A stretch of DNA of 28,081 nt from Pyrinomonadaceae bacterium (lineage in GTDB: Bacteria > Acidobacteriota > Blastocatellia > Pyrinomonadales > Pyrinomonadaceae): contig DATJKO010000231.1 of the NCBI GenBank assembly GCA_035491355.1, positions 1 through 28,081 of the forward strand. The letters are read 5' to 3'. Both the position numbers and the translations under genes were made by a program. Shown here one piece after another: positions 1 to 28,081 of the stretch; within the stretch, counting starts at the first letter, position 1; each line of letters opens with the position of its first letter. The notes beneath the pieces are model-generated. The model had not been told where the DNA came from. It saw nothing but the letters and a program-made list of their open reading frames with translations, and ran no database searches.

Positions 1-699
1 GACATGGAACGCGGCTTCATCGGTCCGATTTCTCACCTCGGCGACATGATTCCCGTGATGACTGGCATCCTCCTCGGCGCTCGGTTCAAACAAAAGAAGA
101 TTGTCGCTATCGCATACATCGGCGACGGCGGCATGAGCACGGGCGCGTTTCACGAAGGACTCAACTTCGCGGCTGTTCAGCGTTTGCCGCTGATCGTCGT
201 CGCCGAACACAATCACTACGCGTATTCCACTCCGACGAGTCAACAAACCGCGGTTCGCGATCTTGCCGAGAAGGCAGCGGGTTACGGCATTCCGGCGCAC
301 ATCGTCGATGGTAACGACGTCGTGGCGTGTTATGAAGTGACGAAGCATGCGGCCGATTACGCGCGTCGCGGTGGGGGTGCAGTGCTGATCGAAGCGAAGA
401 CATATCGTCGGAAAGGTCACGCAGAGCACGACGATCAGCGCTACGTCGCAGAGGGTGAGATCGAATGGTGGGAAACGCACAACGATCCGATCGATCGTTT
501 TGAACGTTATTTACTGGAATGTAATTTGGCGACCAAGGAACAACTCGAGGAGATCGTTGCGGGCGTTCTCCGCGAGATTGACGAGGACTGCGCCTGGGCC
601 GAGTCTTCACCACTGCCCGAGGGCCAGCAGGCGGCTTACGGAGTTTTTGATAACGACGTGGTGCCGCCGGCGTTCCGGCCCGGAGTTTTGGAGGCGTAA
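1..699 (+). CDS. TPP-dependent 2-oxoacid (pyruvate/branched-chain) dehydrogenase E1 alpha subunit, 5'-truncated by window edge
   Basis: TPP-binding motif YIGDGGMSTGAFHEGLNFAA...EHNHYA and phosphorylation-loop-like TYRRKGHAEHDDQRY; frame open from window start; followed by E1 beta and E2. Substrate specificity cannot be fixed from motifs alone. Confidence 0.93.
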   Translation, partial: DMERGFIGPISHLGDMIPVMTGILLGARFKQKKIVAIAYIGDGGMSTGAFHEGLNFAAVQRLPLIVVAEHNHYAYSTPTSQQTAVRDLAEKAAGYGIPAHIVDGNDVVACYEVTKHAADYARRGGGAVLIEAKTYRRKGHAEHDDQRYVAEGEIEWWETHNDPIDRFERYLLECNLATKEQLEEIVAGVLREIDEDCAWAESSPLPEGQQAAYGVFDNDVVPPAFRPGVLEA

Positions 700-776
700 C
701 TATGAGTGTTATACCAGCAAACTGGAACTACAAATATAGTCGTACCAAAGGTACCTCACTTACCGGAGGAAAAGAG

Positions 777-1202
777 ATGGGATTAGTTTATGCGGAAATT
801 GACCTCACAAACGAAGATGACCTGACACTGCATCGACACGGCTACTTGCCGGAAGAAAAGATACGCCGTGTTAATTGCCGGGCGCTCGTAGATACCGGAG
901 CTTACGACCTCGTTTTGAATGAAGAGATCAGGAACCAGCTCGGTTTGTTCGCGCTTGAGAAAAACCAGGTCACCCTGGCTGACGAAAGAAGGATTCGTGT
1001 CGACATGGTGGGTCCTGTTCACATTCGGTTCGAAAACCGAACCACAACTGTAAAAGCTGTTTTGATGCCAGATACGTCGGTGGTCCTGTTGGGGGCAATG
1101 CCGATGCAGGCGCTCCGTGTATATGTAGATCCCGTAAGCGAAAGACTTGTTTCGTGGGACAATCCAACGTCGCAAATCAGGCGGGTCAGTCTGAGTATCT
1201 AA
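777..1202 (+). CDS. Clan AA (retropepsin-like) single-domain aspartic protease; alternative start at 702
   Basis: ALVDTGAYDLVL (D-T-G catalytic motif) and C-terminal VLLGAMPMQAL. ATG777 has GGAGGA at 765-770; ATG702 has GGAGG at 690-694. Confidence 0.85.
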   Translation: MGLVYAEIDLTNEDDLTLHRHGYLPEEKIRRVNCRALVDTGAYDLVLNEEIRNQLGLFALEKNQVTLADERRIRVDMVGPVHIRFENRTTTVKAVLMPDTSVVLLGAMPMQALRVYVDPVSERLVSWDNPTSQIRRVSLSI

Positions 1203-1203
1203 C

Positions 1204-2232
1204 ATGTCAACAGCCGTCAAAAAAGAACACAAATCAGCGCGGCCTGAACGTGGAGGTCAGGCCACGCTTGTCGAAGCGATTCGCCAGGGTATCTGGGAAG
1301 AAATGGAACGCGATCCCGAAACGTTCGTCATCGGCGAAGACGTCGGCGCCTATGGCGGCGCGTTCAAAGTCACCGATGGGCTGATCGACGAGTTTGGCAA
1401 AGAACGAGTGATCGATACGCCGATCTCCGAAGGCGCGATCGTCGGCGCAGCATGCGGCGCCGCGTTGATGGGGATGCGCCCGATCGCGGAGTTTCAGTTT
1501 ATCGATTTCATTTCCGCCGGTTTCGATCTGCTTACGAACTACGCTGCAAAGTGTCGTTATCGCTGGGGCGCGTCTCTGCCCGTCGTGTTTCGTGGGCCAT
1601 GCGGTTCGGGCGTGCGCTCAGGTCCGTTTCACTCGCTGAATGCGGAGGCGTTTTTTCTCAACACGGCGGGACTGAAGATTGTCGAACCATCGACCGCGTA
1701 CGATGCGAAGGGTTTGATTAAGGCGGCGATTCGTGATCCCGATCCGGTGCTCTTTTTCGAGCACAAGAAGCTCTATCGCCTGCCGCGTCTGCGCGAGGAG
1801 TTGCCGTCGGACGATTACATCGTCGAGATTGGAAAGTCACGCGTGGCCCGGGCTGGACGCGACCTTTCGATCATCACGTTCGGAGCAATGGTGTTGACGG
1901 CGCTCGACGCGGCCGAGGAACTCGAAAAAGAAGGTTTGGACGTCGAGGTAATAGACTTGCGGACGTTGGCGCCGCTCGATCGTCCGGGCATTCTCGCGAG
2001 CGTGATGAAGACGAACAAGGCGATCGTGTTGCACGAAGCGTCGCGGACCGGTGGTATCGGTGGAGAGATCGCGGCGATTCTCGCCGAGGAAGCGTTCGAA
2101 TGGCTGGACGCGCCCGTCCTCCGTGTCGCGTCGATCGACACGCCGGTGCCATATTCGCCGCCGCTCGAAGACTACTACTTACCGCAAATCAAAGACGTGG
2201 TTGACGCCGCACGAAAGCTCGCGGCCTACTGA
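1204..2232 (+). CDS. 2-oxoacid dehydrogenase E1 beta subunit
   Basis: IGEDVGAYGGAFKVT, VIDTPISEGAIVG, AEFQFIDF, FFEHKKLY, VEVIDLRTLAPLD: transketolase-like pyrimidine-binding and C-terminal domains. Confidence 0.95.
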   Translation: MSTAVKKEHKSARPERGGQATLVEAIRQGIWEEMERDPETFVIGEDVGAYGGAFKVTDGLIDEFGKERVIDTPISEGAIVGAACGAALMGMRPIAEFQFIDFISAGFDLLTNYAAKCRYRWGASLPVVFRGPCGSGVRSGPFHSLNAEAFFLNTAGLKIVEPSTAYDAKGLIKAAIRDPDPVLFFEHKKLYRLPRLREELPSDDYIVEIGKSRVARAGRDLSIITFGAMVLTALDAAEELEKEGLDVEVIDLRTLAPLDRPGILASVMKTNKAIVLHEASRTGGIGGEIAAILAEEAFEWLDAPVLRVASIDTPVPYSPPLEDYYLPQIKDVVDAARKLAAY

Positions 2233-2262
2233 GATCGGAGATCTGAGATCTGAGATCTCAGA
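2230..2262 (+). repeat. Heptamer tandem repeat (TGAGATC/GGAGATC x4) ending in the 14-bp palindrome TCTGAGATCTCAGA
   Basis: TGAGATC 2230-2236 (its TGA is the E1 beta stop), GGAGATC 2237-2243, TGAGATC 2244-2250 and 2251-2257; palindrome 2249-2262. Confidence 0.8.
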
Positions 2263-2272
2263 GGGAGAAACG

Positions 2273-3652
2273 ATGAGTACTGAAGTGGTTATGCCGCAGA
2301 TGGGTGAGTCCATCGCGGAGGGGACGATAACGAAGTGGTTGAAGAACGTCGGCGAGCACGTCGATCGTGATGAGCCGTTGTTTGAGATCTCGACCGACAA
2401 GGTTGACGCGGAGATTCCGTCTCCCGCGGCTGGGACGCTGACCGAGGTTCGATTTAAGGAAGGCGACACAGTCGAAGTGAACACTGTCGTGGCTGTGTTG
2501 GACGGCAATCAATCCGGAGCCGCGACATCGGTGGTTGAAGCAGCACCTGCGCCGCCACCGCCGGTTGAAACGAAACCGACGCCAGCACCGCCACCGCCCG
2601 CCCCGCCACCGCCAGTTGTAACGTAAACGGCGCCGCCGCCACCACCGGCACCGCCGACAAAACCAGCACCACCTCCGCCGCCGACACCAGCACCAGCTTC
2701 AGCAGCAGAAGCCACCGCGGCCGATCTGCGTCGCACGAAGTCGAGTCCACTGGTCCGAAAGATCGCCCAGGAACACAACGTCGACATCTCGCGGCTCGAA
2801 GGCACAGGCATGAGCGGCCGCGTCACCAAGAACGACATTCTGAGCTTCATAGAATCGGGTAGCAGCGCAAAACCTGCCACCGCGCGCCCGGCTGAACCCG
2901 AACCACGACTCGCGCCCGCGCAGGTGCAGCAGACATCGACTCCCGCGGTCGGCGACCGCGTCGAGGCGATGAGCGTGATGCGCAAGAAGATCGCGGAGCA
3001 CATGGTCCTGTCTCGGCGCACGTCGGCCCACGTAACCACGGTCTACGAGATCGACATGACGCGTGTCGCCAAACTCCGCGAACGGCACCGCGACGAGTTC
3101 TACCAGCGCACCGCCACCAAACTCACGTTCATGCCCTTCATTTTCGAGGTCATAAACAAGGCCCTCCGCAAGTTCCCGATCTTCAATGCGCAGGTCAGCG
3201 GCGACCAGATCATCTACAAGCAGGACATCAACCTCGGCATGGCTGTGGCCCTCGACTGGGGCTTGATCGTTCCAGTGATAAAACGCGCGGACGACTTGAG
3301 CATCTCCGGGTTGGCCCGTGCGGCAAACGACCTTGCCGACCGCGCCCGGACCAAGCAGCTCAAGCCCGATGAAGTGACCGGCGGCACGTTTACCATCACC
3401 AACCCAGGCGTGTTTGGTGGTCTATTCGGCACTCCAATCATCAACCAGCCACAACTCGCGATTCTCGGCGTCGGCAAGATAGAAAAACGGCCCAAGGTGA
3501 TGACTTCAACTGACGGCGACGACTTTCTCGCGATACGCTGGATGGCCTATTTCGCGCTGAGTTTCGATCATCGCGTAATCGACGGTGCGGACGCGGAACG
3601 CTTTCTCGCGTTCGTCAAGGACCAGTTGGAAGAAGGAGATTTTTCGCTCTAA
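2273..3652 (+). pseudogene. Dihydrolipoamide acyltransferase E2 (lipoyl domain, Pro-rich linker, PSBD, catalytic domain) interrupted by an in-frame TAA at 2624-2626; real split, readthrough or sequencing error
   Basis: 2273-2626: MPQMGESIAEGTI...EISTDKVDAEIPSP (lipoyl Lys43). The same frame continues after TAA through SSPLVRKIAQEHNVDISRLEGTGMSGRVTKNDI (PSBD) to TFTITNPG and FDHRVIDG (catalytic His). Confidence 0.85.
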
Positions 3653-3695
3653 GAGTGAGCAAATGCGACAACGTTCGCAGCAGAATTTACACGCG

Positions 3696-3733
3696 GCGGT
3701 AACGATCTCACAACAATCGTTACCGCTTTTTTT
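3696..3733 (+). terminator. Intrinsic terminator of the dehydrogenase operon
   Basis: GCGGTAACGAT-ctcacaaca-ATCGTTACCGC, a perfect 11-bp stem followed by T7. Confidence 0.88.
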
Positions 3734-3943
3734 GTTCACAATGCTCGGGTTATTGCGATACAGTGGTGATTCGATGAAGAATGGCGAAGGCTATTGACTT
3801 GCTCCCCATTGAAGTTTAAGAGATGTCATCCGCAAAATTTGGTTAGCGGGAGGCGAGGCGACAACTCGCCGTGTTAGAGAGAGAGACGAACGCGTGGTAA
3901 GGCACGCGTTCAAATGGTTACTAGCTTCTAAGGAGATAAATCG

Positions 3944-4969
3944 ATGGTATTCACTAAACATAAAATGTTTGCCCCGGCAGTGCTTACTACCTGCCTGTTA
4001 GTCTTCTCAGCCTCCCCAATCCTGGCTCAAGATACAACCACCCCCGCCGGCTCACGCAGCGTGACCAGCGGTCAGAAAATGAAACTCAAAGGTGTAGTCA
4101 CCCGGCGTGACTCGGATACGTTCACTGTGCGTGACATGAATGGCGTGGATACGGTTGTGCGCCTGGACGACAAGACCAGCGTGAAGACTAAAGGTGGGTT
4201 CCTGCGTAGTGGCGACAACTATGCACAAACCAGCATTCTTCGCGGCTTGAACGTTGAAGTTGAAGGCCGTGGAAATGGTCAGGGTGAACTGGCAGCCGAG
4301 AAGATCCGGTTCAATGAATCAGACATGCGCGTTGCGCGCGCCGTTGAGTCACGCGCTGCGCCGCTCGAAGAGCGAGCCTCGGATACTGAAACCAAACTCA
4401 GCCAGGTCGAAGCCAACGCTCAACGTTTGTCGGGCCAGTTGGATGAACTCGCTGCTGTTTCGAACGCCGCTCGCGGTGGTGCGAAAGCAGCGCAAGCAAC
4501 CGCTGATGCCGCTGTCGCTGGTGTAACAGCTACGAACGAGCGCATCTCGGCTTTGGACGATTACGCGCCGCAGTCAACTGCCGCCGTGAACTTCAAGTCC
4601 GGTAGCGCAGTCCTGTCGCCGGAATCGAAGACGACGTTGGACGACATTGCCAGCAAGGCGATGAACTCCAAAGCGTACGTGCTCGAGGTTTCGGGTTTTG
4701 CGGACTCGAGAGGTTCGGTGGCGCTCAATCGCGCGTTGAGTCAACGTCGCGCTGATGCCGTCATTCGTTACCTGGTCGAGAGCCACAACATTCCGCTGCG
4801 TCGCATTGTGACGCCGTACGGCTACGGTGAAATCAATCCGATTGCGGAGAACGAAACCCGTGACGGCCGTGCTCAGAATCGACGCGTTGAAATCAAGCTC
4901 CTTGTCAACAAGGGCATCACGGCCCCAGCGCCGACGATGAATCCGGGTACTTCGGGTTCGGGTAACTAA
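3944..4969 (+). CDS. Exported OmpA-family peptidoglycan-binding protein (N-terminal DUF5666-like OB domain, Ala-rich coiled coil, OmpA C-like domain)
   Basis: SD AAGGAG; signal peptide ending ...PILAQ; VNFKSGSAVLS...VSGFADSRG...NRALSQRRADAV...GYGEINP...NETRDGRAQNRRVEI. Confidence 0.9.
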   Translation: MVFTKHKMFAPAVLTTCLLVFSASPILAQDTTTPAGSRSVTSGQKMKLKGVVTRRDSDTFTVRDMNGVDTVVRLDDKTSVKTKGGFLRSGDNYAQTSILRGLNVEVEGRGNGQGELAAEKIRFNESDMRVARAVESRAAPLEERASDTETKLSQVEANAQRLSGQLDELAAVSNAARGGAKAAQATADAAVAGVTATNERISALDDYAPQSTAAVNFKSGSAVLSPESKTTLDDIASKAMNSKAYVLEVSGFADSRGSVALNRALSQRRADAVIRYLVESHNIPLRRIVTPYGYGEINPIAENETRDGRAQNRRVEIKLLVNKGITAPAPTMNPGTSGSGN

Positions 4970-4976
4970 GCTGGTT

Positions 4977-5007
4977 CGCGGAGTTGCATCTTCGGTGCAA
5001 CTCCGCG
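4977..5007 (+). terminator. Strong stem-loop after the OmpA gene (terminator or mRNA-stabilising hairpin)
   Basis: CGCGGAGTTGCA-(t)-cTTCGg-TGCAACTCCGCG: 12-bp stem plus cUUCGg tetraloop; no clear U-tract. Confidence 0.55.
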
Positions 5008-5122
5008 TCCGCTTGATGGCACCAAAGAGTCAGTTGGATCATGCCGTCACAAAAACGGTAGGATAAGCAAACATTCACGCCGCAAAAATGCGGCATGATG
5101 CACGGACTCGAAGGTGTCAGAG

Positions 5123-6235
5123 ATGATGTTGGGGGTTGAAAAAAGACATTTGCGGCCGGCATTCCTGGTTGGAGTGCTGGCCGTTTTTCTGTCTGTACCG
5201 ATCGCGGTGGTCCATTCGCAGAAGCGGGTAAAAGACCTGCCGCCCCCACCGCCTCTCTGGAAAGCCAAACCGACTCCGACGCCCACACCTCCTGAGAAGG
5301 AAGTGATCGACGTCATCCGCACCACTTCGAATCTGATAATGGTGCCGGTGTCCGTGGTCGATCGTAACGGACAGGCGGTCCAGGGACTCGGAAAGACCGA
5401 CTTTCGTCTCGAAGAAGAAGGCAAAGCGCAAGAGATCGCTGAGATGGGCGACCCTGAGCAAGTGCCTCTCGAGATCGCGCTGCTCGTCGATGTTTCCGGC
5501 AGCACCAATACGCGGTTCGAGTTTGAGAAGACAGCGGCGGCTGGTTTTCTCAGGCAGGTACTCAAGAAAGACGATCGCGCATCGCTGTTCTTAATCGATC
5601 GCGTTCCGGTTCTCAAACAGGTGAGCACGACGGCTGACGCCGCCGCGAACGCGCTGCTTGGCTTCAGTCCCGCTGCGGACAAGGGACCAACTGCCTTTTA
5701 CGACAGCGTCGTTCAGGCGGCCCAGTATCTCGAAAAGACACCCTCTCGACACCGGCGAGTTATCGTTGTGATCTCCGACGGAGCTGACAACTTCAGTGAA
5801 GTAATTAAGAAGGCGATTGGAACAACGTTCGAAGAGCAAATGTCAGTGTCGCCGGAAGTGAAGGATCGCGTCAACGCGCGTGCGCTCGCTGAAGTTGAGC
5901 GCAACCTGCAACGAGCCGACGCCGTGTTCTACGCGATCAATCCGGCGGGAAACACGATGTATCTGAACGTCATCACCCGGCGGGGTCACGAAGGCATGCA
6001 AAGGCTCGCTGACTCGACCGGCGGTAACACATTCGTACCCGAAGTCGACGCGGATCTCACCGCGATATTCAACCGCATTGCCGCTGAGTTACGCGGGCAG
6101 TACCTGATTCAGTACTACGCCAACAACGAAGCCCCGCCTACGCAGTTTCGACGCATACGCGTGACTGTGCCTACGCGAGCTGATGTGAAGGTGAGGGCGC
6201 GCCAGGGTTACTATCCGAAGAAACAGCAAGATTGA
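5123..6235 (+). CDS. VWA domain protein, VWFA-related acidobacterial type; alternative GTG start at 5114
   Basis: N-terminal hydrophobic segment and PTPTPTPP linker; VPVSVVDRNG...GLGKTDFRLEEEG; MIDAS DVSGS...T(AFYD)...SDG; ends with the typical LRGQYLIQYY...VRARQGYY. Confidence 0.88.
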   Translation: MMLGVEKRHLRPAFLVGVLAVFLSVPIAVVHSQKRVKDLPPPPPLWKAKPTPTPTPPEKEVIDVIRTTSNLIMVPVSVVDRNGQAVQGLGKTDFRLEEEGKAQEIAEMGDPEQVPLEIALLVDVSGSTNTRFEFEKTAAAGFLRQVLKKDDRASLFLIDRVPVLKQVSTTADAAANALLGFSPAADKGPTAFYDSVVQAAQYLEKTPSRHRRVIVVISDGADNFSEVIKKAIGTTFEEQMSVSPEVKDRVNARALAEVERNLQRADAVFYAINPAGNTMYLNVITRRGHEGMQRLADSTGGNTFVPEVDADLTAIFNRIAAELRGQYLIQYYANNEAPPTQFRRIRVTVPTRADVKVRARQGYYPKKQQD

Positions 6236-6240
6236 TACTC

Positions 6241-6765
6241 CTACTGCCTCATCACGACCAACACGTCAGCCAGCCGATTAATGACGTTCAGTAACAACCG
6301 ACCTGCTTCATCAAACTGGTTCGCCGCAGCCTTTTCTTCCGCAGACGCGGCTCCGGCAGCTACGCCGGCGAGCTTGATGTAGTACGGTTGCAACTCCGGC
6401 GTCGCGCGGAAGTCGATCTCAAGCTTATCCAAGCCCTCGCGAAACCCCTGAATGCTCGATTTCACCCTGGCTTTACTTTGCTGATTACTCTGAACCACCG
6501 CCGGTGACGACTGGTTACGCCGTATCTCCTCATCGGCTGCCGCGATGCTGCTATTGATACCCCCCAGCAGGTAAGTAAATTTGGTCAAGAGCTTGATCTG
6601 GTCGGCGACGCGTGTCGCTCCCTGCGTGCGTACTTGCGCCGTGTTTTGCGCCGTCGCAGTCGCGGTCCTTGGTTTCGGCGAAGTCGAGCGCTTTCGAGTC
6701 TGGCCCAGGGCGCCGCCCGGAATAACTAAGATAGTGGTCAGTACAGCTATGGCGATGAGTTTCAA
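6241..6765 (-). CDS. Hypothetical exported alpha-helical protein
   Basis: TTG start at 6765 after GAGGAG; signal peptide LKLIAIAVLTTILVIPGGALG, basic linker and amphipathic helices. The ORF track start at 6867 would overlap lipB. Confidence 0.7.
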   Translation of the reverse strand: MKLIAIAVLTTILVIPGGALGQTRKRSTSPKPRTATATAQNTAQVRTQGATRVADQIKLLTKFTYLLGGINSSIAAADEEIRRNQSSPAVVQSNQQSKARVKSSIQGFREGLDKLEIDFRATPELQPYYIKLAGVAAGAASAEEKAAANQFDEAGRLLLNVINRLADVLVVMRQ

Positions 6766-6865
6766 AACGTTTTCTCCTCTAAACACGATTAATGTGGGGA
6801 TGACCGGATTGTACCAAAGACTAATGCGGCTGATAGAATGACGCCAAAGTCCACAGCCTGGTTGC

Positions 6866-7576
6866 ATGATGAAAGAAAGAAAGCTTCTGGTCCAAAGATT
6901 AGGACTCGTGGACTACGAGTCGGCCCTGACAGTCCAGAAAACGAACGAAATTGCGGTCAAAACCGGCGCCCAGGCCGACACGCTGTTGCTGCTCGAACAT
7001 CCGCATACGCTCACCATCGGCCGCCGCGGCGACAGTTCCGCCATTCTGCTTGACGAGGACGAACTCAAAGCGCGAAACGTGACGCTGTTCGAAACGAATC
7101 GTGGCGGAAAAGTGACTTACCACGGGCTCGGCCAGGTTGTCGGTTATCCGATTATCAATCTCAGCCCCGATCGCGAAGACGTGCATCGCTACGTGCGCGA
7201 CCTTGAAGAAGTGTTGATTCGCACGCTCGCCGACTTTCGTGTTGAAGCTTTTCGTATCGAAGGTCTAACCGGCGTGCACACAGCTCGCGGCAAAGTGGCG
7301 GCAATTGGGGTCCACATCGCGCGTTGGGTCACGACGCACGGCTTTGCCTTGAACGTCAATACGGATCTCAGCTACTTCAATCTCATCATTGCCTGCGAAG
7401 GCGAACCGGTTACTTCCATCGAAGAACTGACGGGCGACGAGACGCCGCTCAGCGTCGTCGAAGACCGTCTCGTGGTCCACTTCGCCGAGGTGTTTGAATA
7501 CAGTCTTAGCCACAAAGAGGCACAAAAGACACAAGGACAAAAGACAGAAGGAAATAGTACCGCTATATATGCTTAA
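6866..7576 (+). CDS. lipB: Lipoyl(octanoyl) transferase LipB
   Basis: LLLLEHPHTLTIGRRG, TNRGGKVTYHGLGQVVGYPI, KVAAIGVHIARWVTTHGFALNV, IIACEG. Confidence 0.95.
   Translation: MMKERKLLVQRLGLVDYESALTVQKTNEIAVKTGAQADTLLLLEHPHTLTIGRRGDSSAILLDEDELKARNVTLFETNRGGKVTYHGLGQVVGYPIINLSPDREDVHRYVRDLEEVLIRTLADFRVEAFRIEGLTGVHTARGKVAAIGVHIARWVTTHGFALNVNTDLSYFNLIIACEGEPVTSIEELTGDETPLSVVEDRLVVHFAEVFEYSLSHKEAQKTQGQKTEGNSTAIYA
7508..7550 (+). repeat. A-rich degenerate (C/G)ACAA repeat inside the 3' end of lipB
   Basis: agcCACAAagaggCACAAaagaCACAAgGACAAaaGACAgaagg; motif starts at 7511, 7521, 7530, 7536 and 7543; translates as SHKEAQKTQGQKTEG. Confidence 0.5.
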
Positions 7577-8516
7577 CATTGAAACGATCCAGGCGGCGCG
7601 CGAACGCATCGCGTCTCGCATTCATCGCACCCCGGTAATGACGTCGCGGCAGTTCAATGAAGCGGCGGGCAAAGAAGTGTTCTTCAAATGCGAGAACTTG
7701 CAGCGGGCAGGCGCATTCAAAATTCGCGGTGCGACGAACAAGATCCAATCACTGACGGAAGACGAGAAGCAACGCGGCATCGTGGCCTTTTCGTCAGGGA
7801 ATCATGCACAGGCGGTCGCACTCGCCGGTCGTGAAGCAGGCGTTCGCGCGTTGATTGCCATGCCGACGGATGCGCCGCAGGCGAAAGTCGCGGCCACGCG
7901 CGAATACGGCGCGGAGGTCGTTTTTTATGATCGTTTGAAACAGGACCGCGAAGCATTCGCGCTCGATCTCGCCGAACGTGAACGACTTGTGATGGTCCCA
8001 CCGTACGACGACGAATTTATTCTTGCCGGCCAGGCGACGTGCGGGCTCGAATTACTGGAAGACGTCCCCGATCTTGATTGCGTGCTCACGCCTTGCAGCG
8101 GTGGCGGACTATTCGCGGGCGTCGCGACGGCCGCAAAAGCCGCGAACCCGAGCATTCGCTGCTACCCGGTCGAACCTGAAGACGCCGACGACACTCGCCA
8201 GTCATTGCGAAAAGGCGAGCGCGTTACGATTCCTCCGCCCTCGACAATCGCCGACGGTCTGCGCGTCCAAATCCCCGGGAGACTCACGTTCCCGATAATC
8301 CAACAGCTCGCCGACGACGTGCTCACCGTGTCAGACGACGAGATCATCCTGACGCTTCGCTTCATGCTGTTCCGCATGAAACTGCTGGTGGAGACCTCCG
8401 GCGCCACGGCTGCGGCGGCTGTCATGTTCCAAAAACTGCCCGCGGATGTAAAGCGTGTCGGGGTGGTTTTGTCAGGCGGAAACATCGATCCGGAGCTGCT
8501 CGTGAAACTGCTGTAG
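7569..8516 (+). CDS. PLP-dependent threonine/serine dehydratase family enzyme (fold type II, no ACT domain)
   Basis: FFKCENLQRAGAFKIRGA (PLP Lys), FSSGNHAQAVA, PCSGGGL, TIADGL, LSGGN. ATG7569 overlaps the lipB stop. Confidence 0.92.
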   Translation: MLNIETIQAARERIASRIHRTPVMTSRQFNEAAGKEVFFKCENLQRAGAFKIRGATNKIQSLTEDEKQRGIVAFSSGNHAQAVALAGREAGVRALIAMPTDAPQAKVAATREYGAEVVFYDRLKQDREAFALDLAERERLVMVPPYDDEFILAGQATCGLELLEDVPDLDCVLTPCSGGGLFAGVATAAKAANPSIRCYPVEPEDADDTRQSLRKGERVTIPPPSTIADGLRVQIPGRLTFPIIQQLADDVLTVSDDEIILTLRFMLFRMKLLVETSGATAAAAVMFQKLPADVKRVGVVLSGGNIDPELLVKLL

Positions 8517-8536
8517 GTCGTGCTAAGGTTTAGTCA

Positions 8537-9463
8537 ATGGCTCGAGAATTACGCGTAATCAGTAACAATCAGAAGGTTCGTCAACCCAAACCGGAATGGC
8601 TGCGCATCCGGCTCGGCGATCCCGCCAATCAGAACAAGGTGCTCGAATTGATCGAGGGCCTGAATCTCCACACCGTTTGTCAGGAAGCGCGTTGTCCGAA
8701 CATTTTTGAGTGCTGGTCTGACCGGACGGCGACGTTCATGCTCGGCGGGGACATCTGCACGCGCCACTGCGGTTTCTGTGCAGTCGGAAAAGGTCAGCCC
8801 GGCAGTCTTGACCCCGAAGAGCCGAGGCACGTTGCCGAAGCCGTGGGCCATTTGAATCTCGCGCACGCCGTGATCACGTCAGTTAATCGTGACGATCTGG
8901 CGGACGGCGGCGCCGCCCATTGGGCCGAAACGATTCGTCAGGTTCGCGCGCTGAATCCCGAATGCAAGATCGAAGTTCTGATTCCGGACTTCAATGGAGA
9001 CGAAGCAGCACTCAACGCGGTGCTCGATGCACAACCCGATGTTTTGAACCACAACACGGAAACGATTGCGCGACTGTACCGCCGCGTCAGACCCGATGCG
9101 GTGTACCAGCAGTCTCTAACGCTACTCGAACGTGCCGCGGCGAGACGCGATCGCGAAGGTCGCGGCATGTTGACGAAGAGCGGAATCATGGTGGGCCTTG
9201 GTGAAACGTTCGAAGAAGTCGTCGCACTCATGAAGGACCTGCGATCGGTGTCCTGCGACATCATGACCATCGGTCAGTACCTCCAGCCTCATGCGCGTCG
9301 ATTGCCCGTCGAGCGCTACGTCACACCCGCGGAGTTCGCCAAATGGCGCGGGATCGGCATGGACCTCGGCTTTCATCACGTCGAATCCAGCCCGCTGACA
9401 CGCTCCTCCTACCACGCCCGCGAACAAGCCGCCGAAAAGCCTGAAGCGGTTGGTGCGAACTAA
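8537..9463 (+). CDS. lipA: Lipoyl synthase LipA (radical SAM)
   Basis: CQEARCPNIFEC auxiliary cluster motif, CTRHCGFC radical-SAM motif, C-terminal TRSSYHA. Confidence 0.97.
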   Translation: MARELRVISNNQKVRQPKPEWLRIRLGDPANQNKVLELIEGLNLHTVCQEARCPNIFECWSDRTATFMLGGDICTRHCGFCAVGKGQPGSLDPEEPRHVAEAVGHLNLAHAVITSVNRDDLADGGAAHWAETIRQVRALNPECKIEVLIPDFNGDEAALNAVLDAQPDVLNHNTETIARLYRRVRPDAVYQQSLTLLERAAARRDREGRGMLTKSGIMVGLGETFEEVVALMKDLRSVSCDIMTIGQYLQPHARRLPVERYVTPAEFAKWRGIGMDLGFHHVESSPLTRSSYHAREQAAEKPEAVGAN

Positions 9464-10492
9464 ATGAAAGCCGTCATCTTTAGACAACATGGTGGGCCGG
9501 AGGTCCTCGAGTACACGGACGTTCCGGAGCCGCAGATCCGCGCCAACGAGGTGTTGGTCGCCGTGAAGGCGTGCGCGCTGAACCATCTCGACATCTGGGC
9601 GCGGAAAGGTTTGCCCGGAATCGAGATCCCGATGCCGCATATTCTCGGGAATGATATTGCCGGCGTGGTGAAGGAAGTTGGCGAGCTCGTTACGTGGGTG
9701 AAATTTGGCGACGAGGTTATGGTCCAGCCGGGCGTTTCGTGTGGACACTGCGAGGCGTGCCTGAGTGGCGACGACAACTTCTGCCGCGATTACGACATCA
9801 TCGGCTACCGCCGCGACGGCGGTTACGCGGAACTCGTCGCCGTTCCGGGCGTCAACATCATTACGAAACCGGCGCAACTCAACTGGGAACAAGCTGCGGC
9901 GCTGCCGTTAGTCACAGTCACAGCGTGGCACATGCTGGTGACGCGTGCGAAAGTCCGAGCTGGCGAGACTGTCCTGGTTCACGCTGCGGGCAGCGGTGTC
10001 GGATCGATCGCGATACAAGTCGCGAAGCTCCATGGTGCGCGCGTGATCACCACGGCGAGCTCCGACGAAAAACTCGCACTCGCGCGCGAGCTCGGCGCCG
10101 ACGAAACGATCAATTACACAAACGCCGACTGGCCGAAAGAGATCCGCAAGCTGACGGATCGCAAGGGCGTCGACATCGTCGTCGAACACACCGGCGCAGC
10201 GACGTGGCCCGGATCGATCAGCAGCTTGAAGACCGGTGGACGTTTAGTCACGTGCGGTGCCACCAGCGGCTACGATGCGCACACCGATTTACGGCAAGTC
10301 TTCTACCGGCACCTCAACATACTCGGCTCGTTTATGGGTTCGAAAGCGGAGTTGCTCGAAGCGATGAAGTTTGTCGAGCAGGGCAAGCTTCGCGGCGTGG
10401 TCGATCGCGTGCTGCCGCTCAGCGAGGCGCGTCAGGCGCATGAGCTAATTGAGAATCGAACTCACTTTGGGAAAGTTGTTCTAAAACCCTGA
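9464..10492 (+). CDS. Medium-chain dehydrogenase/reductase (zinc-binding ADH / quinone oxidoreductase-like)
   Basis: Structural Zn motif CGHCEACLSGDDNFC, nucleotide-binding HAAGSGVG, C-terminal HFGKVVL. The start abuts the lipA stop (TAAATG). Confidence 0.9.
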   Translation: MKAVIFRQHGGPEVLEYTDVPEPQIRANEVLVAVKACALNHLDIWARKGLPGIEIPMPHILGNDIAGVVKEVGELVTWVKFGDEVMVQPGVSCGHCEACLSGDDNFCRDYDIIGYRRDGGYAELVAVPGVNIITKPAQLNWEQAAALPLVTVTAWHMLVTRAKVRAGETVLVHAAGSGVGSIAIQVAKLHGARVITTASSDEKLALARELGADETINYTNADWPKEIRKLTDRKGVDIVVEHTGAATWPGSISSLKTGGRLVTCGATSGYDAHTDLRQVFYRHLNILGSFMGSKAELLEAMKFVEQGKLRGVVDRVLPLSEARQAHELIENRTHFGKVVLKP

Positions 10493-10503
10493 GAATCGAA
10501 CGC

Positions 10504-10884
10504 TTACCTGGCGGAATAGTCCTCAATCACGTACCGCTTTTTTAACTCCACGAGATTCTGGTCCTCGAACGGGAAGTTGCTACCGGCAACGCCTTTTTTC
10601 TTGTCATCTGTCATAGTGAAATCCACTATTTGCGCCGCCTTCGCTTTCAGGATCACAGTGTCGCTAGCGTCGAATGGCTTGCCATCCTTGCGCGAAAAAA
10701 CCCAAATGTAGGTGAACTGTCCGTTGCGCACGAAGCGCAGCGCTTCCTCGAAATCACTAAGCGGCGTCGATTGTGACGTCGGCAGCGGCGACGGAAGCGG
10801 CGTTTCATTCGCCGTTTGATTCGCTGGACGACCGCACGCAGTCAGAAACAGTGCGAACAGGAGTAGTAACGATTTAGTCTTCAT
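10504..10884 (-). CDS. Hypothetical lipoprotein
   Basis: MKTKSLLLLFALFLTA-C lipobox, then an N/P/S/T-rich tether and a small globular domain; 4-nt overlap with the upstream membrane protein gene. Confidence 0.8.
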   Translation of the reverse strand: MKTKSLLLLFALFLTACGRPANQTANETPLPSPLPTSQSTPLSDFEEALRFVRNGQFTYIWVFSRKDGKPFDASDTVILKAKAAQIVDFTMTDDKKKGVAGSNFPFEDQNLVELKKRYVIEDYSAR

Positions 10885-12539
10885 GGTGAATCGTTAAGAT
10901 CGAGCAGGTCGTCCAGCGGCGCGGCCTTCTCGTCGCGAATATACAGTATTGTGCAATCAACATCCTCGTAGACGATATCAAACCACCCGCTCAGCCGCGC
11001 CTGCTCGGAAAAATCGTGGTGCCCATTGTCGGTAAAGACATACCGCGCGCCAAAACGATCGCGAATCAACGGCCCGGGATCCTCCTGCTGTCCCAGCGTG
11101 ATCCGATCGTATAGCCGCGAGAGGTCCGGGTTCTTCTCGTACAGATAACTCGGATCCAGTCCGGACACATAGTAGTGCGTCGGATCGAAATAGAAGAGTC
11201 GCGGGAAATCATCCCAATCGGTATTGAACACGATCTGTCCCGGCGGAATGTTCGTTCGCATCCATGCGGCGCCCTTCTCGTAACGACTGTGCGGATCGCT
11301 GTTCCCAATTTCTTCCGTTGCGGCCCAGGCATTGAAGAACAGCACGGTGCCCAGGGCCAGGGCCACAACAACCGCGCCAATAAACTTCGATCGCTCCACC
11401 CAGTTAGGCGCGTGCCTGGTTATCGGAGGATCGAGATACGGCTGAAGCTCCTCGAGCACGTCTTCCGGTAAACGAGTCAGATAGGAACGAAAGCCCTGCA
11501 GCCACGGTTGCACCGAAAACGCCGCAAACAGCACGGCAAACGGCGGCCAGTACTCCGTGATTCGCCTCCAGCGCGCCGTCATGATCAGCAACGCCGTCGA
11601 AAACATTAGAAAGAACAACGGATAGTGCGCCCGCCGCCTTTCCGACGCCTCAAACGAAACGTATCCAACCACCATCGCGACACACGCCACCGCCGAGTTT
11701 CCAACAAACTCCCACGTGTCGTACGGATACCATTCCGATCCGACTTTCGTATCGAAGCCCGACATGGTGAGCTTGATCGCCATGTGCTCACCCAACTGGC
11801 GGAAGTTCTGCGGAAAATAAGGATTGATAACCAGGCCCGCCACACAACCGAGAATCACCCAAAGCAGTGGCCGCCACTCAACCCGCCGCTCGGTCAAGGC
11901 GATCACAATGACCCAAATCACGGTGGCGAGTAACAACAGCACAAACAGGTCGTAGGTCCACGTAAAGATCAGCGCCAGCGGTAACAACGGCCAGTATTTC
12001 TTTCTGAAGAACAACGCGGTCGCGATCACCAAATACACGATCGCCAGCGGCGGCGCCTTCGCCATGTTCATCCGAAACAGAAACGGAACAGAACACGCCA
12101 TCAGGCCCACCAGCCACACGAGCACGAAGCGAATTCGGAAATACATCAGCAACCAGTAGCACGAAATCAATGCCAAACTGGCGAAAACTACAGACGCCAC
12201 CTTCGCGCCCTTGCGTGGGTCTGAAAACTCCGCGAACGGAATCTGCATGATGTGAAACAGCAGATGATGGTCGACGTACTCTTTGGAGTTAAGCGTGGTG
12301 AGCGGCAGCCAGGGAAACTGCGGCGGGAACTGACGGCTCTTCATTCCTTCCCACAACGTGCGGGACCACTTGGTGTGATAGTAACCGTCGAAATCGCCGC
12401 AACAGATCGAGTTGGTTGAGAATTGCAGCAGCCAGAACAGGCCCACAATCGCGATGACGCCGGCCAGGAACTGAATGACTCGTAATGTAAATCCGGATTG
12501 CGGGTTTGGTCTGGTGAGTATGCCGGGGCGCGGGGTCAT
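10881..12539 (-). CDS. Polytopic membrane protein, putative GT-C fold glycosyltransferase (STT3/AglB-like architecture)
   Basis: Many hydrophobic helices; first-loop DFDGYYH; soluble C-terminal domain AAWMRTNIPPGQIVFNTDWDDF...RFGARYV. Family assignment is by motif recognition only. Confidence 0.65.
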   Translation of the reverse strand: MTPRPGILTRPNPQSGFTLRVIQFLAGVIAIVGLFWLLQFSTNSICCGDFDGYYHTKWSRTLWEGMKSRQFPPQFPWLPLTTLNSKEYVDHHLLFHIMQIPFAEFSDPRKGAKVASVVFASLALISCYWLLMYFRIRFVLVWLVGLMACSVPFLFRMNMAKAPPLAIVYLVIATALFFRKKYWPLLPLALIFTWTYDLFVLLLLATVIWVIVIALTERRVEWRPLLWVILGCVAGLVINPYFPQNFRQLGEHMAIKLTMSGFDTKVGSEWYPYDTWEFVGNSAVACVAMVVGYVSFEASERRRAHYPLFFLMFSTALLIMTARWRRITEYWPPFAVLFAAFSVQPWLQGFRSYLTRLPEDVLEELQPYLDPPITRHAPNWVERSKFIGAVVVALALGTVLFFNAWAATEEIGNSDPHSRYEKGAAWMRTNIPPGQIVFNTDWDDFPRLFYFDPTHYYVSGLDPSYLYEKNPDLSRLYDRITLGQQEDPGPLIRDRFGARYVFTDNGHHDFSEQARLSGWFDIVYEDVDCTILYIRDEKAAPLDDLLDLNDSP

Positions 12540-12569
12540 CAAACGGTCAACGGCTGGATGTCTGTCGCC

Positions 12570-13070
12570 TCACAGTTGTTCGATCAAATCGAGCAGGGCC
12601 CGGGGATCTATCGGCTTGGTCATGTGTGCATTGAAGCCTGCGTTAGTGGATCGTTCCTTATCGTCAAACATCGAATAGCCGGTGACGGCCACCATCGGTA
12701 CCGTCTGGTAACCTGGAAGCAGTCTCATTTCACGGGCCAACTGGTACCCATTCATCTCCGGCATGCCGATGTCGGAGATCACGACGTCAAACTGGCGCTG
12801 GCGAGCCTCGTCCAGTGCCGCGCGAGCCGAAGCAGCTGTTACGACTTCATAGCCCGCGTGGGTCAACAACACAGCGAGCATCTCGGTGACATCGGCAACG
12901 TCGTCAACAACCAACGCAGATTTGCCTGCATTAGGTTGAATTCGAGCTGTTTGCGTGTCAGGCCGCACCGAGTCAATGCGGTGGTTAGAGTAATCCGACA
13001 GAATCTGGGTGAGATTATAAAGCGAGGGTTCAGCAACAACAGTTCCAGCGCAAGCGCAACTATCTTGCAT
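12570..13070 (-). CDS. Single-domain CheY-like response regulator; true start probably downstream of 13070
   Basis: ALVVDDVAD, VVISDIGMPEMNGY (phospho-Asp), VAVTGY, HMTKPID. Confidence 0.88.
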   Translation of the reverse strand: MQDSCACAGTVVAEPSLYNLTQILSDYSNHRIDSVRPDTQTARIQPNAGKSALVVDDVADVTEMLAVLLTHAGYEVVTAASARAALDEARQRQFDVVISDIGMPEMNGYQLAREMRLLPGYQTVPMVAVTGYSMFDDKERSTNAGFNAHMTKPIDPRALLDLIEQL

Positions 13071-13251
13071 CCAGTCAGCCTTTCCGCCGGGTTCCTTGTG
13101 GAGAGCGGGATTAATGTAGCTGAAACGTCGATGCGTGTCTACAAAACTTATCTATTCGCATGCGTTAAAAATTCAATCAAAACTTCGTGGACAGTCACCA
13201 CTTAATTTGCTACGGTGAGCCAAAAATCAGACCAACCAAAGGAGCAAGGAA

Positions 13252-13707
13252 ATGGCAGCGAGCAAGGGAAGCAAGAAGTCTAAGGGTGCGCGCAAAGCGG
13301 GACGAAAGGGAGCAAAGAAGAGTGCCGCGAAGTCCAGATCGCGAGGCACTGCCAGGAAGTCGACCAAGAAGGCGGCGAAGAAGGCTGCGAAGAAGGGCGG
13401 GGCTAAGAAGGCCGCAGCGAAAGCGGGACGAAAAGCCGGAAAGAAAGCTGCGAAGAAGGGTATTAAGAAGGCTGCGGCAAAGAAGTCGACCAAGAAGGCT
13501 GGCAAGAAATCAGCCGCTAAATCTGCCGCTAAAAGAGCGGCGAATCAACGAGACCGCGAGTTGAGTCCGCCTGTTCAGGTCGCGCCGGAAACAACTGAAG
13601 CATCTGAGAGCGAAGCGTCCACCGTTGAATCTACCGCCGCAGAGCTCGACAACGCTGGCGCCGAAAGTGCGAGCCTCGGCGACGAAGAAGTAGAAGGATC
13701 CTACTAA
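13252..13707 (+). CDS. Histone H1-like Lys/Ala-rich protein with acidic C-terminal tail
   Basis: SD AAGGAG; about 95 residues of KKAAKK-type repeats, then an E/S/A-rich tail ending GDEEVEGSY. Confidence 0.75.
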   Translation: MAASKGSKKSKGARKAGRKGAKKSAAKSRSRGTARKSTKKAAKKAAKKGGAKKAAAKAGRKAGKKAAKKGIKKAAAKKSTKKAGKKSAAKSAAKRAANQRDRELSPPVQVAPETTEASESEASTVESTAAELDNAGAESASLGDEEVEGSY

Positions 13708-13752
13708 CGGTCTGGTCCGTGTTGATTTGTGTTGCGCGTCGAAAGTAGTGAT

Positions 13753-14397
13753 ATGTATCCCGCCGGCAACCTTCTCATACCCGTAGAACACGGACAACTG
13801 GAAGCAATTCTCAAAGAGCCGCGGCAAGAGCCACCTCACGCTGCGGCTCTCGTGCTTCATCCACATCCACTCGGTGGCGGCACTATGCACAATAAAGTTG
13901 TGTTTCGCGCGGCTGCCGCTTTGAACGACGCCGGCGTTACAACTTTGCGAATCAACTTTCGTGGCGTCGGACAGAGCACGGGCCAACATGACGAGGGCCG
14001 CGGTGAAAAAGACGACGCTCGCGCCGGCCTGGACTATCTCGCCGCAAACTATCCTCAGTTGCCTCTCATTCTATGTGGGTTTTCGTTCGGCGCACGCGTC
14101 GGGTTGGACGTTGGCATCAACGATGAACGCGTTCAGTACCTGATCGGCATCGGCACGCCGGTCGACAAGTACGACTTCAGCTTTCTCGAAGCCTGCCGCA
14201 AGCCTTTACTGCTCGTTCACGGCGAGCGCGATGAGTTTGGCAACGTCGAGAAGTTGCGCCAGGTCGGCGCCGACCTCGAAAGGCGCACTCAGGTTAAAGT
14301 CGTCGTAATCCCGGGCGCAGAACACTTCTTCGAAAACCGTCTCGACGAACTCAAACACGCCATCACCGACTGGGTCAACGAGCAGTTAGCCCGCTAA
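13753..14397 (+). CDS. Alpha/beta-fold hydrolase; alternative GTG start at 13729
   Basis: HPHPLGGGTMHNKVV, RINFRGVGQS, nucleophile GFSFG, HGERDEFG, GAEHFF. Confidence 0.9.
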   Translation: MYPAGNLLIPVEHGQLEAILKEPRQEPPHAAALVLHPHPLGGGTMHNKVVFRAAAALNDAGVTTLRINFRGVGQSTGQHDEGRGEKDDARAGLDYLAANYPQLPLILCGFSFGARVGLDVGINDERVQYLIGIGTPVDKYDFSFLEACRKPLLLVHGERDEFGNVEKLRQVGADLERRTQVKVVVIPGAEHFFENRLDELKHAITDWVNEQLAR

Positions 14398-14399
14398 GA

Positions 14400-14609
14400 T
14401 CACTTCGCCGGTGTTTCGTTTTCAGGCGAACTGATGCTGATGAAGTTCGACGTTTGCGGCCTCTTCTCACGCATTCGCATCCTGACCACAGTAAATCCGA
14501 TGGCCAACAGAATTGCGGCGACAGTGCCGCCTAGTAGAAGTTTCCCCAGGTCGTCGAAAGCAGTCGTAGTGTTTTCCTGGAAGTTGAGTAGCAGGGGAAA
14601 CAGATTCAT
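14400..14609 (-). CDS. Small hypothetical single-pass membrane protein (69 aa)
   Basis: Hydrophobic LLLGGTVAAILLAIGFTVV followed by basic RMRMREKR; fills the gap between two genes. Longer start at 14669 is possible. Confidence 0.55.
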   Translation of the reverse strand: MNLFPLLLNFQENTTTAFDDLGKLLLGGTVAAILLAIGFTVVRMRMREKRPQTSNFISISSPENETPAK

Positions 14610-14719
14610 AGCGGCACAACCTTTCGCGTCAGCTCCGTCTGGGCCGGGGATTGACGCGGGCTTAGACACCGGTAGTGCGCGTTTGTTCCGCGGTGGCGCG
14701 AGAGCTTAGGATAGCGTGC

Positions 14720-15094
14720 ATGGAACACCGCGATCCCGCGATACGCATCACACTACTACCACGCGACACTAACTCTCAGGGCACGATCTTCGGCGGCGTC
14801 ATTCTCAGCTACATCGATACTGCCGGCGCGATCGAGGCCCACCGCCATACGCACATGCAACGGTTCGTAACCGTCGCAATGAAAGAAGTCATCTTTCACA
14901 AGCCGGTGTTCGTCGGCGACCTTGTGAGTTTCTATGCCGAAACGACGCGCGTGGGTAAGACGTCGATCACGACGCGCGTGATCGTGGAAGTTGAACGGTT
15001 GGGGAAGAGTGAACGCGTGCGCGTTACGGAAGCGGAAGTGATCTATGTCGCGGTGAATGAGAAAGGGGAGAAGATTCCGATTGAGCGGAAGTGA
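14720..15094 (+). CDS. Acyl-CoA thioesterase (hotdog fold, YciA-like)
   Basis: PRDTNSQGTIFGGVILSYIDTAG, FHKPVFVGDLV, RVGKTSI, YVAVNEKG. Confidence 0.92.
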   Translation: MEHRDPAIRITLLPRDTNSQGTIFGGVILSYIDTAGAIEAHRHTHMQRFVTVAMKEVIFHKPVFVGDLVSFYAETTRVGKTSITTRVIVEVERLGKSERVRVTEAEVIYVAVNEKGEKIPIERK

Positions 15095-15224
15095 GCTTTG
15101 AGCTTTGAGCTTTGTGCTTTGTACTTTGTACTTTGTACTTTGTACTTTGTACTTTGAGCTTTGTACTTTGTGCTTTGTGTTTTGTGTTTTGTGTTTTGAA
15201 GTTTGAGCTTTGAGGTTTGAACTT
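15092..15224 (+). repeat. Array of 19 tandem heptamers, consensus TG(A/T)(G/A)(C/T/G)TT
   Basis: In order: TGAGCTT x3, TGTGCTT, TGTACTT x5, TGAGCTT, TGTACTT, TGTGCTT, TGTGTTT x3, TGAAGTT, TGAGCTT, TGAGGTT, TGAACTT. The first TGA is the thioesterase stop. Confidence 0.95.
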
Positions 15225-15263
15225 CGTGTTTGTAGTTACGTTTTGGAAGTAAGCCTACAGCTA

Positions 15264-15298
15264 ACGAACCAAGAACAAAGCTCAAAGAACTAAGCTCA
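15264..15298 (-). repeat. Inverted arm of 5 heptamers of the same family
   Basis: Minus strand: TGAGCTT AGTTCTT TGAGCTT TGTTCTT GGTTCGT. The first TGA (15298-15296) is the stop of the convergent TPR gene. Confidence 0.85.
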
Positions 15299-15802
15299 AT
15301 TCAATCGGCACTGCATTCGTCGCAGCGCAACAGCCGCTTCTCTAAACTGCGGCTTCTGCTTCAACGCGAGGCCATAGTGCTTCGCCGCATCCATGAAGCG
15401 CTTGCGGTTTTCGTAAACGCGTCCGAGGTTGAAATGCGGAAACGCGTACGACTCATAACGCGGCGCCAGCAATGCACGCTTGAACCAACGGACCGAGCCG
15501 TACGAATCTCCTTGCGCGAGCAGGTAACTACCGATGTCGTTGTAAGGATTGCCTAAGGTTTCGTCCACTCGAATCGCCTCCAGACACTCCTCGATCGCCT
15601 CGTCGTACCGGTCCTGAAAACTGTAGACCCACCCGAGAAACGTATGCGCCTCCGCCGTAGGAAACGTTTCGATCGAACGTTTGTAGAGCTCGATCGCGCG
15701 GTCGTAGTCGCTCGCCTGCTGCGCTTCGTACGCTTCGTGGAAGAGCTGGTTTGCTTCATACCGTTTAAGGTCTGAAACGTCTTCGTGGGTCTTCATAACC
15801 AT
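15296..15802 (-). CDS. Tetratricopeptide-repeat protein
   Basis: YDRAIELYKRSIE, AEAHTFLGWVY...YDEAIEECLEAI, PYNDIGSY, PHFNLGRVY. Start abuts the nucleotidase stop. Confidence 0.88.
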   Translation of the reverse strand: MVMKTHEDVSDLKRYEANQLFHEAYEAQQASDYDRAIELYKRSIETFPTAEAHTFLGWVYSFQDRYDEAIEECLEAIRVDETLGNPYNDIGSYLLAQGDSYGSVRWFKRALLAPRYESYAFPHFNLGRVYENRKRFMDAAKHYGLALKQKPQFREAAVALRRMQCRLN

Positions 15803-17356
15803 TTACTTGCAGTCCGAAGCAGCTTTCTGCGCTGTGTCCAATCGTTTGATGCGGCCTTCGAGCTTCGGCGCGATCGCTTTGCCGCTCACAAACATCCGTT
15901 TCAGCGCGTCCGAGTCAATCGGCGCCCGGTCAGGCGGAAGAAGGACCGGCGAGCCTTTGAACATCGCGTACCCGTCACCGCCGTCGAGCGCGATAAACGT
16001 CGAAGTCGCGAGAGTGTATTTCCGAGTCTCGCTCAGCGGCTGACCGTTGACGGTAATGTCGACCACCCTTGAACCCGGGCTTTTCGATGCATCAAACGAG
16101 AACTGAACGCCCGAAACCTGCGGAAATCCACCGGGTTCCGCGCCTGGCGCAGTGCGGCTGACGCCCTGCTCCAACGCTGCCCGCAACGTTGCGCCGGTAA
16201 TCTCAATCTTAACCAACTTATTCTTAAAAGGCAGAATAGACAGCACATCCCGAACAGAGATCCGCCCGGCCGGAATCAATGCGTCCGCGCGGATCGACCC
16301 GCCGTTCATAAACCCGATGTCGGCCGCGAGTGCTTTGCGAAAGGAATCCGCGACAAGATTCCCGACGTTCGTCTCTCGCGTTCGGTTCTCCGCGCTGCGA
16401 GCGTCCAGGGCGACGCTCGAACGTCCGACGGGCTTTGAGAGTTCGGCAATCAGGTTTGCGTACTTGCGATTGATGGCCGTGAACTCCGGTGCGTCTTTCG
16501 TCTTGCCGTCGACCTCGATGACTCTCCAGTCGATACTCTCGACTTCGCCGGTTGTTTGAGAGATGTTCAGATCGATCTGGCCGAGTTCACGCGCGTCAGA
16601 CGTCATCTTGAAGATCGGCGCGTGCCCGGCGTGAGATTCGAGCAGCGTGTGTTCGTGACCGCCGATGATCACGTCGACGTCGGAGCAACGCGCTACTTCC
16701 TTATCTTCGCGCATCGATAAGTGGGTTAAGGCAACGACGACTTTCACGCCCTGCGCGTGCAGCTCGGAAACCATCTGCTTCGCGGTGTCGCACGGGTTGC
16801 GAAACTCGACGTCGGCGCCAGGCCGCGACGTGATCTTCGTTTCCGGCAACACCAGTCCAAACAACCCGACCTTCACGCCACCAAACTCGCGAATCACGTA
16901 CGGCGGCACGTCCCCAAACGGCTTGCCGGTCTTTAAATCGATTACATTCGCGGCGATCCAGCCAAACTTCGATTCCTTGATGCGCTCGCGCAGCACGTCT
17001 GGTCCAAAGTCAAATTCGTGATTGCCGAATGTCGCATAGTCGAGACCTGCAACATTCCAGGCATCGATCATCTGCGAGCCCTTCAAAGTGATCGACTCAA
17101 CCGACGGCGAGATCGTGTCGCCAGCCATCAGGAAGAGGGTGTTTGGGTTCTGCTGCCGTATCGATTTCGTCAACGTCAGCACACGCGCCAGACCGCCCGC
17201 CGTGCCCTGATCGACCGGGGCGAACTGGTAGACGTCGTTAACTTGCAGAAGCGTCACCTTGACGTTGCATTGCTTCTCCTGGGCCGTGATCGAAAAGATC
17301 GCGGCGAGTAAAAGAACGAGGGCGAGCGCTGTTCGGCGCAGTAACCTGGGGTTCAT
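15803..17356 (-). CDS. Exported bifunctional metallophosphatase / 5'-nucleotidase; alternative start at 17374
   Basis: Signal peptide; NDVY, AGDTISPS, GNHEFD, LTH, GGHEH motifs; C-terminal nucleotidase domain (NGGSIR, LPFKN, FPQVSG, GGDGY). Confidence 0.93.
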   Translation of the reverse strand: MNPRLLRRTALALVLLLAAIFSITAQEKQCNVKVTLLQVNDVYQFAPVDQGTAGGLARVLTLTKSIRQQNPNTLFLMAGDTISPSVESITLKGSQMIDAWNVAGLDYATFGNHEFDFGPDVLRERIKESKFGWIAANVIDLKTGKPFGDVPPYVIREFGGVKVGLFGLVLPETKITSRPGADVEFRNPCDTAKQMVSELHAQGVKVVVALTHLSMREDKEVARCSDVDVIIGGHEHTLLESHAGHAPIFKMTSDARELGQIDLNISQTTGEVESIDWRVIEVDGKTKDAPEFTAINRKYANLIAELSKPVGRSSVALDARSAENRTRETNVGNLVADSFRKALAADIGFMNGGSIRADALIPAGRISVRDVLSILPFKNKLVKIEITGATLRAALEQGVSRTAPGAEPGGFPQVSGVQFSFDASKSPGSRVVDITVNGQPLSETRKYTLATSTFIALDGGDGYAMFKGSPVLLPPDRAPIDSDALKRMFVSGKAIAPKLEGRIKRLDTAQKAASDCK

Positions 17357-17419
17357 CGTGTTTGGACCTTTCATGAGTCGTGCCTGGAGTTGAGGTGTGA
17401 ATTATACTCAGCGAAGTTG

Positions 17420-18490
17420 ATGTCGAATAGAGAAACACTCTTCATAACCGGCTTTCCGGGTTTTATCGCGAATAGATTACTGGAACGCCTCGCCGCGAAC
17501 GATTGCCGTTTCATCCTGCTGGTCCAGCCATCACTGGCAACGCGAGCCAGGGACGAAGTCGCGCGCCTGGCGCAAGTCACCGCAAAACCAGTCAGCGATT
17601 TTCAGTTAGTTGAAGGTGACATCAGTCAACCGGGTCTGGGATTAAGCGCTGAAAATGCTCAACTGGCCCGCGAACAAACCACCCGTGCGTTTCACCTCGC
17701 GGCTGTCTACGATCTCGCCGTCGAACGCGAACTCGCGATGCGCGTGAACGTTGGCGGCACGCGCAACGTCCTCGACTTCGCGCGCTCGATGCCGTACCTG
17801 CGCCACTTCCATCACGTCTCGACTTGTTACGTCGCGGGCAAACGTGAAGGAGTCATTCTCGAAACCGAACTCCGTCATGACGCCGGCTATCGCAACTTCT
17901 ACGAAGAGTCCAAATACCTCGCGGAGATGGAAGTCGACTCAGTAAAGAATGTGTTGCCGATCACGATTCACCGCCCGGCAGTCGTCTGCGGCGATTCGCA
18001 GACCGGCGAAACAGCGAAGTATGACGGCGTCTACTACCTGATCCACTATCTGCTGAAGTGGCCTGGCGTGCTGTCGCTGATCAACATCGGCAATCATAAA
18101 GTTAGTTTGAATTTGGTGCCGGTGGATTTCGTCGTGGACGCAATGGCAGCGCTCGCTTTCGACCAGCGGGCGATTGGCAAAACCGTGCAACTCGCGGATC
18201 CGGCGCCGTTGACGACGAATCAGTTGTTCAACGCGATTACGAGGTCGATCAACGGCGGCCACTCACGCATCACCGCGCCAACCTCGTGGGTTAGCTTCTT
18301 TCTTATGCTGCCACCGTCACCGCGGATTACCGGCCTCCCACACCATGCCGTCCCTTATTTCTTTGTGAGACAGATCTACGACACCAGCGAGTCGCAACAG
18401 CTACTCGCCGGGCACGGTATCGAGTGCCCACCCTTCGAAAGCTACGTCGATCGCATCGTCGACTTCGCCCGCAAACACCCGAGCCTTTGA
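17420..18490 (+). CDS. Extended SDR oxidoreductase (thioester/fatty acyl-CoA reductase-like NAD-binding domain)
   Basis: ITGFPGFIA, FHLAAVYDL, NVGGT, HVSTCYVAG, YEESK (YxxxK), RPAVVCGDS. Confidence 0.88.
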   Translation: MSNRETLFITGFPGFIANRLLERLAANDCRFILLVQPSLATRARDEVARLAQVTAKPVSDFQLVEGDISQPGLGLSAENAQLAREQTTRAFHLAAVYDLAVERELAMRVNVGGTRNVLDFARSMPYLRHFHHVSTCYVAGKREGVILETELRHDAGYRNFYEESKYLAEMEVDSVKNVLPITIHRPAVVCGDSQTGETAKYDGVYYLIHYLLKWPGVLSLINIGNHKVSLNLVPVDFVVDAMAALAFDQRAIGKTVQLADPAPLTTNQLFNAITRSINGGHSRITAPTSWVSFFLMLPPSPRITGLPHHAVPYFFVRQIYDTSESQQLLAGHGIECPPFESYVDRIVDFARKHPSL

Positions 18491-18495
18491 CCTGT

Positions 18496-18530
18496 TTGAC
18501 AAAGTATTAGATTTAGATTTATTCTAAATC
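18496..18530 (+). promoter_or_regulatory. Sigma70-type promoter overlapped by a Per/Fur-box-like inverted repeat
   Basis: TTGACA 18496-18501, 18-bp spacer, TATTCT 18520-18525. Inverted repeat GATTTAGA-tttat-TCTAAATC 18510-18530, with core TTAGATT-T-ATTCTAA. Confidence 0.72.
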
Positions 18531-18534
18531 CATC

Positions 18535-18924
18535 TTGAAAGAGCCAAAACTAACACCACAGCGCGAAGCAGTCTACGAGGTGATCCGCGAACGACACGAT
18601 CACCCGACCGCCGGCGAAATTTTCGAGGCGGCCCGCAAGCGCTTGCCCGGTATCAGCTACGCAACTGTCTATAACTCTTTGCGCTACCTGAAAGACGCCG
18701 GGCTCGTTCACGAAATCAGTTTTGGCGATAGCTCCAGCCGTTACGACGGCGTGATGGAACGCCACGACCACGCGATCTGCAATCAGTGCGGGAAGTTGGT
18801 CGACTTGGATATGCCGGAAGCCGCGAAGCTGATGCCGGCGGCAGCGCGTAAGTCGCGCTTCAAGCCGCAATCGGTTCATTTTACGCTGAGGGGAGTTTGT
18901 CCGGATTGTTGCGGGCCCCAGTAA
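18535..18924 (+). CDS. perR: Fur-family regulator, PerR-like
   Basis: HPTAGEI, TVYNSL, SRYD, HDH, LVD and two CxxC motifs (CNQC, CPDC), matching the B. subtilis PerR metal ligands; upstream of a peroxiredoxin; TTG start. Confidence 0.85.
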   Translation: MKEPKLTPQREAVYEVIRERHDHPTAGEIFEAARKRLPGISYATVYNSLRYLKDAGLVHEISFGDSSSRYDGVMERHDHAICNQCGKLVDLDMPEAAKLMPAAARKSRFKPQSVHFTLRGVCPDCCGPQ

Positions 18925-18983
18925 ACACTGCGGCTGCCCGCCAGGGTCTTAATAAGGAAACATTCAACTTTTTTGGAGGATAC

Positions 18984-19550
18984 ATGACAGCAGCAACAGC
19001 AGCGGCAGTAGATAAGGCAATGGTCGGCCAGCCGGCGCCTGATTTTGAAATGGCCTCAACTAAGAACATCGAGAAGCTGAACGAGCCCGTGCGCCTTTCG
19101 GATTACAGAGGCAAGTGGCTGGTAATGGTCTTCTATCCACTCGACTTCACTTTCGTTTGTCCGACGGAATTGACGACCTTCAGCGATCGTTACCAGGACT
19201 TCGTCGATATCGGCGCCGACATCATCGGCATCTCGACCGATTCGGTTTACTCGCATCGCGCGTGGATCAACACCCCGCGTGACAAGGGTGGTGTCGCAGA
19301 TCTGAAGTACCCGCTCGCCGCCGACGCGACGAAGCGTGTCGCCAACGATTACGGCGTTCTGATCGAAAGCCGTGGCATCGCGTTGCGCGGATTGTTCGTG
19401 ATCGATCCCGAAGGCGTCCTGCGCTACAAAGTCGTTCACGACTTGAACGTGGGACGTTCGGCCGAAGAGACGCTGAGAGTGATCCAGGCTTTGCAGACTG
19501 GTGGTCTATGCCAGGCTGAGTGGAAACCCGGTCAGAAGACATTGAGCTAA
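18984..19550 (+). CDS. ahpC: Typical 2-Cys peroxiredoxin (AhpC/Prx1 family, closely resembling Bacillus YkuU/AhpA)
   Basis: SD GGAGGA; FYPLDFTFVCPTE (peroxidatic Cys), ALRGLFVIDPEG, C-terminal LQTGGLCQAEWKPGQKTL. Confidence 0.93.
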   Translation: MTAATAAAVDKAMVGQPAPDFEMASTKNIEKLNEPVRLSDYRGKWLVMVFYPLDFTFVCPTELTTFSDRYQDFVDIGADIIGISTDSVYSHRAWINTPRDKGGVADLKYPLAADATKRVANDYGVLIESRGIALRGLFVIDPEGVLRYKVVHDLNVGRSAEETLRVIQALQTGGLCQAEWKPGQKTLS

Positions 19551-19563
19551 CGAACATCGCCGG

Positions 19564-19635
19564 ATTGTCCGATTGCCGATTTCCGACTGCTTGTACCGAA
19601 GCGTCGAATTGGCAATCGGCAATTGGCACCTGGCA
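19564..19635. repeat. Heptamer-armed inverted repeat (TGCCGAT / ATCGGCA-ATTGGCA units)
   Basis: Left: attgtccg attgccg atttccg actgctt. Centre: GCTT-gtaccg-AAGC. Right: ATTGGCA ATCGGCA ATTGGCA CCTGGCA (19608-19635). Confidence 0.75.
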
Positions 19636-19649
19636 ATGGAACGAAGAAC

Positions 19650-20123
19650 ATGGCAATGAAAATCGGAACACAGATGCCCGCGTTAGATGGCGCGACAGAG
19701 TGGTTTGGCGGGACACAGGCGTTTGCGGAGGCGGAGTCGAAGGGGCGTCCAACGCTCGTTCATTTCTGGTCCGCGAGCTGCAGTATTTGCAAAGACAACT
19801 TGCCGCGCGTTGCGCAGTGGCGCGATGAGAAGAAGGACCAGGGGTTGCGCGTCATCGGCATTCACATGCCGCGTTACGAGAGCGATACGGACGTCGAACA
19901 GGTGCGCGACTTAATCACTAAGTTTGGCCTGACTGAACCGGTTGCCGTCGATAACGAGCACGCGCTAAAGGAAGCGTTTCACAACGATCAGGGGTTCGTG
20001 CCTGCTTATTACCTTTTCGACAGTGAAGGAAAACTGCGAAGCTTTGCGGCGGGGGAACGCGGACTGGACATGCTCAAGTCGGCGTTGGAACGCGTGCTGG
20101 CAACGGAAGTGACAGCGGCCTAG
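19650..20123 (+). CDS. ykuV: Thioredoxin-like thiol-disulfide oxidoreductase, YkuV/AhpT type
   Basis: PTLVHFWSASCSICK (CxxC), IHMPR, VDNEHALKEAF, VPAYYLFD...G.G..ML, which follow B. subtilis YkuV motifs as I recall them. Confidence 0.8.
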   Translation: MAMKIGTQMPALDGATEWFGGTQAFAEAESKGRPTLVHFWSASCSICKDNLPRVAQWRDEKKDQGLRVIGIHMPRYESDTDVEQVRDLITKFGLTEPVAVDNEHALKEAFHNDQGFVPAYYLFDSEGKLRSFAAGERGLDMLKSALERVLATEVTAA

Positions 20124-20638
20124 CGCTGAGGACCGCTCAACACTTCCATGAGACGGAACAGCAGATACAAGCTAACGAACGCGCAGGCCACTGCCAAAAC
20201 AATCAACCCAACGATAATTCCTCCTACAAACAACCAGTCGCCGGCGCGTCCAGCGCGCGCTTCGTCGGGTGACACTGTTGCCCGTCGTCGCAACAGATCA
20301 AGGTTCATGTGATTCGACTTCCACATTCCATCGAGGAAGTCGCCCACCACCGGTACTGAGCCGACGACGTAGTCGATCGCGATATTCAATCCCATTCGCA
20401 GCAGAGTAATCTTCGGCACGCGATAGCGAACCGCGTTGGCGAGGATGTAGAACGAGACGAGCGACGTGGCAGTGTCGCCGAAACCGGGGATGAGACCGAT
20501 AATCGCGTCGAGTCCGAAGCGCCAGCCGAGGACCGGCACGCGGAACAGGTCGTCCATCAACCAGCTCAGGCGATCGAGGCTTTTGTCAGTGACGTCCGCC
20601 TTCCAACCAGTTACCGAATACGCGTCATTTGTTGCCAA
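20120..20638 (-). CDS. DUF4112-like membrane protein
   Basis: LDRLSWLMDDLFRVP...RFGLDAIIGLIPGFGD...NIAIDYVVGSVPVVGDFLD...KSNHMN. Confidence 0.85.
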   Translation of the reverse strand: MATNDAYSVTGWKADVTDKSLDRLSWLMDDLFRVPVLGWRFGLDAIIGLIPGFGDTATSLVSFYILANAVRYRVPKITLLRMGLNIAIDYVVGSVPVVGDFLDGMWKSNHMNLDLLRRRATVSPDEARAGRAGDWLFVGGIIVGLIVLAVACAFVSLYLLFRLMEVLSGPQR

Positions 20639-22365
20639 AAGAATTTCCCAACCTTGGCTAACGCTCCGAAAGCGTTCTTGTCACCTGACTTTGGTGGGGC
20701 TTGTTTGGAGGGGATACCCAAAGTTGCCGCCAATTCCGCGTCGGGTGGCGCAATGTCTTCATCGCCCCGTTTCGCGGTTAACCAGCGGGTCATTGTACGT
20801 CCGATCATCCGCCTTTGTTCGACTGGCGCTTCGGCAACGAGCGAGATGCGCAGATCTTCCATCTGGGCGATCTCGTAGAGATTGGCCTGGTAGTAGTTGC
20901 GGAGGGCGGCAAAGATCTTCTCATCGCCAAGCGAACGCTGCAGATCGACGAACATCAGCGCGCCCTTGGCCGTGACGATCGCGGCGTACTGAAACGTGTT
21001 GCGATAATCGCGCGACGGGCGGTTCGCGTCCATGTCGTCACCACCGAACGTGCGGTACAAACGATAGACGCCGCGTACTTGATCGTCGAGCACCGCCTCT
21101 GCTTTTTCTGCGCCGTAAGTGCTCTCGTAGTAGAGCAGTGAAGACCAGCACGACAGTGCTTCGTCGAGAATTGGTTCACGCGCCGGGTCGTTTCCGACTG
21201 CCGCGCCCCACCACTGGTGCGCGACCAGATGGGCCACCGCCCATTCCAGACTCTCCTCGACTGACTGCCGCTGCTCCAGGATTATCTGCGGCAGATTACG
21301 CATGGACGGAGAATCGAAGTCAACGTAGAAGGCGCTGGCAATAACGTTGAAACCGGAGAACTCACAACTTCCGAGCCCGGCGACGAGCGGCGCCTCCGCG
21401 ATACTGACGCTTTTGAACGGCAACTCACCGAACGTCGACGTAAACACGCGCACGGCATTCGCTGCTACCTGCAAAGCGCGTTTCCCAACACGTTCATGTT
21501 CCGCGAGATAGATCGACCGAACGGTGATCCCCTGCACTTCCGTGTGTTCGCTGCGCAAACCGCGTCCCGCGAGAATCGCGAAGTCGCGCAACGCCTGCGC
21601 CGCGAACACCTGGCCATTCTTGTCTGACTTTCCTGTTTCGGTTCCCGAGGTGAACACCTCGACGCCTGAAGGCGCGGAGACCGTCACTTCGTAATCTGCT
21701 GTCTCGTTGAATACAAAGTCACCGACGGAAGGCTCGAGCTTGCGGCGCCAATCATCGCCTTCGTGTACGGCGAGAACGGGGTAACCGGCGCCAAGCAACA
21801 TCACCCCACGGCAATGAAAGTTAATGTCGCGCGGGCGTCGCATCTCGCGATCGCTGCGCAACGCGGCGCTGACTTGTTTCACAACGTGCGTCGTCAGACT
21901 TGTTTCGTCGCGATCGATCTCGGGAACAGTGCCTTTGAATTTGATAACGACCTCGGTCGTGCTGCCGGGCGCTACTTGTTCGCGAAGAGTGATTCGCAGA
22001 GTTGTGCCTTGATCGTCAAACGAGGTAACGAGCAGCAAGTCGTCGACACCGGAGCGGGCTTCGACGATGTCCAACTGAGGCTCGTCAGTGTCAGTCTCAA
22101 TCGAATTGTTTGAATTAATCGGCTCGCCGGTGCGGAGGTTGGGATACAGATGAAAGTAGAGCACCGAGGTCGGCTTTTCCCCCCGATTTACCCAGGTAAC
22201 ACGCTCGGTGCCGGTGTAAGCGAGCTTGTCGAAGTCGAGCTTGAGATCAATTTTGTAGGAATGACGCGGCGCGGGCTTCGTCTCGGGCGTTTGCGCGTTC
22301 AGGTTCTGAACGGCAACGAAGACCATCACGAATAACAACAACCTGATATTAACTTGCTGGTTCAC
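20611..22365 (-). CDS. Exported M1-family (gluzincin) aminopeptidase homologue with degenerate active site (HLVAH instead of HExxH)
   Basis: Signal peptide; M1 N-terminal beta domain (YKIDLKLD, LYFHLYPN); VAHLVAHQWWGAAVGND...LDEALS; AKGALMF. Confidence 0.85.
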   Translation of the reverse strand: MNQQVNIRLLLFVMVFVAVQNLNAQTPETKPAPRHSYKIDLKLDFDKLAYTGTERVTWVNRGEKPTSVLYFHLYPNLRTGEPINSNNSIETDTDEPQLDIVEARSGVDDLLLVTSFDDQGTTLRITLREQVAPGSTTEVVIKFKGTVPEIDRDETSLTTHVVKQVSAALRSDREMRRPRDINFHCRGVMLLGAGYPVLAVHEGDDWRRKLEPSVGDFVFNETADYEVTVSAPSGVEVFTSGTETGKSDKNGQVFAAQALRDFAILAGRGLRSEHTEVQGITVRSIYLAEHERVGKRALQVAANAVRVFTSTFGELPFKSVSIAEAPLVAGLGSCEFSGFNVIASAFYVDFDSPSMRNLPQIILEQRQSVEESLEWAVAHLVAHQWWGAAVGNDPAREPILDEALSCWSSLLYYESTYGAEKAEAVLDDQVRGVYRLYRTFGGDDMDANRPSRDYRNTFQYAAIVTAKGALMFVDLQRSLGDEKIFAALRNYYQANLYEIAQMEDLRISLVAEAPVEQRRMIGRTMTRWLTAKRGDEDIAPPDAELAATLGIPSKQAPPKSGDKNAFGALAKVGKFFWQQMTRIR

Positions 22366-24488
22366 TTGATTACGATTGACTTAATAACGTCTCCGCGAAT
22401 GATGCTGTCGACAACGTTCATGCCGGCAACAACGCGACCGAAGACTGTATAACCGCCGTCGAGATGCGGCTGCGGGGAATGGGTCACAAACCACTGCGAA
22501 CCGCCGGTGTCTTTGCCTGAAAGCGCCATCCCAACCGCGGCGCGGTCGTAGGGCACTTCGTTAATCTCGCAACGGATCTGGTGGTTAGGCGGGCCGCCAT
22601 TGCCGTCGCCGCGTGGATCGCCATCCTGAATCACAAAGTTGGGCACTACTCGGTGAATTGTTATGCCGTTGAAAAAAGATCGCCGGGCAAGCTGAACAAA
22701 ATTATCTACGGTCAGGGGGGCGGCCTCGGGGAGCAACTCAATAGTAAACGAACCCTTCGTGGTAGTCACTACGGCCCGCGGCCTGGTGCCGAAGCGTCCC
22801 AGGGCGCGCTGGTAATCGGCGGCGGTGTTTTTCGTTTGCACCGTTCCGATCCGCGACGAGAAGTCGCCCACGCCGTTGGCCTTCAGAATTGCGACGGCGC
22901 GGCGGCGGACCAGATGGTCACGCGAGTCGAGCGCCGATTTAATCGCTTCATTTGCGCTAGTCGACTTCTGTTTGCCGAGTGCGTCGAGGGTTGAAAGGGC
23001 TGCGTCATTCAAAGGATCGCTGAGGGTGCGCGAAAAAGCCGCAATCAATGCGGCTGCGTGTTGTTCCGACGGCGGCAGGTCACCAAGCAGATCCGCAGCC
23101 GTTCCGCGCACGATGACGTCCGGATCGTTGAGGTGTTTGAGCAGGACCTCCGATAGATCTTTCGGCTTGAAAGCAGCGAAGGCGCGGAGCACGTCCGGGA
23201 TGGCGTATTCAACATGGAGGTCAGCGCGTACTTTCGCATTATTGCGATAGTCGAGCATCGTGCGCAGCAACGACTCCGCGGATGCTGTCACAGCAGCCTT
23301 GTTTTTCACTGAATCCGGAAGCGTTGCCAACTCGCGCAAACCGGCCGCGATGGCCGACTCGGAACGCCAGTTTGTCTTGTCGACCTCTCCCAGGACAGGC
23401 GTTTTGGATGGTTCGAATTGACGGACATACTCAGCCGGATTCATTCGCGCGGCTGCAACCTCAATTTCCGGCGCCGTGAGATCGAGATCGTCGCGTAACG
23501 CCGCAAGCCAGCTAAGTGCCCGCTCATGATCCTTTAACGCCAGGAGACGGCCCAGGGTCGTGGCGATCTCGAGCACTTCATTAATCTCGGCAGCTTTCGG
23601 GGATTTTCCCTCCACGAAGAGTCCAAATCCCCGAATAATCAGCTTGTCCGCGGCGCGATCGTCCTTGAGCAGCGCGAGCGAACGGATGGCACTGACGCGG
23701 ACCCGTGAATCGAGATCCTCGAGCGCGTGTTTCAAGATTGAATCGTATGACGCCTTGTCTTCAGTTATCCCAAGCACCCGCGCGGCGTTCGCGCGTACGA
23801 TCGGGTCCGCGTCGGAATCGAGAAGTTTACGTAACTGATCGTTGCCGGCGTTGAGTCGGAGGCGGGCCAACGTGTTGCCGGCGTCAGCGCGAACGCGCGC
23901 ATCAGAGTGGGCCAGGAACTTCGCGATAGTTGGGCCGGCATTTGCCGGTCGTGATCGAAGCGCGGCAGTCAAACCGAGCATCGCCGTGAGACGATCCGAA
24001 GTAGCTGTAGGATGATTTAGTGCGTCAAGAATCGCGGCGCCTAGTTCAAGCCGGCGGGCTTCCTGTTCGCGTGACAATGCACCGGCGATCTTGCCTAGAG
24101 CTTCAATAGCGCGCGCGCGAACGATCAACGGTTCGCTCGTGTTCTTCAGCACGACGAGCAACGGATCCGCGCCAGTCGCAGCCTCAACTTCACCGATCGC
24201 AAACGCCGCCATGGCGCGGACGTCCGTATCTTTGTCCTGTTGCAGCAGGTCGGCGAGCGCGCTTACCGAGTCTTCGTTGCCGATGCGTCCGGTCGCCAAC
24301 GCCGCTCGTTTGCGAATCGCAGGATTTGAATCCGCTAAGAGTCCTTTTAGATCCGCGTCCCAGCGTCGCTCATCTTCGGCCTTGAGGATCCGCAACTGCA
24401 CAGCGTTTTGCGCGAGTACTGTCACAGAGACGACCACGACAACGATCCATAACGTTATGAATCGACCGACTGAATTTGGTTTCGGCAT
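22362..24488 (-). CDS. Exported HEAT-repeat protein with C-terminal cyclophilin-type PPIase domain
   Basis: Signal peptide; repeated (V/I)R..AA.ALG units; TTKGSF..EL..AP.TVDNF, HRVVPNFVIQDGDP, DTGGSQWF, HLDGGYTVFGRV. Confidence 0.92.
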   Translation of the reverse strand: MPKPNSVGRFITLWIVVVVVSVTVLAQNAVQLRILKAEDERRWDADLKGLLADSNPAIRKRAALATGRIGNEDSVSALADLLQQDKDTDVRAMAAFAIGEVEAATGADPLLVVLKNTSEPLIVRARAIEALGKIAGALSREQEARRLELGAAILDALNHPTATSDRLTAMLGLTAALRSRPANAGPTIAKFLAHSDARVRADAGNTLARLRLNAGNDQLRKLLDSDADPIVRANAARVLGITEDKASYDSILKHALEDLDSRVRVSAIRSLALLKDDRAADKLIIRGFGLFVEGKSPKAAEINEVLEIATTLGRLLALKDHERALSWLAALRDDLDLTAPEIEVAAARMNPAEYVRQFEPSKTPVLGEVDKTNWRSESAIAAGLRELATLPDSVKNKAAVTASAESLLRTMLDYRNNAKVRADLHVEYAIPDVLRAFAAFKPKDLSEVLLKHLNDPDVIVRGTAADLLGDLPPSEQHAAALIAAFSRTLSDPLNDAALSTLDALGKQKSTSANEAIKSALDSRDHLVRRRAVAILKANGVGDFSSRIGTVQTKNTAADYQRALGRFGTRPRAVVTTTKGSFTIELLPEAAPLTVDNFVQLARRSFFNGITIHRVVPNFVIQDGDPRGDGNGGPPNHQIRCEINEVPYDRAAVGMALSGKDTGGSQWFVTHSPQPHLDGGYTVFGRVVAGMNVVDSIIRGDVIKSIVIK

Positions 24489-24531
24489 TAGCGGTCTTAT
24501 GTATCAGGGACTGACCTGCGTAATCAAGTCT

Positions 24532-24567
24532 TTAAAACAGAACGGGGTGGCCACAAGGACCACCCCG
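24532..24567 (-). terminator. Intrinsic terminator downstream of the bactofilin gene
   Basis: Minus strand CGGGGTGG-tccttgtgg-CCACCCCG followed by TTCTGTTTT. Confidence 0.7.
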
Positions 24568-24593
24568 CATAAACAGTTTGCCAGCGAAAAGCG

Positions 24594-25265
24594 TTAGCTC
24601 ACGACACTCGAGACGCTCGGAATCTCCGTTGCCTTGACGGCAGCGGCGTCGGCTGCGCGAAGCGGCTGCATCTTGGACGTGTCGAGCGGTTGATCTTCAA
24701 CCTTCTTGATTTCTTTCTTGGACTTATCCATGGCTGCGCTCATCTGCACCATTTTGCAGCTGCCCTCGAATACTGCTCCCTGCTCGATAATCAGCGATGG
24801 CGTCTGGATGTTCCCGTGTACTTTCGCGGCGCGGCCGAGTTCCAGCCGTTGCGTCGCGATGATATCGCCATTGATCGTGCCGTGAATCACAGCGACTGCG
24901 ACTTCGATATTCGCGTCGACTTTACCGTTCGCGCCGACGATCAACGTACCGCTCGTGGAACTGACGCGGCCCGACAGGTGGCCATCCACCCGCATCATCG
25001 CCTTGAAGTTAGCTTCACCAGTCACTACGGTTCCACCGCCGACGAAGCCACTAAGCGTTCCTTCCTTAATGTCGCGCGCGAGAGTTTCGCTCTCGGTCAT
25101 CGCGCCACGGGGCGTAGACGCCGCTTCGGTTGCCGGTTTTGCTTCAACACCTGTTCCCTGATAGGAGGAGTAGGTTTTGGCAGTGGAATAGTCAGGAACC
25201 TCCACTTTGTGGCTGGAGTGGTCGTTATCTTCCTGATCCTTGGGATTCTTTCCTATCCTGAGCAT
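24594..25265 (-). CDS. Bactofilin (polymer-forming cytoskeletal protein)
   Basis: SD GGAGG; GFVGGGTVVTGEANF...RVDGHLSGRV...LIVGANGKVDANI...IHGTINGDI...VHGNIQTPSLIIEQGAVFEGSC beta-helix. Confidence 0.93.
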   Translation of the reverse strand: MLRIGKNPKDQEDNDHSSHKVEVPDYSTAKTYSSYQGTGVEAKPATEAASTPRGAMTESETLARDIKEGTLSGFVGGGTVVTGEANFKAMMRVDGHLSGRVSSTSGTLIVGANGKVDANIEVAVAVIHGTINGDIIATQRLELGRAAKVHGNIQTPSLIIEQGAVFEGSCKMVQMSAAMDKSKKEIKKVEDQPLDTSKMQPLRAADAAAVKATEIPSVSSVVS

Positions 25266-25522
25266 TAGTTACCTCCGTAAATATGGGGGCGCGGATGTTT
25301 AGTCACCGGCTGTCGGAACCTTGAATCGACGAAACGACGCGCTTGCCTTTTTTCTGGATTGTTCGCTAGCTTTGGGTGCGAGCGACGAATGATGACCGCA
25401 CAGAAGCGGGCTAGTCATGATAGACAAACTCTGTTGTTACTGTCCAGCGGATATTTCCTAAATTTTGAGGACTGCCGCGTTATAATTCGGTTACAAAGCG
25501 ATACTTCTCCCGAATCAATAAA

Positions 25523-26326
25523 ATGCCTAGTGAAGACAAGACCAAGACCCGACTTTTGCGCCATATGGGCGAAGCCGTCGCCGACTTCGCGATGATCGAA
25601 GATGGCGACCGGATCATGGTCTGTATTTCCGGCGGTAAAGACAGTCACACGATGCTCGATTTGCTGCTCGACGTACAGCATCGCGCGCCCGTCCGCTTCG
25701 AGTTACTGGCCGTCAATCTCGATCAGAAACAACCCGGATTTCCCGCCCACGTGCTACCGGAGTACCTGGGGCGACTTGGCGTCCCGTTTCGCATCGTCGA
25801 GCAGGACACTTATTCAATCGTCAAACGATTGGTGCCGGAAGGTAAGACGTTCTGTGCCGTCTGCTCCCGTCTGCGTCGTGGAATTCTCTACAACGTCGCC
25901 GTCGAAGAAGGTTGTAACAAGATCGCGCTCGGTCATCATGCGGACGACATCATCGCCACGCTGCTGCTCAACCTCTTCTACGTCGGCTCGCTGAAAGCGA
26001 TGCCGCCGAAACTTCGGTCCAACGACGGGCGGAACACAGTGATTCGGCCGCTGGCTTATTGCTCCGAAACAGACATCGCGGAGTACGCGGAGGTTCGCCA
26101 GTTTCCAATCATTCCGTGCGACCTTTGCGGTTCGCAGTCGAATCTCAAACGAGTGAAGATCAAGAACCTGATCTCCGAACTCGAAACGGATATTCCCCAC
26201 ATCCGGGCGTCGATGCTGAACGCGCTCGGGAACGCCGTGCCGTCGCACCTACTGGACCATCAACTGTTCGATTTCAAGAACCTGCTTCACGCCGAGGTTG
26301 GCGATATCGAAGCCGAGCTGGAATAG
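25523..26326 (+). CDS. ttcA: tRNA 2-thiocytidine(32) synthetase TtcA
   Basis: PP-loop [49 protein letters not shown]. Confidence 0.95.
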
Positions 26327-26339
26327 GTGTAACTGTGCA

Positions 26340-27215
26340 ATGAAAGCCGTCGTTCCTGATTCCAGTGAATTCCCTCCCGGAACAGTCACTGAATATACGA
26401 CGCTGGTTTGTCTCGCCTGCATCTTCGACATCTTCACTAAACAGATCGGACTCGCACCACGATCCGCATATTCCGAAATCAAGCGTTACAGTCCGACGGT
26501 TGAAGAGTTGACGTCGCCGAAGGCGGTACGCCCGTTCTTCGATAGCGACGAGAAGCATCCGCGTTGTCCCTACTGCGACGCCGCGAAACGCTGGCACGCG
26601 CGCCTCGACACGCATTGCATCGAAGGCGGTAAGACTACTGACGCACCACGCCGCAAACTCGTGAAGAGTCTCGAGAAGAAGGGCGATCAGTTTGCGATTA
26701 CTGAGATGAAGTCTGATCGCCGGCGTGCGTTTTTTGACTGGCTCGACACGCTGCGCATCTCGATCGATCTGAGTAACGCCGAGTGGCTGTTCGCGGCAAC
26801 GAAAGCGTTTCTCGAACGCAAAGAACCGAAGCAGGATTGGGACTCGACGTTCGAGGGTTTGCGATCGATCCGGCCCTCCGCGAGGCTCGAAGACGGCTGG
26901 GAACATGAAGGATCGCGGCTGTTTCTGTCGCCTGCACTTTATAACGAGAGTTTGCTGGTGCAGTACCTCGTCAGCCGGTCACACGAGCATGGCGGACGTA
27001 CGCTGGCGGGCCGCTTGACGTTGATGGAGCTCATTCGGCGCCTGAGACGCGGTGGTTATCTCGAAGCGCACCAGATTTCAGACACGGACCAGTTTGAGAT
27101 CTTCGAAAAGATCGTCGATGAAGTCGCGGGATCGGGCAATCTGAAGCTGTATTACATCGTCGACCGTCGTGAGTTTCTCGACAAAGTAAAATCTGTGTAC
27201 GCGGCGTACGCGTGA
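26340..27215 (+). CDS. Hypothetical cytoplasmic protein with two CxxC motifs (possible Zn site)
   Basis: CLAC and CPYC motifs; long ORF 13 nt after ttcA; no family recognised. Confidence 0.75.
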   Translation: MKAVVPDSSEFPPGTVTEYTTLVCLACIFDIFTKQIGLAPRSAYSEIKRYSPTVEELTSPKAVRPFFDSDEKHPRCPYCDAAKRWHARLDTHCIEGGKTTDAPRRKLVKSLEKKGDQFAITEMKSDRRRAFFDWLDTLRISIDLSNAEWLFAATKAFLERKEPKQDWDSTFEGLRSIRPSARLEDGWEHEGSRLFLSPALYNESLLVQYLVSRSHEHGGRTLAGRLTLMELIRRLRRGGYLEAHQISDTDQFEIFEKIVDEVAGSGNLKLYYIVDRREFLDKVKSVYAAYA

Positions 27216-27285
27216 GTGAGTTTGTTCTTGGTTCTTTGTACTTGGTGCTTTGTTATAAGTACAAAGAACAAAGATCTAAGCTCAC
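27216..27285. repeat. Heptamer-armed inverted repeat between convergent genes, same family as 15092-15298
   Basis: Left: GTGAGTT TGTTCTT GGTTCTT TGTACTT GGTGCTT. Right arm read on minus: GTGAGCTT AGATCTT TGTTCTT TGTACTT. Confidence 0.85.
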
Positions 27286-27296
27286 TGCGGATCGAG

Positions 27297-28081
27297 TTAC
27301 CGCTGAAGCTTGTACTTGTCGATGAGTTGCTGCAAGCCTTTGGTCGATTGATTGTTGCGGTATTTGTAGTAATTCGTCAGGTCCGGGATTACTTGCTGCA
27401 TTAGCGTTTGGTACTCCGGCCGGCCGGTCGCAAGTGCGGCCGCGCGGGCGTAGGCGTCGATGATCGTGTCGAGCATGGCGTCGAGTCGCTTTAGCGTCTC
27501 CTTCTTCTCTTTCCCCTCCGGCAACGCTTCGTAAGCGTCCATCTGCTTCACATAGCCGGCGTGAATCACACGTCCGAGCAGGGCGAAGTTCGATGGATCG
27601 TCAGGACGCAATGTCGTCGCTTTCGTGAGGCGCGCTTTCGCTTCGTCAGTCCTGCCAGTGCCGAGATAGAGGATCGCGGTCTGTTGATACAGCTGGCCCA
27701 GGTTGGAACCGTATTCCTTCCAGGACTTATCGTCGAGCTTCTGCGGCTTCACGCCGGCTTCGATCAACGCGATCGCTTTGATTCCATATCCCAACGCAAC
27801 GTCAGCGTGCTCGCGATTTCGTTTGCGGACTTGTTCAGATCCCGCGCGGGTCATCTGCACCAGGACGTATAAGTCGTCCGGATCGCGTGCGAGTAACTCA
27901 GCTGCCAACTTGAACGCATCGTTTGCTCGGTTGCCAGTCGCGTACGCTTCGAGCGCCACGGGCTTGAGGACTTCGCGTTCGTCGTCGTTGGTGAAGATCG
28001 CCTGCGCGCGCTCGACGAGGGTGATCGCAACCGTGCCGTTTTGTACTTTCAGGATCTCGGCGGCTACCAGTTCGGCGGCCT
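27297..28081 (-). CDS. TPR-like alpha-helical protein, 5'-truncated by window edge
   Basis: Frame stays open upstream of the listed GTG (AAELVAAEILKVQNG...); YQQTAILYLGTGRTDEAKARLTKATTLRPDDPSNFALLG is a TPR-like unit. Confidence 0.75.
   Translation of the reverse strand, partial: AAELVAAEILKVQNGTVAITLVERAQAIFTNDDEREVLKPVALEAYATGNRANDAFKLAAELLARDPDDLYVLVQMTRAGSEQVRKRNREHADVALGYGIKAIALIEAGVKPQKLDDKSWKEYGSNLGQLYQQTAILYLGTGRTDEAKARLTKATTLRPDDPSNFALLGRVIHAGYVKQMDAYEALPEGKEKKETLKRLDAMLDTIIDAYARAAALATGRPEYQTLMQQVIPDLTNYYKYRNNQSTKGLQQLIDKYKLQR

Follow-up and report, generated by a model that had tools for sequence, protein, structure and literature searches.

A bacterial sister family to the N-oligosaccharyltransferases that keeps half of their active site, encoded beside a lipoprotein in Pyrinomonadaceae

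The window analysed here is a stretch of 28,081 nucleotides from a soil bacterium of the Pyrinomonadaceae. On its minus strand it carries a gene for a polytopic membrane enzyme, flanked by a lipoprotein gene and a response regulator gene, with the following features:

10881..12542, minus strand: gene encoding the enzyme, a polytopic GT-C glycosyltransferase of 553 aa from an STT3/AglB-like family without annotation (open reading frame, profile and model)
10884..11303, minus strand: periplasmic C-terminal alpha/beta domain of the enzyme, residues 414-553, of the minimal GT-C type (model pLDDT 96.3 for the domain alone)
10504..10884, minus strand: gene for a 126-aa lipoprotein of no known family, with lipobox L-T-A-C, overlapping the enzyme stop codon
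10753..10833, minus strand: Ser/Thr/Pro/Asn-rich tether of the lipoprotein, residues 18-44, with NQT and NET (from the translation)
10801..10824, minus strand: 12-bp tandem duplication, 11 of 12 bases identical, the origin of both sequons (read from the sequence)
10507..10752, minus strand: folded domain of the lipoprotein, residues 45-126, with R65, D67, D75 and G101 invariant in the orthologue alignment
12570..13070, minus strand: gene for a receiver-only response regulator, 27 nt upstream of the enzyme gene (Pfam Response_reg, E = 6.7e-25)

The enzyme reading frame runs from 12542 to 10881 and opens on a TTG codon (12542), with an ATG one codon on (12539); its database entry (P0003) is 552 aa long. 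The stop codon (TGA, 10883-10881) shares bases with the lipoprotein start (ATG, 10884-10882), and the genes therefore overlap in an ATGA, as an earlier note made from the letters alone had reported. The response regulator gene and the enzyme gene possibly share one transcript. A response regulator homologue lies upstream of the enzyme in five related loci (L007, L009 and L011-L013) and is absent from that place in the other genera compared. According to neighbour annotation, no sugar-pathway genes lie near the enzyme gene in the 28,081-nt window, which bears out a caveat of the earlier note, and a pgl/agl-type gene cluster of the kind known from GT66 systems is not present around it.

The lipoprotein has a signal peptide that weakly resembles lipoprotein signal models, and its predicted lipidation site, Cys17 (10836-10834), is invariant in 24 orthologues. 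The mature N-terminus reads GRPA-NQT-A-NET-PLPSPLPTSQST after the cysteine. Both sequons derive from the duplication, the first unit being GCGAATCAAACG (10824-10813) and the second GCGAATGAAACG (10812-10801), which encode ANQT and ANET. The lipoprotein, the tether, its two sequons and the repeat were thus all correctly located by the earlier note. No relatives of the lipoprotein were found in Pfam, the PDB or the Atlas. In related proteins the tether is composed of 20% Pro, 20% Ser, 15% Thr, 11% Ala and 7% Asn.

Whether gene pairing and sequons are conserved had been put forward by the earlier note as a check on its model, and the outcome was divided. The pairing held: every one of the 78 Pyrinomonadaceae/Blastocatellia loci long enough to contain the lipoprotein has it downstream of the enzyme and in the same orientation, as do all 17 loci of family f1 (16 genomes and the window). 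The sequons did not hold, and no column of the orthologue alignment contains a conserved one. A locus search with a narrower alignment registered the enzyme gene in at least 554 genomes, and its best 80 loci all belong to Pyrinomonadaceae/Blastocatellia. In five genomes of other families, 95-100% complete, the lipoprotein was not found while a positive control was recovered in 5 of 5; the enzyme is present in all five, with strong profile matches (E 1e-170 to 1e-179). We propose that in Pyrinomonadaceae/Blastocatellia the lipoprotein is a lineage-specific partner, which either assists the enzyme as an accessory factor or serves it as one dedicated substrate; the function of the enzyme is not defined by it.

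The enzyme itself had no Pfam match at E ≤ 10, PF02516 of the GT66 enzymes included, and no NCBIfam match. The same was true of Pfam at E ≤ 0.1 for 41 members of its family, and a whole-genome scan with PF02516 (STT3) did not report the gene. At E ≤ 1e-3 the family comprises 2,789 clusters at 50% identity and spans Acidobacteriota and Patescibacteria, with a branch in Kerfeldbacteria and other groups of the latter. The enzyme was present in 16 of 16 Pyrinomonadaceae genomes searched and in the window's own, with one strong match per genome and, in one of the 16, an additional weak match. In the tally of 65/301, genome G024 supplies one weak match (E = 6.5e-4), and no claim depends on it. Long family members (646-964 aa) contain no recognisable additional Pfam domain, so that fusions yield no functional hint. 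Bacterial STT3 relatives have so far been treated as a small number of PglB-type genes that fall inside a euryarchaeal clade (PMC4973528). Full-text searches of the literature yielded no publication on an oligosaccharyltransferase from Acidobacteriota.

A family profile made in this analysis matched Archaeoglobus fulgidus AglB alone in the PDB (E = 2.8e-10). In this alignment HMMER paired E270 of the enzyme family with E360 of AfAglB, R327 with the Arg of N-R-F, and W-L-x-x-N-T-P with WMRENTP. Profiles built from the N-terminal or C-terminal part alone gave no oligosaccharyltransferase sequence match in the PDB, and sequence homology is consequently demonstrated for the central region only. 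The models PF13231 and PF02366 (PMT_2/PMT), which stand for ArnT/PMT_2-type GT-C enzymes (GT83/GT39), matched neither the enzyme nor the 41 members. Ordinary PMT_2 genes above the PF13231 cut-off number 10-16 per genome carrying the enzyme, and five in the window's own genome, which is 74% complete.

The predicted structure of the enzyme (pLDDT 91.1, pTM 0.90) has 11-13 membrane helices, the exact number being uncertain. The earlier note had suggested a GT-C fold and a comparison with PglB, AglB, STT3, ArnT and PMT, and this comparison supported it. With VIA-align, the best scores went to STT3A (Z 27.4, 485 residues aligned over enzyme residues 11-538), yeast STT3 (26.3), PglB (25.3) and AfAglB (23.6), followed by PMT (20.6-22.6, membrane part only), ArnT (21) and DPY19 (20-21). 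Oligosaccharyltransferases outscore ArnT-like enzymes by 2-6 Z units and align across both domains; the enzyme shares the GT-C fold of STT3, AglB and PglB (CAZy GT66, PF02516; Z 23-27) in its membrane part as well as in its C-terminal domain. The best 30 Swiss-Prot models were 18 STT3/AglB, 11 DPY19 and one ALG12. Foldseek returned weak E-values for the C-terminal domain alone (best oligosaccharyltransferase 4.9e-3), and we therefore searched it exhaustively with VIA against 48,161 PDB chains. The AfAglB-S2 C-domain (Z 10.1), AftD (9.9), DPY19 (9.8), STT3B (9.3), the PglB C-domain (9.3) and ArnT (8.4) all scored above the first unrelated fold (5.4). These related values lie within ~1.7 Z units, so the C-domain alone cannot separate oligosaccharyltransferases from AftD, DPY19 and ArnT. 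The nearest GT66 enzymes are A. fulgidus AglB-L (3WAJ, 5GMY, 7E9S) and the short AglB-S1/S2; a minimal C-domain is found in AglB-S2 as in the enzyme. The enzyme is almost certainly an STT3-like GT-C enzyme.

The residues that could form its active site are the following:

12375..12395, minus strand: DFDGYYH of the first periplasmic loop, with D52 as candidate catalytic Asp (D52, Y55 and H56 invariant in 41 members)
12252..12272, minus strand: D91-H92-H93-x-L-x-H97 of the first periplasmic loop, family-specific (H93 and H97 invariant, D91 in 36/41)
12057..12074, minus strand: R157...K162, where oligosaccharyltransferases carry R147...D154-x-D156 in PglB numbering (R157 in 41/41)
11733..11735, minus strand: E270, a TIXE-type Glu in a V-G-x-E-W loop (aligned by HMMER to AfAglB E360 in T-I-A-E)
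11562..11564, minus strand: R327 in an S-R-R-F-x-E-Y motif (aligned by HMMER to the Arg of AfAglB N-R-F-A-Y-Y-F)
11205..11219, minus strand: DWDDF in place of the oligosaccharyltransferase WWDYG, with the second Trp and the Asp alone kept
11151..11162, minus strand: G461-L-D463-P, 18 residues past W443, family-specific (G, L and D in 41/41, P in 38/41)

Conservation was counted in an alignment of the 41 family members, which are 26-43% identical to the window enzyme, and outside the centrally aligned region residues were equated by position. Like the GT66 enzymes, the family keeps a first-loop Asp, a TIXE-type Glu and a phosphate-binding type of Arg. In the model, D52 lies where the first loop helix begins and by this position is a candidate equivalent of PglB D56 and AglB D47. 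The Glu of external loop 5 in the TIXE/SVSE motif (PglB E319, AglB E360) has its counterpart in E270, invariant together with W271. The loop that bears it is short relative to GT66, with ~44 residues between helices as read from the model. R327 is also invariant (E330 in 40/41) and, as far as the alignment indicates, corresponds in this family to PglB R375 and yeast R404, whose role is to bind the phosphate of the donor (PMC7226087).

Other parts of the GT66 active site are altered or were not found. The second metal motif of oligosaccharyltransferases consists of D154/D156 in PglB and D161/H163 in AglB (PMC7226087). By sequence position no second DXD/DXE/DXH was detected, in that no column between residues 92 and 269 of the 41 members reaches 80% Asp/Glu; the family has R...R/K instead, with Arg at position 162 in 23 members and Lys in 18. 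In three dimensions, D91, H93 or H97 could substitute for the DXD site, and the cluster D91/H92/H93/H97, which like G-L-D-P is new relative to GT66, is a possible ligand set for a metal or substrate. In place of WWDYG, which in oligosaccharyltransferases binds the +2 Ser/Thr of the sequon, the family reads (D/N/S)-W-D-D-F, with the leading Trp as well as Tyr and Gly replaced (D442 28/41, W443 38/41, D444 32/41, D445 30 Asp and 4 Glu, F446 39/41). The motif is preceded by W-L-x-x-N-T-P and sits at a strand-to-helix turn of the model, in the same order of W-L-x-x-N-T-P, strand and W-D turn as in GT66. Past W443, the sequence columns of the 41 members contain no conserved D-x-x-K or M-x-x-I that would correspond to DK/MI, the motif by which oligosaccharyltransferases complete the Ser/Thr pocket. 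Given the altered second DXD and WWDYG and a DK/MI that was not found, we regard the enzyme as a member of a sister family and not as a canonical oligosaccharyltransferase; the lack of a recognisable second DXD and DK/MI in the sequence also argues against canonical N-x-S/T glycosylation.

Much of this had been noticed beforehand. DFDGYYH (12395-12375), DWDDF (11219-11205) and the soluble C-terminal text from AAWMRTNIPPGQIVFNTDWDDF through FGARYV are all encoded as the earlier note read them, and its W(L/M)xxNTP segment is present just before DWDDF, aligned to WMRENTP of AfAglB. The invariance of D52, Y55 and H56 and the near invariance of W443 and F446 among the 41 members mean that these motifs exceed chance resemblance. 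In view of the altered motif and the fold, the wording chosen there, a divergent oligosaccharyltransferase-like or other GT-C enzyme with a non-canonical WDD, was an accurate hedge.

Gene neighbours of homologues elsewhere offer some indication of the sugar donor. A GT2 gene lies in a same-strand cluster with an enzyme homologue in the acidobacterial families f36 and f64, on an unplaced metagenome contig and in Patescibacteria. These GT2 proteins match PgfS (8.7e-79), ArnC (2.4e-54 and 8e-27) and AglJ (1.2e-26), as well as dolichyl-phosphate hexose transferase and PpgS; the complete ones are matched over most or all of their length, and the f64 gene is truncated at the edge of its contig. Patescibacteria operons with the enzyme contain GT87, MptA/B-family, GT2 and GT4 genes. 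Clustering of the neighbours at 20 other-family acidobacterial loci and the window found no gene conserved across families near the enzyme, and in a Pfam tally of 72 neighbours the only recurring families were GT2 and Phosphodiest, with three each. The presence of an adjacent ArnC/AglJ/PgfS-type GT2 in four lineages points to a polyprenyl-monophosphate sugar as donor, and the basic residues in place of the DXD metal site point the same way. Since no sugar-pathway gene lies near the window enzyme and no neighbour is conserved across acidobacterial families, the choice of donor draws on homologues that are 28-37% identical to it. Three-component periplasmic glycosylation pairs a GT-C enzyme with a flippase and with a GT2 that makes the polyprenyl-phosphate sugar, as in ArnC/ArnT, GtrA/B/C and PgfS/PgfM. 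The GT2 neighbours of the homologues fit this arrangement, and the enzyme resembles ArnT in size and in its single small periplasmic domain, but it falls outside the PMT_2/ArnT sequence family and has no adjacent GT2 or flippase gene in the window.

The reading that we favour, with a probability of roughly 0.55, is that the enzyme is a periplasm-facing GT-C glycosyltransferase, remotely homologous to STT3, AglB and PglB, that uses a polyprenyl-phosphate donor and likely a protein acceptor, with the lipoprotein as a lineage-specific partner. Beyond the fold, homology, conserved residues, family size and gene pairing, which the analysis shows, we infer a scheme of donor, flipping and transfer. 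In the cytoplasm an ArnC/AglJ/PgfS-type GT2 would charge polyprenyl phosphate with a sugar, and this lipid-linked sugar would be flipped across the membrane. The enzyme might then grip the donor phosphate through R157, R/K162 and R327, while D52 of the first loop and E270 of the short TIXE-like loop hold between them the acceptor that receives the sugar. The C-terminal domain, with W443-D444-D445 and G-L-D-P, may help to hold this acceptor. Tentatively, the most likely acceptor is a protein side chain that is not read through an N-x-S/T sequon, and the nearest folds in the structure comparisons all modify peptides. A glycolipid or polysaccharide is nearly as likely. Against the favoured reading, the peptide-reading and metal-binding motifs WWDYG, DXD and DK/MI appear to be missing or altered, and automatic names of relatives point to ArnT/Rgt-like lipid-glycan enzymes. 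In known systems GT87 and MptA/B-type enzymes extend glycolipids, and the Patescibacteria gene keeps company with these types, which by analogy would also count against a protein acceptor.

A competing explanation has a serious, if smaller, chance of being correct: that the enzyme acts like ArnT, Rgt or Aft and, with no protein acceptor, adds a sugar from polyprenyl phosphate to a glycolipid or a polysaccharide, which may be LPS core, lipid A, exopolysaccharide or some lipomannan-like polymer. Its size and layout, ~550 aa with a minimal C-domain, are those of ArnT, the folds of ArnT (Z 21 for the whole, 8.4 for the C-domain) and AftD (9.9) are close, the sequon-reading motifs appear lost, the Patescibacteria operon has its GT87, MptA/B-family, GT2 and GT4 genes, and some distant UniProt relatives are automatically named 'RgtA/B/C/D-like' or 'ArnT family'. 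It accounts less well for the 2-6 Z units by which oligosaccharyltransferases score higher with both domains aligned, for AglB as the sole significant sequence match in the PDB, for the retained TIXE-type Glu, and for the enzyme's lack of a PMT_2 match although the genomes that carry it hold 10-16 ordinary PMT_2 genes each. Patescibacteria are not known to make LPS, so a role restricted to lipid A or LPS does not fit the whole family. Mycobacterial Pmt (GT39), which O-mannosylates lipoprotein linkers, suggests another arrangement, in which single sugars are placed, as by Pmt or Pgf enzymes, on Ser/Thr of low-complexity lipoprotein tethers, with the adjacent lipoprotein as one substrate and its linker protected by the sugars. 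A GT-C enzyme that works on a Ser/Thr-rich tether after a lipidated Cys is a precedent by analogy for the pair described here, the tether in relatives is rich in Ser, Thr and Pro (20%, 15% and 20%), GT2 neighbours elsewhere resemble PgfS, the GT2 of the protein O-glycosylation system of Streptococcus mutans, and other polyprenyl-phosphate sugar synthases, and the Patescibacteria GT87 could extend a first mannose. We nevertheless consider it improbable: Ser/Thr/Pro-rich tethers are common in lipoproteins and carry no specific signal, and PMT scores below the oligosaccharyltransferases with the membrane part alone aligned (Z ~22), the enzyme having no MIR domains. DPY19 C-mannosyltransferases (CAZy GT98; 7ZLG-7ZLI) take their sugar from a polyprenyl monophosphate, act on peptides and are mainly eukaryotic. 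They are among the next-best folds over both domains, but no match to the enzyme was found at the sequence level, and their Trp-x-x-Trp acceptor logic has no visible counterpart in it.

The model of the earlier note, in which a divergent N-oligosaccharyltransferase attaches glycan to the Asn of NQT and NET in the tether of its co-translated lipoprotein, is very improbable. It agrees with the N-oligosaccharyltransferases being the nearest relatives, with the retained Asp/Glu pair (D52, E270), which in those enzymes clamps the acceptor amide, and with the overlap and conserved pairing of the genes. At species level, however, 20 of 51 orthologues carry a tether sequon compared to 15.8 ± 2.7 in shuffled tethers, a count reached by 96 of 1000 shuffles and therefore not a significant enrichment. 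Among 107 near relatives from metagenomes, which are close kin and not independent, sequons occur in 63 tethers against 45.4 ± 4.6 after shuffling; this excess is largely due to a C-N-R-S motif directly after the lipidated Cys. A count by eye of the genome-set orthologues gave 7 of 16 with no tether sequon at all. The reduction of WWD to W-D, the absence of DXD and DK/MI from the aligned sequences, the presence of the enzyme without the lipoprotein in other families, and GT2 neighbours elsewhere that suggest single-sugar donors and not oligosaccharides weigh further against it. The earlier note had itself named unconserved sequons as evidence against its proposal, and on that ground the claim of a co-translated acceptor with sequons fails.

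In the enzyme described here, a family of ~2,800 clusters retains half of the oligosaccharyltransferase active site and swaps the other half; it is a bacterial sister family to the N-oligosaccharyltransferases. If its members act on proteins, they would bring a new acceptor code and new tools for glycoengineering; if they act on glycolipids, they would show re-use of the oligosaccharyltransferase scaffold. Either way, thousands of 'hypothetical proteins' of soil metagenomes can be named and have residues to test, and the conserved pairing of enzyme and lipoprotein is open to direct testing. A more specific version, in which the sister family glycosylates proteins including the partner tether, from polyprenyl-monophosphate sugars and by a code other than N-x-S/T, seems to us rather unlikely as a whole. 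That version would imply an Asp/Glu acceptor clamp without a DXD metal site in a family that is widespread in soil Acidobacteriota and in Patescibacteria.

The enzyme and the lipoprotein are encoded by overlapping reverse-strand reading frames, and the sequence features described for them in the earlier note (both enzyme motifs, the lead-in to the second, lipobox, tether, repeat and gene overlap) were all confirmed in place:

12542-10881, reverse strand: 553-aa enzyme ORF with a TTG start; an alternative ATG lies one codon on, at 12539
12395-12375, reverse strand: DFDGYYH, read from the window
11219-11205, reverse strand: DWDDF, read from the window
10884-10504, reverse strand: 126-aa lipoprotein ORF, its ATG overlapping the TGA stop of the enzyme
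10824-10801, reverse strand: 12-bp tandem repeat in the tether, 11 of 12 bases identical
12570-13070, reverse strand: receiver-only response regulator ending 27 nt before the enzyme start, with ∼50 extra N-terminal residues and no output domain

DWDDF is preceded by W-M-R-T-N-I-P-P-G...V-F-N-T, the lipobox is L-T-A-C, and the tether following the lipidated Cys reads GRPA-NQT-A-NET-PLPSPLPTSQST.

The enzyme had no match in Pfam or NCBIfam, and none in the PDB by phmmer. Despite this it is no orphan: a word-indexed search recovered 3,471 relatives, the closest of which (68-81% identity, from Pyrinomonadaceae metagenome-assembled genomes) all lack a Pfam domain, and when representatives of 50%-identity clusters were searched exhaustively, 2,789 clusters matched at E≤1e-3, of which 620 reached E≤1e-30. 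The family is real, large and unannotated. Its 41 aligned members, 26-43% identical to the query, share invariant D52, Y55, H56, H93, H97, R157, P241, E270, W271, R327, G461, L462 and D463. Searched against the PDB, their profile matched a single protein, Archaeoglobus fulgidus AglB-L (E 2.8e-10, 42.6 bits), placing V-G-x-E-W of the enzyme opposite T-I-A-E (E360), S-R-R-F-x-E-Y opposite N-R-F-A-Y-Y-F, and W-L-x-x-N-T-P-x-G opposite W-M-R-E-N-T-P-D-G.

The earlier note had proposed an oligosaccharyltransferase (OST)-like or other GT-C fold, and structure prediction bore this out. The AlphaFold model built from the 41-member alignment (pLDDT 91.1, pTM 0.90) ranked STT3 first in the PDB by Foldseek (E 1.5e-9). 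Over the whole enzyme, VIA-align gave Z 27.4 for human STT3A (485 aligned, residues 11-538), 26.3 for yeast STT3, 25.3 for PglB and 23.6 for AfAglB, followed by PMT (Z 20.6-22.6, membrane part only, up to residue 415), ArnT (Z 21.1, rmsd 5.2) and DPY19 (Z 21.0). The top 30 matching Swiss-Prot models comprised 18 STT3/AglB, 11 DPY19 and 1 ALG12. Modelled alone (pLDDT 96.3), the C-terminal 131 residues were compared with 48,161 PDB chains and were best matched by the minimal AglB domain, that of AfAglB-S2 (Z 10.1, rmsd 2.3, 109 aligned), then AftD (Z 9.9), DPY19 (Z 9.8), STT3B and C. jejuni PglB (both Z 9.3) and ArnT (Z 8.4). Since all of these score above the first unrelated fold (Z 5.4), the predicted domain is of the small, generic periplasmic type shared across its GT-C class, and on the model it does not by itself separate OSTs from their cousins.

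Compared with OSTs (numbering from PMC7226087), the enzyme keeps the first-loop Asp (D52; PglB D56, AglB D47), the TIXE Glu (E270; PglB E319, AglB E360) and the phosphate-binding Arg (R327; PglB R375, yeast R404). The second metal motif (PglB D154-x-D156, AglB D161-x-H163) has no counterpart; that stretch reads R157-x4-(R/K)162, and from residue 92 to residue 269 no alignment column is ≥80% acidic. WWDYG is replaced by (D/N/S)-W-D-D-F, for which the aligned lead-in motif and the strand-to-helix location in the model suggest positional equivalence, and in place of a DK or MI motif, neither of which is visible in the family, stands an invariant G-L-D-P. A first-loop D-H-H-x-L-x-H cluster and an I-N-P-Y-F-P turn are invariant features new relative to OSTs. 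With three OST features kept and three missing or changed, we file the family as a sister of GT66 and not as a member; that the enzyme is an STT3-like GT-C enzyme we put at about 95%. No paper linking Acidobacteria with OSTs was found in the literature searched; the few bacterial STT3 homologues reported are nested within Euryarchaeota (Lombard 2016, PMC4973528), and dark GT-C families exist near STT3/YfhO (Durairaj et al. 2023).

Across Acidobacteriota, 65 of 301 sampled genomes contain a match (including one unpublished genome, G024, with a weak match only, on which no conclusion depends), about 46 of them at E≤1e-40 by hand count of the table. Every searched genome of the window's own family has one strong match (16/16), G201 adding a weak second (E 3.5e-10), and the genome that the window comes from has a single copy. 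At least 554 loci emerged when species genomes were scanned, the best 80 all from Pyrinomonadaceae/Blastocatellia. One distant member (28% identical) has named relatives in Candidatus Kerfeldbacteria and other Patescibacteria, one auto-annotated as 'ArnT family'; Patescibacteria are not known to have LPS. Separately, four Pyrinomonadaceae genomes (G201, G231, G149, G137) each encode 10-16 PMT_2-type GT-C genes, the enzyme gene not among them, an unusually large periplasmic glycosylation repertoire.

For the lipoprotein, neither a known family nor a relative of solved structure was found. Its orthologues all keep the lipobox Cys, a Pro/Ser/Thr/Ala/Asn-rich tether of 14-35 residues and a domain of 82 residues in which R65, D67, D75 and G101 are invariant. 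Conservation of the pairing holds within the window's family and Blastocatellia: the lipoprotein gene follows that of the enzyme on the same strand in 17/17 family loci (16 genomes searched plus the window) and in 78 of the best 80 of at least 554 species loci, the two exceptions terminating at the enzyme gene. The pair is real. The lipoprotein was not found in five genomes of three other acidobacterial families (95-100% complete; f3, f5, f36) whose enzymes match the family profile at E 1e-170 to 1e-179; the identical search detected it in 5/5 genomes of the window's family. The lipoprotein is a family-specific partner and may be a subunit or a substrate.

The earlier note's most striking proposal, that the tether sequons are the co-translated acceptor, was not supported, and an Asn of these sequons is a very improbable target. 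No column of the lipoprotein alignment retains a sequon, and one or more sequons occur in 20 of 51 parsed species tethers (one, L082, mis-parsed), where shuffled tethers give 15.8 ± 2.7 and 96 of 1000 shuffles reach 20. Among 107 close metagenomic relatives, which are not independent sequences, 63 have a sequon against 45.4 ± 4.6; this excess arises because a C-N-R-S start, common among P0274-P0320, recurrently places N-x-S directly behind the lipidated Cys. In nine orthologues from two genera (L014-L022; alignment columns 71-85) the Asn three residues past the Cys is kept through a shared C-x-(P/A)-N-(Q/E)-x-I-(L/V)-x-S mature N-terminus, and forms a sequon in 3/9. A protein acceptor of any kind is put at slightly less than even odds, and a glycolipid or polysaccharide acceptor is only a little less probable.

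Neighbours in the window are housekeeping genes only, among them the response regulator, a Lys/Ala-rich protein, an alpha/beta hydrolase, a zinc alcohol dehydrogenase and lipoyl synthase. The Lys/Ala-rich ORF (13252-13707, forward strand, 151 aa) consists over its first 100 residues almost entirely of AKK and KKAA repeats, has an acidic tail and no Pfam match, and resembles a histone H1-like nucleoid protein. A response-regulator homologue precedes the enzyme in five related loci and is absent in other genera of the family; no conserved neighbour was found across acidobacterial families. The enzyme gene and a GT2 share a strand cluster in four other lineages: with one small ORF in between in family f36, in one cluster in family f64, in the order GT-C, GT2, GT87, LPG_synthase_TM on an unplaced contig, and in two Patescibacteria loci. 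These GT2s resemble PgfS (8.7e-79), ArnC, dolichyl-phosphate hexose transferase, PpgS and AglJ, all of them polyprenyl-monophosphate sugar synthases, and in complete genes the similarity spans most or the whole of the sequence (the f64 copy is truncated by the end of its contig). Because of this GT2 type and the basic residues standing where OSTs have their second metal motif, a polyprenyl-phosphate sugar would be the somewhat favoured donor over a pyrophosphate-linked oligosaccharide, by analogy with homologues 28-37% identical. In the mechanism we propose, an unlinked GT2 would make such a sugar, which would be flipped across to the periplasmic side, where R157, R/K162 and R327 would bind its phosphate; the sugar would then pass to an acceptor clamped between D52 and E270, which two C-domain elements, W-D-D and G-L-D-P, would help to hold.

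Of 72 genes neighbouring acidobacterial homologues, three encode a type I phosphodiesterase/nucleotide pyrophosphatase, at one or more loci (L037:831-2522 and neighbours). The two Patescibacteria clusters (L138:4842-12400 and the P0483 contig) are co-directional, with a PGI-like SIS protein, the enzyme-family GT-C, GT87, an MptA/B-family GT-C and an AglJ-like GT2, plus GT4 in L138, and resemble a pathway of lipomannan style or for protein-mannan in a bacterium of the candidate phyla radiation. At two further Patescibacteria loci (L033, L137) the gene of a DUF2079 membrane protein converges on the homologue, and four or five small genes of the T4SS_pilin family lie next to the homologue.

Follow-up and report, generated by a model that had tools for sequence, protein, structure and literature searches.

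Background

Tandem heptamers located between bacterial genes have reportedly been known since 1990, when Mazel et al. are said to have described the STRR heptamers of cyanobacteria as tandem repeats dispersed between genes, and they are said to be still without an explanation. In Proteobacteria, the REP/BIME/REPIN elements are fixed palindromes of 20-40 nt that are mobilised by RAYT and act as stabilisers of mRNA 3' ends. The genomes of Xanthomonas contain GGGAATC heptamers, which form 70-75 inverted 'convergent' pairs in each genome, led by the G-rich strand (Rehm 2015, PMC4692102). These repeats are strongly biased toward positions within 50 bp of a stop codon or overlapping it, mostly between aligned ORFs; they vary in length and sequence between close relatives, most copies are transcribed, and their function is unexplained (PMC4692102). 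Repeats of the unit TAACTGA occur in Beggiatoaceae, Cyanobacteria and Bacteroidetes in sets of 2-6 copies, which are nearly all direct, with one inverted case, and point toward start codons (MacGregor 2015, PMC4679880).

Here we analyse a heptamer element in the window, the whole stretch of 28,081 nt under study, which is the largest contig of a 3.35-Mb MAG (712 contigs, 57% G+C, 74% completeness) that related loci place in the Pyrinomonadaceae (Acidobacteriota, Blastocatellia). The sequence-only reading of this DNA had considered its stop-anchored, two-armed design undescribed, but a two-armed, stop-adjacent design is already known, having been published for Xanthomonas (PMC4692102). Like the Xanthomonas GGGAATC and Nostoc GGGGAYT repeats, the heptamers of this genome are tandem 7-nt units at hundreds of intergenic sites, and, as in Xanthomonas, they form inverted pairs near stops, mostly between aligned ORFs, that are variable among relatives (PMC4692102). 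They differ from the Xanthomonas and Nostoc repeats in that the unit CTTTGNN lacks any G-run and is unable to form a quadruplex, the repeats belong to an acidobacterium, many unrelated unit families are present per genome, and the arrays reach 19-33 units. With the cyanobacterial STRR and the TAACTGA repeats they share the dispersed intergenic location, the presence of several families per genome and the overlap of some copies with stops; unlike in the TAACTGA repeats, inverted pairs of fixed order dominate here and hug stop codons. The GTCAGTT and GGTCAGT families of this genome are one base off what we take to be the STRR2 unit (TTGGTCA). They are also one base off TAACTGA read on the other strand (PMC4679880). 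No paper on such repeats in Acidobacteriota was found in the literature searched. The new aspects are the host lineage, a unit that forms no quadruplex, how many families coexist, a quantified polarity rule and a link to PF05635 genes, the last of which is not described in Rehm 2015 (PMC4692102).

Results

The element between the thioesterase and TPR genes

The features of the window considered in this work are as follows.

2229..2262, no strand: self-complementary CTGAGAT heptamer array, containing AGATCT (TRF)
14675..15094, plus strand: 4HBT-type thioesterase gene (ORF list; Pfam PF03061, E 2.7e-17)
15092..15224, plus strand: left arm, 19 in-phase CTTTGNN heptamers (sequence, TRF, and chain detection with 19 cores)
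15225..15263, no strand: non-repeated centre with degenerate units, the loop of the large hairpin (sequence)
15264..15298, minus strand: right arm of five inverted units, which read CAAAGNN on the plus strand (sequence, chain detection)
15296..15802, minus strand: TPR-repeat protein gene, with a 5'-nucleotidase gene next (ORF list, Pfam)
19563..19637, no strand: TTGCCGA / TCGGCAA hairpin, alike in architecture, between co-directional ahpC-like and ykuV-like genes (TRF)
27213..27299, no strand: compact second CTTTGNN copy of 5 + 4 units with the centre nearly absent (TRF, chain detection)

The gap between the convergent thioesterase and TPR genes is fully occupied by 19 heptamers, a 39-nt centre and five inverted units. 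This composition, including the hairpin in the centre and the opposite strand of the last five units, had been read from the letters and was borne out by the sequence and by TRF, which reports a period of 7, 14.9 copies and a score of 124 on the left arm. The left arm begins with TGAGCTT x3, TGTGCTT, TGTACTT x5, TGAGCTT and TGTACTT (units 1-11) and continues with TGTGCTT, TGTGTTT x3, TGAAGTT, TGAGCTT, TGAGGTT and TGAACTT (units 12-19), so written with blocks of 3, 5 and 3 identical units. The right arm, from 15298 to 15264 on the minus strand, is composed of TGAGCTT, AGTTCTT, TGAGCTT, TGTTCTT and GGTTCGT. Although the unit had been written TGNNCTT, the more informative register is a CTTTG core with two variable bases. 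Following the pattern W-D-C-T-T-D-G, the units of the window have no G-run and do not reach the three or more G per unit of a G-tract. The centre carries a small imperfect hairpin (~15231-15257) that is locally paired in the MFE folds of both strands, and Rfam covariance models gave nothing at gathering score across the whole window.

Both ORFs end, as had been proposed, on the TGA of an outermost TGAGCTT unit: the thioesterase stop (15092-15094) forms the opening three bases of the left arm, and the outermost right-arm unit supplies the TGA of the TPR gene. The C-terminus of the TPR protein (..RLN-stop) is invariant in relatives, and therefore this stop is native, with the array beginning there. 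The thioesterase orthologues of relatives stop within about two codons of the same point.

The array as a whole is not an assembly artefact, a possibility that had been named as grounds for dismissing it. Logan contigs from three soil/rhizosphere runs, one of which is possibly the sample behind the window's own assembly, cover 14700-15121 (the gene and the first four units) and 15166-15458 (the inner left arm, centre, right arm and TPR gene). These k=31 contigs break in the TGTACTT x5 block, and the unit number of 19 comes from the window's assembly alone. Arrays of the same architecture with 10 to more than 30 units are present in near-complete, few-contig assemblies of relatives.

The window has other repeats as well. 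The compact copy at 27213..27299 is also located between a convergent gene pair; that both convergent junctions of the window carry the CTTTGNN family is not representative of the genome. The array at 2229..2262 opens on the TGA with which the E1-beta gene ends, 10 nt ahead of the next gene.

A genome-wide class of inverted heptamer arrays

TRF reports 470 period-7 rows in the genome, which merge into 341 arrays of at least three copies; 294 of these are intergenic by the criterion of less than 50% coding. A reverse-complement partner within 250 nt is present for 208 of the 294 intergenic arrays (71%), compared with 1 in the control. Across all paired heptamer families the arms have a nearly fixed order, with G+T-rich left arms in 99 of 102 cases and A+C-rich right arms in 101 of 106. 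A hairpin of this layout is its own reverse complement, so that transcripts from either side meet the G/U-rich arm first. One abundant 8-mer family has the reverse order, CCCGC(AAAGGCGC)n ... (GCGCCTTT)nGCGGG.

The CTTTGNN family comprises 115 loci in the MAG, namely 68 pairs with the T-arm before the A-arm, two pairs in reverse order and 45 single arrays. The proposed STRR-like heptamer element is thus supported as part of a genome-wide family, and its inverted pairing recurs across the genome with identical arm order in 68 of 70 pairs. CTTTG-core arrays of at least four units number 93 on each strand, whereas a control search with the core read backwards (GTTTC/GAAAC) gave 0 arrays in the genome, and the arrays are not a product of chance. 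The size of the elements in this family has a median of 112 nt and a maximum of 223 nt; the left arm in the window is the longest T-arm of the genome, and the 207-nt element is among the largest. Of 24 sampled genomes of the genus, 20 have this repeat family, which extends to several genera of Pyrinomonadaceae and is scarce elsewhere in the phylum (12 of 301 genomes, this one included). Intergenic hairpin repeats of this class are lineage-wide, and the element of the window is an unusually long copy.

A conserved, MITE-like centre was rejected, since the centres are unrelated to each other save where a second heptamer family is nested inside. This second family, GGTCAGT, is located in the centres of CTTTGNN hairpins at several loci (e.g. 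on contig C636), which indicates that the hairpin loops accept inserts.

Fine structure and growth of the arms

Genome-wide, the core reads CTTTG in 68% of units, CTTGG in 12% and CTTAG in 11%, and the variable dinucleotide is, from the commonest down, TA, TG, TT, AG or AA. The arms are not exact inverted duplicates, because the order of dinucleotides in the two arms mirrors at the level of chance (0.56 observed versus 0.52 shuffled; p <= 0.05 at one of 32 loci). It follows that the arms evolve separately and pair mainly via their cores, that the stem is imperfect, and that the pairing may not be under selection.

Slippage expansion, suggested earlier from the blocks of variants, is supported by the blocks of identical units. 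Neighbouring units are identical at 8 of 18 positions in the window array, compared with 0.19 genome-wide (an estimated ~11% is expected), in agreement with recent slippage. Directional growth was rejected, as neither core integrity nor neighbour identity has an outer-to-inner gradient. Heterogeneous words of 4-5 units are common to different loci more often than in within-arm shuffles (71 versus 20 +/- 5, and 11 versus 1.2), and this excess points to inter-locus exchange or common higher-order units.

Gene context and stop codons

Genes were predicted by a home-made codon-usage caller (2916 genes, 89% coding), and on these calls the spacer mix of the pairs matches the background: the CTTTGNN pairs are located in 50 co-directional, 5 convergent and 5 divergent spacers, and all T-first heptamer pairs in 54, 13 and 9, respectively, against 1588, 326 and 290 in the genome. 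The enrichment between convergent genes that the sequence-only reading had put forward for testing is absent, and the element is not a special device of convergent genes. Divergent spacers hold 9 of 76 elements, against 13% in the background; this near-expected occupancy is easier to reconcile with neutral or selfish filling than with a dedicated role at 3' ends.

A bias toward stop codons, also predicted earlier, is supported. The median distance from stop to core is 7 nt, and 48 of 65 junctions fall within -15 to +12 nt. In co-directional spacers the stop is closer than the start in 30 of 42 cases (p = 0.008), a conservative test since longest-ORF starts understate the start distances. The stop is in register with a unit at 25 of 60 junctions, and in seven of them it lies inside the array, which therefore supplies the stop. 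The elements occupy ~83% of their own spacers.

Orthologous sites and turnover

The synteny of the nucleotidase-TPR genes and the thioesterase gene is kept in ~25 Pyrinomonadaceae genomes. The spacer between the thioesterase and TPR genes in these relatives measures 11-426 nt and contains at least seven different repeat-hairpin families or none. CTTTGNN hairpins occupy it in L017 and L054, and in L054 both arms start on, or directly behind, the TGA stops. The remaining spacer hairpins have units GGTAAGA, GATTGCA, TTTCCAT, GTGAAAA or 9-mers, and the one in L020 surrounds a Cys-rich ORF of 56 codons. A repeat array is absent from the orthologous spacer in five genomes (spacers of 11-30 nt). Its absence from the closest relatives indicates fast turnover at this site. 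If the ancestral spacer was as short as ~11-30 nt, as it still is in these five relatives, any insert must have touched both stops, which would explain why the window element does so.

The ahpC site is more constant, with a hairpin directly 3' of the stop in every relative examined. In most of them it is a simple or two-unit stem followed by a T-run, whereas the hairpins of this genome, L017 and L053 are built of heptamers and lack a T-run.

The relatives each favour other variants of the CTTTGNN unit, the dominant variable dinucleotides being GT (G173, G007), GA (G073), CA (G246) and AA (G050), and so the unit repertoire is homogenised within genomes.

Heptamer arms around PF05635 genes

The 23S rRNA intervening-sequence protein, a four-helix bundle (PF05635), is encoded in 36 of 41 relatives, in up to 19 copies, and in 1 of 14 control genomes. 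At all 12 fetched loci the PF05635 gene is adjoined by period-7 arrays, which at 11 loci flank it on both sides in inverted orientation. In a related genome (L110, contig C35 of genome G029), the gene is located between (CTTTGTG/CTTTGTA)x5 and (CAAAGNN)x4-5; this cassette, squeezed between the stop of one gene and the start of the next, uses the unit family of the window element and is the only PF05635 cassette found with exactly CTTTGNN arms. The studied genome has two PF05635 genes, one between inverted GACGCGGG 8-mers (C508) and the other between inverted TTTCGAA/AATTCGC 7-mers (C283). In the phylum sample, PF05635 was matched in 166 of 301 genomes and in at least 11 of the 12 genomes with CTTTGNN arrays, a tally that takes in the unpublished genome G063, on which none of our claims depend, and in which G234 (a single CTTTGNN array) is not among the PF05635 matches listed. 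The 39-nt centre of the window element has no PF05635 ORF and no trace of a gene. The arms around PF05635 genes had gone unnoticed in the sequence-only reading.

The window element resembles the S23p/PF05635 intervening sequences of 23S rRNA in Leptospira and Coxiella by its long stem of inverted flanks around a loop (PMC4990558), and in relatives, hairpins with the same heptamer arms hold a PF05635 gene in the loop. It differs from them in having no ORF and in being located between protein genes rather than in rRNA; moreover, the stems of published intervening sequences are described as simple inverted repeats, not arrays of tandem units (PMC4990558).

Folding and mobility

The folding energy of the element is -66.6 kcal/mol on the plus strand (z = -3.6) and -49.8 kcal/mol on the minus strand (z = -4.8), relative to shuffled sequences, and in the folds of both strands the inverted flanks form a long stem like that of an intervening sequence. 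In the MFE structure the five right-arm units pair with left-arm units at ~15154-15190, which is one of many possible registers.

Several accounts of the arm order were considered. Selection on one strand at the RNA level was rejected by comparing sense and antisense folding (17 versus 24, p = 0.22). A 'fail-safe stop' account of the order was also rejected: the existing arms close on average 0.83 frames and reversed arms 1.22, with the opposite trend in the CTTTGNN family alone (1.02 versus 0.64). Avoidance of accidental terminators is weakly supported as the reason for the polarity; both A-first CTTTGNN pairs are convergent, and among all 7- and 8-mers 7 of 27 A-first pairs are convergent, versus 14 of 80 T-first pairs. 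Neither stop-codon content nor folding asymmetry explains why the arms keep their order.

The elements are similar to REP/BIME/REPIN repeats as abundant intergenic palindromic repeats just past stops, in co-directional as well as convergent spacers, and unlike them they have arms that are tandem arrays of variable length, with no RAYT association. A link to RAYT or a reverse transcriptase, suggested earlier, was not found by searches for Y1 and RVT_1. Y1 genes are common in the class, yet they are flanked by their own classical REPs and not by heptamers, and the Y1 matches in this genome are weak ones only; RVT_1 has no match in the 74%-complete genome.

Discussion

Proposed origin and function

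Intervening-sequence stems are cut by RNase III within the stem of inverted flanks, which excises the sequence (PMC4990558), and this genome has a gene for RNase III. Our preferred reading, which we hold with middling confidence, is that the window element is a gene-less cassette hairpin expanded by slippage, which would form a long imperfect stem in both transcripts and probably provides an RNase III-type processing or 3'-end structure. A hairpin of the cassette type, without its gene, would have been enlarged in place by replication slippage, giving rise to the blocks of identical units. Transcription of either convergent gene would produce an RNA in which the U-rich arm precedes the A-rich one. 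Such an RNA could fold into a long, register-slippery stem, in which 5-bp core helices are split by small internal loops. By analogy with intervening-sequence stems, this stem would most likely be a site of RNase III-type processing of double-stranded RNA and a barrier at the 3' end, and would demarcate the two mRNAs rather than halt the polymerase. We thus propose, with moderate confidence, that the RNA-level stem is a processing site and a 3'-end barrier superimposed on a repeat that spreads largely selfishly. Much of this spread may be selfish, and a benefit to the host is conjectural.

Alternative explanations

The arrays could instead be purely selfish or neutral, slippage-prone simple-sequence DNA, whose hairpin form is a by-product with no role in the cell or its RNA. 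Gene contexts that mirror the background mix of spacers are consistent with this explanation, as are the fast turnover of orthologous sites, with some relatives' spacers of merely 11-22 nt, the arms that are not mirror-matched, folding without strand asymmetry, and conservation of the core without a gradient along the arms. Local slippage, however, predicts no order of arms, and this order is near-fixed (99/102) over unrelated unit families. Neutrality is further opposed by units that are species-specific over dispersed loci (TA/TG/TT/AG here; GT, GA or CA in relatives), by a core that is conserved though two of seven positions are free, and by the hairpin retained at the ahpC site in every relative. 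We regard full neutrality as rather unlikely. An intrinsic terminator serving both convergent genes, the leading idea of the sequence-only reading, appears considerably less probable still. The element does take up the only space where terminators could lie and is strongly folded on both strands; the heptamer hairpin of this genome at the ahpC site stands where most relatives have a hairpin with a T-run, and in Xanthomonas heptamer repeats coincide with transcript starts or stops more often than controls do (PMC4692102). Against these points, the polarity is wrong for an arrangement of A-tract, stem and U-tract: on either strand the U-rich arm forms the 5' side of the stem, behind which there is no U-tract, and a consensus scan gave one site versus 2.1 expected. 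Most copies, moreover, are located in nearly filled co-directional spacers, where termination would cut operons.

Two further explanations involve protein binding or DNA structure. Bacillus subtilis CspB has its optimum site in the heptanucleotide GTCTTTG/T, in which position 3 is C and positions 2, 4 and 6 are T (PMC1904285), and the G/U-rich first arm might be a row of 7-nt binding sites for cold-shock proteins, with co-transcriptional coating that prevents or tunes the hairpin. The unit read as NNCTTTG resembles this optimum, and the dominant CTTTGGT of three relatives (G007, G173, G006), when rotated, is exactly GTCTTTG; the units of further families are GTCATTT and GTCAGTG, the protein footprint is exactly as long as the 7-nt period, the polarity rule fits co-transcriptional binding, and the genome has a cold-shock-domain gene. 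The match is nonetheless post hoc, and with dozens of heptamer families the chance of obtaining one of this quality is roughly at the per-cent level; near-universal cold-shock proteins give no signal of co-distribution, the specificity of B. subtilis CspB may not be that of the protein in this organism, and some PF05635 cassettes have the A-rich arm first. Such a lattice is improbable in our estimation, and we are just as doubtful that a lattice of cold-shock-domain sites in the first-transcribed arm is the reason for the 7-nt period and the fixed arm order. If true, this would make these hairpins, and perhaps bacterial heptamer repeats generally, RNA switches set by the level of cold-shock protein, which hairpin folding, and hence RNA processing or read-through, would follow. 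A DNA-level element is the least credible explanation; it would be a cruciform or slipped structure, or an array for nucleoid or replication proteins in which three units (21 bp) span two helical turns. Cruciforms could be extruded from inverted arrays, TRF gives many arrays a period of 21 as well, and the arm order reads the same on either DNA strand, but the imperfect arms disfavour cruciforms, the variant order of the window's array has no 21-nt regularity, and no candidate protein is known.

Conclusions

Several practical consequences arise for genome annotation and assembly. Units that overlap stops can mislead gene callers, and the arrays probably help to explain the fragmentation of the assembly, since several of them are found at the ends of contigs and the array of the window interrupts k=31 contigs.

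The studied genome is an extreme case of heptamer repeats, with several hundred arrays in 3.3 Mb. It sets constraints for any explanation of such repeats: i) the arm order is near-invariant over unrelated families, with arms that are not mirror copies, and ii) the repertoire is species-specific, families replace each other at orthologous sites, and no quadruplex-forming units are needed. The PF05635 genes found within the same arms tie these repeats to rRNA intervening sequences, which suggests RNase III as a candidate enzyme.

Related repeat families in the genome and the window

The genome to which the window belongs carries an abundant family of 8-nt repeats (145 rows in the TRF output), whose hairpins read CCCGC(AAAGGCGC)n ... 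(GCGCCTTT)nGCGGG. The CAAAG core is common to this family and the heptamers, the order of its arms is the reverse of theirs, with the A-rich arm first, and some copies have a T-run on the 3' side. Further repeats lie within the window itself.

Repeat features in the window and its genome
C163:2270-2370 and C545:7070-7235, examples of 8-nt family hairpins
Window 2229-2262, self-complementary heptamer array of CTGAGAT, with AGATCT within
Window 7510-7552, one unpaired arm of CACAAAAGG-like 9-nt units
Window 13356-13533, 63-nt and 12-nt tandem repeats within a coding region

The CTGAGAT array starts on the TGA with which the E1-beta gene stops; its last base lies 10 nt upstream of the E2 start. 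The 9-nt family forms hairpins at the orthologous TPR spacer of five relatives' loci (L008, L009, L014, L055 and L063); its arm in the window falls on the 5' end of ORF 7494-8516 as called at its longest, the true start of this gene probably being further downstream. The coding region with the 63-nt and 12-nt repeats is Lys- and Ala-rich, with AAGAAGGCGGCG units, and the repeats are probably the low-complexity basic tail of a protein, unrelated to the heptamers.

Cold-shock-domain and RAYT-like genes

For the reading of the heptamer arms as a cold-shock-protein lattice, the sole cold-shock-domain match in the assembly is C307:3874-3972, interrupted by the contig end. Relatives encode RAYT-like Y1 transposases, among them those at two loci.

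RAYT-like Y1 transposase genes in relatives
L087, on G003:C13
L088, on G026:C17

Classical REP-type palindromes (GGCCGGGCTAAATTCATGCC...) flank both genes, which therefore represent a distinct REP/RAYT system alongside the heptamer hairpins.

Cargo and nesting

At L020, the orthologue of window 15092-15298, the spacer is 426 nt long and heptamer arms of the TTTCCAT/AAATGAC family enclose a Cys-rich ORF of 56 codons. This ORF is not PF05635 (the 23S rRNA intervening-sequence protein); thus, small cargo of other kinds can sit within repeat arms. Hairpins in the window's genome are also found nested, a GGTCAGT/GACCACT heptamer hairpin forming the centre of a CTTTGNN/CAAAGNN hairpin.

Nested heptamer hairpins
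C636:1000-1204
Also on C312, C324, C574, C573 and C639

Such nesting suggests either insertion into the loop or successive addition of outer arms.
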